Shown here: positions 1 to 64,000 of the stretch, in pieces
Layout: the number at the start of each line of letters is the position of its first letter
How positions within the stretch are numbered: the first letter of the stretch is position 1
Source of the DNA: a virus
Reading direction: 5' to 3' (one strand)
Virus record (IMG/VR): IMGVR_UViG_3300005747_000012
Location: 32,001 to 96,000 of that record
DNA: 64,000 bases
Notes under the pieces: generated by a model
Told to the model about the DNA's origin: nothing
Databases searched by the model: none
What the model saw: the letters and a program-made list of their open reading frames with translations, nothing else
Translations under genes and position numbers: made by a program

Positions 1-1
1 T

Positions 2-2173
2 GCTGCTTCAGGTACTACGGGTATTTGGCCTACCAGAACTAATTTTGAAGATAGTTCTTCTGGTAGAGGTAGAAGTTTATTTGGAGGAGTTTCAGAAGCT
101 TTAGGAGCTGCTGCTAGAGATTTATCTGAGCTTATAAATGGTGGACTATTTCCTCCCAAGGCACTTAACCCATTAAATGATAACAATGGTAGAGTTACAG
201 GCTATTTTCAAGCCATGCTATTGCAACAATTTCTTGAGCAATATGCAATGGCTAAAAAAAATCCTCAAAATAAACATTGGAGACTTGTTTTTGATTGCCC
301 TAAAACAAACGAATCTTTTGTTGTTACACCTATTCAATATACTGTAACTAGAAGTCAAAGAAGTCCGGGTGAATTTCTTTATAATATGCAATTTAAGGCA
401 TGGAAAAGAATTGATTTAAAAAGAGGTAGGCCGGGTGATGCTAAGTCAAATTTAAAACAACTTAAACCTAGCCTTTTTCAAAGCATTAATGAGTCATTGG
501 ATAGAGCTAGAAGTTTAATGAGTTCTTCGTTAAATGTAATCAAAGCTATACGTGCTGACTTTAGAAAACCTTTTGATACTGCAAGAAAAGTAAGTTTATT
601 AATTAAAGATTTTTCAGGGCTAACTTTAGCGGTATCTGATTTGCCTAACCAATTAAAAAAAGATGCTGAATCTGCTGTTAAAAGAATTGCAAAAGATTTG
701 GCTCAATCACAAGCAAATTTTAAAGCAGCATTTGACAATCCTTTTTCTACAAATAGAGATAAAAGAGCTGGTGCTAAAGCTAAAGCAATTGTCAGTGCAA
801 TTGTAGCTGAAGACAGCAAGAATGAAGGCGTATCTGCTGACCAAATAGAGGCTGGTGTTTTGGGTGTAGAAGCTAGAGATGCTGCCAGAGTTAGTCCAGT
901 AAATAATATTTTTAATGAACCAGAAGCAAATTTTGATTTTTTTAATTCAATTAATGTTGATGATTTAGAGCTTACTCCTCAACAGCAAGCGGCAATTGAA
1001 GATGAAATTGAATTAAACTCTCTTATATCTATAGAAGAACTCAGAGGGTTTACTCAAGAACTTCAAGAACTTATACTTGATTTAACAAATAATTTTGGAG
1101 CTGGTGATGAATTTTTCTCTGTAGTATATGGAAGGCCAGCACCTAGAGAACGTGCTACTCCAATGTCAATTGAAGAATTTGAACTTGTTGAGGCACTTGA
1201 AGAAGTTGTTTTAAATCTAAACATTCTTACTGCTACTAGACAATTAGATGATGTTAGAACACAAAGTTCTCTTGAATATGTTGGTGGACTTGCAAATGAT
1301 TCTGGAATTACTTTTAACTCATCTTCTACTGCTAAATATCTAGCACCAGTGCCGTACAATTTAACAATTGAACAGATTTCTGCTAGATATTTGGGAGACC
1401 CTGATAGATATAATGAAATTATTACCTTAAATAATCTTAAATCTCCCTATATTGATGAAGATGGATTTTTTTATAATTTTTTATCAAATGGAGATGGTAG
1501 ACAATTCAATATTGAAAGTAATGAAAATTTATATGAAGGACAGGTAGTACAATTGTCTAGTAATACAATTCCAACTTTTACAAGAAAGATTACTGCAATT
1601 GAAAAAATTACTGATACTAATTATCTAATTACAGTTGATGGTATTGCTGATTTATACCTGTTAACTAAAAATCATCAAGCAAAAGTAAAAACATTTTTGC
1701 CGGGAACTGTTAATAGTCAAAATCAAATTTACATACCTTCTGATGAAGCTGTAACTGATGAGCCTAGAACCTACGACATCCCATATCTTGATGGGGATTC
1801 TCTTACTGGTTTTTCCAAAATTGATTGGCTTTTAGATGACAATGGTGATATTGTATTAAATTCATTTGGCGAAGTAGGTCTTGCAAATGGAACTACAAAT
1901 CTTATTCAAGCTCTTAAAATGAAAGTACAAACTCAAAAAGGTCAATTGCTTTCAGATACTACGTTTGGATTAGGGTTAAATCCCGGTGTTATGGTAAATG
2001 ATATTGCAATAGAAAATGTACTCAAAGATTTAAAAGACATGATTTTACAAGATTCCAGATTTGAAGGAATTGAAAAGATTGAAATGAATGTATTACCTCC
2101 AGATTTGTCAATTACTATTGTAGCTCGTCTTAAAAATGGAAGGGGTATTTTGCCTATTAGCTTTAGTGCTTAA
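2..2173 (+). CDS. Baseplate protein with LysM-like and C-terminal gp25/GPW-like wedge domains (5'-partial)
   Basis: Frame is open from position 2, upstream of the ORF-track ATG at 215. LysM-like 'TIEQISARYLGDPDRYNEIITLNNL'; C-terminal 'NLIQALKMKVQTQKGQLLSDTTFGL...ILQDSRFEGI' resembles gp25; lies just upstream of a baseplate J-like gene. Confidence 0.65.
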   Translation, partial: AASGTTGIWPTRTNFEDSSSGRGRSLFGGVSEALGAAARDLSELINGGLFPPKALNPLNDNNGRVTGYFQAMLLQQFLEQYAMAKKNPQNKHWRLVFDCPKTNESFVVTPIQYTVTRSQRSPGEFLYNMQFKAWKRIDLKRGRPGDAKSNLKQLKPSLFQSINESLDRARSLMSSSLNVIKAIRADFRKPFDTARKVSLLIKDFSGLTLAVSDLPNQLKKDAESAVKRIAKDLAQSQANFKAAFDNPFSTNRDKRAGAKAKAIVSAIVAEDSKNEGVSADQIEAGVLGVEARDAARVSPVNNIFNEPEANFDFFNSINVDDLELTPQQQAAIEDEIELNSLISIEELRGFTQELQELILDLTNNFGAGDEFFSVVYGRPAPRERATPMSIEEFELVEALEEVVLNLNILTATRQLDDVRTQSSLEYVGGLANDSGITFNSSSTAKYLAPVPYNLTIEQISARYLGDPDRYNEIITLNNLKSPYIDEDGFFYNFLSNGDGRQFNIESNENLYEGQVVQLSSNTIPTFTRKITAIEKITDTNYLITVDGIADLYLLTKNHQAKVKTFLPGTVNSQNQIYIPSDEAVTDEPRTYDIPYLDGDSLTGFSKIDWLLDDNGDIVLNSFGEVGLANGTTNLIQALKMKVQTQKGQLLSDTTFGLGLNPGVMVNDIAIENVLKDLKDMILQDSRFEGIEKIEMNVLPPDLSITIVARLKNGRGILPISFSA

Positions 2174-2258
2174 TGTAATTTCAATAGCTTATACCATCTT
2201 TATTTTTTAGGGAATAAAGTGCAGGGCCTTTTTTGAAGCTTTTTGCTTTTTTACCTTC

Positions 2259-2294
2259 GCACTGAATCTTTAAATTATATGATATTATATAGTT
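2259..2294 (+). promoter_or_regulatory. 36-bp element, copy 1 (putative late promoter)
   Basis: GCACTGAATCTTTAAATTATATGATATTATATAGTT, identical to 12177-12212; both lie just upstream of large structural genes. Confidence 0.7.
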
Positions 2295-2307
2295 AAAAAG
2301 GAATTGT

Positions 2308-5300
2308 ATGGCTGTCGGTTTACCCACTCCAAAATCAAGAGAGCAAATTTTATCCGAAATGCTTACGGAATATGTAGGTCTTACCGGTATCAACGACCTC
2401 AACACTGGTTCGGCTGTAACTCAATTTTTTGACGTAGTAGCTAGGTCTGTGGCACGTACTTCTGGTGATATATTTCAAATACTTAGAGATTTTTCTGTGG
2501 AAAGAGCAACTGGAGAAGCTCTAAATAGAATTGGTAGAGAAGAAAGGGTTTATAGAAATACAGCTCAAGTAGCTAGTGGTAAAATTAAAGTAACCGATAC
2601 TTCTTTTGAAAAAATATCAACTAAAATATATTCTGGTGCTCCCTCTCCTAATATTGGGTCCATTGAAATCAATGTATCAGATGCTTCTAAATTTCCAAGT
2701 TCAGGTAGGCTATATATAGGTCGTGGAACTCCAAATGTTGAAGGTCCAATTAATTATAGCTCCGTAGTTCCAGACGGGTCTTTTTGGAAAATTACTCTTG
2801 ATTCTCCAACACAAAAATTTCATAACATTTCTGAATCTATAATTTTAGGTCAAGGTGGAACTAGAAATGTACCGGTTGGTACAACTGTAATTTCACCGGG
2901 AACTGGTGCTACTGCTGACATAAATTATTCAGTTTCTTCAGCCGCCCTTCTTCTTGATGGTGAAAATGAAAATAAAAATGTTCAAGTTGTAGCACAAGAA
3001 CCCGGCACTAACGGCAACGCTCCGGCTGGTGCTATTCGTGAATTTGTAACTGCGCCATTTTCTGGTGCGGCTGTAATTAATGAAGTGCCTTTTTCAAATG
3101 GTGCTGACAATGAGTCTGACGATAATTATCGTGACAGAATTAAAAAAGAAAGACTTTCAAGAGGTCTAGGGACAGCTCTTGCTGTAAAAAATGCAGTGTT
3201 AGGCGCACAGGCCCCTGATGAAAATGCTAGAGTAACATCTAACGAAATTGACACTTCAAATCCTGAGCAAACAATTCTTTATATTGACAATGGTGAAGGG
3301 TACGAAGAAACTTCAGAAGGTGTTGGGCTTGAATCTGTCATTGAATCTGCCATTGGTGGTGAGCAAACATTTCAACTTGCTACTGGAGGGCAGCAAACTT
3401 CTGTAAGAAAAGCCTTTATTCAATCTTCAAACAGCACACCTTTTGCGATTAGTTCATTTGATAAGCTTGCAATTCTTGTAGGCGGCGTAGTTTTTGAACA
3501 TACTTTTTTAGAAGGCGATTTTCAAGCCGAAGGTGCTGCTACAGCGTATGAAATTGTTGCAAGTATTAATAATAATCCTGACTCAACATTTGAGGCAACT
3601 ACAGCCGAGGCTGGAACTAAAGTTGTAATACAGGCTAAATCTGAAGATAATGAATTTTTGCAATTAACGACTCCCAGCTCTGGAGTTGATGCTGGGCCAA
3701 TACTTGCATTCCCCACAAACGAAGTGGCAACAGTTCTTCTCTATAAAAACAAAGAGCTTTTAAACAAAAATGGTCGTTCTGCTTTTGTTATTACTAAAAA
3801 CCAATTCGATTGGTCAAACACCATAACAGATGGTGATACGTTAATTATTTCAGTTGATGGAACGGATTTTATTACATACAACTTTATTAACGAAGATTTT
3901 ATTGCAGATGGACAGCACTCAACTGTAAACAATCAAAACTCTCTTTCCTCTTGGGTAAATGTTATTAATGCCAAAATTACTGGTGTTACTGCTGAAATAA
4001 ATGGTGAAAGAATTAAACTTACATCTAACCTTGGACCATCAAATAGAGCATCAATTCAAATTGATAACTCTTCAGACCTTGTTTTAAAAGGGATGTTTTC
4101 AGAAGAACTTGGCCTTACTGCACAAGGTAATGAGGCAGATTTTGAACTGTCAAGAAATACTGGACAGATCAAGTTAAAAAAATTGCTTAAAGAGGGTGAT
4201 TCAGTCAATGTTGGCTCTGAATTTACCAGAGCTGAAATTCAAAGCTCACCAATTCTTGGGGGGCAAACTACCATATCTAGTACAGCTTATGTCTGGCTTG
4301 TTGTTGATGATACAGTGGTAAAGCCAGTAGAAATTGGTGTAACAGCCGATACATTTTTAACTGTATCGAAACCCGGCAGTGGAGTCGTAAGGTATGAAAG
4401 CACATCTTTAAGCGCATTTGGAAATGTAGAGGTTGGTGATTACGTTATAATTTGGTCTGAAGAGCTTTCTGTTAAAAATAGATTAGAAGGTCGTGTTTAC
4501 GCCAAAACAGATACGACCCTTGATATTAGGGTTACTGCTTCTGAAGAATCTTCGGCTATAGCTGAGGGGCCAATTTTATACCAAGAAGGTTTCTCTGTAA
4601 TTAGAACAGAATATGCGCCACAAAAAATTAAAGTTAGTGCTGGTATTTATACTGTAAATGATATTGCGGCTATTTTTAATAACCAACTAGAAAATGCAGT
4701 GGTTTCAGTTGAGGATGATGAGATTTTTATTTTCAGAACAAATACTGAAGATATTCATGGGGCAATGTTTTTGGCTGATTTCAACGATGGTGCTAAAGCT
4801 TTAAATTTAATTAAAAATAGTTTTTCAAAAAGTATTAACTCGCAGTTGGCTTTTTATGAAAGTGGTTTTAAAGACAGGCAATGGCCATCTTTTGTTCATG
4901 GCAAAATAACTACAGATCAATTTTCAGACCCACCCAACGGATATATAAACACAGTGGATTCAAGTGAGGATTTAAATGCGCTAGGATTTAACCCTTCAGG
5001 ATTTTTATGTTTTGCACAGCCTTTTAATGATTCTAATGATATTTCTTCAAAAGAATGTGTGGAAATTAAAAATTATACAGGGACAACTGTTAATGTAGAG
5101 GACAGTGTTTTTTATAAAAGAAGCAGGGTTAATGATAGGTTTTATCTTGTAAACGGTTATGATTTTGGACATAATGATTCTATTGTAACCGTACTTGATA
5201 ACGACCCAACTGGAAAAACATTTAATATGCCATTGTTTAGAACGGCTGTTACAAAAATTACACATCCTGCAAACGCTAATCATTTTAGGGCTTGGGATAA

Positions 5301-8300
5301 AGAAGGTGGAGGAGGTTGTAACATAGACCCTTCTAATAATACAACACAATCATCTTGTTTGTTAGCAGGAGGTACATGGACTACCCCTACTGAATTCACC
5401 AAATTTTTTGGTAATAATTTTGCTTTTGACAATTATAAAGCTTTAATGCAAGCTAAAAATGTTGTTGACCCACTTTCACTTACAAATCAAGATGCAGTTC
5501 TTTACAGGTCTGTCGAGTGGGGTAATTCAGGTGAAAAAGTCGGTATTGGTTACTTTTATCCAACAACTCCAAATGAAGACATTTCCCATATTGTATCTGT
5601 TAATAATGAAATAGAAGTTAAATTATTTTTAAAATCTGGCCCAGCTAAAACTACAACAATTAACGGAACTACAGAGTGGGATGTTACAATTATCCCAAAT
5701 CCAAACTATGATTTAGTAACATACACACATTCTGGAACGGGAACTGCTCCGGGTTTAACACCAATTCTTTCTGGAGATTATGTCTCAATTATTTCAACTG
5801 GAGAATTTTTAACTGAAAACCAAGGTAGTTACAGGGTAGATTCTGCAACAGCCACTAGTTTTACAATAAAAAGACCTCTTGGGGTTGCAATTGAGCAATT
5901 AGATGTTGCAACACTTGAAACTGGAACAATTAACTTTTTTGAAAAATCTGATACAACAGCTCAAGAAATTGTTGATTATGTAACAGATAATTTGTCTGAT
6001 TATATTACGGCAGAAATAGTAGACGACAACGGCTCAACCGGATCAGGTATTATAAACCTTTCAACTGCTGAAGATTCTGATTTTAATTATGACTTTGTAA
6101 AACTTCTTGATGGAAAAAACTATATCTTATCAAGTGATATTGATGCCATAGTGGGATTGCCTCAATTTGTTTTTAAAACTCCACTAGATTTACCCACCTT
6201 TTCCACCAATACTACTGATGCTTATAGCTTTAATAATGGTGAAAAAATTAAGCTTGTACCAATAACATCTTTACAATTAACTAAATTTTTAAATATACTT
6301 GCTGTAACTGGATATACTACGCTTGGAGACATTAAGTCTGTCGATAGGAACACAAATGTACAGTTATCAACTAACGTAGTTGGAAACAATGGTGCCGTTC
6401 AAATTGCTGGCGGTGTGGGCAATTTTGTTGCGGCAGCAGTTGAAGGTTCTGCAATTATTATTGGTGATCAAGCTAATGCTAAATCTTTAGTTAGTATAAA
6501 CACAGCTACTTCTAATGGATTTCACTCTGATCAATGGGTAAAAGTTTTTGCGTCAGAAATACAGAAAAAAGTTACGGGAATTAACGCACTTAATTCAATC
6601 AAAATTAGCTCTGCTAATCCAAGTGTTGGGTTTACAAAAATTGAGCTTTTTGATAAGGGGGTTTCTCAAAGATTATTTGGCAGAAATAGGTATCACACAC
6701 GAACCCGTGGAAGAACTTTTAAAGTAGAAAAACAGGGTGATCTTACTGCAATTATCTGGGATGAAAATGGAACTCAGCCAAATTTTTTAACTTCAAATAT
6801 AGACATTAAAGATTCTTCGCCAAGTACATTGACTGTTTTTAAAGATGGAATTAGCAGTATTGTAGACCTTAGAGTTGACACTGGAGATATGAGGTTTGAC
6901 GAGGTTGCTGTTGGAGATATTCTTACTGTAACAAACAGGTTAAACGAAAAAAACAATGGAAATTTTCTTGTTGTTGGGCGTTCTGATGATGCAAGAACTG
7001 TTAGAATTATTAACTCTAGCGGTGTATCAGAATTAGTTACTGGAAGTTTTACAATTACTGATAACGTAGCTGTTTTAGGCACTCAATTTACTGTTGGAAC
7101 AACAACCCTTACAGAAGGTGTTGATTTTGTAGCTGGAGCAAGTGTAAATGATACAGCTTCAAACCTTTCTGCTGCCATAGCTCTTATACCAAGTATTAAC
7201 TCAAATTCAGATGGGGCTATAGTGAATATTGAGTCTGAAGTTGCTGCTGTAACAATACCAATTTCTGTAACCGGTGGTGGTGCCACTGCTTCTGGAAGTG
7301 AACTTGAAGCTCCTGTAGCTAACACTGGAGATTTAGTTTTCAAAACAGAAGTTCAAGAAGGTGACTCCGTAATTATAAATAGTGATTTTAGCATTCTTAA
7401 TCAAGGAACATTTAGACTTGTTAGAAGATTTAAAGATTCTATTTATATTGACAACCCAAATTCTGTTGAGGAAGAAGTTACAATAGGAAATAATAATGTA
7501 GAACTATATAGTAACAATCCTATTCCTTTAAATTTGATTTTTACAAATGCAAGTACCACCGTTGTCTCTGTTGGTAACGTAGATTGGACAAGTATTGTAG
7601 AAGCTGGTGATTTTATCAAAGACGCTTCTAAAGGCGATAATTATTATTATAAAATTGATTCTGTTGATTCTACATTTCAAATAACCTTAGCAACTCCGTT
7701 TCAAGAATCTTCTTCAAGTGTAGATGGAATTGAAGCTGTATATACAGATTTAGATATTGACTTAACGGATTTTAATGTTGAAAAACTTGATGGAAAAGTT
7801 AGGCTTAAATGGGCCGGTGCTGGTGCAGAACCTAGCCTTGAAAACTTAAGGCCGGGCAACATAGCTACTCTTGGAGCAGATTTTGATGCTGCAAATGAAG
7901 GTGATTTTCATGTCATTGACTCCGGCGAAAAACTTCAAGAAGTTACTCAATTTAAAATGTCTAGAGAAGTTGACATTAATAATAGTGAATATGGAATCAT
8001 GTATTCTTCTGAAAATGTTAACCAGTATCACTTTTATTTTAAAGGACCAGACCCCGGAGCAACTGCCAACCCAATTTCGGTAGGGCTTGTCGGAGGTGAA
8101 AGTGCCGAACAAGTTGCTGTTGATTTTGCAGATGCTATTAACACACAAGCTAGTGCCGATTTTACTGCTGTAGCTGAGGGCGATACCGTCACTGTTACTA
8201 CAACAGGAGTTGGTGAAACTACTGATGCTTTTAATTTTAATATTAGCGGTGAGTTTGCTGTAGAAGTTAAACAACAGGGTAGAAGAAATTTTGTTGATTT

Positions 8301-9171
8301 TATTAATGTAAATGGTGTTTCTGAAGCTGGCATTTTGGTTACAGATGTTTTGGAATTCCATAAAGAAGCAATGGAATTTAAACAATATGAAGGAACAGTT
8401 CCCGGCGATAAATTTGTAATTTCTGATAGTTTTATTGGAGAAAATAATGTTGGAACTTATACAGTGGTTGATGTTTTAAGTGAAAGCGAAATTATTGTAT
8501 CTGGCAATACTGTAGATGTAGAAAAAACCTTACTTGACTCTAACTTTAACAAAGTTTATGTAGAAGAATCTACCCCTTATGTTGGGTACAAACAGGTTGA
8601 ATTTATTACTACAAACCCTGCAAATTTAAACTCTAAAAATGTTATGTTTACAACAGATAATCAATTTGAAAAAATTAGTGAGCTTGGCGGTGTTTCAATA
8701 AGTGCAATCGGAAAGTTTCAATACCCAACCAATATAATAAAAGGTGTTGATGCTTACAAATTTAATACAGGGCTAATTGGAGAAGCCAATAGAATTGTAT
8801 ATGGTGAGCCTAGAGATAGTACAACCTATCCGGGTGTAGCTGCGGCTGGTGCTGAAATTTTTATTAAAGCACCGCTTACAAGAAGAATTCAAGTTTCCAT
8901 TGATGTTAGAGTTAAGACAGGTGTACCTTTTAGTACAATTGTTGAAGAGGTTAGAAATTCTGTTGCTTCATTAATTAGAGGGAATGATGTTGGAAAACCA
9001 ATTCCAATATCAAATATTGTAAGTAATGTTGATGGAATTGTGGGGGTACAAGCTGTTGCAATTAGCTCACCTCAATATGACAGCCAAAATGATGTTATAA
9101 AAATAAATGCTGGAGAAAAAGCTTTGATTCTTGATATTATCTCTGATATTATTGTTTCAAAAATTGATTAA
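2308..9171 (+). CDS. Very large baseplate J-like wedge protein (2287 aa)
   Basis: N-terminal baseplate-J motifs ('ATGEALNRIG', 'AQEPGTNGNAPAGAI', 'NGADNESDDNYRDRI') and a J-like C-terminus ('GKPIPISNIVSNVDGIVGV'), separated by ~1900 aa of beta-rich sequence. Confidence 0.75.
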   Translation: MAVGLPTPKSREQILSEMLTEYVGLTGINDLNTGSAVTQFFDVVARSVARTSGDIFQILRDFSVERATGEALNRIGREERVYRNTAQVASGKIKVTDTSFEKISTKIYSGAPSPNIGSIEINVSDASKFPSSGRLYIGRGTPNVEGPINYSSVVPDGSFWKITLDSPTQKFHNISESIILGQGGTRNVPVGTTVISPGTGATADINYSVSSAALLLDGENENKNVQVVAQEPGTNGNAPAGAIREFVTAPFSGAAVINEVPFSNGADNESDDNYRDRIKKERLSRGLGTALAVKNAVLGAQAPDENARVTSNEIDTSNPEQTILYIDNGEGYEETSEGVGLESVIESAIGGEQTFQLATGGQQTSVRKAFIQSSNSTPFAISSFDKLAILVGGVVFEHTFLEGDFQAEGAATAYEIVASINNNPDSTFEATTAEAGTKVVIQAKSEDNEFLQLTTPSSGVDAGPILAFPTNEVATVLLYKNKELLNKNGRSAFVITKNQFDWSNTITDGDTLIISVDGTDFITYNFINEDFIADGQHSTVNNQNSLSSWVNVINAKITGVTAEINGERIKLTSNLGPSNRASIQIDNSSDLVLKGMFSEELGLTAQGNEADFELSRNTGQIKLKKLLKEGDSVNVGSEFTRAEIQSSPILGGQTTISSTAYVWLVVDDTVVKPVEIGVTADTFLTVSKPGSGVVRYESTSLSAFGNVEVGDYVIIWSEELSVKNRLEGRVYAKTDTTLDIRVTASEESSAIAEGPILYQEGFSVIRTEYAPQKIKVSAGIYTVNDIAAIFNNQLENAVVSVEDDEIFIFRTNTEDIHGAMFLADFNDGAKALNLIKNSFSKSINSQLAFYESGFKDRQWPSFVHGKITTDQFSDPPNGYINTVDSSEDLNALGFNPSGFLCFAQPFNDSNDISSKECVEIKNYTGTTVNVEDSVFYKRSRVNDRFYLVNGYDFGHNDSIVTVLDNDPTGKTFNMPLFRTAVTKITHPANANHFRAWDKEGGGGCNIDPSNNTTQSSCLLAGGTWTTPTEFTKFFGNNFAFDNYKALMQAKNVVDPLSLTNQDAVLYRSVEWGNSGEKVGIGYFYPTTPNEDISHIVSVNNEIEVKLFLKSGPAKTTTINGTTEWDVTIIPNPNYDLVTYTHSGTGTAPGLTPILSGDYVSIISTGEFLTENQGSYRVDSATATSFTIKRPLGVAIEQLDVATLETGTINFFEKSDTTAQEIVDYVTDNLSDYITAEIVDDNGSTGSGIINLSTAEDSDFNYDFVKLLDGKNYILSSDIDAIVGLPQFVFKTPLDLPTFSTNTTDAYSFNNGEKIKLVPITSLQLTKFLNILAVTGYTTLGDIKSVDRNTNVQLSTNVVGNNGAVQIAGGVGNFVAAAVEGSAIIIGDQANAKSLVSINTATSNGFHSDQWVKVFASEIQKKVTGINALNSIKISSANPSVGFTKIELFDKGVSQRLFGRNRYHTRTRGRTFKVEKQGDLTAIIWDENGTQPNFLTSNIDIKDSSPSTLTVFKDGISSIVDLRVDTGDMRFDEVAVGDILTVTNRLNEKNNGNFLVVGRSDDARTVRIINSSGVSELVTGSFTITDNVAVLGTQFTVGTTTLTEGVDFVAGASVNDTASNLSAAIALIPSINSNSDGAIVNIESEVAAVTIPISVTGGGATASGSELEAPVANTGDLVFKTEVQEGDSVIINSDFSILNQGTFRLVRRFKDSIYIDNPNSVEEEVTIGNNNVELYSNNPIPLNLIFTNASTTVVSVGNVDWTSIVEAGDFIKDASKGDNYYYKIDSVDSTFQITLATPFQESSSSVDGIEAVYTDLDIDLTDFNVEKLDGKVRLKWAGAGAEPSLENLRPGNIATLGADFDAANEGDFHVIDSGEKLQEVTQFKMSREVDINNSEYGIMYSSENVNQYHFYFKGPDPGATANPISVGLVGGESAEQVAVDFADAINTQASADFTAVAEGDTVTVTTTGVGETTDAFNFNISGEFAVEVKQQGRRNFVDFINVNGVSEAGILVTDVLEFHKEAMEFKQYEGTVPGDKFVISDSFIGENNVGTYTVVDVLSESEIIVSGNTVDVEKTLLDSNFNKVYVEESTPYVGYKQVEFITTNPANLNSKNVMFTTDNQFEKISELGGVSISAIGKFQYPTNIIKGVDAYKFNTGLIGEANRIVYGEPRDSTTYPGVAAAGAEIFIKAPLTRRIQVSIDVRVKTGVPFSTIVEEVRNSVASLIRGNDVGKPIPISNIVSNVDGIVGVQAVAISSPQYDSQNDVIKINAGEKALILDIISDIIVSKID

Positions 9172-9173
9172 TT

Positions 9174-11231
9174 ATGGCAGATAGAGAAAGCGAATACAAA
9201 AGATTAAGAAAATACTTAAACAAAGTTATCCGTGGCGAAAACACAGATGCAATTTTGCGATCTGTTGCCAGTGGACCTGCGCATCTTGTAAATAATGTCG
9301 AGGCTGTAAACGATTCGCTTTACATTGTCACAGCCAGCCAAAAATATTTAGATTCAAGGCTTGGCGATAAAGGTGTTGTAAGACCGCCTGAAGTTGGTCT
9401 TTCTGACGAGGTTTTTCGTGAAATTGGTATTGAAATTACTAACAGAAAACAAGTTAGAGATTTGGTTCATCAACTTCTTAGAATTTTATATGGAGAAGTG
9501 TTTACACGGGCTACTTCGGCATCTGAGGAAGTTGAAAATTTTTCTCTTGAAGATGGTGATAATTTAATAATGTCTTTCGACGATGCAGAACCCGTTGAAA
9601 TTGCTTTTAGCTCTAGCCAATTTCAAAATATTAACGATGCAACAGCGCAAGAGGTTGCTGATGCAATTACTAAAAGTATTAAAAAAGTTGGTGGGAATGG
9701 TGCTGCTTTTGCAAGGCAGGATGATGGGGTTACAAGAGTTGTATTAATTTCTTTTACCGATGGCCCTTCATCTAGTGTAAAAGTTTTAGGTGGCAAAGCT
9801 CAAAACGCTCTTAAATTTGATAAAATTAGACCTACTGCGGCTGATGCAACAACACAATGGACGCTTACACAAGAAGCTGGTGGGGCTATTAGGGCCACTT
9901 GGAGTGGTGGTGCTAACCCTTCAATTGGAAAAGTAAAAGCTGGTGATTATGTTAATATATATGGAAATAATTTTTCATCTGAAAACCGAGGTACTTTTAA
10001 TGTTACAGAAGTCAAAAGTGGTCCGGTTAACGAAGCTTACGTGGAATATGAAAACCCAGAAGGTATTGCTGAAGGAGGGTGTAGTATAAATCCTAGTGTA
10101 AATGTAACGCCAGCTCTTTGTTCGGCAGATGGAGGGGTGTGGTCTCCTCCTGTAGTTCAAGGCAGTGATGATGCCATTTTGTTTTATAACCCAATAACTA
10201 GAACTGTAATTTCTAACTTAACTTACGCTGCTGCTTTTCAAACATCACCAAGAACCCTTGAAGTGTTTATTCCAGCAACAACTAAAGTTGTTAGAAGGAA
10301 CAGGGCTGGAGCTGCTCATATATATACTCACGTTCCAGAAAAAACACAAATAACCTTTCCTTCGCTTGCAGAGTTACAGTCTGGAGATAGTTTTTTGTTA
10401 AATTCTTTTTTGAATTCAACAAAATATAGAGTTATATATAATATAGATGATTCAATTATTGATAAAAATTTTTCAGAAAAAGTATTAGAAATAAATATAA
10501 ATAGTTCGGAAGATATTACGGCTTCAGATATTGCTGCAAAAACATATAATAGGATAAATGATATTTATAATTTTTCTTGTAATAATAATCAGGACGGTTC
10601 TATTGAAATTACAAATACAACTGGTGGAAATTCTTTTGATGTAGAATCTATAAATATGCCCCCTTCATTTTTGGTAGATGTTATTGTACAAGGAACTAAT
10701 GTGGTTTCAAATGAAGGACAAGTCGGCCCTTATTCATATGACACAACTGTTGGATATACAATTGGAGAGCAAGCAGCTCTCACAACAGAAGAGCTTGATG
10801 CTAGTAGTGATAAAATTCTTTTTGTTGACAATTCAACGCAATTTCCTGATGAACAAGGTGATTTAATAATTGGATTTGGAACATCACATCAAGAAGGTCC
10901 TGTTCCCTATATTTCAAGACCTTCTAACCAAACATTAAGAATTAATCCTTCATATGAATTTAAACAAAAACACCCGATTGGAACTGATGTTACTTTAATT
11001 GCAGAAAAAAAACCAGCTAACCCAAACAAAGATGGTTCAGATTATCCTTTTTATTTAACCGATTCTGTTGCTGGTAGAATATATGCTCAAGATTTAATTC
11101 GAGAAATTACCGCAACTGGTATTGTCGTTGTTTTTTACGTTTTATATCCAAACGATATTGGCTTAGGAAATTGGGGTGACGAAGAAAACTCAGAAAAATA
11201 TTATATTTGGGGTACTGAAGAGGATTTGTAA
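9174..11231 (+). CDS. Baseplate/tail structural protein (wedge partner of J)
   Basis: Directly follows the J-like gene; 'TASQKYLDSRLGDKGVVRPPEVGLSDEVFR' resembles baseplate wedge proteins; shares modules with the J-like protein. Confidence 0.55.
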   Translation: MADRESEYKRLRKYLNKVIRGENTDAILRSVASGPAHLVNNVEAVNDSLYIVTASQKYLDSRLGDKGVVRPPEVGLSDEVFREIGIEITNRKQVRDLVHQLLRILYGEVFTRATSASEEVENFSLEDGDNLIMSFDDAEPVEIAFSSSQFQNINDATAQEVADAITKSIKKVGGNGAAFARQDDGVTRVVLISFTDGPSSSVKVLGGKAQNALKFDKIRPTAADATTQWTLTQEAGGAIRATWSGGANPSIGKVKAGDYVNIYGNNFSSENRGTFNVTEVKSGPVNEAYVEYENPEGIAEGGCSINPSVNVTPALCSADGGVWSPPVVQGSDDAILFYNPITRTVISNLTYAAAFQTSPRTLEVFIPATTKVVRRNRAGAAHIYTHVPEKTQITFPSLAELQSGDSFLLNSFLNSTKYRVIYNIDDSIIDKNFSEKVLEININSSEDITASDIAAKTYNRINDIYNFSCNNNQDGSIEITNTTGGNSFDVESINMPPSFLVDVIVQGTNVVSNEGQVGPYSYDTTVGYTIGEQAALTTEELDASSDKILFVDNSTQFPDEQGDLIIGFGTSHQEGPVPYISRPSNQTLRINPSYEFKQKHPIGTDVTLIAEKKPANPNKDGSDYPFYLTDSVAGRIYAQDLIREITATGIVVVFYVLYPNDIGLGNWGDEENSEKYYIWGTEEDL

Positions 11232-11653
11232 TGGCACAAAGAACAATCGCTGGCGCACATGTTAAATTGTATATAAACGGAAAAGTTTATAACGAGGTTC
11301 AGCAATTACAATACACAATAGATTATGGGGAAGAACCAATTTACGGTATTGACTCGGTATTTCCACAAGAAATTAAAATTACCAGAGTTTCTATCCAAGG
11401 AAGTGTTTCTGGAGTCAGAACTGCTCAGTCAAATGGCCTTCAAGGGTATGATATAAGGCCTAAAATATTTGACTCAATATTTGCACCATATATTTCTATT
11501 AGAATTAGCGATAGAAGAACTGGTGAAGATATTCTTTTCGTCCCTTATGCAAGAGTAACAAATGAGCGTACAAATATAAACGCCAAAGGTGTTGTTCAAA
11601 CATCTTTTAGCTTTTCAGGTCTGCAAGGGCAGCAACCTCTTGACAGAGTTTAA
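11231..11653 (+). CDS. Tail tube-like / baseplate hub protein
   Basis: 140 aa, beta-rich, 'VKLYINGKVY..VQQLQYTIDYGEEPIYGIDS..PQEI' pattern typical of tube-fold proteins; TAATG overlap with the upstream gene. Confidence 0.5.
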   Translation: MAQRTIAGAHVKLYINGKVYNEVQQLQYTIDYGEEPIYGIDSVFPQEIKITRVSIQGSVSGVRTAQSNGLQGYDIRPKIFDSIFAPYISIRISDRRTGEDILFVPYARVTNERTNINAKGVVQTSFSFSGLQGQQPLDRV

Positions 11654-11664
11654 AAATTAAACAT

Positions 11665-12114
11665 TTAACAGTCGCCCAAATCAGCCCCACAGTTTTTGCA
11701 TGAGTAAAACTGCAAGTTTTTACTAATTACATTTTTGTATTTTTGAGGGTTTGAGCAGCATCCTGATTTATCAAAATCTTTTAAAATTGCAGCTTTACTT
11801 TTGCCAAAATGTTTTCCTTCAGGATTTAAAAGTCTTCTTCTCATCATTTCAAAATATGTCTCTTCATCTTTTTCCAAATGTAACGTGTAAAGAGCATGAG
11901 CTACTTCCATTGTCTTTTTAGCTAAAGAAGACTCGTCTATATCACCAATAGGATCAGCAGTGGATAATTCGTCACGCTCTGGCCAGCCACCATTATTGTA
12001 AGTAGCTGAATATACTGGTTCATTAAATCTTGATTTTGTTTTTTCCGACATGTTTTTCTCCAATTCTTGCGCTGTCATTTTTGTTTTTTTACCATTAATT
12101 TTTATATTCCACAT
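11665..12114 (-). CDS. Hypothetical protein with C-terminal Cys cluster (CC...CxxC)
   Basis: Probable start ATG 12114 (MWNIKIN) with GGAG RBS and its own sigma70-like promoter; the ORF-track start at 12180 overlaps that promoter. Confidence 0.65.
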   Translation of the reverse strand: MWNIKINGKKTKMTAQELEKNMSEKTKSRFNEPVYSATYNNGGWPERDELSTADPIGDIDESSLAKKTMEVAHALYTLHLEKDEETYFEMMRRRLLNPEGKHFGKSKAAILKDFDKSGCCSNPQKYKNVISKNLQFYSCKNCGADLGDC

Positions 12115-12137
12115 AATTTTAAAACTCCTTTTTAACA

Positions 12138-12165
12138 ATAGTATCATATACACAAAAAAAGTCAA
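12138..12165 (-). promoter_or_regulatory. Sigma70-type promoter
   Basis: TTGACT-16 nt-TACTAT with TG extension, upstream of the inverted gene at 12114. Confidence 0.65.
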
Positions 12166-12176
12166 TAAAAAGCTCG

Positions 12177-12212
12177 GCACTGAATCTTTAAATTATATGA
12201 TATTATATAGTT
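12177..12212 (+). promoter_or_regulatory. 36-bp element, copy 2 (putative late promoter)
   Basis: Exact copy of 2259-2294, upstream of the 1476-aa structural gene. Confidence 0.7.
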
Positions 12213-12265
12213 GTAAATGATTTTTTTAATAACAACATGATTTCAATTAGTTATAAGGGTATTAA

Positions 12266-15200
12266 ATGAGTGTAAGAAGGCGGCAAAATTTTCTAGGTGG
12301 ACAAAGGATTGATGTACCATATTTGAAATCGGTTGAATCAGCAGTTTCTAATGATTTCGATGAGTTAATTAGCGGTTTAGTTATTGGTGAAAATAAAAGC
12401 TATGTAGTTCGTGGGTTTGAAATTAATATGCCCGGTGCTATTGGGTCTTCTGCCAATGGGTTACAGCTTATCGTGTCTGACACCTCTATTCTTCACGGGG
12501 CCTCTGACGAATCTGGTACGTTTTACAATATTCCTAGCGGAACTCCTGCCGAAACTTTGTCGAGTACAACAAATGATCGTGTAGACGGTGCTTTTACGCC
12601 GTCTACAGATAATTATGTTGGCGTTGAGCTTGTAAGAGAAGTTGATGACTCTACAATTGATCAATCTTACTTTTGGAACCCTACCACAAACATAGAAGTT
12701 ACAAAAACAGTACCATTGGCAATCATTTTGGATTACAAAATTGTAATTTCTACTTCATCTTTTGCGTCAAACGTATTGCCTATTGCAATTGTCCAAACTG
12801 ACGCTTCAAATAACGTAATTTCAATTACAGACCGTAGGCCAATGCTTTTAAGACTTGGTACGGCTGGTGATTTTGACCCCAACCCATTTTACATCTATCC
12901 TTGGGCTGATGGTCGTTCTGAAAATTTTTACACCTCAACCTCATCTGCTACCTCACCATTTCAGGGTGGCGATAAACAAATCAAAAATTTAAAAGAATTT
13001 TTTGATGCGTTAATGACAGAAGTAAAACTTTTAAAGGGTACACCATATTGGTATTCTGAAAATCCCGGCTCAATCAGTAATTTAAGAGCTGACCTTGCTA
13101 ATACAGCATTTACCGGAAAAGGTAATGTAGTTCACGGTAGAATTGATTTCCAAGGTCAAGTAGCTGGAATGACAGCGGATGTCCTTATTAGAACAGTTAA
13201 TACTGGTGAGATTAATAACATTACACTTATTGCAAATGGTTCTGATATAAACACTCTTGTTGCTGATTACAACGCTGCAAATCCTGAAAATGAAATTGAG
13301 TTTGTAAGCGGAGATGATTCTCAAATTCCTACAGCAGATATTGTTCTTACGTCTAAGCCGGGCCAAGTAAACTGGTCTCAAGATATTTATTTAAGATTTA
13401 TTGGTGGCAGACTAAATTATAAGATTCTTTCAAATGATACAAGTACCGAAGTATCTTTGGCTGACAACCAAGTTGCTTATATAAATTTGGTTAGAGACAA
13501 AAATATTATACCACCACTTAAATTTATTGAAAAATTAGGTGGTGGAACTGTCGCTACTTCTATAGGTGGAGCAAATTGGACAAACGATGTTAAGCCGGGT
13601 GACTTTATTAAAGATGCCTCTAAAGGCAGTGAATTCTATTATGAAATTGATACTGTTGATTCACTATCTGAGGTAACATTGAAAGTTGATTATGTTGATG
13701 TTCCAGATACCCCTGCTGGTTTTGACGCTCAATATGCTTGGGGAATTTACGAAACAAATCCTTCCCCATTAACTTCAAGACATGTTTTTATTGCAGATAG
13801 AGAAGATGTGCCTTTTGATGAAGATGTTTTTTGGCTGTTTTTTAGGTCAGATGATGGCGGTATCCCAAGAGTTTACGCTAGAATTTTAGGTGGTACTGAG
13901 CTTGAGCAGGGTGAGGCTAGAACAATTGCTGACAATACAGCCCAAACTGTTCTTGATTACATTGGCTCAACTTCCGAGTCTGACACTACACCTACTTATG
14001 ATGAAAGTGCAACCGATTCTAAAAATAATCAAACACATTATAATTCTGTAGCTGAAGAAAATCTTACCGATAGAATTTCCAGACTCACTACAATGATGGC
14101 TGACAAGGCACAAGATAAAACTGTTAAACTTGTTTCAGATCATACAGTTGTTACAAATACAACAAACACAACTTTTCAAGACATAACTTTTTCAGGTGGA
14201 AGTGGAGTAGCTAATGTCATTGTTCCAAGCTCTGCTAATAATGGGACGATAGGACTATCCGGTACACTTTCTCTTGAGGAAAACCAAGTCGCTTTCTATC
14301 AAATTGATAGGAATGCGGCTTTTACAATAGCCGATCTTTCTTTACTTACTGTTGCAGATATTGATTTAGTTCCTTTAAATGAAAAAACATTTATATTTGC
14401 ATACAGATTAACTGGCGATACAGTTTATCTATGGGATAACTCTTCTTTAGGAGAAGGTGATCTTTTAGACATATCTGTATTAAGAGAATATGTACAACAA
14501 AACAATACGTTAAAAATGGTCAAGGGAGGTACTTGGTCATGGGATTTGGCTACAAATACATTGTCAAACTCACTGTCGGCATATGTTCAGATTGCTGGCC
14601 TTTCTGATAGTGCAAATGAAATTATAGCTCAAAACATTGTATTAGATGCCGATCAAAAAGTAGCCTATGTAGAAATTAACAGAGGAATAACCCCTTCTGT
14701 TTTAACTGTTAATGTTGCGGATATTTCGACGGTTGATCTGTCTAGCGATGATGTTTTTGTCATTGCCAGAAGAACTGGCGGTGACGTATTAGTTGGAACT
14801 AATTCTTTTGCTCTTAAAGACAGAGAATTTTTAGAGCTTGATGGAGCGTTGGCAGAAATCAATAGACATCACGGGCAATTGCTTGTTAGGCCTGAAGCTA
14901 CTTTGAGTAAAAGAGTTGAAATATCCGGTGCTGATATTGCCAAATTAAGCGGCTCTCAAATTAGTCTTGAACAAAAATCATTGTTGCTTGATTTTAATGG
15001 TGCTGTAATTGATTTTTCTACAGGCGAAGTTTTTGAATCGGATGGAGGAACGCCTTTAAACGATAAAGCAAATGATTTTACTCCTGCAACAATCGGTGCT
15101 AATGAATATTTTTTCTACAGTGTAACATTGCTTCCAAATACCGTTAATGCAAATAATACAATAACAGGTCAAATATTAGTTTTGCCAGCCAGTGCCTCTA

Positions 15201-16696
15201 ATGCTGTTTTGGCAGATGCTCCGAGAGCACCATTTCCAAGTTCAGGAATTAAACTAGGAAATGTTTACGTTCAAGAAGACGGTGGCGGTAGTATATTAAA
15301 TATTGACTATGAAAACATCATATCTCTTGGAGTTGGTGGTTCTGGTTCTGGTGGAACCGGCGATGCTAATGAGCTTCTTGAGAGGCTTAAAAATAGACTA
15401 GCAAACTATGGAGCGTATGAATATATGACTCCAGTTATTTTTTCTACAGTAGAAGAAGATTTAACATTTGAAACAAATACAACAGCTAATTTTAGTGTTG
15501 TTAATTCAAACTATGAGTTTGAAACGATAGGAACAGTATTTGAGTCTGTTCAACTTTTAGATGCTGAATTTTTAGCTGAAGAAATTGAACTTGATGAAAT
15601 TGAATTAATCCATTATTGGAATTTAGACAGCCTAGACTCAGCAGCTATTTACGAAGTATCTAGAGATGGCGGCAATGAATGGCAATCTGTTTCAATGTCA
15701 AGAATAGGAAGTTCTGACACTTATAGAGGAACGCATACTTTTGCAGAAGAGGCGGCAAATAGCTTTAGTCAAACCGAAGGTACGTTTAACGGAACTTACA
15801 CTGATTTAACTGATCTAAATGAATTATCTAGAGATTTTATTTTAGCCAATACCACAACAGTCAAAAAAGTAACTGCTGAAGTTAACAAAACAGCAGCAGC
15901 TACAGGATATGTGTTTGCAGTAGCGGTTAAGGATGACGGTGGTGGATTGCCTTCAACAGACCCACTTGATGAAATTGGAAGAAGTAAATTTGTATCAATT
16001 GATGGTTTAGTAGCTGGTGCTCAAAGTGTAGATTTTGAAATTAGATTTACTGCCCCTGCTGAAACTTACCATATAGTTTTTAAAACAGATGTCATATATA
16101 AAACAGAATACACTAATAGTGCTGGTGCTAATAAAATAGCTATTGAAGATGACGGTGCTGATGTTGCATATACTTTAGAAGGACTAGAGCTTGATCTAAG
16201 AGTTAGAATTACAAGTGGAACTGATGAAGTAGCTTCTGAAGGTTTTGGCCTATTTTATAAAGATGATAATAAAGTTAGTCCAGTTGATGGAAATGTGTTT
16301 AGAAACGTGTCAACATTTGTTGGTGACGTAGATAACTTGGATACGTTTACATTAACTTTCCTACCTGACCCACGATTACTTCATGTGTACGAATGGGGAA
16401 CGGGGCAAGTTTATAGATATGGAGCATTTGTAATACAAGGCTATGATGTTATATTTGAACCTAACACTTTTAATAAGCCTGAGACTGTATCGTTAGAATT
16501 TTTACAGATTCAAGGTGGAAGTTTTGATAATAGCGATAAAAACGCCTCATTATTGGCCGCCAATCATTTAGGTAGTACAGATGCAAACATTGATTTAAGT
16601 GTGGCTGGAAGAGGTTTGTTTTTAAGACGACCCGATGGAACATTAAGAGAAATAACAATAGACGATAGTGACAATCTCGTAATTTATAGCGTATAG
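12266..16696 (+). CDS. Large tail/baseplate-associated structural protein (1476 aa)
   Basis: Long acidic beta-rich ORF in the tail module with internal repeats of 'L.DNQVAY..(I/L).R'. Confidence 0.6.
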   Translation: MSVRRRQNFLGGQRIDVPYLKSVESAVSNDFDELISGLVIGENKSYVVRGFEINMPGAIGSSANGLQLIVSDTSILHGASDESGTFYNIPSGTPAETLSSTTNDRVDGAFTPSTDNYVGVELVREVDDSTIDQSYFWNPTTNIEVTKTVPLAIILDYKIVISTSSFASNVLPIAIVQTDASNNVISITDRRPMLLRLGTAGDFDPNPFYIYPWADGRSENFYTSTSSATSPFQGGDKQIKNLKEFFDALMTEVKLLKGTPYWYSENPGSISNLRADLANTAFTGKGNVVHGRIDFQGQVAGMTADVLIRTVNTGEINNITLIANGSDINTLVADYNAANPENEIEFVSGDDSQIPTADIVLTSKPGQVNWSQDIYLRFIGGRLNYKILSNDTSTEVSLADNQVAYINLVRDKNIIPPLKFIEKLGGGTVATSIGGANWTNDVKPGDFIKDASKGSEFYYEIDTVDSLSEVTLKVDYVDVPDTPAGFDAQYAWGIYETNPSPLTSRHVFIADREDVPFDEDVFWLFFRSDDGGIPRVYARILGGTELEQGEARTIADNTAQTVLDYIGSTSESDTTPTYDESATDSKNNQTHYNSVAEENLTDRISRLTTMMADKAQDKTVKLVSDHTVVTNTTNTTFQDITFSGGSGVANVIVPSSANNGTIGLSGTLSLEENQVAFYQIDRNAAFTIADLSLLTVADIDLVPLNEKTFIFAYRLTGDTVYLWDNSSLGEGDLLDISVLREYVQQNNTLKMVKGGTWSWDLATNTLSNSLSAYVQIAGLSDSANEIIAQNIVLDADQKVAYVEINRGITPSVLTVNVADISTVDLSSDDVFVIARRTGGDVLVGTNSFALKDREFLELDGALAEINRHHGQLLVRPEATLSKRVEISGADIAKLSGSQISLEQKSLLLDFNGAVIDFSTGEVFESDGGTPLNDKANDFTPATIGANEYFFYSVTLLPNTVNANNTITGQILVLPASASNAVLADAPRAPFPSSGIKLGNVYVQEDGGGSILNIDYENIISLGVGGSGSGGTGDANELLERLKNRLANYGAYEYMTPVIFSTVEEDLTFETNTTANFSVVNSNYEFETIGTVFESVQLLDAEFLAEEIELDEIELIHYWNLDSLDSAAIYEVSRDGGNEWQSVSMSRIGSSDTYRGTHTFAEEAANSFSQTEGTFNGTYTDLTDLNELSRDFILANTTTVKKVTAEVNKTAAATGYVFAVAVKDDGGGLPSTDPLDEIGRSKFVSIDGLVAGAQSVDFEIRFTAPAETYHIVFKTDVIYKTEYTNSAGANKIAIEDDGADVAYTLEGLELDLRVRITSGTDEVASEGFGLFYKDDNKVSPVDGNVFRNVSTFVGDVDNLDTFTLTFLPDPRLLHVYEWGTGQVYRYGAFVIQGYDVIFEPNTFNKPETVSLEFLQIQGGSFDNSDKNASLLAANHLGSTDANIDLSVAGRGLFLRRPDGTLREITIDDSDNLVIYSV

Positions 16697-16704
16697 GATA
16701 AGTA

Positions 16705-18039
16705 ATGACAAGAGAAATTGTAAAAATAGTTGGAACAGGTTCTTCTAAAGCTTTAGACGGTACTGTTATTGACATGTCTAAAGCTAGTCAAAGCGCATCT
16801 ATATCAAGTGATACAACTTTTACATTTGAAAATATATCTGACGGCTCAACAACAGTTTTATCTGTGTATAACTCTGACACTATAGCCCACTCAGTTTCTT
16901 TTACTGACAGTAGTGGTGTTAGTATATCTCCTACTGATGCTGCTGTTGGTGTTAATTCTGAAGTATGGACTGTGTATCAAATTGAAAAAAATACAGTTGG
17001 ATTTTTTGTTCAGGTATTAAGTGTAGACTCCTCCAATCCTTTTCTGTTAGGGCTTGACGGTGATCTGATAATTCTTAACGGACAAAATGTAGATTTAAAT
17101 GCAGGTGATATTAAAGACTATAACAATATTGATATTCAAGCAGGTGGAACTTTAACACTTCTTGACCCATCTAACACAGGTGACTTAGTTGAAATTTATG
17201 CTGCTGGAACTTTTAACATTGATGGAGAAATAATTGGACGCAACACTGAAAACAACGGTGGTTCTTATTCAGGCAACACCTTAATCGGCTCTGCTTATTC
17301 TTATACCGTGACTCAAGCAACAGGCGGTTCAGGTGGAAGTGGTGGCTCAGTCCCATTTGCTTCAGGCGGTAGCGGAGGAGCAGGAACAAATGGATATGGA
17401 GGCGGCGGCGGCGGCGGTGGCTCATATTATAACAGTGATGGAGTTTTTGCAGGGAATGGCGGTGCAGGTGGATCAAACAATGGGAATGGCGGTGCAGGAA
17501 CAGCAAGTGCTTTTAATCCTGCTAGTGGTGGCGCAGGTGGTGCAGGTAATTCAACACAAGGAAATGGAAACAATGGTACACAAGGAACAGTCACGTCTGG
17601 AGCCGTAAACGGAAGGGCCGGGGCAAGTGGCGGTGGATCAGGCGGTGGAGGTGGTGGAGCATCTTATGACGCTAACTATGGCAGCGGTTCTGTTTTGGGT
17701 TCATCTGGAGCAGGTGGTGGAGAAAAGGGTTATCATGGTGCTAATTTATTTTTATATTGCTCTAATTCAATAACAGGAAGCGGATCAATCAACCTTTCTG
17801 GTCTTGATGGATACAATGGAGGCAATGGAGTAACCGGAGCCACTATCAACTCTGCTCAATCATACGGTTCAGGCGGTGGCGGTGGCGGTGGTGCTGGCGG
17901 TTCAGGCGGTAATTTAAGATACACAACACCTTCCCTCAATCCTTCAGTAGATGTCAGCGGTGGTTCTGGTGGAACAGGGGGGACTTTTTCTGGGCAGAAT
18001 GGAACGGCAGGAAACAATGGAACCGTTCAAAATATATAG
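16705..18039 (+). CDS. Glycine-rich tail fibre/adhesin-like protein
   Basis: C-terminal half dominated by GGxGG repeats, in tail module. Confidence 0.6.
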   Translation: MTREIVKIVGTGSSKALDGTVIDMSKASQSASISSDTTFTFENISDGSTTVLSVYNSDTIAHSVSFTDSSGVSISPTDAAVGVNSEVWTVYQIEKNTVGFFVQVLSVDSSNPFLLGLDGDLIILNGQNVDLNAGDIKDYNNIDIQAGGTLTLLDPSNTGDLVEIYAAGTFNIDGEIIGRNTENNGGSYSGNTLIGSAYSYTVTQATGGSGGSGGSVPFASGGSGGAGTNGYGGGGGGGGSYYNSDGVFAGNGGAGGSNNGNGGAGTASAFNPASGGAGGAGNSTQGNGNNGTQGTVTSGAVNGRAGASGGGSGGGGGGASYDANYGSGSVLGSSGAGGGEKGYHGANLFLYCSNSITGSGSINLSGLDGYNGGNGVTGATINSAQSYGSGGGGGGGAGGSGGNLRYTTPSLNPSVDVSGGSGGTGGTFSGQNGTAGNNGTVQNI

Positions 18040-18047
18040 GATTTAAA

Positions 18048-18551
18048 ATGAATGTTTTAACTTTAAGAAAAAGCTTAAATAAAATTAAAATTTTTAACAA
18101 TGTAAAAGACGTTGCAAGTTTTTGCGAATCTCTTGCAGTTAACAGAAACATACCATTAGATGACCTTGTAGCTTTTGAGGTAAAAACAAAAATTCTTAAC
18201 TATCATTCAAAAGAAAATTTTGTTGTTGACGGTGAGAGTTTAATTTTTTTTGAAAAACAAAATCACGAAGTTGAAATTGATATAGAAATTACAAAATGGG
18301 CAAAACTTCTTGAGAAGCTTGGGATTGACCCAAGTGAAGATTTTAGTAAAAGATTCTCAAGTGACCCAGAAATTTTAAGAAAACAATATCCAGAGGACGT
18401 TGCAGAAGCAATTGAATATAATATTCAAAACCCTGATAACGTAAAAGAAACTCTTCCGTCACCAGTAATTTTTAAGGAACATGAAGAGCAGCAAAAAAAC
18501 GTAGAAGTCACAACTCTCCACATAGGACAACCAATTTGGGGTGAATTATAA
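18048..18551 (+). CDS. Hypothetical protein (possible fibre-associated chaperone)
   Basis: 167-aa ORF with AGGA RBS, tightly packed after the Gly-rich fibre gene. Confidence 0.5.
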   Translation: MNVLTLRKSLNKIKIFNNVKDVASFCESLAVNRNIPLDDLVAFEVKTKILNYHSKENFVVDGESLIFFEKQNHEVEIDIEITKWAKLLEKLGIDPSEDFSKRFSSDPEILRKQYPEDVAEAIEYNIQNPDNVKETLPSPVIFKEHEEQQKNVEVTTLHIGQPIWGEL

Positions 18552-18565
18552 ATTAGGAATATGAT

Positions 18566-19348
18566 ATGCAATTTTTTGGAATAGAAGAAGTTAAAGATTT
18601 GACAAAAGCTTCCCAAACAACTATTGAGTGGGCTTCTGGCTCTAACCTTAGAATTGGAGGTCAGGCTTATAGTGTGACTTCTGTGCTCACATTAGATACT
18701 GCCACAGATATTGACACAGGTGCAATAGCAAGTGATACTATATACTATATATATGCTGTTGTTGTAGCTGGAACAGTTAGTCTTAAATACTCACTATCAA
18801 ATTCTGTTCCAGCAGGATATAGTGCGTATAGATTAATTGGAAATTTTGCAACAGATGAAATATCTGAAATTTATGAAACAAATATTATTGCTCAACCTGT
18901 TGCTTTTTTGGAGGATGTAAAAGCCGAAGGTTCTCAAGGTGGCACATATACTACAGGGTCTTTTCAAACTAGAACGCTCAATACTCTATCAGGGGATATT
19001 GCAGCAGTCGGTGTAACTCTATCTTCTAACCAATTTACTCTTCCTACAGGAAAGTATTTAATTGAAGCTTATGGCAGGGCTTTTAGAGTTGATAACTTTG
19101 TTCACAGAATCCTCAATGTAGATGACTCTGTTGGAGTTTTATTTGGTGATATAGGGTATTCGGCAATTACATCTAATAGTAACGATATATCGCATGTTAG
19201 AGGGGTCATAACTATAACTAAAGAGACAACTTTTGCTCTCCAAATGAACGGAAGAGCTACAAGGTCTACGGATGGATTTGGTGCTGCTGCTTCAGGATTA
19301 GGTGTAGATTATAAATTTGCTCAAGTAAAAATTACTAGGATGAAGTAA
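18566..19348 (+). CDS. Tail fibre protein
   Basis: 'IDTGAIASDTIYYIYAV...PAGYSAYRLIG' and 'GGTYTTGSFQTRTLNT...NQFTLPTGKYLIEA' are common phage fibre motifs. Confidence 0.65.
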   Translation: MQFFGIEEVKDLTKASQTTIEWASGSNLRIGGQAYSVTSVLTLDTATDIDTGAIASDTIYYIYAVVVAGTVSLKYSLSNSVPAGYSAYRLIGNFATDEISEIYETNIIAQPVAFLEDVKAEGSQGGTYTTGSFQTRTLNTLSGDIAAVGVTLSSNQFTLPTGKYLIEAYGRAFRVDNFVHRILNVDDSVGVLFGDIGYSAITSNSNDISHVRGVITITKETTFALQMNGRATRSTDGFGAAASGLGVDYKFAQVKITRMK

Positions 19349-19374
19349 TAACCAACTAAATAAGGAAGCTATAA

Positions 19375-19461
19375 ATGGCTAAAGAAATATCATTGGGAAC
19401 TATCCTAACAAATAACGCCATTATTGACGGAAAGGATATAAAATATGAGTGTACAAGGTAA
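19375..19461 (+). CDS. 28-aa micro-ORF, possibly a deleted-gene remnant
   Basis: AAGGAAG RBS then MAKEISLGTILTNNAIIDGKDIKYECTR*; fills the gap between two fibre genes. Confidence 0.35.
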   Translation: MAKEISLGTILTNNAIIDGKDIKYECTR

Positions 19462-20683
19462 AGGTAATTTATCCTACAAAAAACAAAATGTGCAAAAACA
19501 AAACGCACCGCATACAGGTGTAAAAAACATTACGTTTGCGCATTTATTCTCTAATGCTGGTGAGACAACAATACCTTTTGATGCACTTGTAACGCCTCCT
19601 GAATGGTCAACATCAGGACTTGTAAATCCTACTTCTCAATCGTTACTTTCTGCTCAATTGCAAGTATTTAAAAATAATGTAACTGTAACATCTTCAGCAA
19701 GAGGTTTGATTCAAAAATCAGAATATATAGTACATGGTAATAGAATTGAATTTAAAAATATTACCTCACTTGTAAATGAATATTTTGAGGTTGAAGTAGC
19801 TGACATACTTATTACTGGAAATCTTATTGTTGATATGCAGACAATCAGAGTTGAAGGCGAACTTCAAGATACTGAAACTGATTTTAACATGGGATATGAG
19901 TTTGATGTATTGAACGAAGAAATCATAGTATTCCGTGATGGTATTCAGATGTTTAGGTCTGATAATAATGATTCGTCAGGAACTACTGGTAACTACTATT
20001 ATGTAGATACTGATGGCGATGGCAGGTCAAGTTTGCTTAGATTTTTTGAGCCTTCTGTCGGTGTTGAGCCTGTTTTAATTGCTAGTACAGGCGGTGTTGT
20101 TGATAATGCTAATGTTAGTACGTTTCAACAAATTGAGCATTTAGCTGGACAGCTTGATGCAATTGTTCCAACAGTAGCAGCACTTGCTGGTGTGCCAGAA
20201 AGTAATTTTAGAAGTGGGCCGAATAATGTTGATTTAACTCAATTCGGTAATTTATTAATAAATCTTGACAATAAATATGACACAACTGAAAAACTAAGTG
20301 AATATACCAAAACAAAATATCAAACTAAAAGTACTAATTTTTCTGCTGATGGACTTATTTCAGCATTAACATTCAATAATTTAGAACCCGGTAAAACGTA
20401 TAGAATCTACGGAAGATTATATGTTGATGGTAATAATGTTTCTGCTAATCAAGGTGCTTTTATCAATATAGTTCATAATGGTGTTAACATACAAGGTGCC
20501 AGTATTGGAGGTGTATTTGGCACATCTCCAGATAGAAGACACAGTTTTGCTTTTAATGAAGTCTTTACAGCAACAGCAGCAACTCTTGAAGCAGTTGCAT
20601 TTAATGTTCAAAATGCAGGTAACACAATCAAGTGGACTTTAGAAGAACTACCAAACCATGAAGAGACAACAGATTTTACATAG
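19445..20683 (+). CDS. Tail fibre/structural protein
   Basis: 412 aa beta-rich; 'IIVFRDGIQ...GNYYYV' repeat-type motif and a distinct C-terminal domain. Confidence 0.55.
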   Translation: MSVQGKGNLSYKKQNVQKQNAPHTGVKNITFAHLFSNAGETTIPFDALVTPPEWSTSGLVNPTSQSLLSAQLQVFKNNVTVTSSARGLIQKSEYIVHGNRIEFKNITSLVNEYFEVEVADILITGNLIVDMQTIRVEGELQDTETDFNMGYEFDVLNEEIIVFRDGIQMFRSDNNDSSGTTGNYYYVDTDGDGRSSLLRFFEPSVGVEPVLIASTGGVVDNANVSTFQQIEHLAGQLDAIVPTVAALAGVPESNFRSGPNNVDLTQFGNLLINLDNKYDTTEKLSEYTKTKYQTKSTNFSADGLISALTFNNLEPGKTYRIYGRLYVDGNNVSANQGAFINIVHNGVNIQGASIGGVFGTSPDRRHSFAFNEVFTATAATLEAVAFNVQNAGNTIKWTLEELPNHEETTDFT

Positions 20684-20693
20684 GAATTAAAAT

Positions 20694-21206
20694 ATGCCAA
20701 AAACAACTTTACTTAGAAAACAAGTAACACCTACAGGGACGATACAGCCTCATGCTGGTGGAACTGCCCCTGACGGTTTTTTAGTGTGTGATGGTACTAT
20801 TGTGGACATTGCCGACTATCCTAAATTATATGCTGTAATTGGAACATCTTGGGGATATGGTAATAATGATGGTTTAACATTCCACTTACCTGATTTGAGG
20901 GGTAGGTTTTTAAGGGGTGTAGATGGTGCAGCAGGGCGTGACCCTGATTCTGGAGCTAGAACTCCTTCAAATACGGGCGGTAATTCTGGCGATGCTGTTG
21001 GAAGTGTGCAAGATGATAATTTTAAAGAACACACACACACAATAACCACTTATGACACAGCTTTTGGCGGTTCTGCAAATATTCAAGGTTACGGTGCCAG
21101 TGTTAGGGATGCTCCATCAACAAACGCAACTGGTGGTGCAGAAACCAGACCTAAAAACGTAGCAGTAAATATGTTTATAAAGATAAACAGAGAGCCTAGT
21201 AGTTAA
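20694..21206 (+). CDS. Phage tail collar domain protein
   Basis: 'PTGTIQPHAGGTAPDGFLVCDG...YPKLYAVIG...FHLPDLRGRFLRG' and 'ETRPKNVAVNMFIK'. Confidence 0.9.
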   Translation: MPKTTLLRKQVTPTGTIQPHAGGTAPDGFLVCDGTIVDIADYPKLYAVIGTSWGYGNNDGLTFHLPDLRGRFLRGVDGAAGRDPDSGARTPSNTGGNSGDAVGSVQDDNFKEHTHTITTYDTAFGGSANIQGYGASVRDAPSTNATGGAETRPKNVAVNMFIKINREPSS

Positions 21207-21208
21207 AA

Positions 21209-21853
21209 ATGATTAATAAAAATTATAAAAGCGAATATGGATTAATCAATGCTAAAATTGCAGATATTAATGCAGAAAATGCTCCGCTATGGTCTGTTGA
21301 GTATTTGCTTTTAGAAAATAATCCTGCACTTTTTTATTCTCTTGAAAATTACATAAGATTATGTAAAACTGACACAAAAGGCCTTTACAATCAATTTCCC
21401 ATAAGATATCACAATAAAGATGACTACACAAGCCCTGATCAGTTAATTGCATTTGTAGCATTTTTTAAAATGTCTAATTTAAACAGTGAAATCAAAGATA
21501 TCTGGAAATATCTAATCAACCACATTGGAACTTATGATAATTTAACTGCCAAAACTAACTGGTCAAGAATTATGCAACCAGCAGCTTTGGCTTTTGTTGG
21601 GGCGTGTGCCGGAAGTAAATGGGCCAAAATAGCTCTTTCCATATCTTGCGTATATTCTTGTGCTACCAAAAAAAATGAAACATCAGGAAAACTCAAGGCT
21701 TGGGTTATGTTTAAAACCCTTAACATGAAAATTACAGAATTTTTGTGTACTTATTTTATAAAAAAAACACCATTTAAAGATTGGAAGGGAATATTTTTTG
21801 AATATTTTCAAGAAAAAGAGCATCCAATAAGAAAAATATTGGGTAAAAAATAA
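21209..21853 (+). CDS. Hypothetical protein
   Basis: 214-aa ORF translationally coupled (TAATG) to the clpX-like gene. Confidence 0.6.
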   Translation: MINKNYKSEYGLINAKIADINAENAPLWSVEYLLLENNPALFYSLENYIRLCKTDTKGLYNQFPIRYHNKDDYTSPDQLIAFVAFFKMSNLNSEIKDIWKYLINHIGTYDNLTAKTNWSRIMQPAALAFVGACAGSKWAKIALSISCVYSCATKKNETSGKLKAWVMFKTLNMKITEFLCTYFIKKTPFKDWKGIFFEYFQEKEHPIRKILGKK

Positions 21854-22824
21854 TGAGTAAAGAAAAAAAATATATAATAAAAACTCCAGAACAAATAAAA
21901 AATGAGCTGGATGAATATGTTATAGGCCAAGAAAGTGCTAAAAAAAACCTAGCGGTTGCCGCCTATAATCACTTAAAAAGAATAAATGGTTGTGATATAA
22001 GGAAAAATAATCTTTTAATTATAGGTCCTACAGGATGTGGGAAGACATATTTAGTGTCAAATCTTTCCAAGATTCTAAATGTAGATTTTTTAACTGTTGA
22101 CGCTACACAATTCACGGCTTCTGGTTATGAAGGAAGAGATGTTCAGGAAATTGTAATTGAATTAATGAACATATGTGAAGATAGTGAAAAAAGAGCATCA
22201 AAATCTATTGTTTATATAGATGAGGTGGATAAGATAAAAAAGAAGCAATCTGGTGGAAATGCAGATGTAAATGGTGAGGGTGTGCAGCAATCTCTTTTAA
22301 AATTAATAGAGGGTAGCGAAATTCCTTATACATCTCCAAATTCAAGAAATGGAATGCGTGACAAAAAGCTAGATACTAAGAATATTATGTTTATATGCTC
22401 AGGAGCTTTTGTTGATTTAAAAGAGGCAACTACGGAAGGTCTGGTAAAATTTGGTATGATACCAGAGTTTTTAGGAAGATTTTCTTCCGTTGCTGAGATA
22501 CATCAACTAGAATTTGATGATTACAAAAAAATATTAACTGATTCAAAAGATTCTGTTTTAAATTCATTTAAAGAATGGTTTAAAAGTGAGAATGTTAGTT
22601 TGGTTATAAAAGAAAATGCTTTAGATTTAATTGCTAAAAGAGCTGTGGATAGAGGTTTGGGTGCTAGAGGATTGCAAAATATATTGGATGAAATCTTTTT
22701 AGACGCTCAATTTCAACTACCTAGCATGAAAATAAAACCTATTTGTTTTGTTTTAGATGCTGAAGTTATAGAAAAAAACAAACCAAAATGGGTTTATAAA
22801 AATGTTTTAAGTAAAAAACAATAG
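21853..22824 (+). CDS. clpX: ClpX-like AAA+ ATPase lacking zinc-binding domain and IGF loop
   Basis: 'LDEYVIGQESAKKNLAVAAYNH', Walker A GPTGCGKT, Walker B IVYIDEVDKI, 'DVNGEGVQQSLLKLIEG', 'GMIPEFLGR', 'GARGL'. Confidence 0.9.
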   Translation: MSKEKKYIIKTPEQIKNELDEYVIGQESAKKNLAVAAYNHLKRINGCDIRKNNLLIIGPTGCGKTYLVSNLSKILNVDFLTVDATQFTASGYEGRDVQEIVIELMNICEDSEKRASKSIVYIDEVDKIKKKQSGGNADVNGEGVQQSLLKLIEGSEIPYTSPNSRNGMRDKKLDTKNIMFICSGAFVDLKEATTEGLVKFGMIPEFLGRFSSVAEIHQLEFDDYKKILTDSKDSVLNSFKEWFKSENVSLVIKENALDLIAKRAVDRGLGARGLQNILDEIFLDAQFQLPSMKIKPICFVLDAEVIEKNKPKWVYKNVLSKKQ

Positions 22825-22906
22825 GCTTGTATGGTGGAATTGGTAGACACAGAGGGCTTCAACCCCTTGGGCTAAGGCCGTGCGGGTTCGAGTCCTGCTG
22901 CAAGCA
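22825..22906 (+). tRNA. tRNA with Leu-type body and UCA anticodon (predicted opal suppressor)
   Basis: Acceptor GCTTGTA/TGCAAGC; D arm GTGGAATTGGTAGACAC; anticodon stem GAGGG/CCCTT around loop CT-TCA-AC (anticodon 22859-22861); variable arm GGC-TAAG-GCC; T arm GCGGG-TTCGAGT-CCTGC; discriminator A; CCA not encoded. Confidence 0.9.
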
Positions 22907-23197
22907 TCATTTATTTTCAAAAATCTGATCCCAAGTCTGGTACTTGTAAGAGGGATTTTTTTTCCATTCTTCTTCTCTAAATAGCACAACTGTTTTATTG
23001 CTAAGTTCAATGCAGTTTCCATCTATAAGCCTGTACATAGTTATACATGGTATCTTTGCCGATACATTTTGCAGCAAATTTTTTGAAGCCTGTCGATCAT
23101 CAGAAAAAACTACAAATTTTTGTTTTTCTTTTAGAATTCCTTTTTCTAATATTGCGTTAATTAAACTATCCATTTTACACACCTTAAAATCATCCAA
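22907..23197 (-). CDS. Hypothetical protein
   Basis: 96 aa, last gene of the - strand block; its TGA stop abuts the tRNA discriminator. Confidence 0.6.
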   Translation of the reverse strand: MDDFKVCKMDSLINAILEKGILKEKQKFVVFSDDRQASKNLLQNVSAKIPCITMYRLIDGNCIELSNKTVVLFREEEWKKNPSYKYQTWDQIFENK

Positions 23198-23600
23198 TTA
23201 CATTTTTGACTACTTTAGCTAAAATAGCCCCGTCAACATTTTTTAATTCTTTTTTTATAGCACCAATTGTTTTGCCCATTTCTTTGCTAGGATTTTGTTT
23301 TAGATATTCTTCCACATATTTTTTAGTCTCTTCTTCAGACATCTGTTTCGGCAAAAGCTCTTTAATTAAACCATATTCTTTTTCTAAATCTTCGTATCTG
23401 TCGGTATTCTCAAACATTTTTAAAGTTTTAAATAATTTTTTTGCGTATTTTTCAACAACCTCTAGTTCACCAATTGGTTTTTTAGATTTTTCATTGTTTA
23501 AAAGTTCTGATTTTAATAAAACAAAAACATTAGAAGTAAATTTGTCTCCACTTTTTTTAGCATCAATTATTTTTTTATTTACTAAATCTAACATATACAA
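23190..23600 (-). CDS. GatB/YqeY domain protein
   Basis: 'AKKSGDK...LLKSELLNNEK', 'LLPKQMSEEE', 'MGKTIGAIKK...VDGAILAKVVK' match the YqeY pattern. Confidence 0.85.
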   Translation of the reverse strand: MYMLDLVNKKIIDAKKSGDKFTSNVFVLLKSELLNNEKSKKPIGELEVVEKYAKKLFKTLKMFENTDRYEDLEKEYGLIKELLPKQMSEEETKKYVEEYLKQNPSKEMGKTIGAIKKELKNVDGAILAKVVKNVIG

Positions 23601-23606
23601 ACCTTT

Positions 23607-23912
23607 TCACATAATTAATGGGCAAACTTGTTCGTAATATTCTTCGGTAGTTAAATCAAATTTAATATCTTTTTCTAACGTACCCATAGTTTCCCACCTA
23701 ATTTTTTTTTCAATTTTTCCATTTGGATATTTATAGTAATCAAAAGCAATTTCAAATTTTTCTCTATTATGAATAGGAATATATTTTTGTAAGATTTCAG
23801 AGAAATTGTAGCCCAGAATCTCTTTTAAAGGAATCTCTACAAACAAAGTTTTTACTTTAGTTACGTCAACTTTTTCACCTTCACATGTTGTTAAAAAAGT
23901 TTTGCTATTCAT
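23607..23912 (-). CDS. Hypothetical protein
   Basis: 101 aa, start overlaps upstream stop. Confidence 0.55.
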   Translation of the reverse strand: MNSKTFLTTCEGEKVDVTKVKTLFVEIPLKEILGYNFSEILQKYIPIHNREKFEIAFDYYKYPNGKIEKKIRWETMGTLEKDIKFDLTTEEYYEQVCPLIM

Positions 23913-24411
23913 TATAACTCCATCTAGGTTCTTTTTTATCTAAGTCCCAACGATCATTAATGTACAGCGAATATGCGACATGTACATCTTTAATATGTTT
24001 ATAATTAACGCCTAAACTATCGTGCGCTGCACAGTTAGGAAATTCTGTCCTAGCTCCAGCAGGGATGTTTTTAGCAAAAGCCATTGCAAGTTTAATGTTA
24101 TTTCGAGCATTTGCATGACCTTTGCCCCCACGCCTATAATGTTCGTTAAGAAATTCCAGTGTACTACGGCACATATGTAAGAAATTTGACCTGTTTTTTC
24201 TTACCCATACAGTACATGGATGATTAAAATGTCCCTTAATTCCAAAAGGATTGCCGTTTATACGCTTAGGAAGCTGCTCAGGCGTTGCACCGTGAAAGCC
24301 CATAGCAACAGCAATCATTTGCTGAAATTCACTAATAAACTTATTTAAACGCACATTGTCCATAAATTTAGCGTTGCCTTTGGGTGTTGGTGTTGGCACT
24401 GGATAATTCAT
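23905..24411 (-). CDS. Pyrimidine-dimer glycosylase-like (DenV/Pyr_excise-related) protein
   Basis: 'DNVRLNKFISEFQQM', 'HFNHPCTVWVRKNRSNF', 'EHYRRGGKGH' as in the widespread phage family. Confidence 0.7.
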   Translation of the reverse strand: MNYPVPTPTPKGNAKFMDNVRLNKFISEFQQMIAVAMGFHGATPEQLPKRINGNPFGIKGHFNHPCTVWVRKNRSNFLHMCRSTLEFLNEHYRRGGKGHANARNNIKLAMAFAKNIPAGARTEFPNCAAHDSLGVNYKHIKDVHVAYSLYINDRWDLDKKEPRWSYNE

Positions 24412-24590
24412 TGTATTTTCCTTTCTTTTTCTTCTTCTTTGAAAATATTTTTTACAACAATTTCAACCTTATCATCTCTTTCTGAAATTGCTAAAAGTAT
24501 TATATCATAAAGACCGCCTAATTCCAAGAAAACAATCTCTTGTTCTGGGTCAAAATCTTGCAAGTGCTCAATAAAAGCTTTTACCTTCAT
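24408..24590 (-). CDS. Hypothetical protein
   Basis: 60 aa, 'MKVKAFIEHLQDFDPEQEI' common phage N-terminus; ATGA overlaps. Confidence 0.6.
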   Translation of the reverse strand: MKVKAFIEHLQDFDPEQEIVFLELGGLYDIILLAISERDDKVEIVVKNIFKEEEKERKIQ

Positions 24591-24901
24591 ATTTTCCTAC
24601 TTTTTAATATTTTATTAAAGCTTTTTTTTGCTTCACATTTTGGCTTGCACCATCTTAACCACTCTCTAAGGTCATATAAAGAATCTGTACATCTACCATA
24701 TTTATAACCGGTTTCTGCATGGTCGGCGTGACAAAAAGACAGGTCTGACATAGTTTCGGTGTATTTTATTTTCCAATTTACAACCTCATTTTTAAGCTTA
24801 GACTTCTGATATAACAACACACCTACAGACACAGAAAGCCCTAAAATAAGGGCCAAAAGAAAATAAAATGCTTTGTCTAGCATGTCCATTTTATCCCACA
24901 T
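24587..24901 (-). CDS. Membrane-anchored hypothetical protein
   Basis: N-terminal hydrophobic helix followed by a Cys-containing region. Confidence 0.55.
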   Translation of the reverse strand: MWDKMDMLDKAFYFLLALILGLSVSVGVLLYQKSKLKNEVVNWKIKYTETMSDLSFCHADHAETGYKYGRCTDSLYDLREWLRWCKPKCEAKKSFNKILKSRKI

Positions 24902-25086
24902 TATTTTTGACCTCGCTCTAGGTCTTTACATACTTGATAAGTGTTTTTTATATCAGTGCCAAATCCATCCATAAACCTTTCAGTGCATTCAACTACTTTT
25001 TGTTTATAGGGTTTTTTGTAGTTTCTTATGACTACAGGATCAAGAGCGCATCCAGATAAAAGAAGTAAAATAATAAGCTTTTTCAT
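24901..25086 (-). CDS. Small lipoprotein
   Basis: MKKLIILLLLSG-C lipobox. Confidence 0.65.
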   Translation of the reverse strand: MKKLIILLLLSGCALDPVVIRNYKKPYKQKVVECTERFMDGFGTDIKNTYQVCKDLERGQK

Positions 25087-25457
25087 TGCGGTAAATTCTC
25101 CTTAATTTTCCAAATAAAAACATCAAATTCATTTTTTTTATACCTTGACCACTCATAGTTGATTGTATCTATTGACAACAACAAAACACCATTAACAGGT
25201 GCCCCTTTTTCTTTCAAGATAAAAAGAACAAGTTGCTCACCGTTAATTCCGTTATACTTATTAGCCAAATATTCCAGTTCATGAATAGAACAATAGCCTG
25301 ATTTTAATCTTTTTTTATTTGTTATTTTTTTTTTATTTGTTATTTTTTTTCTAAATTTTCTTTTAAAAAAAATACACATATTTTTTAATGTTTTATTTTT
25401 TATCATATTTAAACTCTGTATGATAAACTGTTTTTTTAGAAATATAAAAAAATACAA
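25083..25457 (-). CDS. Hypothetical protein (true start probably downstream)
   Basis: ORF with tandem KKITNKK duplication; ATGA overlap with the next gene. Confidence 0.45.
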   Translation of the reverse strand: MYFFIFLKKQFIIQSLNMIKNKTLKNMCIFFKRKFRKKITNKKKITNKKRLKSGYCSIHELEYLANKYNGINGEQLVLFILKEKGAPVNGVLLLSIDTINYEWSRYKKNEFDVFIWKIKENLPQ

Positions 25458-25599
25458 TCATTTGAAAAACAAAAGGTGCTGGAGCAGGAGCGTTTATTTT
25501 ATCAAATAAATAATGCGCCCAAGTTGAGCTGTACATTGCCCCTGATATAAGCGTGATTCCTACTAAAAATTTATGAAATCCTTCTTTAAATTCCTTCAT
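25393..25599 (-). CDS. Small membrane protein
   Basis: Two hydrophobic segments; ATGA overlap with the upstream gene. Confidence 0.5.
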   Translation of the reverse strand: MKEFKEGFHKFLVGITLISGAMYSSTWAHYLFDKINAPAPAPFVFQMIVFFYISKKTVYHTEFKYDKK

Positions 25600-25892
25600 T
25601 CTAAATATCCCATGTTAACACCATGAACATCTAGAATATCTGCAACATTACCTCTAATAATCTCGCAAACCCTATGTAATAATTTGGATTCAAAATCATT
25701 TAACCTATGTGGCCCATCTTTAACATTTATAATATCACCTATATCAATACCTTTTGAATATTTGGTATATTCTCTTAACATATTATCAATATCATGAAGG
25801 GCTAAAAAAGCATCGGTCGCTGCAATTGCTCTTAAGTGTGCTTTTTTATCACTAAAATCATCTAGATCAAATTCAAGTATTGCTTTTCCCAT
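25596..25892 (-). CDS. Hypothetical phage protein
   Basis: 'MGKAILEFDL...HLRAIAA' common phage N-terminus. Confidence 0.65.
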   Translation of the reverse strand: MGKAILEFDLDDFSDKKAHLRAIAATDAFLALHDIDNMLREYTKYSKGIDIGDIINVKDGPHRLNDFESKLLHRVCEIIRGNVADILDVHGVNMGYLE

Positions 25893-25903
25893 TTTAACGC
25901 CCT

Positions 25904-26881
25904 TTATACTCTTGTTTCCTTTATTAAATATCTTATTGCTTGATTTGTGATATCATTAGTTTGAGCCAAATTAAATCTAAGATATTTATCTTTTCCTTTG
26001 CTGTCCATTTCAACATAAGTAAAACCTAGTTTATTCAATAATTTACATGCAATAGGGTCAGCCCAAGCAGGGTAAAACATTCCGTTTTCAGGCACTTCTT
26101 GATTATCAAACAATCCCTTAATTCTATCCCACATTTCTCGGTTGTTATTTACTCGATATTTTGCAGACCTCATGAAGTTATTTAAATCCATATTGTCAAA
26201 AATGTCAAGCAAAAGTTCTTGGGAAGGAACAGAGACCGTACATAATTCGTATAAATTTTCATCTCTAAAAGCTTCATAGTCCTTCTGAAAGTTGGTAGCA
26301 ATCCAGCCTACCCTTACCCCTGTCAAGCCAAAAACCTTGCTGTAGGAGCCGCAATTGACTCTGTGATCGGGAATTACAGGTATAGTATTGACATATACAG
26401 GGTTGTGATAAACACTATCCCAAATAATATTGTTTTTATGGTCAGAGTACAGTAACAAATCGCCTGCCGGATTGGATGGGCTGTCCACAAGACCTACTGC
26501 GCTAGAAGAATTAAGCTGTTTTTCATGGTTACGATATAAGCCAATTTTATGTTTATAATTATTTTTCTCAATAATTGCAGGGTAATAAGGAAAATGATAT
26601 TTATGTGTATAACAATTTTTTTTACCTTCTTTAGCCATTACTCGCAAGGCTACGTTGATAGCTCCAGTTGTGCCGTTAGTAATCACAATATATTTATACT
26701 CAATTCCGGTAGTTTCTTTAATAAACCAACGTGTTAAATTAATCAAGTCTTCATTTCCATCGTCAAGACAATATTGTAATTCATCTATATCTACTGGTTT
26801 TGTCATTGATCTTTTATAGTAATGCTTTAAAGCTTCTCTAACACAAAATGGTTCGCCCCAGCCAAAATCAAAATTACTCAT
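25904..26881 (-). CDS. PLP-dependent aminotransferase class I/II
   Basis: 'ITNGTTGAI', 'SPSNPAG', 'WDSVY', PLP-lysine motif 'GSYSKVFGLTGVRVGW', C-terminal 'YLRFNL'. Confidence 0.88.
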   Translation of the reverse strand: MSNFDFGWGEPFCVREALKHYYKRSMTKPVDIDELQYCLDDGNEDLINLTRWFIKETTGIEYKYIVITNGTTGAINVALRVMAKEGKKNCYTHKYHFPYYPAIIEKNNYKHKIGLYRNHEKQLNSSSAVGLVDSPSNPAGDLLLYSDHKNNIIWDSVYHNPVYVNTIPVIPDHRVNCGSYSKVFGLTGVRVGWIATNFQKDYEAFRDENLYELCTVSVPSQELLLDIFDNMDLNNFMRSAKYRVNNNREMWDRIKGLFDNQEVPENGMFYPAWADPIACKLLNKLGFTYVEMDSKGKDKYLRFNLAQTNDITNQAIRYLIKETRV

Positions 26882-27401
26882 TACTTTCTTCCTCTTTTTC
26901 TTTTTCTTCTTTTTCTTCTTTTTCTTCTTTTAAAACTTCCTCTAGGCTTTTTTCTAACCATTCAACAACAAAATCTTTTTTAATACTGTAAATTTCATTT
27001 TCTAGCTGTTCTAATTCAAAATCAAATAGTCTAAATTTTTCAGCAATTTCTACTTTTCTTTTTTTTGAGTATTCTTCCAAAGCATTTTTAAACTCTTGTT
27101 CTTTTAAATGAGCATTTACAAATTCTTTTTTTACATAAGTTTGAAAACTTGACGACCAACAGCACTCTTTGCATACATGCACTTCCTGCCCCATTATTGG
27201 CATTTTTACCCATGTGTGAGGGCCTATGCATTTTTGCGCTTCCAAATTATCCCTGTTTTGTTTTATTTTTTTTACATATTTTATTTGCTGCCATAAACCT
27301 CTAACAACAAATACAAAGAAAAATGGCACTGCTAAAACAAAAACAATGTCAAACCAAGCCATTTTGGATATATAGTCAATCAGTGCTATTTTCATCTCCA
27401 T
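26874..27401 (-). CDS. Membrane-anchored protein with Cys/His motif and coiled coil
   Basis: TM helix, 'CIGPH...CKEC', acidic tail. Confidence 0.6.
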   Translation of the reverse strand: MEMKIALIDYISKMAWFDIVFVLAVPFFFVFVVRGLWQQIKYVKKIKQNRDNLEAQKCIGPHTWVKMPIMGQEVHVCKECCWSSSFQTYVKKEFVNAHLKEQEFKNALEEYSKKRKVEIAEKFRLFDFELEQLENEIYSIKKDFVVEWLEKSLEEVLKEEKEEKEEKEKEEESNE

Positions 27402-27480
27402 TTTTATTTTCCTTATCTTCTTTTTTAGCCGGGCACCAAGAATTGCCGCAAGCTACATCGCAAAAATCGCATTTACTCAT
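27376..27480 (-). CDS. 34-aa Cys-rich micro-protein
   Basis: MSKCDFCDVACGNSWCPAKKEDKENKNGDENSTD*; start overlaps the clpP-like stop and it fills the gap exactly. Confidence 0.5.
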   Translation of the reverse strand: MSKCDFCDVACGNSWCPAKKEDKENKNGDENSTD

Positions 27481-28198
27481 CTTTAGGCCTTTCTATTTCA
27501 TCTATCAAGTTTAATTTTAAAGCCATTTCAGCATCAATAAATGTGTCAAAATTAAGCATTAACTCAAGTTTTTCTCTATTAATATCAATCATTTTTCTTT
27601 TTGAACTTGAATGCAATTTGGATATCTCTTTGTCTTTACCAATTAAGTGCAAATACTCTTCTTGAGTAATTTTATTATCTTCAATTTTTTCTAGAAATAC
27701 ATCTTCCATCAATTTATTTATTTTATCGCCTTCAAGCGCATATTTTTGAAATGTCTTTGAATGAGTATCCCCACCATCATACCCATAATGAATCATAATT
27801 CGTGAATTTGGAGTCATTACACGATAGTCAGCCGCCTGCAAAATCCAAGAACCCATGCTCATAGCGTGACCATAAACTTTTATGGTTATATGATTTTTAC
27901 AGTTTCTAATAGCATCATATATAGCAAGCCCATGGTACACCTCTCCACCCGGATTATTCATAATAATTGTAATTGGCTTGTTTCCTTTTCGTGATTCAGC
28001 ATCTTGATTATCTAAAATATGAAGAGTTTTAATCATTTGTTCAGCCATCATGTGATCTACACCACTTTCACAACCTTCATCATCAGTACTGGCACTTCCC
28101 ATATAAATAGTTCTGGTAGGAAGGTAGATGTCATTTTCCATAAATTGGTCAACATCATCTTTTTTAAACTTGTGATATGTGTCATTACTCATTATCAC
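27473..28198 (-). CDS. clpP: ClpP-like protease (cytoplasmic)
   Basis: 'MNNPGGEVYHGLAIYDAI', catalytic Ser 'AMSMGS', His 'IMIHYG', Asp 'FDTFIDAEMALKLNLIDEI'. Confidence 0.85.
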   Translation of the reverse strand: MIMSNDTYHKFKKDDVDQFMENDIYLPTRTIYMGSASTDDEGCESGVDHMMAEQMIKTLHILDNQDAESRKGNKPITIIMNNPGGEVYHGLAIYDAIRNCKNHITIKVYGHAMSMGSWILQAADYRVMTPNSRIMIHYGYDGGDTHSKTFQKYALEGDKINKLMEDVFLEKIEDNKITQEEYLHLIGKDKEISKLHSSSKRKMIDINREKLELMLNFDTFIDAEMALKLNLIDEIERPKDE

Positions 28199-29081
28199 TC
28201 CTTACACTAACTTTATCGGCAAAATTCCATCCATTTGTTATTGCTTCTAACCACTCTTTTTGATTAAAATCTGGCTGTTCTTCATAATATCTACCAAGAA
28301 ATGAAATTGATTCATCAAGACCCATACCGTTAATTGCAAACTCACATCCAATTGACATCCATTTTTGATTTCTTGAACCTTCTGAATTGTGAACACCTTC
28401 TACCAAAGCTTTTTTAGCCCATTCTCCTACGCCTTTAATATTAAAACTGCCTGTATTTCTAGGTTTCATTTGCATTACTTTTGGTGCTTTATCAGGGTAT
28501 TTATTAAGCCACTTTCCAAGTTTATCAATATTAATTCTGGAACCCATTTCAACTATTCTTTGCTCTTTTCCTGTTTCTGGCCTAATGACACTTGGAAATC
28601 TTACCGAACGTGATGGGTTTTTCGTGTATGGATCGGCTTTGTCAAGAATATTTAAAATCCACTGCGCTGTATGTTTATAAATTGTTTCGCTAGGAATGTC
28701 AGATTCAAGCACTAATGCAAAGTGTAAAGATTTACTTCCAGAAAAACAACAGTATGAATATGGAAAGCCCATATCTTTTATATATTTATATTGTTCTTCC
28801 AATGACATATCATCACACTCTACTAAAAATGTACGATAGGCCGTGGCGTTTTCATCTCTTCTCCACCCATTAATTGGGTTAATTGCCACTAATCTAACAG
28901 CTTCTTCTTTTATAAATCTATTTTTTTTATCTTCTTTTGGTGAAACAAGCTTGATATCACCTTCAAATTCTTCTTGGGATATGCTGTGATAACCACCCTG
29001 ACAGTCTGATACGCAAATTGTCTCACCTTCATTAAAAAATAAATTTAAAAAATTTTTAGTTGTTTCCTTCATTTCTTCCAT
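28185..29081 (-). CDS. AEP/RepB-like DNA primase with PriCT-like C-terminus
   Basis: 'FLVECDD', 'FSGSKSLHF', 'DPYTKNPSRSVRFP', 'GSRNQKW'; adjacent to helicase. Confidence 0.75.
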   Translation of the reverse strand: MEEMKETTKNFLNLFFNEGETICVSDCQGGYHSISQEEFEGDIKLVSPKEDKKNRFIKEEAVRLVAINPINGWRRDENATAYRTFLVECDDMSLEEQYKYIKDMGFPYSYCCFSGSKSLHFALVLESDIPSETIYKHTAQWILNILDKADPYTKNPSRSVRFPSVIRPETGKEQRIVEMGSRINIDKLGKWLNKYPDKAPKVMQMKPRNTGSFNIKGVGEWAKKALVEGVHNSEGSRNQKWMSIGCEFAINGMGLDESISFLGRYYEEQPDFNQKEWLEAITNGWNFADKVSVRSDNE

Positions 29082-30231
29082 TAAAAATATTTTTAAGTTC
29101 TTCTTTGCTTTGTTCGTTGCTTTCTCTAGTTACTTTTGAGGCGGTAACTTTGGCATCAAATTCAGGACTCCACTCAACAAATTTTTGCATTTTTTTATCA
29201 AATGGTAAATGATGTTTTCTTTGCAAATCTCCGTGGCTAAACCGAACTTTGTGCGCCCAAAAATAAGAGCAACTATTATCAAAATCTTTTACAAGCTCAA
29301 TAATATCGGTAGCATAAATAATTATACCTTTACCACCTTTCCACCTGTACATTACATGATTGTTTTCAAAATCTAACGCACCTTTATCTTCAACTTTTTT
29401 CTCACTTCTAATACCTTCACATTGAGCCATTGCAATAATAGGAAATGGCGCAGTATCTTTAAAAATATTAAGCTCAGAAGCTAACCTGTTGTTAACATGC
29501 CAAGGGTCAATATTTCCAAACTCACTCATGTTTACATTGGTATAATAATCAAGAATTACTGCGTCAAAATTACCCTTGGCTTTTTCAAGTGTTGCCATAA
29601 CACCATCAACTGTTGTTACTTTATAGGCATCAACTTCATTTTTTGGAGAAATAACAACAAGATTGCCGTTATTTGCCAAAAGTTCTCCGTCCAACAAAAC
29701 CTTTTCAATTTCTTCATGAGTACATTTGCTTGTTTTATAATCACCAAAAGATACATTGGTTCTAAGACATGAAATTCTTGCTCTAACGTCTTCCTCTTTT
29801 TCTTCATTTGACAAAATAAGAACACGCTTATTTTCATTTACCAATGCTTCAGCAAGGTGAGCTGTCATGGTGGATTTACCATTGTTTGTCATTGAAGGGA
29901 TGACCATCAAAGAGCCGGGTGCTGCAACAAAATCTTTAGACACTATTTCGTTAAAAAATGTGACGGCATTTTTACGATCTTCAAGCTCTTTTAACATAGA
30001 TTCACGATTAAATCCACGTTTAGTTAAGTCCTCTTTTTCAAGACTATCTTGAATGTTAGACATTTTTTCGTATTGTTTTTGTTGAACTTTTAGTTTTTTA
30101 TTATATATAAAAGCATTTATACGCTTATTTTCTTGAATAAGCTTTTCTGTTTCGACATTTTGCTCATACTCTTGACGTATAATTTTGTCGTACTCTTCAT
30201 GCTCTTTTTTGTTTGTGTTATTGTCAGACAT
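29056..30231 (-). CDS. DnaB-like replicative helicase
   Basis: P-loop 'SMTNNGKST', 'VLILSNEE', Walker B 'VILDY', 'IIAMAQ', 'KVRF'; next to primase. Confidence 0.7.
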   Translation of the reverse strand: MSDNNTNKKEHEEYDKIIRQEYEQNVETEKLIQENKRINAFIYNKKLKVQQKQYEKMSNIQDSLEKEDLTKRGFNRESMLKELEDRKNAVTFFNEIVSKDFVAAPGSLMVIPSMTNNGKSTMTAHLAEALVNENKRVLILSNEEKEEDVRARISCLRTNVSFGDYKTSKCTHEEIEKVLLDGELLANNGNLVVISPKNEVDAYKVTTVDGVMATLEKAKGNFDAVILDYYTNVNMSEFGNIDPWHVNNRLASELNIFKDTAPFPIIAMAQCEGIRSEKKVEDKGALDFENNHVMYRWKGGKGIIIYATDIIELVKDFDNSCSYFWAHKVRFSHGDLQRKHHLPFDKKMQKFVEWSPEFDAKVTASKVTRESNEQSKEELKNIFNGRNEGNN

Positions 30232-30235
30232 ACTT

Positions 30236-30245
30236 TATAATATCA
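30236..30245 (-). promoter_or_regulatory. TGATATTATA extended -10 motif
   Basis: Same 10-mer at 35450, 42610, 47128, 49881, 52224, 55740 and 62448, each shortly upstream of a - strand start. Confidence 0.6.
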
Positions 30246-31028
30246 CGCTTTTTTATTGTAATCTTCTATTCCAATAAGAATGTCTTCAGGATTTGCATTG
30301 TAAAGGCATTTTCTTGGGTCAACATCTGTTTCTTCAATATCTTTTTTTGTTAAAAAAGAACCTTTAATGTACACAACCCTAACTATTTGATTTTGTTTAT
30401 TTAAAAAACTTAGTTTACCTTTTGCATTGTTTTCTTTTACTAACTTTTTAAAATTAGATTCTGTAATTTTTTTGTAACCATAAACTTCAGGATAACTATA
30501 TAGCTCTCTATCAGTAGGGTTTCTTCGGGGATCACCAATGTAAAATTTTTTAATTGATTTTGTACCTCTAATGTTTGTATTTTTATTTTTGCAAAATTTA
30601 GCTACTTCTTGAAGCCTTTGGTTTAAAAATTTAGATAGATTGTAACATTCTTTTAAAAACACATCTTTTTCTTTTGGCTCAGAATTTTCACTATATTTTT
30701 TCTTGTGTTGTTTTCTGAACTTTTCCATTTTGTCAGGGTTTTCATAAAGGCCGTCCATGGAAATAAAAGATACGGTGTTTACACGCCCTACATTTCTAAG
30801 GTCTTCCATTTCAAAACCTACTATTTTAAATACCTCAATATTTCTTAAATAAATTTTGTCTGAAATATTACAGATCATTTTTTCAAATTTAGCCAATCTT
30901 TTAGGTTTTGGATTGGTTGACTTTCTAAAATATCTATGTCTCATATAGATAAGTTCAAAATGGTCACTTGTATTTAACTTGATTTCATCTAGTTCTGGAT
31001 TGTCTAGCTGTCTTATTAATTTAGTCAT
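30243..31028 (-). CDS. Hypothetical basic protein
   Basis: 261 aa with AAGGA RBS. Confidence 0.65.
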   Translation of the reverse strand: MTKLIRQLDNPELDEIKLNTSDHFELIYMRHRYFRKSTNPKPKRLAKFEKMICNISDKIYLRNIEVFKIVGFEMEDLRNVGRVNTVSFISMDGLYENPDKMEKFRKQHKKKYSENSEPKEKDVFLKECYNLSKFLNQRLQEVAKFCKNKNTNIRGTKSIKKFYIGDPRRNPTDRELYSYPEVYGYKKITESNFKKLVKENNAKGKLSFLNKQNQIVRVVYIKGSFLTKKDIEETDVDPRKCLYNANPEDILIGIEDYNKKA

Positions 31029-31047
31029 TAGTTTTTCCTTTTTTTAA

Positions 31048-31282
31048 TGGTCGTTTATCAGGGATTCAAACCCTGTCTATAAGTCACCGGCCTATTCTGA
31101 CTACATGACCATGGTGCGGCTTCGGGTTTCTCACTACCCTCCAAGCTAGGCGAATTTAAAGAGTCTAAACCCACATCCTCTTTTGGTCTCTCCCTCAACA
31201 GCTTAGAGACTTTCCTAGTGTTCAAGTTGGCACACGCTCTAAAAGCCAAGTTGGTGTTTATATAGCGTCCCGTACATAACGC
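31048..31282 (-). ncRNA. GC-rich structured region of tandem tRNA-like units
   Basis: ACCA ends at 31252, 31184, 31112 and 31048; T-arm-like CAGGG-TTTGAAT-CCCTG; acceptor-like GTGGGTT/AAGCCGC; further hairpins GTCTCT/AGAGAC and TTGGC/GCCAA. Confidence 0.55.
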
Positions 31283-31290
31283 TTTATTGT

Positions 31291-31539
31291 TTAAGAATAT
31301 TTTATTTTTGAATATTCCAAATCAAATTCTTCAAATTTATCAAGCATACCTACAATATCATTTTTTGTATAACCTTCTTCAATAAGATTAAAAAGTGCTC
31401 TTATATGCAAATTTAAATCCATATGATCGTGAAAATCTACATTTTCTTCTTTAGTCAAAGGCTCATTTTTTTTAAGCTTTCCATCAATTTGTATTTGAGC
31501 TTTGGTTAATCTAACAAAATCATCTACAAGTTTTGACAT
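31291..31539 (-). CDS. Hypothetical protein
   Basis: 82 aa, AGGAG RBS. Confidence 0.65.
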   Translation of the reverse strand: MSKLVDDFVRLTKAQIQIDGKLKKNEPLTKEENVDFHDHMDLNLHIRALFNLIEEGYTKNDIVGMLDKFEEFDLEYSKIKYS

Positions 31540-31549
31540 ATTTTTCTCC

Positions 31550-32590
31550 TTATTGATCCATCATTTTAACTTGATCTAAAATGCGCTCACCCAAGTAGGG
31601 GTCTTCTTTAATGGCTTGAGCCATTGCATTTTTACCATTATATGTCTCGCCTTCGTATGTATAAGTTCTATTATTAGGCCTATCAATTACGCCGGTATTT
31701 ACACCCAGCTCAAAAATTTCCTCATGCTGATTTATAAAACCTCTTTTGTAATCTAAAGTAACCTTGGCAGTTCGACCAGCTTGACCAACTGAATTCTGTT
31801 CCATTTTAACATAAATTTTATGTCCTGTCACGGCTTTGTTCCCTCTAGCATCCTTAATATTTCCTTCAAAAGAATTGCCAGCTAGGTCTTTTTTGTCATC
31901 AGCAGAACCAGCACGTTTTACAGATAGAAAAAACTCATGATTGTGTTCACAAGCTTTTGGAACTGCGGCCTTAGTGTCTGGCCCATACATAGCTCCAATA
32001 TTCATTCTAATTTGTGCTACAGTAATATATGTAATGTTATGTTTTTTAAAAAATGGAATTACCCTGTCTAAACCTCTGGTAATAGTCAAAGCTTTGTCGC
32101 CAATTAGGTGATCGCCTACCGACTTACCTTCGGCTTTAATACCACCAATAGCAGTAAGTGAGTCAATAACAACCATTTTTAGCGGCATACCATCTTGAAC
32201 CATTGCCTGAACATCTTCGGCTAGATAATCAAAAATATCCCTTGGGTCACTGGTGTCGTACATGACAATTCTTTCAGGGTCAATGTTTCCAAAGAAACCT
32301 TTTTGGAATTTACCTTTGTATTCTGTGGAAAAATACATTACAATACCTTCACCATCATCCTCATGCAATTGACCTGCAATAGCCTGTGATAACAAAGACT
32401 TACCAGCTTTTGGTTCTGAGTAAAGTAGAACGCCAGAGCCTTTGGGAATACCATGGGATTTATTTGCAAAAATCCAGTTAATATAAGGGCTTGGTGTATA
32501 TACACAATTTTCAATAGCAAATGCATCGTAATCATTTTCTACGGCAGCATCGTGTTTTCTTAGCTGTTTAAGCCATTTATTTTCAGCCAT
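31550..32590 (-). CDS. recA: RecA/UvsX-like recombinase
   Basis: 'GIPKG', Walker A 'SEPKAGKS', 'VVIDSL', 'AQIRMNIGAMYG', C-terminal 'YNGKNAM'. Confidence 0.88.
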   Translation of the reverse strand: MAENKWLKQLRKHDAAVENDYDAFAIENCVYTPSPYINWIFANKSHGIPKGSGVLLYSEPKAGKSLLSQAIAGQLHEDDGEGIVMYFSTEYKGKFQKGFFGNIDPERIVMYDTSDPRDIFDYLAEDVQAMVQDGMPLKMVVIDSLTAIGGIKAEGKSVGDHLIGDKALTITRGLDRVIPFFKKHNITYITVAQIRMNIGAMYGPDTKAAVPKACEHNHEFFLSVKRAGSADDKKDLAGNSFEGNIKDARGNKAVTGHKIYVKMEQNSVGQAGRTAKVTLDYKRGFINQHEEIFELGVNTGVIDRPNNRTYTYEGETYNGKNAMAQAIKEDPYLGERILDQVKMMDQ

Positions 32591-32813
32591 TATGGAACCC
32601 CCTGCTAATTATTTTTTTTCGCATTCTGTAATAATGTAGATTTTTATTAACAATTTGAGATCGTACAGATTCTTGTGGAATCAAAACACCTCTACTGTTT
32701 GTAAAGTAAACAATTTTTCTAACGGGATTAATTCTTGAATATTCTTTTTGTCTTAGGTTTTCTTTTGTCATTAAAAGACTTTTTCTAAGCTCTCTAGCTT
32801 TTCTTGCGTTCAT
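32583..32813 (-). CDS. Small basic hypothetical protein
   Basis: 76 aa, GAGG RBS. Confidence 0.6.
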   Translation of the reverse strand: MNARKARELRKSLLMTKENLRQKEYSRINPVRKIVYFTNSRGVLIPQESVRSQIVNKNLHYYRMRKKIISRGFHNG

Positions 32814-32822
32814 AATTTACCT

Positions 32823-33314
32823 CTATTGTCCATAATTACCGTTCCTAATAATGTAATCCATTTGTTTTTTTAAAAACCTTGAAGTATTTTCCATTATTTT
32901 CATGTGACTTTCAAAATGCTCTAACATTGCTTCAAGTTTGTTAAGATGCTCATTTGCCGCTACATAATCGGAATTTTTTGTCATTACAGCTTTTCTAAAA
33001 TCAGCATTGTTAGCACTTTTTGGTAATTCCTCAAGTAATTTAGGAATTTCTTCTAGAATAATATCGGCCTTAACTTCTTCAATGTTTTGTCTTGCTTTTT
33101 TTATAGCATCACCAACAGCAATGGCATTTCTTTTAGATTCACGCCATGCTTCCTGAAAACAAAGTTCAAGATTTGAATATTGTGCTGGCACAATATTTTT
33201 AGCTTCATGAAATCTAGACATAGCTGTTTCCCATCCAGATGTGCTTAATTTAAGCTCTGGGCAATGTCTAAAAGCAGGGACGACAAGTGCCGCCCCACTA
33301 TTTTCTTGCGTCAT
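32823..33314 (-). CDS. Coiled-coil protein, possible UvsY-like recombination mediator
   Basis: Helical; 'NADFRKAVMTKNSDY'; sits between SSB and RecA. Confidence 0.45.
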   Translation of the reverse strand: MTQENSGAALVVPAFRHCPELKLSTSGWETAMSRFHEAKNIVPAQYSNLELCFQEAWRESKRNAIAVGDAIKKARQNIEEVKADIILEEIPKLLEELPKSANNADFRKAVMTKNSDYVAANEHLNKLEAMLEHFESHMKIMENTSRFLKKQMDYIIRNGNYGQ

Positions 33315-34345
33315 TAGTAGTCGCCTTGCTCAATCTTTTTGAAAAAGTCTTCTTCACTCATGCCGGAAACACTATTGGTTGGCGCAACAACTGTTTCTAC
33401 CTGAGCTGTTGTTTGAGGTGTAATTTCTCCAGTAGTGACGTTTACAACCTCATTGTTTACCTGCATTTGATTTGCATTTGTTACACTTGGAGTTGGAGCT
33501 ACTTCTGTTTGAGTAAAGGTGGAAACAGAATTTGTTTCTGTTTTATCTTGTGTTTTTCTGCCAAGAATTTCGTCTACAGCAACAGCACCTTCGTTTACAA
33601 TCCTTGCTTCTTGCTCCGCAGTTACCGTAGGGTACACTTTGTTTAGTTCAAATGCGTCAGTTTCAAGCTTGTTAAGAAGTTTTTCGTCAACACTATGGTT
33701 GAACGTAACATCGGCAACAATTTTATCGCCATTTGGCCCTATCATTTCTTGTTTTTGCTTATACTCTTGAACAGTATAAACAGTATCTCTACCTTTACCT
33801 GAGCGTGAAAAAACAAAAAACCTGCCATTTTCAATACCTACAGGCTCAACACCGTCAGTTTTTCTAATTCTATCAATTTCAGCTTTTAAAGCTTGATATC
33901 CTCTGTGACCAATTTTAAACAGCCCAACATTGCCTTGCAAATCAACTGCATTCATGTAATGTTTTGCATCTTGATTATATTTTCTAAGCAGTGTATTGCA
34001 TTCTTCTTGCGTTGCCAAATCCCCAGAAGCTTTAGCTGCTTCCATTTTTGTTTTTAGTTGCTCACGACGAATATGTGATTGAGATTCAACCTCTACCATC
34101 CCGTCATAGTTTACAACTCTAGGTGACAAAAATGGTTTCATTCTACCATCAGTTCCAGTGTGTCCAAATTCAACTCTGTGATAAACAGACCACTTACCAG
34201 ACTCAGCCAATTCCCCCATGGGCGGCAAAATTCTTAGGGTAAAAGTGTTTTGATCTTTTCTAAAAGCAAAATAATTTTTGGTATTTTGCTCATGTTTTGG
34301 TTTTCCAAGTTTCATAGCCATTCTCCTTTTATGCATTAGCGGCAA
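33314..34345 (-). CDS. gp32-like single-stranded DNA-binding protein (start probably ~34321)
   Basis: 'LRILPP', 'HYMNAVD', 'GRFFVFSRSGKGRDTVYTV', acidic C-terminal tail. Confidence 0.75.
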   Translation of the reverse strand: MPLMHKRRMAMKLGKPKHEQNTKNYFAFRKDQNTFTLRILPPMGELAESGKWSVYHRVEFGHTGTDGRMKPFLSPRVVNYDGMVEVESQSHIRREQLKTKMEAAKASGDLATQEECNTLLRKYNQDAKHYMNAVDLQGNVGLFKIGHRGYQALKAEIDRIRKTDGVEPVGIENGRFFVFSRSGKGRDTVYTVQEYKQKQEMIGPNGDKIVADVTFNHSVDEKLLNKLETDAFELNKVYPTVTAEQEARIVNEGAVAVDEILGRKTQDKTETNSVSTFTQTEVAPTPSVTNANQMQVNNEVVNVTTGEITPQTTAQVETVVAPTNSVSGMSEEDFFKKIEQGDY

Positions 34346-35093
34346 TTTCTTTTAGGGCATCCCCAACACTTGTTTCATTAACTTCTGATATAGAAGATAA
34401 AGGGTTAATATTATTATTATTTGTTTCTCCTGCTACAACCATGACAACTCTAGGGTTGATTGTTCTTATGCTTGTAGCAATATTTAGTAGAAAATTCTCA
34501 TCTTTACTTCTTAGCAAAATTGGTACAACTCTTGATTTATATTCTTTGTTAACAGCTTCTTTAGAAACTTTCTCCAAGGCATCAAGACCTACCACTTCAC
34601 CGCCAACCGAATCATTAATAGCATCTTTTAAAATATCAACCATTTCAGCTTTTGTTTTTACAAACTTAGAATATTTAGATGAAAACGTCAAAGAATTATA
34701 CGATACAACATCTAGATTTTTCATTTTATCTTCTAAAACATTGCCGGCAATGTCAAACACTGATGAATTTAAATTTTTATCTTTATAAAGCTCAGGGCTT
34801 AATTGGTCAACAATTTCTTGATAAAAAGACTTGGCATCAATATTAAAACACTCAAATTTATCTTGAGCAATATCGGCAAATTCATCAGAATGACTACCAG
34901 TTACCAAAATAAACACTGCATTTTTAAGCACTTGATTTTTGTAATCAACATATAACGATTCAAGATTTTCCTTAGCCCGATCAACCTGCCCTTTTTTATA
35001 AGGATAAGCTCTAGGGCTTATAGTGTTTAGATCGGTTTCTGCAATCTTTTTTTCTTCATTAATTTTTGTCAAAATTTCTTTAAAACTCATCAC
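34329..35093 (-). CDS. Hypothetical protein
   Basis: 254 aa, AGGAG RBS, TAGTATAAT upstream. Confidence 0.65.
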   Translation of the reverse strand: MMSFKEILTKINEEKKIAETDLNTISPRAYPYKKGQVDRAKENLESLYVDYKNQVLKNAVFILVTGSHSDEFADIAQDKFECFNIDAKSFYQEIVDQLSPELYKDKNLNSSVFDIAGNVLEDKMKNLDVVSYNSLTFSSKYSKFVKTKAEMVDILKDAINDSVGGEVVGLDALEKVSKEAVNKEYKSRVVPILLRSKDENFLLNIATSIRTINPRVVMVVAGETNNNNINPLSSISEVNETSVGDALKEIAANA

Positions 35094-35194
35094 ATCTCCT
35101 TTAAAGATATATTATACTAACATAAACAGCCAACATATAAAACAAAAAAATCACGCTACATAAAAGAAAAGCACTAAAAAAAAGAGCAATTTCT

Positions 35195-35428
35195 TTAAAT
35201 AAGCTTAAAATATTTTTGAAAATCTTCTTCATCTGTATATTTGTTTTTCATTTCTTCCATTTCAGCTACGCCTTTTTCACTGACTGGAAAATTTTTTTCA
35301 GCTATAAACCTGTCTTTCATGTAGTTAATTTCAAACACATAAGAACTCTCATCCATTTTTATGTAAATATTTAAATAACATTTATTTGGAACAACTTCAA
35401 TTTCTTCTAATTTATTTTTAAAGATCAA
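35195..35428 (-). CDS. Hypothetical protein
   Basis: TTG start with AGGAG RBS and TGATATTATA promoter motif. Confidence 0.6.
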   Translation of the reverse strand: MIFKNKLEEIEVVPNKCYLNIYIKMDESSYVFEINYMKDRFIAEKNFPVSEKGVAEMEEMKNKYTDEEDFQKYFKLI

Positions 35429-35468
35429 TTTAAATCTCCTGTTTAAAACTATAATATCATAGTTTTTA

Positions 35469-38400
35469 TTAAACTAAAACCTCTTCCACAATTACACTGT
35501 CAATGTTGGTGTGATACCTTTCCCTTCCCATCTTTCGATGCATAAACAGAAAAATTACAGAATTCTTTTTTAAATTTTCTGGATATTCAAGTATTCCAGT
35601 GTCATAATCTGGCCAAATTACAAATTCTTCTAAATGACCGTCTACATCAACATTCATTTTTAAAGCTTTCTTCTCTCTATTTGGCCCGTAAGAAAACTCC
35701 TTGCTTTCAACAACATACCCAGCAACACAAAAGGTAATTACCTGTCTGCTATCTTGCTCAACTGGCAATTCTTTTATCTTCTGATAGGTCTTACCATTGA
35801 TCATACGTGTTTCTTTACCACATTCACTCATTGCATAAACTGAAGTTCCAGTATCAATAATTTTTACATTGTTTGAATTTTCTTTAATAATATCATGTAA
35901 TACCATAGGCATTGTTGGGAAAATTGATTTTTTTAATATGTAATCTTTCATTGGGTTCATGAAAGCATATTTCATATCAATAACACCTTTTCTAATTTCA
36001 TGTTTGCAACGTCTTGTTTTGGGATGTTTTTTAGCAGCTTCAATAAATTTCTCAAGTGGTTGATTTAGCACAATCTCACCCTCAGATTTTTCAAAAATCT
36101 TTTTTTTGTATTTCCAAACCTCTACAGCATCTTTATATGCCTGCATTTTTTCCATTAAATTCATTTTTGAATCAAATAAACTATCCAAAACCCCGATGTG
36201 GGTAAGTTTTTCAGCAAGAGCTGTGCCAAGAACTTCTTTTTCAACTAACTCATTTATATTAGCATATGGGCGATTTTCTGTAATTTTATTTGCCGCTTTT
36301 TCACCTAAACCTCTTAATACAGATAGTTTATTTCTAATCGTACCTGAATTATAATCAATAACCATTTCTTCTTTTGATAAATTGATGTCTGGTGGCGATA
36401 AAATATTTCTGACATAAGGCCATAAAATTTCAGTAATTTCTTTTTCCTCTGCATTAGAAAGAACAGCCGCCCACCATTCAAGGGGGTAATGATATTTTAA
36501 ATAAGCACATGCGTATGCAACCATAGAATAAGCAACAGCATGAGATTTGTTAAAGCCGTATCGACCAAACTTTTCAATCATAGCCCAAATAGTTTCGGCA
36601 GTATAAGTGTCAACCCTACCGGTTGCTGCTGATGCTTCGATAAACTGAGGTTTTAATTCCTCAATCATTCTCAGCTTTTTCTTACCAACGGCAATACGCA
36701 CATCTTCAGCTTTTTCGTCATCCCAGCCAGTAAGTTCTTTTGTAATTTTAGTAATTTGTTCCTGATAAACCATAACACCGTAAGTCTCAGGAAGAAGCTC
36801 GTCAAGAATAGGAATCTCACCTTTACTTCTACCATGCCTACGCTCAACATATTCTTGAGCCATGTTTCTACCAGTTCTTTCGTCAACAAATTCAAGAGGT
36901 CCCGGCCTGACAAGCGATGTAACAACAGCACAGTCTTCAACAGACCGTGGTTTCATGTCAATAACATAAGGTGTAACTGATGTGGTGTTAAGCTGGAATA
37001 CGGTTTCAGTTTTACCCTCGCCAAGCATGTCAAATACTTCTGGCTCTTCTGGCAAATCCCAAATGTAAACACTGTCGCCTTTATGAAAAAAATGTCCCGA
37101 TTCTAATTTTCCAACATTTCCATTTTTATAATAATTTTTTTTGTTAATATTTTCAATTGCAAGTTGAATGTCATTTAAAACTTTAATAATAAGAAAATCA
37201 TATTTTATAAGACCTGCTTCTTCTACTTCCTTTGCTTCATATTGGGTAATATTTTCATGTCCACTAACTTTCATAATTGGAATAATGTCAGTTAGCAATT
37301 TGTTTGAAATAACAAAAGCAGATGCATGTCTTCCATTTTGCCTAGAAATACCTAGTGTTCTTTTTACAATTTCCCATTCTTTAGGCCTTTCTTGGGTATA
37401 AGCTTTTAATTTTTCGTCTTTATCAAGCAATCCAGCTACGTGATTTCCTTCATTATCTTCATATCCAAAAACAAAATCGGCATCAGAAATACCTTGCGGT
37501 GTAGCTTCAAGGTTTTTGGCAAATCTTTCTATTTCTTCTTCTACCTTGCCAAATTTAAAACGGTTTACATCTCTGATAGATGATTTAAGTTTCATAATAG
37601 TTCTGGTAGAAACTTGCGCCCATCTTTCATTATAATGAGTGTTAAAAAAACCATTTTTTTCAATTAACAAATCTCTTGAGTTAAGGTCAACATCAACATC
37701 TGGAAGGCTTCCTGATAAAATACGCCCAAGAGTTAAGAATCTAGAAAAATAAAGACCATATTTAATCGGGTCAATTTGGGTAATTCCCATACAGTACATA
37801 AGAAAAGAGCCGCCAGCCGAACCACGGGCAGGCCCTACAACCCTACCTTTTTCTTTGTAATAATTAATAATCCCACTAATAGGAAAGAAATATGGGAGTA
37901 GATCAATCTTGCCATTCCCATGAATTACCTTGATCTCATGTTGTAGACGTTCACGATGAATAGGATTAGATTCGTCAAATCTACCAACTTTTTTAATTAA
38001 ATCAAGCGTAGCTTTTAGATGGTTGTCATGTTCTTTTACAAGCTGATAGTCATATTTAAGTTCAAAATTGTCAAACTTTGACGCAAAATTATAACTATTT
38101 TGCACCATTTTTTCAATTTCTAATGTGTCATATACGTTACTTAAAACCGGTAGAACATCATTAATATTACATATATGGTGATTTGTATAAAGCTTAATTT
38201 CTTCACCAAGTTTTAAATCTTGAACCAGCTTATCATCTTTCTTGGCTAGATATGAGTAGTCATTAATAAGCATTGGTACTTTATATCTTTCACAAAAAGC
38301 TTTCATAAACTTATTGTAAGTTTCATAAACATCAGTACCCATTGATTTAAAATCTTTGTGATTACAAGCCGAAACAATATCTCTATTCACCTTGTACCCA

Positions 38401-39107
38401 ATTCCGTTTACATAAAGCTTTTTAATTGATTTATGCTTACCATGTTTATCAGCTACTTCTTTAAGTGACACCCTAAATGTTTTAGCATAGTCAGTTTCAG
38501 CCATAATTGTAGAGTCAAGCGTAACCGTTTCCCCATTAACAAATGTAAAAATACTAGAAGTAACCCACTTCTTGTCAAATTTCATTGGAATAATTGAGCC
38601 ATAAAAATTATTAGCAAAAGCTCCAGCCAATCTTTTAAATGTATTTAATGCAAGCTCATGCTCACCAATCAATAAATTTTTAGACACGACACACTGAGGC
38701 CCACCTACAACGGCAACAAAACCTTTTTCCGCAAACGCCTCAAGGTCTTTTATGTTAAATAGTGGATATTCTTGTTCAAGAATTTCAATAGTAGTACGAG
38801 TTTTATCTGACAATTGTTTTACAAGATATTGATATTGCTCTTGATTTCGAGCATGAAGAGTAATTGTATAGTATTTAATTTTACTACTAAGCGAATCATC
38901 TTTAACGTAAATCTCACAACCAAGAATAGGTTTAAGCCCTTTCTTTTTAGCTAGATTATATGCTTTAAGTGCATTGGTTAAATAGCCGTTGTCTGTGCAA
39001 ACATAGTAGCCAGTGCCAAGTTCTTTAAACTTATCTACCATAGCCTCTACGGTAGAGCCAGTTAAAAAACTAGAAGGGTGTGAATTTGGTGTTACAAAGT
39101 TTTTCAT
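35469..39107 (-). CDS. dnaE: DNA polymerase III alpha subunit
   Basis: PHP domain ('TDNG', 'KPILGCEIY'), 'GPARGSAGGS', catalytic 'PDVDVD', 'GRHASA', 'LIKYDFL', 'YGFNKSHAVAYS'. Confidence 0.97.
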   Translation of the reverse strand: MKNFVTPNSHPSSFLTGSTVEAMVDKFKELGTGYYVCTDNGYLTNALKAYNLAKKKGLKPILGCEIYVKDDSLSSKIKYYTITLHARNQEQYQYLVKQLSDKTRTTIEILEQEYPLFNIKDLEAFAEKGFVAVVGGPQCVVSKNLLIGEHELALNTFKRLAGAFANNFYGSIIPMKFDKKWVTSSIFTFVNGETVTLDSTIMAETDYAKTFRVSLKEVADKHGKHKSIKKLYVNGIGYKVNRDIVSACNHKDFKSMGTDVYETYNKFMKAFCERYKVPMLINDYSYLAKKDDKLVQDLKLGEEIKLYTNHHICNINDVLPVLSNVYDTLEIEKMVQNSYNFASKFDNFELKYDYQLVKEHDNHLKATLDLIKKVGRFDESNPIHRERLQHEIKVIHGNGKIDLLPYFFPISGIINYYKEKGRVVGPARGSAGGSFLMYCMGITQIDPIKYGLYFSRFLTLGRILSGSLPDVDVDLNSRDLLIEKNGFFNTHYNERWAQVSTRTIMKLKSSIRDVNRFKFGKVEEEIERFAKNLEATPQGISDADFVFGYEDNEGNHVAGLLDKDEKLKAYTQERPKEWEIVKRTLGISRQNGRHASAFVISNKLLTDIIPIMKVSGHENITQYEAKEVEEAGLIKYDFLIIKVLNDIQLAIENINKKNYYKNGNVGKLESGHFFHKGDSVYIWDLPEEPEVFDMLGEGKTETVFQLNTTSVTPYVIDMKPRSVEDCAVVTSLVRPGPLEFVDERTGRNMAQEYVERRHGRSKGEIPILDELLPETYGVMVYQEQITKITKELTGWDDEKAEDVRIAVGKKKLRMIEELKPQFIEASAATGRVDTYTAETIWAMIEKFGRYGFNKSHAVAYSMVAYACAYLKYHYPLEWWAAVLSNAEEKEITEILWPYVRNILSPPDINLSKEEMVIDYNSGTIRNKLSVLRGLGEKAANKITENRPYANINELVEKEVLGTALAEKLTHIGVLDSLFDSKMNLMEKMQAYKDAVEVWKYKKKIFEKSEGEIVLNQPLEKFIEAAKKHPKTRRCKHEIRKGVIDMKYAFMNPMKDYILKKSIFPTMPMVLHDIIKENSNNVKIIDTGTSVYAMSECGKETRMINGKTYQKIKELPVEQDSRQVITFCVAGYVVESKEFSYGPNREKKALKMNVDVDGHLEEFVIWPDYDTGILEYPENLKKNSVIFLFMHRKMGRERYHTNIDSVIVEEVLV

Positions 39108-39406
39108 TTATTCCTTAATTTAACTCTAACTGATCTTATATATTTCCACAAAAATTGCCTAACCCTTTCTCTTGTACAAGTTCCATATACAGAATGTATT
39201 AGTTCTAATTTGTCTATAGTAACAGTAGAATCGTATGCATACATATGAGCAATTTTCATACATTTACCTTTTATTGCCCATCTTTGATCTTTTTCAAAAT
39301 AGTATCGAACTAAAAATTTTGAAGGGAAGTCAAAATGGCTTGTGTATAAGTATAAATTATACTCAATAAATACCCTGATTGATTTCCACATATTTTTCAT
39401 TTTCAT
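39104..39406 (-). CDS. Hypothetical protein
   Basis: 100 aa, ATGA overlap with dnaE. Confidence 0.55.
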   Translation of the reverse strand: MKMKNMWKSIRVFIEYNLYLYTSHFDFPSKFLVRYYFEKDQRWAIKGKCMKIAHMYAYDSTVTIDKLELIHSVYGTCTRERVRQFLWKYIRSVRVKLRNK

Positions 39407-39413
39407 TTATTTC

Positions 39414-39488
39414 CTAAAAAATTAAATCTGCTATATAAATCATTGTTATTAAGATAATAGGAATTAATACTGGATACCATGCTTCCAT
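39414..39488 (-). CDS. 24-aa single-TM micro-protein
   Basis: MEAWYPVLIPIILITMIYIADLIF*; TAATG coupling and GAGG RBS. Confidence 0.5.
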   Translation of the reverse strand: MEAWYPVLIPIILITMIYIADLIF

Positions 39489-39712
39489 TATTTCACCTCT
39501 ACCTTTACAGCTCTCCAGTGTTTACAGTCATGCTCTCTTGTAGCTGCTCTTCTACAGTCTTCGTCAAGACATAAATGGCCTTTGCCAAAGTTATGTTCGC
39601 CTATGTTTTCTCTATGGTTGTCACACCACCAATGATATCTTTCAGTAATTACTGGATTACAGGCGACAATAAATAGCAAAAAAAACCCTATAAATTTACT
39701 CATCTTCATCAA
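39488..39712 (-). CDS. Small Cys/His-rich lipoprotein-like protein
   Basis: 'FFLLFIVAC' lipobox-like signal. Confidence 0.55.
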   Translation of the reverse strand: MMKMSKFIGFFLLFIVACNPVITERYHWWCDNHRENIGEHNFGKGHLCLDEDCRRAATREHDCKHWRAVKVEVK

Positions 39713-39956
39713 TATCCTTTAAGCATTTTTGCAATATATCTAGCATTTCTGTTTTATCTGGTTCTATTTCCCACAATTTATCTACACATTCACGCAGTTT
39801 TTTATTAATTGGCAATAGCTCCATATATCTAGTCTGAAACATTAGAATATCTTTTCTTAATTTTTTGTTTTCTACTTTAAGTTTTTCAATAATAGTTTTT
39901 TTGCGTTTATTATCCGTTTCAATTCTTTTAATATGTGCTTTTTGGAACTCATTCAT
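39696..39956 (-). CDS. Coiled-coil hypothetical protein
   Basis: 86 aa, overlapping neighbours. Confidence 0.55.
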   Translation of the reverse strand: MNEFQKAHIKRIETDNKRKKTIIEKLKVENKKLRKDILMFQTRYMELLPINKKLRECVDKLWEIEPDKTEMLDILQKCLKDIDEDE

Positions 39957-40266
39957 CTGTAAACTCCATCCTTGCTATTTCTTTTTTTAGATTTTTAACT
40001 CTACGTTTTAGCATAGCTAATAGCTTTTTTCTTTTCTTTCTGGGAAGTTTGATGCTGCGTATGTCATGGTAAGTTCCTATTTCATATCCCAAAAGATTCA
40101 TTTCAAAACTAAGCTTACTTCCAGACCTTGAACTTTCTACAAACTCTATTGTACTGCCTTTTTTAAACTCATACAGAGTTCCACTGTTTTTAAGAGTAGC
40201 TATTGATTTTAATATGCTTGAATATGTTAGTTCTTTACTCATCTTCCCACTCCCACTTATTTTCAT
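39949..40266 (-). CDS. Hypothetical basic protein (start probably MSKELTY, ~40242)
   Basis: ORF; 'KLPRKKRKK'. Confidence 0.5.
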   Translation of the reverse strand: MKISGSGKMSKELTYSSILKSIATLKNSGTLYEFKKGSTIEFVESSRSGSKLSFEMNLLGYEIGTYHDIRSIKLPRKKRKKLLAMLKRRVKNLKKEIARMEFTDE

Positions 40267-40321
40267 AATCTAAATATCCCCAATCGTCTTTTTTGCCTAC
40301 GTTTGTAAATGGCGGTATCAT
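40235..40321 (-). CDS. 28-aa micro-protein
   Basis: MIPPFTNVGKKDDWGYLDYENKWEWEDE*, preceded by the repeated leader AAAAGGATAAGATAGGT. Confidence 0.45.
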   Translation of the reverse strand: MIPPFTNVGKKDDWGYLDYENKWEWEDE

Positions 40322-40343
40322 ACCTATCTTATCCTTTTAACTA
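40315..40343. repeat. 29-bp direct repeat copy 1 (copy 2 at 40965-40993)
   Basis: GTATCA(T/C)ACCTATCTTATCCTTTTAACTA, one mismatch. Confidence 0.85.
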
Positions 40344-40348
40344 TTTTA

Positions 40349-40567
40349 TTATAACTTCTCACTCTTTGCAGTTTTTAAATCAGCTTTTAGCTTTGCTATT
40401 TTTTCCCCTGCTTTATAGGAGGTGTTTCGCCACATTTCTTTTTCAGCGTCAAGTTTTCTGATTTCTTTTTGAAGCTCTTTAACTTGCTTTTTTAAATCCT
40501 CAATTTGTTCTTCTAAAACAAATACTACAGGAGGTGTTGTAAATTTAGTATCGTCATCTTTAATCAT
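40349..40567 (-). CDS. Coiled-coil hypothetical protein
   Basis: 72 aa heptad pattern. Confidence 0.55.
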   Translation of the reverse strand: MIKDDDTKFTTPPVVFVLEEQIEDLKKQVKELQKEIRKLDAEKEMWRNTSYKAGEKIAKLKADLKTAKSEKL

Positions 40568-40569
40568 TT

Positions 40570-40971
40570 TTACATCTTTTCTATCGCTAACTTAGCCAGT
40601 TTTATACCTAACTGAACGCCTGAATCGAATACACAAGATATTTCTCTATCCCATGTTAAGTCTTCGGGCCAACTAGTGTTTGCGTCATCAGGCCATTCAA
40701 ACACTATTTTTCCATTTAACACAATATATACCATATTCTCATTGCCTCTTAAGGCATGCAACTTGTTATCGTTTGGAAATACAACTTCTTCAATTTTGAA
40801 ACACTTAGGCATACGTTTTACATTTATATGTCTTTTAAAATATTTAATTGCGCTGTCTTTGGCTTCAGGTGCTACTTCTGTTATATAAGAGTCATATTCA
40901 GATATTGTTCTTACCCACTCTTTTCCATTCATTACTTTATAATCTTTGTCGGTTGTTATTTTGAGTATCAC
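40570..40971 (-). CDS. Hypothetical protein
   Basis: GTG start within repeat copy 2; 'PEDLTWDREI' motif. Confidence 0.6.
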   Translation of the reverse strand: MILKITTDKDYKVMNGKEWVRTISEYDSYITEVAPEAKDSAIKYFKRHINVKRMPKCFKIEEVVFPNDNKLHALRGNENMVYIVLNGKIVFEWPDDANTSWPEDLTWDREISCVFDSGVQLGIKLAKLAIEKM

Positions 40972-40993
40972 ACCTATCTTATCCTTTTAACTA
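40965..40993. repeat. 29-bp direct repeat copy 2
   Basis: Matches 40315-40343 at 28/29 positions. Confidence 0.85.
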
Positions 40994-40995
40994 GT

Positions 40996-41079
40996 TTATG
41001 ATTGAAAAACCCTGTATAGTAAATATCCTATGATATAAAACAAAATAGTTAAAAATATAGTCATTTTAGAATATTTCAT
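40996..41079 (-). CDS. 27-aa single-TM micro-protein
   Basis: MKYSKMTIFLTILFYIIGYLLYRVFQS*; ATGA overlap with the upstream gene. Confidence 0.5.
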   Translation of the reverse strand: MKYSKMTIFLTILFYIIGYLLYRVFQS

Positions 41080-41480
41080 TTTAATTTTTCTAAAAATGCT
41101 CTGGTTATACACCCTAAAGAATCTGGGTCAAATTCATCATAGTGGTGTTTTGGGTCTTGTGTTTGCCATGATTCAAGTAGCTGCTTTGCATCATCTAGCC
41201 TACCATTAGATAGCTCTAACTTATTCTTTAAAGTTTTTTTAATTTCATTACTCGAATTTAACTCATCTTTAAAACATTGTATTTTAGTTTTAAGTTGTTC
41301 AATTTTAATAGCTTGTTGATCAATTAGATAATCTGCATTTTGCATAGACAAAGCTTTTAAACTATGCACATACTTCTCAACATCCTCCAGCCAATCCCTT
41401 TCCAATGAACCTTGGTGTAGAGTTCTTCTTAAGGCATACATGGTTGATTCGTATTTTTTCTTTAAGATGTTTTCACTCAT
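41076..41480 (-). CDS. Coiled-coil hypothetical protein
   Basis: 134 aa, AAGGA RBS. Confidence 0.6.
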   Translation of the reverse strand: MSENILKKKYESTMYALRRTLHQGSLERDWLEDVEKYVHSLKALSMQNADYLIDQQAIKIEQLKTKIQCFKDELNSSNEIKKTLKNKLELSNGRLDDAKQLLESWQTQDPKHHYDEFDPDSLGCITRAFLEKLK

Positions 41481-41492
41481 TTCATTCCTTTT

Positions 41493-41702
41493 TTATGATT
41501 CCCATTTATAATGGTCTATTATATATTGAACATCTTCAAAAAGAATTTTTCCCTTACCGTCATGGGGAGGTAGCATGCCTTCTCCTACTAGCAAATCTAA
41601 AAGTTCAGAAAAATATTCTTTTTGAGACATACCCCTGCCTACTGAGGGGAATGTTTCTTCGTGAAAATCTATTAGTTTGGAAATCACTTCATTTTTTTTC
41701 AT
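41493..41702 (-). CDS. Hypothetical protein
   Basis: 69 aa, 'GMLPP...WE' motif. Confidence 0.6.
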   Translation of the reverse strand: MKKNEVISKLIDFHEETFPSVGRGMSQKEYFSELLDLLVGEGMLPPHDGKGKILFEDVQYIIDHYKWES

Positions 41703-41760
41703 TTTTTTAAGCCTTCTTCTAATATAGAAAAAACTTTTCTCATTTTAAATTCAAAAGCCA

Positions 41761-42405
41761 TTAAAACTCCACAATTTTAAGTAAATCATTATCTTGACCT
41801 TGACTCAATAGATTGGCTTTACTGGCATCTTTTATTAGATTGCAAAGTCTAATATAAATCTCTTTTTGCATATGAACGTCATCTCTGGCTTGGTGAGCCT
41901 TACCTTTAGGTAATTCAAAATATTCAATCAAACTACTAATACTACCAACATTGCTAGGCAGCATTTCCATGTCCTTTAGCCATGTAACAATATTTGTAGT
42001 ATCTAATGGGTTGTGATTAATACCAGCTTTCTTGGCTTGGTCTTCGGTTAGGAAACCCTGAGCTTCCATGAATGGAATATCAAAGTATGTGATGTTTTGA
42101 CCAAGATAACGAAAATGAGTGCGTTTTTTAGGAATTTTATGTTTAGCCAGCATTTCTAATAACTTGGCTCTACCTTCTGTATAAGTGAGTGTGTTTGGGT
42201 CTAGAAGTTGAGATTCTGGATCAATACCAGTAACTTTAAAAGCTTGCTCTTCTCCGTGGATTTCACCATCATCATTTTTCATGTAAAGATGGAGTTCATC
42301 TAATAGATTCCACTCTTTATCCCAGATAGCAAAATAAGCTTCTGTAATTGTATGGTTGTATTTGTCAAAGCCACCTGTTTCTAAATCGAATCCTAAATAG
42401 TGCAT
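41761..42405 (-). CDS. DEDDh 3'-5' exonuclease (DnaQ/epsilon-like)
   Basis: 'GFDLETGG', 'GQNITYFDIPF', 'LDT', 'AHQARDDV'. Confidence 0.9.
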   Translation of the reverse strand: MHYLGFDLETGGFDKYNHTITEAYFAIWDKEWNLLDELHLYMKNDDGEIHGEEQAFKVTGIDPESQLLDPNTLTYTEGRAKLLEMLAKHKIPKKRTHFRYLGQNITYFDIPFMEAQGFLTEDQAKKAGINHNPLDTTNIVTWLKDMEMLPSNVGSISSLIEYFELPKGKAHQARDDVHMQKEIYIRLCNLIKDASKANLLSQGQDNDLLKIVEF

Positions 42406-42599
42406 TATTTTCTTTCCTTATAGTCATCATAGTAACTTAACTTAACTTCTGTCAGAATTTCGATACCTACAATTCTACCATCTTTATCAAAATCAATATA
42501 GATACCATTGCCCATATCCTGAGTTCTTAGTGGTTTGAATTCTTCTTTAAATTCTCTGACTTGCAAATAGCTTGCATAATTTCCGATTTTTAAATCCAT
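42405..42599 (-). CDS. DUF2283-like small protein
   Basis: 'IYIDFDKDGRIVGIEIL'. Confidence 0.75.
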   Translation of the reverse strand: MDLKIGNYASYLQVREFKEEFKPLRTQDMGNGIYIDFDKDGRIVGIEILTEVKLSYYDDYKERK

Positions 42600-42617
42600 A
42601 CTTATACCTTATAATAT

Positions 42618-42747
42618 CATAGGAAGAGGTGGCTCACTGTATGACCACCCCTATGCTCTTTTTTAATAGTCCTTATGGGTTACAGTTGCGACCTGTGCTC
42701 TACTTCGGCCCCTATACGACTACAAGCCCACAACAGGGAGGTAGCAT
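42618..42747 (-). ncRNA. Putative structured small RNA (~130 nt)
   Basis: GC-rich intergenic sequence starting 7 nt after a consensus -10; nested pairings ATGCT/AGCAT, TTGTGGG/CCCATAA, TTGTAGT/ACTGTAA; 3' hairpin AGGGGTGG/CCACCTCT. Confidence 0.6.
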
Positions 42748-42753
42748 GAACAC

Positions 42754-42782
42754 ATAGTATCATAGAAAAAAAAACCTTTCAA
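42754..42782 (-). promoter_or_regulatory. Sigma70-type promoter
   Basis: TTGAAA-17 nt-TACTAT with TG extension. Confidence 0.7.
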
Positions 42783-42792
42783 GAGAAAGGTC
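42766..42792 (-). terminator. Intrinsic terminator overlapping the -35 box
   Basis: GACCTTTC-TCTT-GAAAGGTT followed by a T run, downstream of 42822-43028. Confidence 0.7.
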
Positions 42793-42821
42793 ATTAAAAA
42801 ATAAAGAAATTTTAAGGTTAT

Positions 42822-43028
42822 TTAAACGCCTAGTTTGGCTTTGATTTTTTCGATTGCTGATTGGTATATTTCTTCAACTTCTTCTTCGCTAATATTTAAT
42901 GCTTTAGCAATTATTTCATCGCTTACACCATCGGGGTATTTTTCAAGAAGTTTGCTTATACTATTTTGAGCTTTAGGGTAATCAATGTAATCTTTTACAT
43001 TATAAATTTTATGCTTTTTTTCTGTCAC
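42822..43028 (-). CDS. Small HTH protein, sigma region-4-like
   Basis: 'GVSDEIIAKALNISEEEVEEIYQSAIEKIK'. Confidence 0.7.
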   Translation of the reverse strand: MTEKKHKIYNVKDYIDYPKAQNSISKLLEKYPDGVSDEIIAKALNISEEEVEEIYQSAIEKIKAKLGV

Positions 43029-43422
43029 TAGAAAACTCCAATATATTGTTTTTAAACTGCATCCGGTAAATTTCGTAAAAACGCTCTATTTCTTTTTTGT
43101 GAAAATCTTCCTTATAACTTAAAATATTTTTTAAAGGCTGTATTTTTTTGTTGTAATATTTAATTCTCATTTCAACTAATTCTTTTTGGTGTTTAATTTT
43201 TTTATATTCCAAAAGAGAAACTGTAACCCTGTCTTTTTTTAAGAAAGCAATGTTTTCATCTATTTCTTTTTTTATTTTTAAATTATTAAAAAGTTGAATT
43301 TCAAATTTTTCAAGGTCTTTGGAAATAATATTTAACTCCATTTCCATCCCTAAAATTTTCCCTCTTAACTCTCTAACTTCTTCAGTCTCTTTCATCTCTA
43401 TTTTTCCTTGCTTTAAAACCAC
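43009..43422 (-). CDS. Coiled-coil hypothetical protein
   Basis: 137-aa ORF, heptads; start probably MKETEE. Confidence 0.55.
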   Translation of the reverse strand: MVLKQGKIEMKETEEVRELRGKILGMEMELNIISKDLEKFEIQLFNNLKIKKEIDENIAFLKKDRVTVSLLEYKKIKHQKELVEMRIKYYNKKIQPLKNILSYKEDFHKKEIERFYEIYRMQFKNNILEFSSDRKKA

Positions 43423-43774
43423 AAGTACATTCTAGAATTTTCACTTTAGGAAAAATTAAAACGCTAAATCCTTCCTTGTTATTTTTACCACATTTAGGGC
43501 ATATTTCTTCTTTATTTTTTTTCACATCTTGAATTATATCTTCTAAACTTTCATCTTTTGTTTTTCTGCTGATATATTCGCAACTTTCGTTGAACGATCT
43601 TCTTAAAGTTTTGTTACTTTCTTCAAGCTGTTTAATTTTTTTATTTAACTGTTTTATTATACTTTTTAATTTTTTATTTGCATCTTTAATATTACCCTGT
43701 TTTTCTTCTGGATATACTTGACTAGTATAGTTTCGATTTTTTTTACCCACATCTACTCCCTCTATCAGCATCAA
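43382..43774 (-). CDS. Coiled-coil plus zinc-ribbon protein
   Basis: 'CPKCG...CTCGF'. Confidence 0.6.
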   Translation of the reverse strand: MMLIEGVDVGKKNRNYTSQVYPEEKQGNIKDANKKLKSIIKQLNKKIKQLEESNKTLRRSFNESCEYISRKTKDESLEDIIQDVKKNKEEICPKCGKNNKEGFSVLIFPKVKILECTCGFKARKNRDERD

Positions 43775-43828
43775 TATAAAGATTAAGTCTTTTTCAGCAA
43801 AAAAGTGTAAGTATTTAAAATCTTTTAT

Positions 43829-45037
43829 TTATTCAAGCAAAATATTAAAGCTTTTATACATTTTATATCGCCTATTTGAATTTACAAAACTATTTAAGGT
43901 TTGCGAAGCCTCAGCGTTAAACCCCAAAACTGAGGCAAAACTATCTGTTCCTGTTAAAGAACCGTTAATTTGTATTCTTCCATTTCTAAAACTTGTGGGT
44001 TCATGAAAGTGACCTCCACGCATATAGTCTAAAGGCATACTAAGTTGATTACTTCTTTTAACCATAAGGGCCTCTAAACCCTTTCTATCAGCATTTTTAC
44101 AGTTGTCGTAATGTTCATACAAAACAGTATTTCCATATATTTTAATTACAGCCCAAGGCTCTTTAGGAATTACAAATTCAATATTTTTTAGACCACCAAT
44201 CTCGCAAAAATCTTTAATTGTATTATATATAATATGTGTAAAATTTTCTTCACCGGGATTGTGATAAGTTCTATTTACACCATCTCTATCATGATTGCCA
44301 GTTACAGCAACAACTCTAATAGGAATACCAAGTTGATTAAGTGGTACAATAACAATTTTAAAAATATTAACTAAAGCTTCATAAATTTGTTTGGCATTAC
44401 CAAACTCACAACCTTTTGCAGATTCCAATACGTGCATTGAATAATTTTCAATAATATCACCCATAAGGGCTATTACAATTTCGTCTATATTGTACTCTTT
44501 GCTATCACGCTCAATTTCACCAATAGTTTTTGCTACAATCTCTTGCAATCTTTGCTTACATATCTCAAGATTAAAAGGTTTTTTAAAAGAATCGACATCA
44601 CCAGCTTCAATAAGTTTTCCAAAATGAATGTCGGATAAAAGAAGCTCTTTAGTCATTCCTTTTTTCTTTTTGCTTTTAATACGTTTTAGCGTTGGAACTT
44701 TTAATTTACCAACTTCTTTAGCTGCTGCCCTTACCGCATCAAGTATGTCATCTCTATCATTCCAAAGTTGTAAAATTGTTTTGTTTTCTTTAGCTGTAAT
44801 AGAGTTGCTTTTTTTTACTCTGGCAACATCTTTAAGTTGTTTTAAACTATGCTCTTCGCCACCTTTAACATTTTGATTTTTATATCTTTCGTAAATTGTT
44901 TTGACATCAACTTCGTTTAAATCATCATCAAATTTTTTATTGTATTTCATTGCAATTTCGTCAAAACTTCTTCTTGAAACTACTTTTTGATGTACAATAA
45001 AGCCAATTTGTTCTTCGTTATAACTTTTTTTAGCCAT
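43829..45037 (-). CDS. Calcineurin-like metallophosphoesterase with N-terminal HTH-like region
   Basis: 'LSDIHFG', 'MGDIIE', 'GNHDR', 'GHFH'. Confidence 0.85.
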   Translation of the reverse strand: MAKKSYNEEQIGFIVHQKVVSRRSFDEIAMKYNKKFDDDLNEVDVKTIYERYKNQNVKGGEEHSLKQLKDVARVKKSNSITAKENKTILQLWNDRDDILDAVRAAAKEVGKLKVPTLKRIKSKKKKGMTKELLLSDIHFGKLIEAGDVDSFKKPFNLEICKQRLQEIVAKTIGEIERDSKEYNIDEIVIALMGDIIENYSMHVLESAKGCEFGNAKQIYEALVNIFKIVIVPLNQLGIPIRVVAVTGNHDRDGVNRTYHNPGEENFTHIIYNTIKDFCEIGGLKNIEFVIPKEPWAVIKIYGNTVLYEHYDNCKNADRKGLEALMVKRSNQLSMPLDYMRGGHFHEPTSFRNGRIQINGSLTGTDSFASVLGFNAEASQTLNSFVNSNRRYKMYKSFNILLE

Positions 45038-45039
45038 AA

Positions 45040-45540
45040 TTACTCCGCAGTTTTTGTGGTAAAATCATAAATTTCTAAAATTTTAAATTTTACAGAGCCT
45101 TCTTTGTCTTTGTAATCTAAAGTGACTGTTCCATTTACTTTTTTGCCAACAAATTTTTTCCTAAATTCTTCGGTATAATTTAGCATTACAAATCTTTGTT
45201 TTACTTTATCTTCTAAATTATCGCAAATTAAAAAAGAATTTTCACTAACCTTTTCTGCTTTTGCCAAAATTCCTTCCTTTAAATATCCTTTAATTTTTTG
45301 CTCCAACTCTTTTTCTTTTAATTCATTATTTTTTTTGTCTATATTTTTTTGGTTGATAGCTTTTTTTTCTTTTAACAATTCTACCACACATTCCTGTTTA
45401 TCACCAACCATTTTTAATGCTGTTTTTAAGCTTTTGTTTTCTTGTAAAACATCATTTAATTTTTGATTAATAATAAAAAATTGTGATTCTATTAGTTTTA
45501 ATCTTTCGGCTGTAGTGGGTTTTTTTGATTTTTTAGTCAT
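45040..45540 (-). CDS. Coiled coil + GreA-CTD-like protein (paralogue 2)
   Basis: 'KKFVGKKVNGTV...FKILEIY'; aligns end to end with the upstream gene. Confidence 0.55.
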   Translation of the reverse strand: MTKKSKKPTTAERLKLIESQFFIINQKLNDVLQENKSLKTALKMVGDKQECVVELLKEKKAINQKNIDKKNNELKEKELEQKIKGYLKEGILAKAEKVSENSFLICDNLEDKVKQRFVMLNYTEEFRKKFVGKKVNGTVTLDYKDKEGSVKFKILEIYDFTTKTAE

Positions 45541-45542
45541 AA

Positions 45543-46199
45543 TTACCTCGCAGTTACTTCTTGTTCTGTTTCTTTATTTTGTATTGCGGCAACTTCTTTT
45601 TCACTAGAAGTTTCAGGCATATCCAAATCTTGCACTGCTGACGTTGCTTCTTGAACCTCTTCAGGTGTTGGGTCGCCTGCAAGTTTTTGCTCTGCAAAAT
45701 TATAAATTTCTATAATTTCAATATTGAGAGTTTCTCCATCGTTTTCAATTAAATCACCAACTTTTTTTCCGACAAACTTGGATTTAAGCTCTTCAACAAG
45801 TCTAGAGGTTAAAAATTGAAGCCTTGGATTTTCGACCTCACCTTTTTGGTTAAGTTCACGGGAAACAACTAGTGAATTATCGCCAACTTCTTCAACTGCA
45901 ACAGCTTGTCCATTTTCTACAAGCTCGTCTACTTTTTGTTTTAGAGCCGCCACTTTAAGATCAGTCACTTTATTGTTAATATTATCATCACTTAACCCCT
46001 GCCCTTCTCTAAGCAATGCAATTACAGACTCTTGTTTGTCGTGCAATAGCTGTAGTGCATCTTTAAGAATTTCATTTTCTCTTGAAAGGTTGTAGATAAT
46101 AAGCTCCATTTCTCCAGTTCTTCTGGCGGTGGCCATTAGTTGGTTTTCTAGAGCTTTTAGTTTTTCACTTGCTTTAGGTTTTTTAGTTTCTTGAGTCAT
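45543..46199 (-). CDS. Coiled coil + GreA-CTD-like protein (paralogue 1)
   Basis: 'SKFVGKKVGDLIE...IEIIEIY', acidic tail. Confidence 0.55.
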   Translation of the reverse strand: MTQETKKPKASEKLKALENQLMATARRTGEMELIIYNLSRENEILKDALQLLHDKQESVIALLREGQGLSDDNINNKVTDLKVAALKQKVDELVENGQAVAVEEVGDNSLVVSRELNQKGEVENPRLQFLTSRLVEELKSKFVGKKVGDLIENDGETLNIEIIEIYNFAEQKLAGDPTPEEVQEATSAVQDLDMPETSSEKEVAAIQNKETEQEVTAR

Positions 46200-46210
46200 A
46201 GTATTCTCCT

Positions 46211-47107
46211 TTAAATTTTACCAGCTTTTTTAAGCAAGGCCATCCAATGACTAGCCTCTTGATTTACAGATGTTTTTGTTTGATAATGTGAATTGATAAT
46301 ATCCTGAGCCTGCTGTTCTGAGCCTGCACCGGCAATAGCTGATTTTGTTTTGGGCTTTTTATGTCTTTCAGCCACAATTTCAGCTTTTTTTTCTAAAGGC
46401 ATGTTTTTTAGTGTTTCAAGATATTTAATATCTTTCATTGCAATTTCATCAACACTCATATCTTTAGTGCTTGTATCAACAATTTCTTTTTTTAATCTTT
46501 TTTTTGGCTGTTGTTTAACAACTTTTTTATTAATTTTTGGTTTTAAACTATGGCGAACCGGTTGTTTTACTATTTTTTTACCAAGTGTATTCAACCCTTT
46601 TGTTTTTTCCTGTTTTTGCACAGGAGACAAAGGGCTAGGCTCTTTTTTAGGCTCTGGAACTTTTGCGCTTTGACCTTGGGTAACTTTAGAAGCTACCATT
46701 TTAAGAGCTTGAACTTCCATTTCGTTAAAATCAGACTCTACTCTTTGTACTACATCTTGTTTTTCTGCCCTCATACCAAGAAGAATTTCAAGTCTTTCCA
46801 TGATAAAACTTTTAATTTCTTGCTGAACATTTGAAACAGCTTTAGGGTCTGCGTCAACACCATCAAACAAATCATGTTTAATAAGCATTTCATACAGACG
46901 ACCTTGTTCAAGTCGAATACGAGCGTTATCTATTATGTTTTTTTCTTCCTCAAAATCATCAAAAGCATCCAGAGAAAAACTATCTTCATCTATTTCTTCA
47001 TATTCCATTTCAACATAATCGTCGTCTTCTTCATACAAAGATTTCTCTTGCTCTAAAATTTCTTGTTCTGTTGGATATTCTCTATCCCATAATTTGTCAT
47101 TGTTCAT
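46211..47107 (-). CDS. Hypothetical protein (acidic N-terminus, basic low-complexity middle)
   Basis: 298 aa, GAGGT RBS, promoter motif at 47128. Confidence 0.65.
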   Translation of the reverse strand: MNNDKLWDREYPTEQEILEQEKSLYEEDDDYVEMEYEEIDEDSFSLDAFDDFEEEKNIIDNARIRLEQGRLYEMLIKHDLFDGVDADPKAVSNVQQEIKSFIMERLEILLGMRAEKQDVVQRVESDFNEMEVQALKMVASKVTQGQSAKVPEPKKEPSPLSPVQKQEKTKGLNTLGKKIVKQPVRHSLKPKINKKVVKQQPKKRLKKEIVDTSTKDMSVDEIAMKDIKYLETLKNMPLEKKAEIVAERHKKPKTKSAIAGAGSEQQAQDIINSHYQTKTSVNQEASHWMALLKKAGKI

Positions 47108-47141
47108 AATATACCTCGTCTTACAAATATAATATCACAAG

Positions 47142-48893
47142 TTATCCCTCGCAAGACAAACATTCATCATTTCTACTAGCTACATCTGCCTGAATACCGG
47201 CTTTAGAACGACAGTAATAAAGTGTTTTAACACCAAGTTTCCAAGCTTCTATGTGTACTTTATTAAAGTAGCTAGGTTTTACATCAACTGGAAAAAACAA
47301 GTTAAGACTTTGAGATTGGCATATAAATTTTTGCCGTTGAGCTGCCTGCTGAACTATTGCCATTTGATTAATTTCATAAGCTGTTAAAAATACTTTTTTT
47401 TCCTCGTCTGTTAGAAAATCTAAATGTTGAACAGAGCCGTGTTGCCTAGCAATATCTTTCCATACCTTGTCGGTATTTCTGCCATACTTTTCTAATATTA
47501 CCATAAAAAATGGGTTTTTTCTAGTAAAAGTTCCTTTTGCCGTTTTATCAACGTAAGCATTTGCAATCATTGGCTCAATACCCGGTGATACGTCACCTGA
47601 TATAATTGAGTTAGATCGTGTTGGCGCAACAGCAATCAAATGGCTATTGTACATTCCGGTATTAAAACACCACAATGGCTCACCAAATATTTTTGACAAA
47701 TATCTTGAAGCACCTACAGCTTGTTCATGTATAAATTTAAATATTTCACTATTTAACATCATTGTTTGAAACCCTTCAAACGCCATATTTTTTGACTGAA
47801 GAAGGGTGTGCCACCCAAGTACACCAATACCAATAGCACGACCTCTTCTGGCATGTTTTACAACTTTTTCAAGCCCTTGAATTTTCGACCCTTTATCAAT
47901 AAACTCATCAAGAACACCATTCAAAAATACAGTCATAATTTGTGGAAGCGTTAGTCCTTTAATAGAATTATTTTTCCACTCATCATATCTGGCTAAATTA
48001 GCTGATGCTAGACAGCAAATAAAACTATGGTCATCATCAGTAAACAACGTAATTTCTGAGCATATATTTGTCATGTCAACTTCAAGCCCACGTTTTTTAT
48101 AAGCTTCTGGGTTTGTTTTGTTTACATTATCTTTGTACATAATATAAGGTTCGCCAGTTTCCATACGAGCTTTCATAAGCTCTGCCCATTTTGCCCTAGC
48201 GTCATAATCACCATCCAACACTTTTTCCATAAAAATGTCGTTAATTACTGTGCAGTGATGTAAATTTCCACACTGGCGATTAATATCACCTTCTGGCCTC
48301 CTCATTCTAGCAAATTCATGCCAATCTCCATGGTCAATATTTAAATTTATAGAAGCTGCCCCACGCCTAGTGGACCCCTGTGAAATACCTATGACAGTAG
48401 AATCATAAATTTTCATAAAAGGAACAATACCTTCTGAAGTACCATTTTCTCCGTTTTTAATTAACGAGCCTCTAGGTCGAACCCTTTGAAGATTCATACC
48501 AACACCGCCACCGCCTTTAGTAAGCAATGCAAGTTCACTAGCGCATTCCATAATTCTTTGTATAGAATCTCCAGTGTCATTTCCATAGCATGAGATAGGA
48601 AGCCCTCTGTCCAAGCCTAGATTGGCCAATACAGGGCTTGCAGGGCACATCCAGTTACGCCACATGGCTTCAAAAAATACTTTAGCCATTTCTTCTTTAT
48701 CCAAATTAAAAATTTTTTTTATATTTCTAAACAAATAATTAGCCGCACTATTAGCTACACGCCAATACATATCTTTAGGAGTTTCTCCTTTAAGCCTGTA
48801 ACCCTTTGAAATTGTTGTGTAACCGGCAATAGTCATCCACTCTGGAGCAAACCTATTTTCTTTTAGTTCTTTTAATTCCTTTTCTAAACTCAT
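47142..48893 (-). CDS. nrdA: Ribonucleotide reductase class Ia alpha subunit (no ATP cone)
   Basis: 'ISCY', 'GGGVG', 'TNICSEI', 'APTRSNS', 'KTLYY', C-terminal 'CLSCEG'. Confidence 0.95.
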   Translation of the reverse strand: MSLEKELKELKENRFAPEWMTIAGYTTISKGYRLKGETPKDMYWRVANSAANYLFRNIKKIFNLDKEEMAKVFFEAMWRNWMCPASPVLANLGLDRGLPISCYGNDTGDSIQRIMECASELALLTKGGGGVGMNLQRVRPRGSLIKNGENGTSEGIVPFMKIYDSTVIGISQGSTRRGAASINLNIDHGDWHEFARMRRPEGDINRQCGNLHHCTVINDIFMEKVLDGDYDARAKWAELMKARMETGEPYIMYKDNVNKTNPEAYKKRGLEVDMTNICSEITLFTDDDHSFICCLASANLARYDEWKNNSIKGLTLPQIMTVFLNGVLDEFIDKGSKIQGLEKVVKHARRGRAIGIGVLGWHTLLQSKNMAFEGFQTMMLNSEIFKFIHEQAVGASRYLSKIFGEPLWCFNTGMYNSHLIAVAPTRSNSIISGDVSPGIEPMIANAYVDKTAKGTFTRKNPFFMVILEKYGRNTDKVWKDIARQHGSVQHLDFLTDEEKKVFLTAYEINQMAIVQQAAQRQKFICQSQSLNLFFPVDVKPSYFNKVHIEAWKLGVKTLYYCRSKAGIQADVASRNDECLSCEG

Positions 48894-49859
48894 TTACATT
48901 TCCTCAAATAAATTATCTACTGTAAAACCACACTTAGCATAATCGGTCACACGACTACTAAAAAAGTCCGTAAACTTTTGCCCACCACTTAACTCGTCAA
49001 ACCACGCCATTTTATCTAAACTTTTTTGATCAATGTTTTTCCAATTACTTTTTAAACCCAAATCATAAAGCTTGGCATTAGCTCTCATTCTAATAAAGTT
49101 TTTAAGGTCAACAGGGTCTAAACCTCTAATTTTACCTAAACTAAAAGCATGGTCAATAAATTCATCTTCAAGTTTAACAGAAACCCTTGCAGCTTCATAA
49201 ATATCTTTTTTAAGTTCATCATCCCAGATATCCGGGTTTTCTTCAATAAAAGTTTTAAACAACCAGCATCCAGCTTCAGAGTGTAATGACTCGTCACGTA
49301 CAGACCAGCTTACAATAGTCTCAACACCTTCCAGTAGGTTAAAGCGAGAAAAGTTCATAAGAATAGCAAATGAGCTAAATAGGTTTACACCTTCTGTAAA
49401 ACCACTAAAAATAGCCAAAGAACGTGCAATGTTACGCTTGCTCTTGCCTTTTACAGACTTTAAATTCTCTAGCTTGGCTAAAGCCGTAGGGTCTTGTAAA
49501 AAAGCTGAATAATCGTCTAATCCGAGACTGTCGTTAAGGTATGAGTAACCAACTGTATGAACACTTTCCATTGCTGCAAAAGCCGATGCCATCATGCAAA
49601 TCTCAGGTTTTGGAAACCAACGACTAACTTTTGTACTCCAATAGTCGTTAACACTAATTTCTGTTTGTGTAAATGATTTAAGAATTTGACCAACAACAAG
49701 TCTTTCTGATTCTGTTAACTTGTGTGTCCAATCGTTAATGTCTTTTGACATTGCAACTTCTGATGGTAGCCAATGTGCGTTTTGTTGTTTTTCAAAATAT
49801 TCAAATGCCTTGGGATATTCAAAGGGTTTATAAATTTCACGCAAGGTTGTTATTGGCAT
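48894..49859 (-). CDS. nrdB: Ribonucleotide reductase beta subunit
   Basis: 'HWLPSEV', 'ESVHTVGYSY', 'EGVNLFSSFA', 'RDESLH', 'DFFSSRVTDY'. Confidence 0.95.
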   Translation of the reverse strand: MPITTLREIYKPFEYPKAFEYFEKQQNAHWLPSEVAMSKDINDWTHKLTESERLVVGQILKSFTQTEISVNDYWSTKVSRWFPKPEICMMASAFAAMESVHTVGYSYLNDSLGLDDYSAFLQDPTALAKLENLKSVKGKSKRNIARSLAIFSGFTEGVNLFSSFAILMNFSRFNLLEGVETIVSWSVRDESLHSEAGCWLFKTFIEENPDIWDDELKKDIYEAARVSVKLEDEFIDHAFSLGKIRGLDPVDLKNFIRMRANAKLYDLGLKSNWKNIDQKSLDKMAWFDELSGGQKFTDFFSSRVTDYAKCGFTVDNLFEEM

Positions 49860-49904
49860 GAGTTTCTCCTTTTCTTTATCTATAATATCATAATTTAGAT
49901 AAAA

Positions 49905-50705
49905 TTAAAAGTGAAAAATTCTACGAGTAATTAATACTGAGATAAACAAAAGCAGAACACGGAATGCGGCTTTTCCATAAGCTTTATAACGGATTAACTC
50001 AGAAACTTTTTCATTGGCACCTTTGGCTTGTTGTTCTTTAAGATTTATCAGTTTGCTTACAAGTTTTTCTTTTTCTAATCGAGTAGCAGAATAATTTTTT
50101 GGCCAATCTTTTTTAAGATAATATTCCATATCTTTTTCTTTTTGGGCAATCTGCTTTTCCACTATGACAATTTGTTGAGTAATAGCATTTGTATTCCCAA
50201 CATTTTTAGAACTGTCTATAAATGTTTTTGAAGTAATTACAAAAAGCATCAGGCAGAATATGGATGTTCTAAGTACACCAACTGCTGCTGCTTGCCATTT
50301 GTTATCAGAACGATAACCAGATAGAAATATAAAACAAACTTCTGTAAGTATTGCTTTTACATATGTTTTGGTATCAATTGCCCCATCAATTGCATAAAAT
50401 TCAAGGGCTTCACTTACAAGAAATCCGGTTATGGTAGCTAACAGTGCGAAATAAAAGACATTCATATAGTTGTTCAATACAACTTTCTTAAACCATCGAA
50501 CAAATCTTTTTTCCTTCCACTTATTAAGATTATCTTGGCTAAAGACATCGTAGACCGACATGGACGAATCATTGAAGATTGACCGGATTAAGTCATTGAT
50601 TTCATCAAGAAAGTTCAGAGATTCTTCTTCGGTGTCGGCTAATTCGACCTGATATCCATCTCTAAGCTTTTTTACTTTTTCTACTATTTCGTTGTCGTTT
50701 TTCAT
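49905..50705 (-). CDS. Multi-pass membrane protein with coiled coil
   Basis: Four hydrophobic segments. Confidence 0.6.
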   Translation of the reverse strand: MKNDNEIVEKVKKLRDGYQVELADTEEESLNFLDEINDLIRSIFNDSSMSVYDVFSQDNLNKWKEKRFVRWFKKVVLNNYMNVFYFALLATITGFLVSEALEFYAIDGAIDTKTYVKAILTEVCFIFLSGYRSDNKWQAAAVGVLRTSIFCLMLFVITSKTFIDSSKNVGNTNAITQQIVIVEKQIAQKEKDMEYYLKKDWPKNYSATRLEKEKLVSKLINLKEQQAKGANEKVSELIRYKAYGKAAFRVLLLFISVLITRRIFHF

Positions 50706-51327
50706 CTTCTTTAGCCTTGCGTTTGGCTTCTCGTTCAGCTTTACGTTTTTCTTTTTCTATTCTTTTTATTTCTTTTTCATCTATATACGCTTGGTATTTT
50801 ACTTTTAATAATTCAATTTCGTCTTCAATATCAATATTTTTTTCTTCTTTTAATTTTTCTACAAGTTCTCTTCTGATAAAATTCTCTTCATCAGATTTTA
50901 TCTTATGACAACTGGGTTCACCATTATTTTTTTTTAAAGGCGTACTACACACAACTTGTAAGTTATCTTTATCACAAAAAATACGATCTGCCATCTCATC
51001 ATATGTCATATCGGCTTCAACTTTATGCAAAGGTACTACCGGAATTAAATGATCTACTTGAATATACTTTTGCATAAACATATTACCGCAGATGGCACAT
51101 TTATATCTTACTTGAGGTCTTTTACCCGGAGTACCATCTTTTTTAAGTGCTGGTGGTAACTCATGTTTAGCACGTTGTAATGTCTCCCACATTTGCGGAG
51201 ACATCCTAAAAGATTGTCTAAGAGCACCTTTTACACGGTTACGCTCTTGTTTCCAGCGACCGTTTTCATCATACTCTTCATGAACATTTTCCAATGACCT
51301 TTTGGGTTTATTTTTTCTTTTTGGCAT
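50662..51327 (-). CDS. HNH endonuclease family protein
   Basis: 'YKCAICG...VDHLIP...NLQVVC...CHKIKS'. Confidence 0.8.
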   Translation of the reverse strand: MPKRKNKPKRSLENVHEEYDENGRWKQERNRVKGALRQSFRMSPQMWETLQRAKHELPPALKKDGTPGKRPQVRYKCAICGNMFMQKYIQVDHLIPVVPLHKVEADMTYDEMADRIFCDKDNLQVVCSTPLKKNNGEPSCHKIKSDEENFIRRELVEKLKEEKNIDIEDEIELLKVKYQAYIDEKEIKRIEKEKRKAEREAKRKAKEDEKRQRNSRKSKKA

Positions 51328-51328
51328 A

Positions 51329-51829
51329 TCATATTTCTACTTTCGGGGCATTATCGTCAAACCTTTCTTTTAGATACCAAGATACATACTCACATTTTTG
51401 TTCTAATGTTTTAATTGTTGGATTGTAATCTTCATTAATGTCTGCAATAGCTTCTGAAACAGCTTTAAGTGATTTATCGGCCTCTTTTTCAGCTTTGATT
51501 TGGGCAAGCTGTTTGGCATAAGCTACAAGATTTTTTTCAAATTCAGATTTTAATTCAGCCTCAAATTTATGACCAAACTTATATATGCAATCCATCATCT
51601 TTTTTAAAGCATTAATTGTTTGATTATAAGGCTTTGCTAACTCAGCTTTTTTAGCCATCAGTGCAATAAGCTCTTCATCCCTAGCTTTTTGAACAATTAA
51701 ATCTTGTTTTTGCCTAAGATAAATAATAAGAGCCTTATCAAGCTCTTCTTTGTTTTTAATTTCTTTTATTGCATTTGCAAAAGTAGGGTGTTTTTCTTCT
51801 ACAATTTCGTCAATAGTTTTTTTAGCCAT
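51329..51829 (-). CDS. Coiled-coil protein with internal duplication
   Basis: 'RDEEL..L...YNQTINAL' and 'ADKSL..V...YNPTIKTL' repeats. Confidence 0.6.
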   Translation of the reverse strand: MAKKTIDEIVEEKHPTFANAIKEIKNKEELDKALIIYLRQKQDLIVQKARDEELIALMAKKAELAKPYNQTINALKKMMDCIYKFGHKFEAELKSEFEKNLVAYAKQLAQIKAEKEADKSLKAVSEAIADINEDYNPTIKTLEQKCEYVSWYLKERFDDNAPKVEI

Positions 51830-52197
51830 TACAATTTATCCTCACGTTTATCAAATTTAGGTATTTTTTTTAAACAATTATTTTTATTTAACCATCTAAT
51901 AGTAGCCTCTACCATCATCATATGCGGCAACTCTTCTTGAGTTACCTTTTTTCTTTTTTGCCCAAGAAAAATTGGCATTGAATCAATTGAAAATTTTGTT
52001 TTGGCAGAACCAATGATAGATCGTAAATCAAAATGATCCATTATGTAATCGCAAGTATTTAAATGTACATATTTATTCATAAGGTTACTAAGGCTTTCAA
52101 GCTGGTCTTTAAAACATTGGCTGTCAATATCTTCAAGAAATTGCCTCATATCTTTTTCCATTCTATATTTTAATTCGTCCTTACTCATGCCACACAA
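51829..52197 (-). CDS. Hypothetical protein
   Basis: 122-aa ORF coupled to both neighbours. Confidence 0.6.
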   Translation of the reverse strand: MCGMSKDELKYRMEKDMRQFLEDIDSQCFKDQLESLSNLMNKYVHLNTCDYIMDHFDLRSIIGSAKTKFSIDSMPIFLGQKRKKVTQEELPHMMMVEATIRWLNKNNCLKKIPKFDKREDKL

Positions 52198-54218
52198 CTC
52201 TCTTCGTTAATTCTTTTTACTTTTATAATATCACAAACCATTTCTTTAACTTCTGAAGAATGATCAACCATTAATATTTTTTTATCAGTATTTAAATTTT
52301 TTAAAATCTCTAAGCATTCAATTTTAGATATAGAATCAAGGCCGTCAAAACCTTCGTCAATAATTAATAAATTAACACCTTTTTGAGTCATGCTTTCAAT
52401 CATTTCACCTATAGCTAAGTCCACAGCAAAATCAGCCGATGTACGCTCTCCACCAGACAAAGTTTTTATAGGCACTTTAGAATCGCCCTCAAGATTAATA
52501 ACAGCATTTATTTCGTTCTTAATAGACCCCGTTTTGGTTTGTTTAGCGTTTTCAAAAGAAATTACAGCATTGACCATATTAGGAATCATGTTGATGATTT
52601 CAGTAGCTCTGTTGCCAATATAACCAAGCGTATCTTGAAATTTTTGTAAAGTATAATTTTTAATTAGTCGAATTGATTCTTCTGATAAAATTACTTTTTG
52701 ATCAATATCATTAAGCTCATTTTGCCTAGATTCTAGGTCAGTTTTAAAATTTTGAATCTTAATATTGATATTTTCAAGGTCTCTTTCGTAGTTTTTAAGA
52801 GCATCTTGGTAAGCGTCTTTGATAGTCTTCATTTGTTGAATATCATTTTTACGCTTAACAATTTCAGCCATCATATCAGATTCTTTCTCTTTATATAGAG
52901 ATGTTGTTGTAGCATATCTCTGGTTGTAATCGTTTATAGCTTTTAAATATTCTTTATCAAGGTCATTAGTTTGCTGAATAAGTTCAGATTTTTTATTTTC
53001 AAGAGTTTCTAGTTGTTTAGTTTCTTCTTGATTTACTTTAATGTTTCTTTTAGCTTCCAAAAGTTGTTCAGCTTTTGTCTTCATTTCTATATAATGTGGA
53101 ATTTGACCTACTGCGTCTTTACAAGCATTTATTTCCATTCCCACTTCTGCAATAGCATATCTAAGCTCTACAAGTTTTTCTTCTGAAGTCCAGTTTTGCA
53201 TACAAGTAGGACAAGTGCCAGCTTCAATATGTTGATATTGCTCTTGAAGCTTTTTTATTTCAGTTTCTTTTTCAATAGCTTTATGTTTTAAATTATTTGC
53301 ATCGTCAATCTTTTTTTGTATTTTATACATTGCTGAAGTCATTTGTTGTATGTCTTGCTCTTTTTGGGTAAGATTGGTGTGCATTTTTTGTTTTAATTGT
53401 GAAATTTCTGTTTCAATATTTTTAACTTGGCCAAGTAATAGGGCTTTACCTTCAGTTTCTATCATTTCTGGTTTTTTACCTAAACTAGCAACATTATTTT
53501 CATATTGCCTATGTTCATTGCGAATAGCCTGCTCTAGTACATCAATACTTAGATTAATATCATCTTCAGTTGTAAAAAATGTAGGCTCTTGAGGTTTTTC
53601 TTTTTGTGCTAAGTAATCATTAAGTTGATTAATTGTATGTTTAATTTCAGTAATACTGCTTTCAAGCTTAATCTTTCTTGGTTTATATTGTTCTTTAAGT
53701 AGCTCATTCATTTTCTCAATTTTTTCTTGATATTTACCTAAGTCCAAACACTGGACAAGAAATTCATGGGATTGTTTTGGTGTTAAATTGAGAAAAAAGC
53801 CACCTTGTTTTTGGCGTTTATAACACATTGTTTTCAATAGATTTCGGTCTACGCCGATAATTTCATCTAATTTTTCTTCAGCAAGCTTGCTGTTTCCAGA
53901 TACGGTTCCTTCTGGTGTTTCAATGGTAAGTCCATCTTTTTTGGAACGGGTAATTGTAATCCCTCCCTCAAATTCACCCTGAACCCAGATAGGCGACTTA
54001 GTAATCCTACTCTGCAATTGTGTCGAAGGGATATCCGATATTCCAAGAAGGAAAGCGAGTGCTTCCACTGTTGTTGATTTCCCTGCTCCACTAGAGCCTC
54101 CTGTATTTGTATTCTCACCATCAATTTGAATTAGGTGACTTCGACTTTCGAGGTCAACTGTTTGTTTTTCAACAAACCTACCAATTCCTGAAAATGAGTA
54201 ATTTTTTAGTTTGAGCAT
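52185..54218 (-). CDS. SbcC/Rad50 (gp46-like) SMC ATPase
   Basis: Walker A 'GSSGAGKST', zinc hook 'CPTC', signature 'LSGGE', Walker B 'LLIIDEGFDGLD', 'VDH'. Confidence 0.92.
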   Translation of the reverse strand: MLKLKNYSFSGIGRFVEKQTVDLESRSHLIQIDGENTNTGGSSGAGKSTTVEALAFLLGISDIPSTQLQSRITKSPIWVQGEFEGGITITRSKKDGLTIETPEGTVSGNSKLAEEKLDEIIGVDRNLLKTMCYKRQKQGGFFLNLTPKQSHEFLVQCLDLGKYQEKIEKMNELLKEQYKPRKIKLESSITEIKHTINQLNDYLAQKEKPQEPTFFTTEDDINLSIDVLEQAIRNEHRQYENNVASLGKKPEMIETEGKALLLGQVKNIETEISQLKQKMHTNLTQKEQDIQQMTSAMYKIQKKIDDANNLKHKAIEKETEIKKLQEQYQHIEAGTCPTCMQNWTSEEKLVELRYAIAEVGMEINACKDAVGQIPHYIEMKTKAEQLLEAKRNIKVNQEETKQLETLENKKSELIQQTNDLDKEYLKAINDYNQRYATTTSLYKEKESDMMAEIVKRKNDIQQMKTIKDAYQDALKNYERDLENINIKIQNFKTDLESRQNELNDIDQKVILSEESIRLIKNYTLQKFQDTLGYIGNRATEIINMIPNMVNAVISFENAKQTKTGSIKNEINAVINLEGDSKVPIKTLSGGERTSADFAVDLAIGEMIESMTQKGVNLLIIDEGFDGLDSISKIECLEILKNLNTDKKILMVDHSSEVKEMVCDIIKVKRINEESCVA

Positions 54219-54442
54219 TGTTTAATCATTTCCTCTGTTGAAACTTCTTCAATTTCAATTTCTGTTAAATTTGGAGTGTAATGACATCTTTTATACATAG
54301 CATCGGTTTCATTTACATATTTGTATAAACCATTAAATGTAACAACCTCTTCATTTTTAAGTATTTTTTCTCCAACACTTTCGCCAACAAATACTGTTTC
54401 ATTATTATGTTTAAATTTTATTTTATATGTTTTTTCACTCAC
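54206..54442 (-). CDS. Hypothetical protein
   Basis: 78 aa, GTG start overlapping upstream stop. Confidence 0.5.
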   Translation of the reverse strand: MSEKTYKIKFKHNNETVFVGESVGEKILKNEEVVTFNGLYKYVNETDAMYKRCHYTPNLTEIEIEEVSTEEMIKQCSN

Positions 54443-54714
54443 TTTAAATTTTCCAGTACAGAATCACCTCTTCTTTTTAATTGAGATTCTTCTCTATCTT
54501 CAATAATTTCTACAATGTTTCTGTCTAACTCTGTTGCTTTTGCTTGCACTCCATTGTCAACAACTATTTTGCTTTTTTGAGATGGGGAAGAGAGATGGCG
54601 AACCATCCTCTCTCCACATACACATTCTATATTATCTTTTATATCACTAGAAGATTTATAAAACTTTTTTGTTATTGCAGCACAATGTCCACAAGCATAG
54701 ACTATTCTTGGCAT
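54439..54714 (-). CDS. FmdB-like zinc-ribbon protein
   Basis: 'MPRIVYACGHC...ECVCGERMVRHLSSP'. Confidence 0.7.
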   Translation of the reverse strand: MPRIVYACGHCAAITKKFYKSSSDIKDNIECVCGERMVRHLSSPSQKSKIVVDNGVQAKATELDRNIVEIIEDREESQLKRRGDSVLENLK

Positions 54715-55706
54715 TACATTTCCGAAATAAAGTTGCTAAAACTCATTTTGACAATATTTCTTTTGCTATTTGCAATTTTGGCTTTTTGCTCTTTAATTGT
54801 TTGCTCAATTTTTTCAAGAGTAAGCCCTTTGTCCATCAAACAAAGCTCTGCTTTTTTAGGCCCCTGAACAATTTCGTTATTCCAACCTCTTTTGGCTTCA
54901 GAATCGTTTTCCTTGCATTTTTTACCAAACTTACCGCTTTTTGCCATAAAGTCATCAAGCAATACATATCCTTTATTAGTTCTCATAGAAGCCGTGACAC
55001 TTACAGGGTATGTTCTAATTGGGCAATTGTCAAAGCTTAATTTTAGATTAAAGCCAAAGTATCTAATGTTTTTACTGTTAACCCCTACCAAACTTTGACC
55101 GCATTTAACAGAAACCACTTCGTCTGCATACCCATTTCTTACAGCTTCATCTCCATTTAGCCATAGTTCATTATCATATTCTGACTGATATTGCTTAAGG
55201 GTTTTTTTGCCGTTAGTTCTATCGACTGTTTGTTGATCCATCATCCCAAGTCTTCTTAACCATAGACCGTATCTAGAATCAATCTGGCTGTTTCCACCAC
55301 CAAATTCTCCTCTAAACCCACCAGATGCTTTGTGACTCATGAGAACGCCATATTTTAAAATATATCTTTTTCCAAGGTGTTGTACAAGCTGAAATCCCAT
55401 AGAAGCTGAAAAAAGAGTTACAGTATGAATAGGTCTATTAAGGCCTTGTAAAAATTCAACAAGCTCAAGCCCAGCCTGAATGCTTCCACCCGGAGTGTCC
55501 AAAAACAAATAGATAGGATATCCACTTTTAAGGTCTGCATTCATTTTTTTAGCCTGACCAATCAGTTTAGAAACAGAACTTCCGGTAAAAGCATTGTTCA
55601 ATACAAGAGTGTTATCTTTGGTTAAGGTAATTTCTTTTTTTGAAATTTCTGCTGAATTAACTGTTAACGAAATAGCAAGCATTAGCATTGCAATAAATAG
55701 CCTCAT
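54714..55706 (-). CDS. ClpP/S14-family protease with N-terminal signal peptide
   Basis: Signal 'MRLFIAMLMLAISLTVNSA'; 'LDTPGGSIQAG', 'SASMGF', 'LMSH', 'ELWLNGDEAVRNGYADEVV'. Confidence 0.8.
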   Translation of the reverse strand: MRLFIAMLMLAISLTVNSAEISKKEITLTKDNTLVLNNAFTGSSVSKLIGQAKKMNADLKSGYPIYLFLDTPGGSIQAGLELVEFLQGLNRPIHTVTLFSASMGFQLVQHLGKRYILKYGVLMSHKASGGFRGEFGGGNSQIDSRYGLWLRRLGMMDQQTVDRTNGKKTLKQYQSEYDNELWLNGDEAVRNGYADEVVSVKCGQSLVGVNSKNIRYFGFNLKLSFDNCPIRTYPVSVTASMRTNKGYVLLDDFMAKSGKFGKKCKENDSEAKRGWNNEIVQGPKKAELCLMDKGLTLEKIEQTIKEQKAKIANSKRNIVKMSFSNFISEM

Positions 55707-55739
55707 AAAATCTCCTTTGTGTGAGGTACGTTCATAATG

Positions 55740-55769
55740 TATAATATCACAAAAAAACTTCTTTTACAA
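55740..55769 (-). promoter_or_regulatory. Sigma70-type promoter
   Basis: TTGTAA-17 nt-TATTAT with TG extension. Confidence 0.65.
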
Positions 55770-55777
55770 ACAAAAAG

Positions 55778-56416
55778 TTAATTTTCCTTTCCTTTTTCTT
55801 CTTTGTGCTTAACTAATGCTTCCAAAATACTTCCTGTATTTCCCGGTTTAATTTCTAACGTATTTTCATTTACTTGCGTTAGCGTAGCACCATCTGAAGC
55901 GTTTACATTAACACTCATGCTTGAACCGCCACCAGTTTTTACATTAGTAGGATTAAGGATTTTTTCCAATAATTCAATACTTTTAAAATACTGACTAAGT
56001 TGTTTAAGGTCTAAGTTCTCGATAATTGTTCTGTCACCAGTTCTTAGATATTCATTCATTTCTTCGCCGTAGTATTTGTGGTGAACACTAATAAGATTGG
56101 CAATAAAATTGAGGCTTTCTACTCTAGTGTCGGTCAGTTTTTTTACCATATTTTTTTGAATATCGCTAAGATACTCCATGCGTTTCTCATACCATTTTTG
56201 CTTGGCCGACATATATAGAACTAGGTCTTTTTTTACTCTGGAGATTTTACTTATTTCTACATAAGTCTTTCCAGCCATATAAAGGCCAAATAGCCCATTT
56301 ACCTTATGCTCGTCTTTAACCAGACTTTCAAGTCCAACACAACCGTTGTCAACAAATGTATTAATTTTTTTAACTTCTTCATCTGTAAAGTCATTGTCAA
56401 TTTTACTTAAATCCAT
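55778..56416 (-). CDS. HTH-containing protein (terminase-small-subunit-like architecture)
   Basis: 'LYMAGKTYVEISKISRV...KQKWYEKR' followed by helical region. Confidence 0.45.
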   Translation of the reverse strand: MDLSKIDNDFTDEEVKKINTFVDNGCVGLESLVKDEHKVNGLFGLYMAGKTYVEISKISRVKKDLVLYMSAKQKWYEKRMEYLSDIQKNMVKKLTDTRVESLNFIANLISVHHKYYGEEMNEYLRTGDRTIIENLDLKQLSQYFKSIELLEKILNPTNVKTGGGSSMSVNVNASDGATLTQVNENTLEIKPGNTGSILEALVKHKEEKGKEN

Positions 56417-56838
56417 TATTCCTCCGATAACTGTCCATTTGGCCCAATTTGAGGGGGTTGTGCTTTTAGCTTATCTTGACTTGGTTTGAACATAGAATAA
56501 CGCCTTACACCATTAACAAATACTTTGACTTCAATATCTACCCAAAACATTTGCCACACCCATGAAACTAAATTTCTACATCTAGCGTCAAAATTTTCGA
56601 TGACACCTTTTTTCTCATATCCTTTAGGCATCGTAACAAAAAACTCAACTAAATTTTGTTTTGTTGATTGCATTGTGGCTTTTGTTAAATCATATTTAAC
56701 CTCAACACCTTCAACATCATCAAAAACAATATACGGCCATTTTTGCAGGCTTTCCTGATGTACACTAGAGATTTCACCAGTTAGCATGGTAATTTTTCTC
56801 ATATCCTCTAGCATAGCTTTTACGGTTTCTGTTTTCAT
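56416..56838 (-). CDS. Hypothetical protein
   Basis: 140 aa, coupled to neighbours. Confidence 0.6.
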   Translation of the reverse strand: MKTETVKAMLEDMRKITMLTGEISSVHQESLQKWPYIVFDDVEGVEVKYDLTKATMQSTKQNLVEFFVTMPKGYEKKGVIENFDARCRNLVSWVWQMFWVDIEVKVFVNGVRRYSMFKPSQDKLKAQPPQIGPNGQLSEE

Positions 56839-58508
56839 ACTTCCCTCAAAAACTCTTTTATACTTTCTTTTTTAACACCCTCAATTGGCTGGAACTCTGT
56901 CTCAAGATATTTTTCAAGTGTTATAGAAGTATCTTTAATATCTTTGGCAACTTTAACATCAGTTGGCTTTACCTTAATACTAGCTTTATCTTTTAATTCT
57001 TTTTTAACTTTATTAATCCAAGCGGTTTTACCCTCAAGCACCACATAGTTTCTAGCATCTGGGTTAAGTATTGGCAATTCTTCACCTTCTTTAACTTCAT
57101 ATGAAGTAATTGGTGTAACTACATTTTCAGTTGAAAAAAATTTTTTTGATTTAACAGCACCAGTGTCTTCATGTTCAAATATCCAAATTCCTTTGGGTTG
57201 ATTAGCGTCTGCCATTGTATCCCATTTAGGAGTACCCGGATAAAAGCATTTTCCTACTTGCTGGCTTTTGTGAATGTGACCTGATATAATTTCTTGTTGC
57301 GGAACTAACGCAGGGTCAATTCCTTCCTCACTAAAAAACCCATTCTCATATTGAGCACCAGTAAACGTCTGGTGAGCAATAAGGCAACCTGTAACACCTT
57401 GTTCGTAAAGATATTTACAATCCTCTAAAAAACTTTTGTAATCTTCATAGTATGGCATATAGCCTATATTATCTATTTCTGTAGGTACGTCAATAATGTT
57501 TATGTTATATTTGTATTGCTCATCTAAAAGAGATACAGAATTTAAACCAGCATTTTTTGATTGCCCTAAAATCATGTCGTGATTTCCTACTAAGGCTATT
57601 ATGTCATATTGTTTTTGTATTCTTTTAAAAGTTTTTTTCCAAAAATCAAATACTTCTATTCTAATTACGCCGTGGGTATGGAACAAATCTCCTAAAAAAA
57701 CTATTGTAGATACGTTATTTTCTTTTGCTATTTTTACTATAAAATCTATTAATTTTTCACAATCTTTTAAATTATTTATTTGTAAATGTGGATCACCTAC
57801 ATATAAATATTTATTAAATTTTATTTTGTTTTCTATATAACTTTTTTTGTCTTTTATATAAAATGGTATCCTAATTAATTTTATGCCATTCTTTTTACAA
57901 ATGTCGTTTTTTATTTCATCTCTATTGTTTATTGTAAAAAAATCTTCTTTAAAAAAATCAGTATTTTGAAAATGTTGTTTTCCATCGTATTCAAAAGCTA
58001 ACTTTAATTCTTTACAATAGCCATCCAATTCTAATTTTTTTCCTGTCTTATCATTTACAAGCCAATCAGGTCTTTCTTTTGGAAATTTTTTACCAGTGAT
58101 ATCCTCAAATATTTCTCTACAATATTCTTCGTTTTTGTATATTTTATTTTTTAAATGAGGTATTATCCCATTTACTTTAAAAGAAAACAGTGTAGTTTCA
58201 TATTCTTTGTTGTTTGGGCCTAAAACTTTTAATTTTTCTTTATTGCCATTGTATTTTGTAGATAGTAGTTTGTAACCTTTTTCTTCAAAAAAACCCCTGA
58301 CTTCTTCTATGTTATATTGTCTTTTTCCTGCACAATAAGAACACCTGTGACCTTCTTTAAAAACCTTAAAAGACATCGGAAAAACATGTCCCTTATTACA
58401 TTCTATATCTAATTTTTGTAGTTGACCTTCGTATTCATTGGAAAGTAATTTATACCCTTCTTTTTCTATAGTATTTTTGACATACTTTAAAGTGTGTTTA
58501 TTTGGCAT
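56835..58508 (-). CDS. SbcD/Mre11 (gp47-like) nuclease with N-terminally fused homing-endonuclease-like module
   Basis: aa 1-~230: 'GYKLLS..Y' repeats, CxxC, 'LELDGY...AFEYDGKQH...RDEIK...GIKLIRIP' (Vsr/DUF559-like); then 'GDPH', 'LGDLFH', 'GNHD', 'GHIH'. Confidence 0.85.
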   Translation of the reverse strand: MPNKHTLKYVKNTIEKEGYKLLSNEYEGQLQKLDIECNKGHVFPMSFKVFKEGHRCSYCAGKRQYNIEEVRGFFEEKGYKLLSTKYNGNKEKLKVLGPNNKEYETTLFSFKVNGIIPHLKNKIYKNEEYCREIFEDITGKKFPKERPDWLVNDKTGKKLELDGYCKELKLAFEYDGKQHFQNTDFFKEDFFTINNRDEIKNDICKKNGIKLIRIPFYIKDKKSYIENKIKFNKYLYVGDPHLQINNLKDCEKLIDFIVKIAKENNVSTIVFLGDLFHTHGVIRIEVFDFWKKTFKRIQKQYDIIALVGNHDMILGQSKNAGLNSVSLLDEQYKYNINIIDVPTEIDNIGYMPYYEDYKSFLEDCKYLYEQGVTGCLIAHQTFTGAQYENGFFSEEGIDPALVPQQEIISGHIHKSQQVGKCFYPGTPKWDTMADANQPKGIWIFEHEDTGAVKSKKFFSTENVVTPITSYEVKEGEELPILNPDARNYVVLEGKTAWINKVKKELKDKASIKVKPTDVKVAKDIKDTSITLEKYLETEFQPIEGVKKESIKEFLREV

Positions 58509-58531
58509 TTATTTCAATCCTTTTTTTATAC

Positions 58532-58858
58532 TTAGTCATTTTTATCCTTAATAAAAATTACATCTTTCATTTCACCAACAATAAAGCCGTCAGGAAATTC
58601 TTCGCTTTCTAAAATTTGTTTGGCCCAAGCCTTAGTGTATAAAGTTTCTTCTTTAAAATAAATTTTTGTACCTTTATTAATCCACTTAATATTATTGCCT
58701 ATTTCAATAGCTGCGTCAACTAAAAGTTCAAGCCCTTCAACTCCAACCTTTTGTTTTGTTATGGCAAAACCTGTGACCGCCTGATGTTCTTCAAGTTGCC
58801 TGATTTTTTTGTGAGGTTTCAAAATTAAATTACCATTAAAAGATGATTTTTCATTCAT
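58532..58858 (-). CDS. Possible divergent GroES/gp31-like co-chaperonin
   Basis: 108 aa; 'FNGNLILKP...VTGFAI...INKGTKIYF...FIVGEMKDVIFI' follows the GroES layout. Confidence 0.45.
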   Translation of the reverse strand: MNEKSSFNGNLILKPHKKIRQLEEHQAVTGFAITKQKVGVEGLELLVDAAIEIGNNIKWINKGTKIYFKEETLYTKAWAKQILESEEFPDGFIVGEMKDVIFIKDKND

Positions 58859-59886
58859 AAGTCAACTCCTTTAAGCTTTATTACTTTTTGTTCAATTAAT
58901 TTTAATTTTTGACAAGCATATAAAACCGTTTGTAATGCGTCTTTTTTAGCTACTTTTGTTTCTACATTACTTGATTTGTCTATATAAGTATCATATACCG
59001 TAAACCCTTCATTATCGACTTCAGTTTCAATACTACAAATATTTGAACCATTAAGTATATCGTTAAGTTCATAATCTTGAAGAACTCTTTTATCACCAGA
59101 TTCTTTTAGATAATGATTAATGGCTTCTAATAGTAATTCAGGGTCTTCAATCTTTTCACGACTTTTTAATAAGTTAGCTTTATAAATAATTTTCTTGTCA
59201 GATGGAAAATAGTGAAGAGAAGTTTGATTGTATAAGTCCATGATATTACTTTTCATTCTAGCAATACATACACTTCTAAAAACTGTTCTAAATGGCCCTA
59301 CCCATTTATCTACACCTGTACAAAGCCCGGCTACTGATGAAGAAATCATATCCATAAGACCTAAATGATTTTTAGGTGTAGCTTTAAAAAATTTCATAGC
59401 CATATTGATTGCTAATGGCATACTATTTTCAATAATTTTTTGCCTTACTTTTTGATGTTCTTTCCAAGCATTGGCGGCTTTTTTTGGCAAGTTACCTCGC
59501 CAATTTTCAATTACAAACATCATAAATTTATAATTAATATGAAATCTTTTAATTTCCTGAACATCATTTTCTTTAAATGCTGGCGAAATAAATTCGCCAA
59601 ATGTTTTTGAATCTTCTCTAAAATATGGCCTAGCTGTAAGAATATTTCCTTTTTCAATTTTAATAAACATTAAAAATTTTTGATATATTTTGTCGCTTTG
59701 TTTATAAGAATTAATGGTTTCTCTGAAAATTTCTTCCAGCTCCATTATTCTTTCAACTTGAGCTTTTTGTTGGGCAGTAAACTCTTTTTTATTTAATTTT
59801 TTGCCCTTATTATTTTTTTCTAGTATTTTGGCAATACTGTTTGCTAAATTGTAGAAAACCGGGTCGTTGACCTTCTTTCTGTTCAT
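58855..59886 (-). CDS. Sigma70-family RNA polymerase sigma factor
   Basis: Region 2 'RQKIIENSMPLAINMAMKF...MDMISSSVAGLCTGVDKW...FRSVC'; region 3/4-like C-terminus, truncated. Confidence 0.75.
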   Translation of the reverse strand: MNRKKVNDPVFYNLANSIAKILEKNNKGKKLNKKEFTAQQKAQVERIMELEEIFRETINSYKQSDKIYQKFLMFIKIEKGNILTARPYFREDSKTFGEFISPAFKENDVQEIKRFHINYKFMMFVIENWRGNLPKKAANAWKEHQKVRQKIIENSMPLAINMAMKFFKATPKNHLGLMDMISSSVAGLCTGVDKWVGPFRTVFRSVCIARMKSNIMDLYNQTSLHYFPSDKKIIYKANLLKSREKIEDPELLLEAINHYLKESGDKRVLQDYELNDILNGSNICSIETEVDNEGFTVYDTYIDKSSNVETKVAKKDALQTVLYACQKLKLIEQKVIKLKGVDL

Positions 59887-59887
59887 G

Positions 59888-62440
59888 TTACACCTTTATA
59901 AATTTTATTTCATTTGTTGTTTCTTTATACATAGAAAGTCTTTTTTGCAAATGATTTTCTAAAAGACTTATGTTGCTTACTCTAAAATCATAAATTTTTG
60001 AATAAGGCTTGGGCCTGTGATAGCCCTTGTATTTACTGTTTTCAAGAATACGGACACTTCTACCAACAGCCCCCTGCTTAGTTCTGGTTTCAGAGCCACC
60101 GCCTACCCAATTTATAGTATTGTGTGTGCAGTACATGTTGGTTCCTGTTGCAATGCAAGAAGTTCCAATAAGAACTTTCACTTGTCCAAGATTAAAAGTT
60201 TCAACTGCCTCATCGACTTTCCGAGTTTCCAGACCAAATCTAGCAGCATCAGCTTTTGATGCAGAATGTACATATTCAAACGGAACATTTAGTCTGTCTA
60301 CTAACATTCTAATTTGCTCCAATTCCTCCACCAAAATTAAAGTGCTTTCTTGAGCTTGATTCCAAGCTGAATTTGCAATCTTGGCCGCTATATCGGCGAT
60401 GTTTGAATTGTATAAAAATTGTTTTCTTTTAGCTTTTAGTGGGTCTCTGTAATTTTTAACATCTTTACTTGTAGTTTCAAAAACAAAAAATTTTACAGGA
60501 CAAATATAACCACCGTCTACGGCTTCCTTTGTTGGTAGTTCATATACTTTTTTTCCAATAATTGATTCTAGCAACTTGTCTTTTCCGTCACCCCTAACCT
60601 GAGTACCTGATAAAAAAAATCGGTATGGAACACTGTTTAGCACACCATGAAATACTGTTTCAAGAGTTTCAGCCGCCAGTGTGTGGGATTCATCGCCAAT
60701 TACTACATCAGCATTAGCAAAGAAATCATAGGCTTCAGTACCCGGTTTAAGCATTGTTAGTGACTTTGACACGCACACTGTAAACAATTTACCTAATCTT
60801 TTTTTACCGCCACCATAAGCTCCGACATTAGATTTGCCAAAATGGTGCTCAAATTTCTCCAAAATTTCTAGAAATATAGACTTACTAGGTGTAACTATTA
60901 CGGTCTTAAGACCTAGCTCACGGGCTAGTGTCAAAATAATAGCTGTCTTACCTGAGTTATGGGTAACGGTAAAATCATCCATAACATATAAATTATCGTT
61001 GTCAACTTCAAAGCCAAAATATTCATTTTCTGGCAATTGCTTTACTTTAAAACCTGTTCTTAATACATTTTTTACTTGCTTTCTGGGTTTTGCTTTTTTT
61101 CTTTCTAATATAACTGGTATTCTATTAATATCACCAGAAATTGTAATTCTATAATATGTTCCTTCGATTCCATTTTGACTTTTCTTTTTTTCTTTTTTTT
61201 GGTAAGCTGCAAAACCAAGTGATCTTGCTATAAAAAGTATATCATCGGATAATTCTTTGTTTTTCTGAGAAATTTCATAATAATTATTTCCTAAGTATCC
61301 ATCGGAATCTATTACACCAGCCAATAATTTAAGTCTTGTTTCTTCTGAATTTATTTTAAAATCTTTTGGAATATGTTTGTTTTTTATTAAGTCGTAATGT
61401 TTTAGATTGTTTCTTAGTGCATTTAACCCTTTTCCTCTAAGTGGATTATACATGCAATAAGTTTTAGACAAATTGTTTTCTGATATAACTTCTTCTCTTA
61501 TCATTAAACCAAGTTGCCTTGCGTATTCCATCCATTTTTCTTTAATTTCGCAATCCATTGTAGTTAAAGCTGGACCATCTGAATTCCCATCGCCAAGCCA
61601 AATACCTAATATATAGGGGTCGATAGCGGTTAATTTGCTTTTAAAATCAATACCTGTTCTATATAGTTTATATCTATGTTTAAATGATTTTGTTTGTTTT
61701 AAATAATCTTTTACTGATATATTTACAATTGGATTTGTACCTTTAAAATCACTTCTTCTTTTTTTGTTTTTTATACGATATTGAGATTGATTATTAGTTC
61801 TTTGCAAGGATAATATATGCCCCATATTAACTATAAAAGACTCCCCTTTAACTGGAATAATTTTTGCCATTTTTTCTTTGCCTCTATGTAGTTTTAATAC
61901 TTTACGAGGTTTAGAATCTGGCCCCATTAACAAATCACCAACAACAATATCTTCCACTTTTTTTAAAGAACCATCATACATTAATATTTCTTGTCCCTTA
62001 ACGTGACATCCCGTGCAAAGCTCTACACAGCCATGTTTTGCCTGAATAAGACGTTCTACAGATTTTTTCTGGTATGGATATAGCTCAAATGGCAAAGTCT
62101 TTCTCCACGGCATTTTGCGTGGCTCTGGGTAGCTAATACGGTTGTGTATATCAAAACTATACCCAGACAAATATGGTAAAGAACCCGGATGAAAAGCCAA
62201 TTTTTGGTTAGAATCTAGTGTTAGCATACAAGTTTTTAATTTAGATTCTAGTTCTTTCTTTCTCAAATCATAAGTATGAGGCTTGTTTTGCTGTAACCAT
62301 CTGTTTTTTTTAAGTTTTTGCAAAGCAAATTGGGCTGACGTATCACTATAAGTCAGGCTTTTTTTCAAATCATCGACAACTTCCCTATTGGGAGTTTCGA
62401 GGTAACATTTGGTTGGATTTTCTATTGTAATCTTTATCAT
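59888..62440 (-). CDS. SF2 (UvsW-like) helicase containing an intein
   Basis: 'LYPYQ', Walker A split 'CTG|SGKT', 'DESH', 'SGT', 'QGAVGRSVR'; probable start MIKITIENP at 62440. Confidence 0.9.
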   Translation of the reverse strand: MIKITIENPTKCYLETPNREVVDDLKKSLTYSDTSAQFALQKLKKNRWLQQNKPHTYDLRKKELESKLKTCMLTLDSNQKLAFHPGSLPYLSGYSFDIHNRISYPEPRKMPWRKTLPFELYPYQKKSVERLIQAKHGCVELCTGCHVKGQEILMYDGSLKKVEDIVVGDLLMGPDSKPRKVLKLHRGKEKMAKIIPVKGESFIVNMGHILSLQRTNNQSQYRIKNKKRRSDFKGTNPIVNISVKDYLKQTKSFKHRYKLYRTGIDFKSKLTAIDPYILGIWLGDGNSDGPALTTMDCEIKEKWMEYARQLGLMIREEVISENNLSKTYCMYNPLRGKGLNALRNNLKHYDLIKNKHIPKDFKINSEETRLKLLAGVIDSDGYLGNNYYEISQKNKELSDDILFIARSLGFAAYQKKEKKKSQNGIEGTYYRITISGDINRIPVILERKKAKPRKQVKNVLRTGFKVKQLPENEYFGFEVDNDNLYVMDDFTVTHNSGKTAIILTLARELGLKTVIVTPSKSIFLEILEKFEHHFGKSNVGAYGGGKKRLGKLFTVCVSKSLTMLKPGTEAYDFFANADVVIGDESHTLAAETLETVFHGVLNSVPYRFFLSGTQVRGDGKDKLLESIIGKKVYELPTKEAVDGGYICPVKFFVFETTSKDVKNYRDPLKAKRKQFLYNSNIADIAAKIANSAWNQAQESTLILVEELEQIRMLVDRLNVPFEYVHSASKADAARFGLETRKVDEAVETFNLGQVKVLIGTSCIATGTNMYCTHNTINWVGGGSETRTKQGAVGRSVRILENSKYKGYHRPKPYSKIYDFRVSNISLLENHLQKRLSMYKETTNEIKFIKV
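60956..62008 (-). mobile_element. Intein (351 aa) with LAGLIDADG endonuclease
   Basis: Starts CHVKGQEILMYDG, ends 'FTVTHN' before Ser; 'LGIWLGDG' and 'LLAGVIDSDG' blocks. Confidence 0.95.
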
Positions 62441-62474
62441 ATAACTATATAATATCACAAAAAAAGGAGAGATT

Positions 62475-62894
62475 ATGTCTTTTAAATATAGCGCCAAATC
62501 TCTAGCAAAATTAAATACTTGCCACCCAGATTTGCAAAAAATACTTAAAAAAGCAATAAAACACTATGATATCACTATCTTAGAAGGTATTCGTACCAAA
62601 GAATGCCAAGAAGAGCTAGTTCGTACCGGTATGTCAAAAACTATGGACTCTAAACATTTAAAACAAGCTGATGGCTATTCTCATGCCGTTGACTGTGCTC
62701 TTTGGCCGGTTGATTGGAATGACCGTGAGAGATTTGTATTTCTACAAGGTTATCTCAAGGGTTTAGCTGACCAAATGAAAGAAGCTGGTGAAATTAGCCA
62801 CTCTCTTCGCCTTGGTGTAGATTGGGACGGTGATGGTAATATCAAGGAACATTCTTTCTTTGATGGGCCTCACATTGAACTTTCCCTAAAGTAA
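62475..62894 (+). CDS. Endolysin, M15-family L-Ala-D-Glu peptidase
   Basis: 'EGIRT..Q', 'SKH...HAVD', 'DGPHIEL'; AGGAG RBS. Confidence 0.9.
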   Translation: MSFKYSAKSLAKLNTCHPDLQKILKKAIKHYDITILEGIRTKECQEELVRTGMSKTMDSKHLKQADGYSHAVDCALWPVDWNDRERFVFLQGYLKGLADQMKEAGEISHSLRLGVDWDGDGNIKEHSFFDGPHIELSLK

Positions 62895-63273
62895 AATAAT
62901 CTATGTGGGCTTGCTCAGTATCCTCCATTTCATTTAATAAATCTTTATATTCTGGAAATTTTTTTGCCAATTCTGTATAGGAAAACACGGCAAATTTTTC
63001 CAGAATGGTAGCTACTTTATTTAATAGAAAAACTGGAGAGATTAAGCATAATACACCCACTATTATTCCGATAGTACAAAACATAAAATCTATCAAATAG
63101 TTTGGTTTAGTATTGTAGCTTTTTAAAATACGTTTTATTTCTTTTTGATGTTTAGATTCATCAACAGCAATATTTAGTACATTTAAGTCTTTTGTTCTTT
63201 CATAATGTCCAAGATAAGCCATTTCAGCACCTACCTCAACACCATGAGTAAATTTAAGCATAAATAGTTTCAT
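62842..63273 (-). CDS. Ferritin-like di-iron protein, COQ7/DMQ-hydroxylase-like
   Basis: 'EVGAEMAYLGH', 'DESKH', hydrophobic hairpin, 'LEKFA..SY', 'EQAH'. Confidence 0.7.
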   Translation of the reverse strand: MKLFMLKFTHGVEVGAEMAYLGHYERTKDLNVLNIAVDESKHQKEIKRILKSYNTKPNYLIDFMFCTIGIIVGVLCLISPVFLLNKVATILEKFAVFSYTELAKKFPEYKDLLNEMEDTEQAHIDYFTLGKVQCEAHQRKNVP

Positions 63274-63404
63274 TTACAGTTATGTCCTGCCCAATTTATT
63301 TTTTCTGCAATTGAACCTTTTTTATTACAGGCTTGTTCTTCAATATAATTTGCACCTAAAATAACAAGTAATATAAGTACAAATACAACTATAGCACTTT
63401 TCAT
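63270..63404 (-). CDS. 44-aa membrane-anchored micro-protein
   Basis: MKSAIVVFVLILLVILGANYIEEQACNKK...HNCK*; TAATG and ATGA coupling on both sides. Confidence 0.55.
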   Translation of the reverse strand: MKSAIVVFVLILLVILGANYIEEQACNKKGSIAEKINWAGHNCK

Positions 63405-63730
63405 TAATAAACTCCAACTTTAGCTTTTGGATGCTTGGTACAGTCTTTTCTAATTCTTTTTAGAAAATTTAAAGCACCTTCATAGTCACCCCACCCATTT
63501 TCGGGGTTCATTGCTCTATATTTTTCTGGGTCAGATTCCATTTTATTAATTGCAATGTTTAAATGTTTAATAGCATCTTCACAACCCATTTGGTGAAGCC
63601 CTCTAAGACCCTCTTCTAAATTGAAAGAATTGTAATACATTGGCGATACATTATAAGTGTAATTTCCACACTCTTCTACAGAAGAATCTTCAATTCCAGT
63701 ATTGATTATAATATCTACATCCCAACTCAT
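63404..63730 (-). CDS. Conserved phage hypothetical protein
   Basis: 'NYTYNVSPMY...NPENGWGDYEGA' motif widespread in phages. Confidence 0.75.
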   Translation of the reverse strand: MSWDVDIIINTGIEDSSVEECGNYTYNVSPMYYNSFNLEEGLRGLHQMGCEDAIKHLNIAINKMESDPEKYRAMNPENGWGDYEGALNFLKRIRKDCTKHPKAKVGVY

Positions 63731-63999
63731 TTTAGTTTCTCCAAGTAATCTGCAAGTTCTTTAATTTCAGCATTTGTAAGTTTTTTTACAAATGGATACA
63801 TTCTTTTTGAATGACCACTTGTACGTTTTTTATCTCGAATCAATTTAACCTGATCTTCAATGTACCATGCGTGTTGTCCGGCAAGTCTGGGGGCTTTTTG
63901 TGATTTTTTCCCTTCGGCTTTTTTTCCGTGACACGACATACATTTTCTTTTATAAAGTGAATTAGTATTTGCTGCCAAAGAAATACTCATTAAAAATAG
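63727..63999 (-). CDS. Class I cytochrome c (c553/c4-like), 5'-partial
   Basis: Haem motif CMSCH, 'APRLAGQHAWYI', distal Met 'RMYPF', 'LTNAEIKELADYL'; frame open to the window edge (…LFLMSISLA), consistent with a signal peptide. Confidence 0.9.
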   Translation of the reverse strand, partial: LFLMSISLAANTNSLYKRKCMSCHGKKAEGKKSQKAPRLAGQHAWYIEDQVKLIRDKKRTSGHSKRMYPFVKKLTNAEIKELADYLEKLK

Positions 64000-64000
64000 A

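Follow-up and report, generated by a model that had tools for sequence, protein, structure and literature searches.

A phage tRNA with a leucine-type body and a UCA anticodon as a candidate reader of UGA in a phage that uses the standard genetic code

Introduction

What use does a phage that keeps the standard genetic code have for a tRNA with a leucine-type body and an anticodon complementary to the stop codon UGA? The question is raised by a single tRNA gene in a 64,000-nucleotide stretch of viral DNA (the window; positions 32,001 to 96,000 of IMG/VR record IMGVR_UViG_3300005747_000012). We know of no genetic code in which UGA is naturally decoded as leucine. Known phage suppressor tRNAs are tools of stop-codon recoding, with tryptophan as the residue inserted by the tested UGA readers, and such tRNAs have already been described in phages that keep the standard code. 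Here we describe the tRNA, its conservation and its genomic setting, and we weigh the explanations for its presence; it emerges as a rare candidate for ribosomal read-through of UGA.

The phage record comprises 129,267 bases with 33% GC and is rated by CheckV as linear and about 81% complete. A 128-kb relative, G001, is syntenic with it across the tail, structural, terminase and replication modules. All or part of the stretch occurs in 20 run rows from 20 studies, four of which were compared base by base (X2 and X16, DNA; X14 and X13, RNA); the labels of these four runs place the phage in natural waters.

Results

An intact class II tRNA with a UCA anticodon

The gene encodes a genuine, intact tRNA with a UCA anticodon (Table 1). 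ARAGORN calls it as the only tRNA in the window, with the anticodon tca at position 35, and Rfam RF00005 matches the same span from end to end (51.9 bits, gathering score 29; E 3e-08), bearing out the intact UCA cloverleaf of the initial annotation. The label "SeC" attached by ARAGORN derives from the anticodon alone. In the ARAGORN drawing, a 7-bp acceptor stem with one U.G pair is accompanied by a 3-bp D stem and a 5-bp T stem. The anticodon stem GAGGG/CCCTT, of 5 bp, closes a 7-nt loop of C32, U33, U34, C35, A36, A37 and C38, and the 13-nt variable arm folds into a 3-bp stem with one unpaired base on its 5′ side and two on its 3′ side. The discriminator A73 is the last base ahead of the 3′ trailer, which begins TCATTT, and CCA is not encoded. 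The MFE single-strand fold of the tRNA differs from the cloverleaf, a frequent occurrence; the case is carried by covariance models. Candidate shortened tRNA-like units at 31048–31282 are rejected, as Rfam shows nothing resembling a tRNA there at E values up to 10. The 129-kb record holds no other tRNA and G001 holds none at all; the UCA tRNA is therefore not part of a codon-usage set.

Table 1 Features of the tRNA locus in window coordinates
Feature	Position	Strand	Evidence
Tail-fibre and tail-collar genes	18566..21206	+	PHROG tail fibre/collar families, Pfam Collar 3e-20
214-aa ORF	21209..21853	+	No Pfam/PHROG match; Atlas: viral hypothetical clusters only
clpX-like AAA+ ATPase gene, 323 aa	21853..22824	+	Pfam AAA_2 3.4e-23, ClpB_D2-small; homologues named ClpX
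Class II tRNA, 82 nt, tRNA-Leu-type body, anticodon UCA	22825..22906	+	ARAGORN, Rfam RF00005, Leu-only covariance model R1, alignment with tRNA-Leu(UAA) genes
Anticodon 5′-TCA-3′ (positions 34–36)	22859..22861	+	ARAGORN and alignment A4; kept in 3 IMG/VR contigs
Sole polymorphic tRNA position seen	22900	+	Alignment A2: G in window and L001, A in L002 and L003
Convergent orphan ORF, 96 aa from TTG, 88 aa from ATG at 23173	22907..23197	-	No family match, no G001 homologue
YqeY-like gene, 134 aa from ATG	23190..23594	-	Pfam YqeY 3e-13; conserved in G001

The tRNA body is of the leucine type

Judged by alignments, covariance scores and fold, the body of the UCA tRNA is of the tRNA-Leu type. In alignment A4 its D arm and anticodon stem-loop match five tRNA-Leu(UAA) genes column for column, with TAA there in place of TCA here, and this homology fixes the anticodon register; the fold drawing concurs with the reading of GAGGG/CCCTT around CU-UCA-AC that had been proposed at the outset. 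C35 (22860) is the sole anticodon difference from tRNA-Leu(UAA), and C38 is found also in a genuine phage Leu(UAA). The D arm and D loop, GGAAUUGGUAGAC, are Leu-type, with A14, A15 and G18G19 and a U at the last variable position (the numbering being our own reading), and the column of A73 holds only A among the genuine Leu tRNAs of alignments A4 and A5.

A Leu-only covariance model (R1), trained on 34 Leu tRNAs that were selected without regard to likeness to the UCA tRNA, gives it 76.4 bits, within the 66–86 bits of other Leu tRNAs and the 72.6–85.6 bits of six Leu tRNAs outside the training set. Other long-arm isotypes score 51.8 and 39.3 (Tyr), 42.2 and 37.9 (Ser) and 34.4 (Sec), and the top non-Leu match is a Lys tRNA at 60.5 bits. 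Among the 60 phage-database matches listed, 39 are annotated as tRNA-Leu and none as another isotype, the top three all being Leu(UAA). Similarly, 47 of the 49 bacterial tRNAs that share the D-arm motif and T loop are Leu, and the nearest of the 49 is a Leu(UAA), identical at 68 of 82 positions. The initial annotation had recognised Leu hallmarks in A73, A15-U48, the D loop and the long variable arm, and had noted the 7/5 fold. By cloverleaf, A73, D arm and covariance score the tRNA falls within bacterial class II tRNA-Leu; its anticodon, UCA, is neither NAG nor YAA, the anticodons for Leu codons.

Two other identities suggested by a UCA anticodon do not fit this architecture. The 7/5 fold with a 3-bp D stem rules out tRNA-Sec, which in bacteria has an 8/5 fold and an extended D stem; identity to a bacterial tRNA-SeC of 97 nt (L161) is 54/82, with an alignment score of 0.5. 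The long variable arm and A73 rule out the architecture of tRNA-Trp(UCA), a class I body with a short variable loop and G73, and the best tRNA-Trp in the comparison set is identical at 51 of 82 positions. Fold drawing and identity comparisons thus agree with the grounds on which both had first been set aside.

The tRNA-Leu(UAA) genes of Pseudomonas phage LUZ100, Bacillus phage Thrax4 and a Prevotella MAG have the same architecture, anticodon register, D-arm motif, T loop and A73. The UCA tRNA differs from such ordinary tRNA-Leu(UAA) in carrying C instead of A at base 35, by which it matches UGA and cannot read UUA or UUG, and in a shorter variable arm, with a total length of 82 nt against 85–93 nt.

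The UCA anticodon is conserved across strains

The UCA anticodon is kept in three IMG/VR contigs from three metagenomes that are 98.3–98.9% identical around the tRNA. The one polymorphic position pairs with U6, and the G-to-A change turns U6.G67 into U6-A67, so that pairing is kept. The DNA contigs of X2 and X16 span the whole stretch, and their listed differences include none in the tRNA. These two contigs are up to 2.5% divergent; X16 has 42 differences in 1701 bases, and none of the 37 of these 42 that are listed lies in the tRNA; at least 11 differences fall within the 117 bases immediately upstream. About two changes would be expected in the tRNA of X16, against zero among the differences listed, and, strain divergence being low, conservation over 82 bases is statistically weak. 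UCA is not an error, being kept in three contigs of IMG/VR and in two DNA contigs of separate studies. Base 22860, at which the initial annotation had allowed for one, is C35 in the three IMG/VR contigs and unchanged in X2 and X16 among the differences listed.

An RNA-library contig from X14 spans the tRNA and lacks one base at 22861 (A36/A37), the only indel among the differences listed; this is a single contig at depth 3.9, and RNA contigs could derive from library DNA. A modified A37 leaves reverse-transcription signatures in tRNA sequencing. The X13 RNA contigs end at 22844 and restart at 22985, a gap in cover to which we attach no weight.

Across IMG/VR, the Leu-type D arm combined with CTTCAA matches five stretches, three of which are the same phage; the other two are a chance match within coding sequence (L234) and an interrupted tRNA-like 5′ half (L235). 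No sibling with a UAA anticodon on the same anticodon stem was found in IMG/VR, and no more distant relative with a UCA tRNA among the IMG/VR pattern matches, the ClpX-aligned viral loci or G001. The ClpX-alignment search of viral contigs gave 80 loci, 54 of which (L007–L060) were scanned for tRNAs; the six closest (L007–L012, 58–64% identical) have no tRNA within 6 kb, and L013 has a tRNA-Met 4 kb upstream of ClpX. A scan of metagenome contigs with generic Walker motifs returned only ClpX genes of about 40% identity, and blastn of the 82 nt against E. coli genomes, a database too large for so short a query, gave no match.

The tRNA directly follows a clpX-like gene

The clpX-like gene ends in TAG at 22822–22824 and the tRNA begins at the adjoining base, as noted initially. 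At its other end the tRNA adjoins the TGA stop of the convergent ORF (TCA on the plus strand, 22907–22909). ClpX homologues include P0002 (76% identical) and P0003 (73%), which represent intermediate relatives. In G001 the clpX-like gene lies at a different place and the 214-aa ORF has no tblastn match; relative to G001, the stretch of 214-aa ORF, clpX and tRNA is placed here only in the lineage of this phage. Further downstream, a 101-aa ORF (23607–23912, minus strand) lies in frame ahead of the YqeY-like gene, with a TGA and four codons between them. We rejected a read-through fusion of the two and put the arrangement down to chance, since the TGA is followed by an RBS-like AAAGG and a start ATG, and 27 of 27 homologues found stand alone (134–145 aa, in a search limited to lengths of 133–424).

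In a simple scan, promoter-like sites around the tRNA number 12, against 15.9 expected from shuffles, and none stands out ahead of the tRNA. Terminator-like sites number one, against 1.8 expected, with none at the junction of tRNA and convergent ORF; these counts are uninformative. The folding of the 3′ flank has z = -0.69. Tail-fibre and tail-collar genes, which lie upstream on that strand, identify the transcription unit as a late one, and the co-oriented position of the tRNA directly behind the tail-fibre and clpX-like genes, with no standout promoter of its own, makes late co-transcription with them plausible. The initial annotation had called the tRNA probably late.

The phage uses the standard genetic code

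The phage uses the standard genetic code. In 114 HSPs obtained with G001 genes across the 129,267-base record, no real in-frame TGA was found in conserved genes, which extends to the whole record the initial observation that no gene with an in-frame TGA is visible in the window. Gaps of at least 120 nt between crude code-11 gene calls amount to only 4,078 of the 129,267 bases. Treating TGA as sense moves ORF cover from 0.871 (code 11) to 0.899, and treating TAG as sense moves it to 0.893; none of the ten longest ORFs grows longer when TGA is sense. TGA is the stop of 37 of 180 crude genes here and of 30 of 157 in G001, which lacks tRNAs, and in 95 reciprocal-best pairs it ends 19 genes in the phage and 22 in G001. 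Late genes ending in TGA are few (3/43) and likewise scarce in G001 (7/47); with terminator use much like that of G001, we dropped TGA depletion as a sign of adaptation. The tails that read-through would add after TGA have a median of 8 codons. A search of six-frame read-through ORFs against G001 and G002 was also discarded, its 399 "spanning" matches being frame-shadow artefacts of DNA conservation. Set beside recoded phages, this one has the stop-matching anticodon and shows neither in-frame TGA (in a record rated 81% complete) nor rarity of TGA.

Within the record, rated 81% complete, there is no match to families that would point to code-change machinery of the phage's own: RF-1, class I Leu/Ile/Val-type synthetases (PF00133) and CCA-adding enzymes or poly(A) polymerases are all unmatched. 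Tyrosine integrases (PF00589) are likewise unmatched in the record, for which reason the idea of an attP site or prophage was dropped.

Discussion

On balance, the reading we favour, and to which we give about even weight, is that of a working tRNA derived from tRNA-Leu(UAA), charged with leucine and competing with release factor 2 at UGA late in infection. A phage- or host-type tRNA-Leu(UAA) would have become a UCA tRNA through an A-to-C change at base 35. The transcript would be made together with the late genes; host RNase P would cut its 5′ end, host enzymes would process the 3′ end, and CCA would be added, because none is encoded. Bacterial LeuRS, in the bacteria studied, recognises A73 and the core of the tRNA rather than its anticodon, and charging of the UCA tRNA with leucine by the host enzyme is expected for that reason. 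The Leu-tRNA would then compete with release factor 2 at UGA, so that leucine is inserted with some read-through late in infection. Such read-through would be tolerable, because there is no in-frame UGA, few late genes stop at TGA and the added tails are short. The gene, its Leu-type body and UCA anticodon, the conservation among strains and the standard code are observed; processing, charging and read-through are inferred, as is any benefit. The likeliest gain would be that UGA termination is loosened generally during infection, or that the tRNA represents an early step ("suppressor first") towards recoding. By wobble rules, a Leu-charged tRNA with U34 would probably also read UGG, and leucine at Trp codons would be a cost. 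Further counter-points to the favoured reading are that no target and no adaptation to the tRNA were found and that TrpRS might charge it instead.

A more specific proposal, which we regard as rather unlikely, is that the phage keeps a Leu-inserting UGA suppressor without any recoded gene so as to act directly on termination in the cell it infects. The late tRNA might, for example, make ribosomes run past the UGA stops of host genes. The host gene for release factor 2 carries an in-frame UGA; if this too were read, the supply of the factor would drop and read-through would become self-reinforcing.

The most serious competitor, appreciably less probable than the favoured reading, is a relic: an ancestral Leu(UAA) tRNA that has undergone A35C and is tolerated, weakly expressed or poorly decoding, without a selected function. 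The ancestor would have been useful because TTA is the commonest Leu codon of the phage (34.6%; 44.9% in G001), and one base separates the two tRNAs. Neither a target nor a codon-usage adaptation has appeared, the UCA tRNA is confined to one species-level lineage, and strain divergence is too low for proof of constraint. Against decay, however, UCA is present in every strain seen (the window, the three IMG/VR contigs and the X2, X16 and X14 contigs), the sole change in the tRNA strengthens its stem, and the X16 flank has diverged beside 82 tRNA bases with no listed difference. The missing UAA sibling in IMG/VR also argues against a relic, and useless DNA is usually lost from phage genomes. Targets might instead lie beyond the record, in an unassembled part of the genome or in a satellite or co-infecting element with in-frame TGA; this we take to be the least probable account, and very improbable. 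The incompleteness of a linear record would allow it, as would a contig of 132,919 bases whose YqeY is 99% identical, and recoding in known phages can be limited to part of the genome. Yet the tail, structural, terminase and replication modules are present in synteny with G001, those recoded in known cases lack in-frame TGA here, and a few kb at most are known to be missing.

The remaining alternatives concern what the tRNA does. TrpRS recognises C35 and A36, the anticodon being a major identity element for it, and a working opal suppressor might therefore insert Trp or a mixture of Leu and Trp, leaving UGG codons unharmed, that is, sparing the phage the cost of Leu at UGG. A tRNA-Gln opal suppressor has reportedly been shown to switch to Trp. 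Seki et al. used mass spectrometry on an E. coli cell-free system and saw Trp inserted by 13 of 13 phage tRNA-UCA analysed, though these may have had Trp-type bodies. We nevertheless consider Trp insertion improbable here, given the Leu-type body and long variable arm. Bacterial TrpRS uses G73, not the A73 of this tRNA, and LeuRS should charge a Leu body efficiently whatever its anticodon. A role outside decoding, in which the fold would act as an RNase P/RNase Z processing and 3′-end element between two convergent transcription units, or as a decoy for a host nuclease directed at tRNAs, the anticodon being incidental, is likewise a minor prospect. Consistent with it, the tRNA fills the entire space between the clpX-like stop and that of the convergent ORF with no spacer, and the simple scan shows no terminator-like site at the junction, where folding of the 3′ flank gives z = -0.69. 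The decoding features, however, are intact (U33, A37, the 5-bp anticodon stem and the 7-nt loop), and the G001 record manages without a tRNA anywhere. The record also shows no match to tRNA-repair genes (RNA ligase family PF09414), and a tRNA with UCA would be unable to decode in place of a cleaved Leu(UAA).

Comparison with known systems sets the favoured Leu-type suppressor apart. Laboratory Leu-inserting nonsense suppressors made from tRNA-Leu, such as the amber suppressor supP of E. coli, rely on the same principle, the blindness of LeuRS to the anticodon; those are selected or engineered and mostly read UAG, whereas the present tRNA is natural, phage-borne and matches UGA. Stop-codon-recoded phages with a UCA tRNA likewise encode it themselves, are AT-rich and infect standard-code hosts; they come from the gut, in contrast to the natural waters of this phage. 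In recoded phages TGA falls opposite Trp or, under code 25, opposite Gly, whereas the body here is Leu-type, and TGA stands at 4 of 146 stops in their standard-code relative, against the 37 of 180 crude genes counted here with no recoded gene. Natural tRNAs of bacteria and phages whose body and anticodon disagree are known in the allo-tRNAs and the selC* tRNA-Cys(UCA) (Mukai et al., PMC5389517), and an opal-reading UCA species among them suppresses UGA in E. coli. Their folds are unusual (8/4 or 9/3) and their identities are Ser, Ala or Cys, in contrast to the 7/5 fold and Leu body of this tRNA. Full-text literature searches returned no Leu-bodied phage UCA tRNA from the text they covered; some may be listed in Table S1 of Seki et al. 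or among the tRNAs tabulated by Borges et al.

If the tRNA is charged with leucine and decodes, it would provide a natural example of leucine insertion at UGA and would indicate that a suppressor can persist without any recoded gene, which bears on how a change of genetic code starts ("suppressor first") and on phage tampering with host termination. An attack on termination, if true, would be a new use for a phage tRNA; if the gene is a relic, it is a small curiosity only. A tRNA that is charged and decodes would also offer a ready-made natural Leu-type opal suppressor for testing, and because the phage is widespread in waters, as its 20 run rows indicate, material for such work exists.

Identification of a UCA tRNA with a Leu-type body

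ARAGORN calls a single tRNA in the window, and on the whole 129,267-base record (33.4% GC) the same gene is the sole tRNA found. At window 31048-31282, a stretch overlapping a 63-aa ORF, nothing resembling a tRNA is picked up by ARAGORN or by Rfam at E up to 10. The intact cloverleaf with UCA in its loop described in the initial annotation is reproduced by the ARAGORN fold and by an end-to-end match to the Rfam tRNA model (51.9 bits; gathering score 29), and the UCA tRNA is confirmed. The fold has a 7-bp acceptor stem that includes one U·G pair, a 3-bp D stem with D loop AAUUGGUAG, an anticodon stem GAGGG/CCCUU closing the loop C-U-UCA-A-C, a 13-nt variable arm with a 3-bp stem, and a 5-bp T stem. 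The discriminator is A, and CCA is absent from the gene. The “SeC” label given by ARAGORN derives from the anticodon alone and was set aside. As had been noted earlier, the gene starts at the very next base after the clpX-like stop, and its 3′ side adjoins the stop of a convergent ORF, leaving zero spacer at both borders (see table).

Positions of the tRNA and associated features (window numbering unless stated)
Feature	Position	Strand	Remark
clpX-like segment moved relative to G001	21209-23197		loci L095, L097
clpX-like AAA+ gene	21853-22824	+	stop TAG, 22822-22824
X14 record 13	22655-23020		365 bases; spans tRNA
X16 differences upstream of tRNA	22695-22811		11 differences
UCA tRNA	22825-22906	+	
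C35	22860	+	
X14 missing base	22861		in A36-A37 pair
L002 and L003 difference	22900		G to A; partner of U6
Convergent ORF stop	22907-22909	-	TGA
YqeY-like gene	23190-23594	-	two genes from tRNA
Last listed run difference	23394		
Strain insertion/deletion	23903-23972		69 bases; about 840 in L001 and L005
ORFs flanking clpX-like gene in G001 (homologues), one side	59888-62497		
The same, other side	64186-65253		record 96186-97253, just past window end
Pro(tgg)-called tRNA	L195:4291-4378		88 nt
Leu-like tRNA 5′ half	L235:2855-2970		contig with 18 tRNAs
Inverted record ends	record 1-30; about 129174-129203		second copy about 65-95 bases from end

The assignment of the body to tRNA-Leu made in the initial annotation is well supported by sequence comparison, since five lines of evidence concur. 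Among the 60 phage-database matches listed, 39 fall on annotated tRNA-Leu, 21 on nothing annotated and none on other isotypes, and the top three are Leu(UAA) by ARAGORN. The pattern of the D arm and T loop matched 50 bacterial loci, at which 47 of 49 motif-bearing tRNAs are Leu (41 GAG, 5 UAA and 1 CAA), the closest being a Leu(UAA) of a Prevotella MAG identical at 68 of 82 positions. Leu likewise makes up 38 of the 40 nearest of 187 distinct gathered tRNAs, a set biased towards Leu in which the best Tyr and Ser reach 53/82 and 50/82; a true SeC is identical at 54/82, with an alignment score of 0.5. On a covariance model built from 34 Leu tRNAs chosen without regard to likeness to the query, the tRNA scores 76.4 bits and six true Leu tRNAs outside the training set score 72.6–85.6, compared with 51.8 and 39.3 for long-arm Tyr, 42.2 and 37.9 for Ser, 34.4 for Sec and 60.5 for a Lys tRNA, the highest non-Leu score. 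The tRNA aligns in register with five Leu(UAA) genes (alignment A4), from which its anticodon differs by a single base (TCA vs TAA), and its C38 also occurs in Thrax4 Leu(UAA). The simplest origin would be a tRNA-Leu(UAA) in which A35 changed to C. Such an ancestor would make sense, as TTA is the most frequent Leu codon in the phage (34.6%).

Conservation of the anticodon and RNA-library contigs

An exact 31-mer over the anticodon loop recurs in three IMG/VR contigs, each from a different metagenome, which are 98.3–98.9% identical to the record near the tRNA. The tRNA is unchanged in L001, and in L002 and L003 it carries one difference that turns the U·G wobble into U-A (alignment A2). A search of public runs found all or part of the stretch in 20 rows, drawn from 20 studies and labelled sediment, estuary, freshwater, aquatic, marine or seawater, and contigs of four of these were compared with a 1,701-base stretch. 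DNA contigs of 3,040 bases (X2) and 6,476 bases (X16) cover it in full with 16 and 42 differences, and none of those listed (12 of 16 and 37 of 42) lies within the tRNA, whereas X16 differs repeatedly just upstream. Listed differences of the four runs are ordered by position, and the unlisted X2 and X16 differences probably lie past the last of them. The C at 22860, which the initial annotation had held to need confirmation in relatives, is thus kept in the three IMG/VR contigs and free of listed differences in both DNA contigs; therefore C35 is fixed in a widespread phage population and is no assembly error.

Two metatranscriptome libraries also have contigs on the stretch. One of these contigs, X14 record 13, lacks one base within the A36-A37 pair, the only insertion or deletion reported among the four compared runs. 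Because modified A37 (ms2i6A and others) leaves reverse-transcription signatures in tRNA sequencing (preprint), the position of this indel is a weak hint of a mature, modified tRNA, coming from one contig at depth 3.9 in a type of library where DNA contamination is possible.

Gene neighbourhood and relatives

Tail-fibre genes, tail-collar genes and the clpX-like gene lie upstream on the same strand, and no promoter-like site stands out ahead of the tRNA (12 in 3.6 kb vs 15.9 expected), so co-transcription with late genes is plausible. Of the earlier statement that the tRNA is probably made late, the co-oriented arrangement stands as observed, and late transcription itself is what we infer from it.

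The syntenic relative G001 (128,193 bases) shares 95 reciprocal-best proteins with the phage and long DNA blocks about 70–80% identical. Its record has no tRNA, nor do the comparison records G002, G004 and G005; G003 has six. A search with the anticodon stem, the anticodon left free, found IMG/VR occurrences only in the three contigs of the phage, and as far as seen the tRNA appears restricted to one species-level lineage. In G001 the YqeY-like gene lies about 0.7 kb after the tail-collar gene and the clpX-like gene about 40 kb from that site; in the phage, the tail-collar and YqeY-like genes are separated by an orphan ORF of 214 aa, the clpX-like gene, the tRNA and a second orphan ORF of 96 aa. 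The clpX-like gene has changed position, and its old site holds four small orphan ORFs. The presence of the YqeY-like (GatB-tail-like) gene does not depend on the tRNA, as G001, which lacks a tRNA, and many related contigs have it too. Just past a 101-aa ORF, an insertion or deletion separates strains that are otherwise 98–99% identical.

UGA usage in the phage

UGA is not a sense codon in this phage. With code 11, ORFs of at least 100 aa take up 0.871 of the record; the fraction is 0.899 if TGA is read as sense and 0.893 if TAG is, and reading TGA leaves the ten longest unaltered. A crude greedy call yields 180 genes over 94.3% of the record, with gaps of at least 120 nt adding up to 4,078 bases; 113 of these genes stop at TAA, 37 at TGA and 30 at TAG. 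In tblastn with G001 gene products, 3 of 114 HSPs have a stop on the window-phage side, two of them located at the edge of an alignment, ahead of a start codon, and one belonging to a shadow ORF. Not one of the 114 shows a genuine gene with TGA in frame, which extends to the whole record the earlier remark that no such gene was visible.

Nor has TGA been purged. It ends 30 of 157 genes in G001, and among the reciprocal-best pairs 19 genes in the phage vs 22 in G001. TGA stops are scarce in the late modules of both (3/43 in the phage, 7/47 in G001) and number 20/60 and 16/57 in the middle block. Read-through of the 37 TGA stops would add a median of 8 codons. Only once is the next gene in frame, where the 101-aa ORF is followed by TGA, four codons and the YqeY ATG; this candidate read-through unit is best read as chance, because the homologues found, 27 in all, each consist of YqeY alone (134–145 aa).

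The record contains no RF-1 family gene, class I Leu/Ile/Val-type synthetase, integrase, CCA-adding family gene or RNA ligase. CheckV puts it at 81% complete and the same phage is also represented by a contig of 132,919 bases, so a few kb are unseen; that the tRNA serves UGA targets outside the record is nonetheless very improbable. At the two contig ends, an exact reverse-complement repeat carries inverted gene starts, both copies being the ORF start MNKYDKELK, and may mark an assembly break in a repeat.

Possible function of the tRNA

In the bacteria studied, LeuRS reads A73 and core features and ignores the anticodon, so the host LeuRS would be expected to charge this tRNA with Leu. In the best-supported reading, to which we give an even chance, the charged tRNA would then contend with RF2 for UGA codons late in infection. 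Such a tRNA could be tolerated, since in-frame UGA is absent from the phage, late genes seldom stop at TGA and read-through tails are short. Against Leu suppression stand the lack of any target found or codon-usage adaptation, a conservation test low-powered at 1–2.5% divergence, and a likely cost, namely Leu inserted at UGG should U34 pair with G by wobble. To our knowledge, UGA-to-Leu is absent from natural codes. A tolerated relic of the proposed Leu(UAA) gene is a distinctly weaker candidate, and a processing element or decoy is improbable. TrpRS might also charge the tRNA via C35/A36, which is conceivable because mass spectrometry showed Trp to be inserted by 13 of 13 phage tRNA-UCA analysed (Seki et al.); with a Leu-type body, a Trp-inserting or mixed suppressor seems unlikely here.

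Both suppressor tRNAs and stop-codon recoding are amply documented in phages, and the gain of a TGA suppressor by a standard-code phage has been interpreted as a stage that precedes a change of code. In that known TGA-suppressor lineage TGA is reported to end only 4/146 genes, in contrast to 37/180 crude genes here, and in known recoded phages TGA falls at Trp positions, or at Gly positions under code 25, whereas the body here is Leu-type. A minor fraction of standard-code bacteria is reported to carry suppressor tRNAs too. Full-text searches of the literature turned up no phage tRNA-UCA with a Leu body.

Conflict between body and anticodon is known in natural tRNAs such as allo-tRNAs and a UCA tRNA-Cys, which, unlike the tRNA described here, have unusual 8/4 or 9/3 folds (PMC5389517). 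Two further Leu-bodied tRNAs are possibly mismatches of this kind or register errors: one in a Candidatus Sumerlaeota MAG (L195), which shares the Leu-type D arm and the long variable arm but has its anticodon called one base later than usual, and another called Asp(gtc) among loci L184-L233. Inside a phage tRNA array on an IMG/VR contig (L235), a Leu-like 5′ half (acceptor and D arm) that ARAGORN does not call passes into AT-rich sequence containing an ORF that starts with ATG, and may be an interrupted or intron-bearing tRNA.
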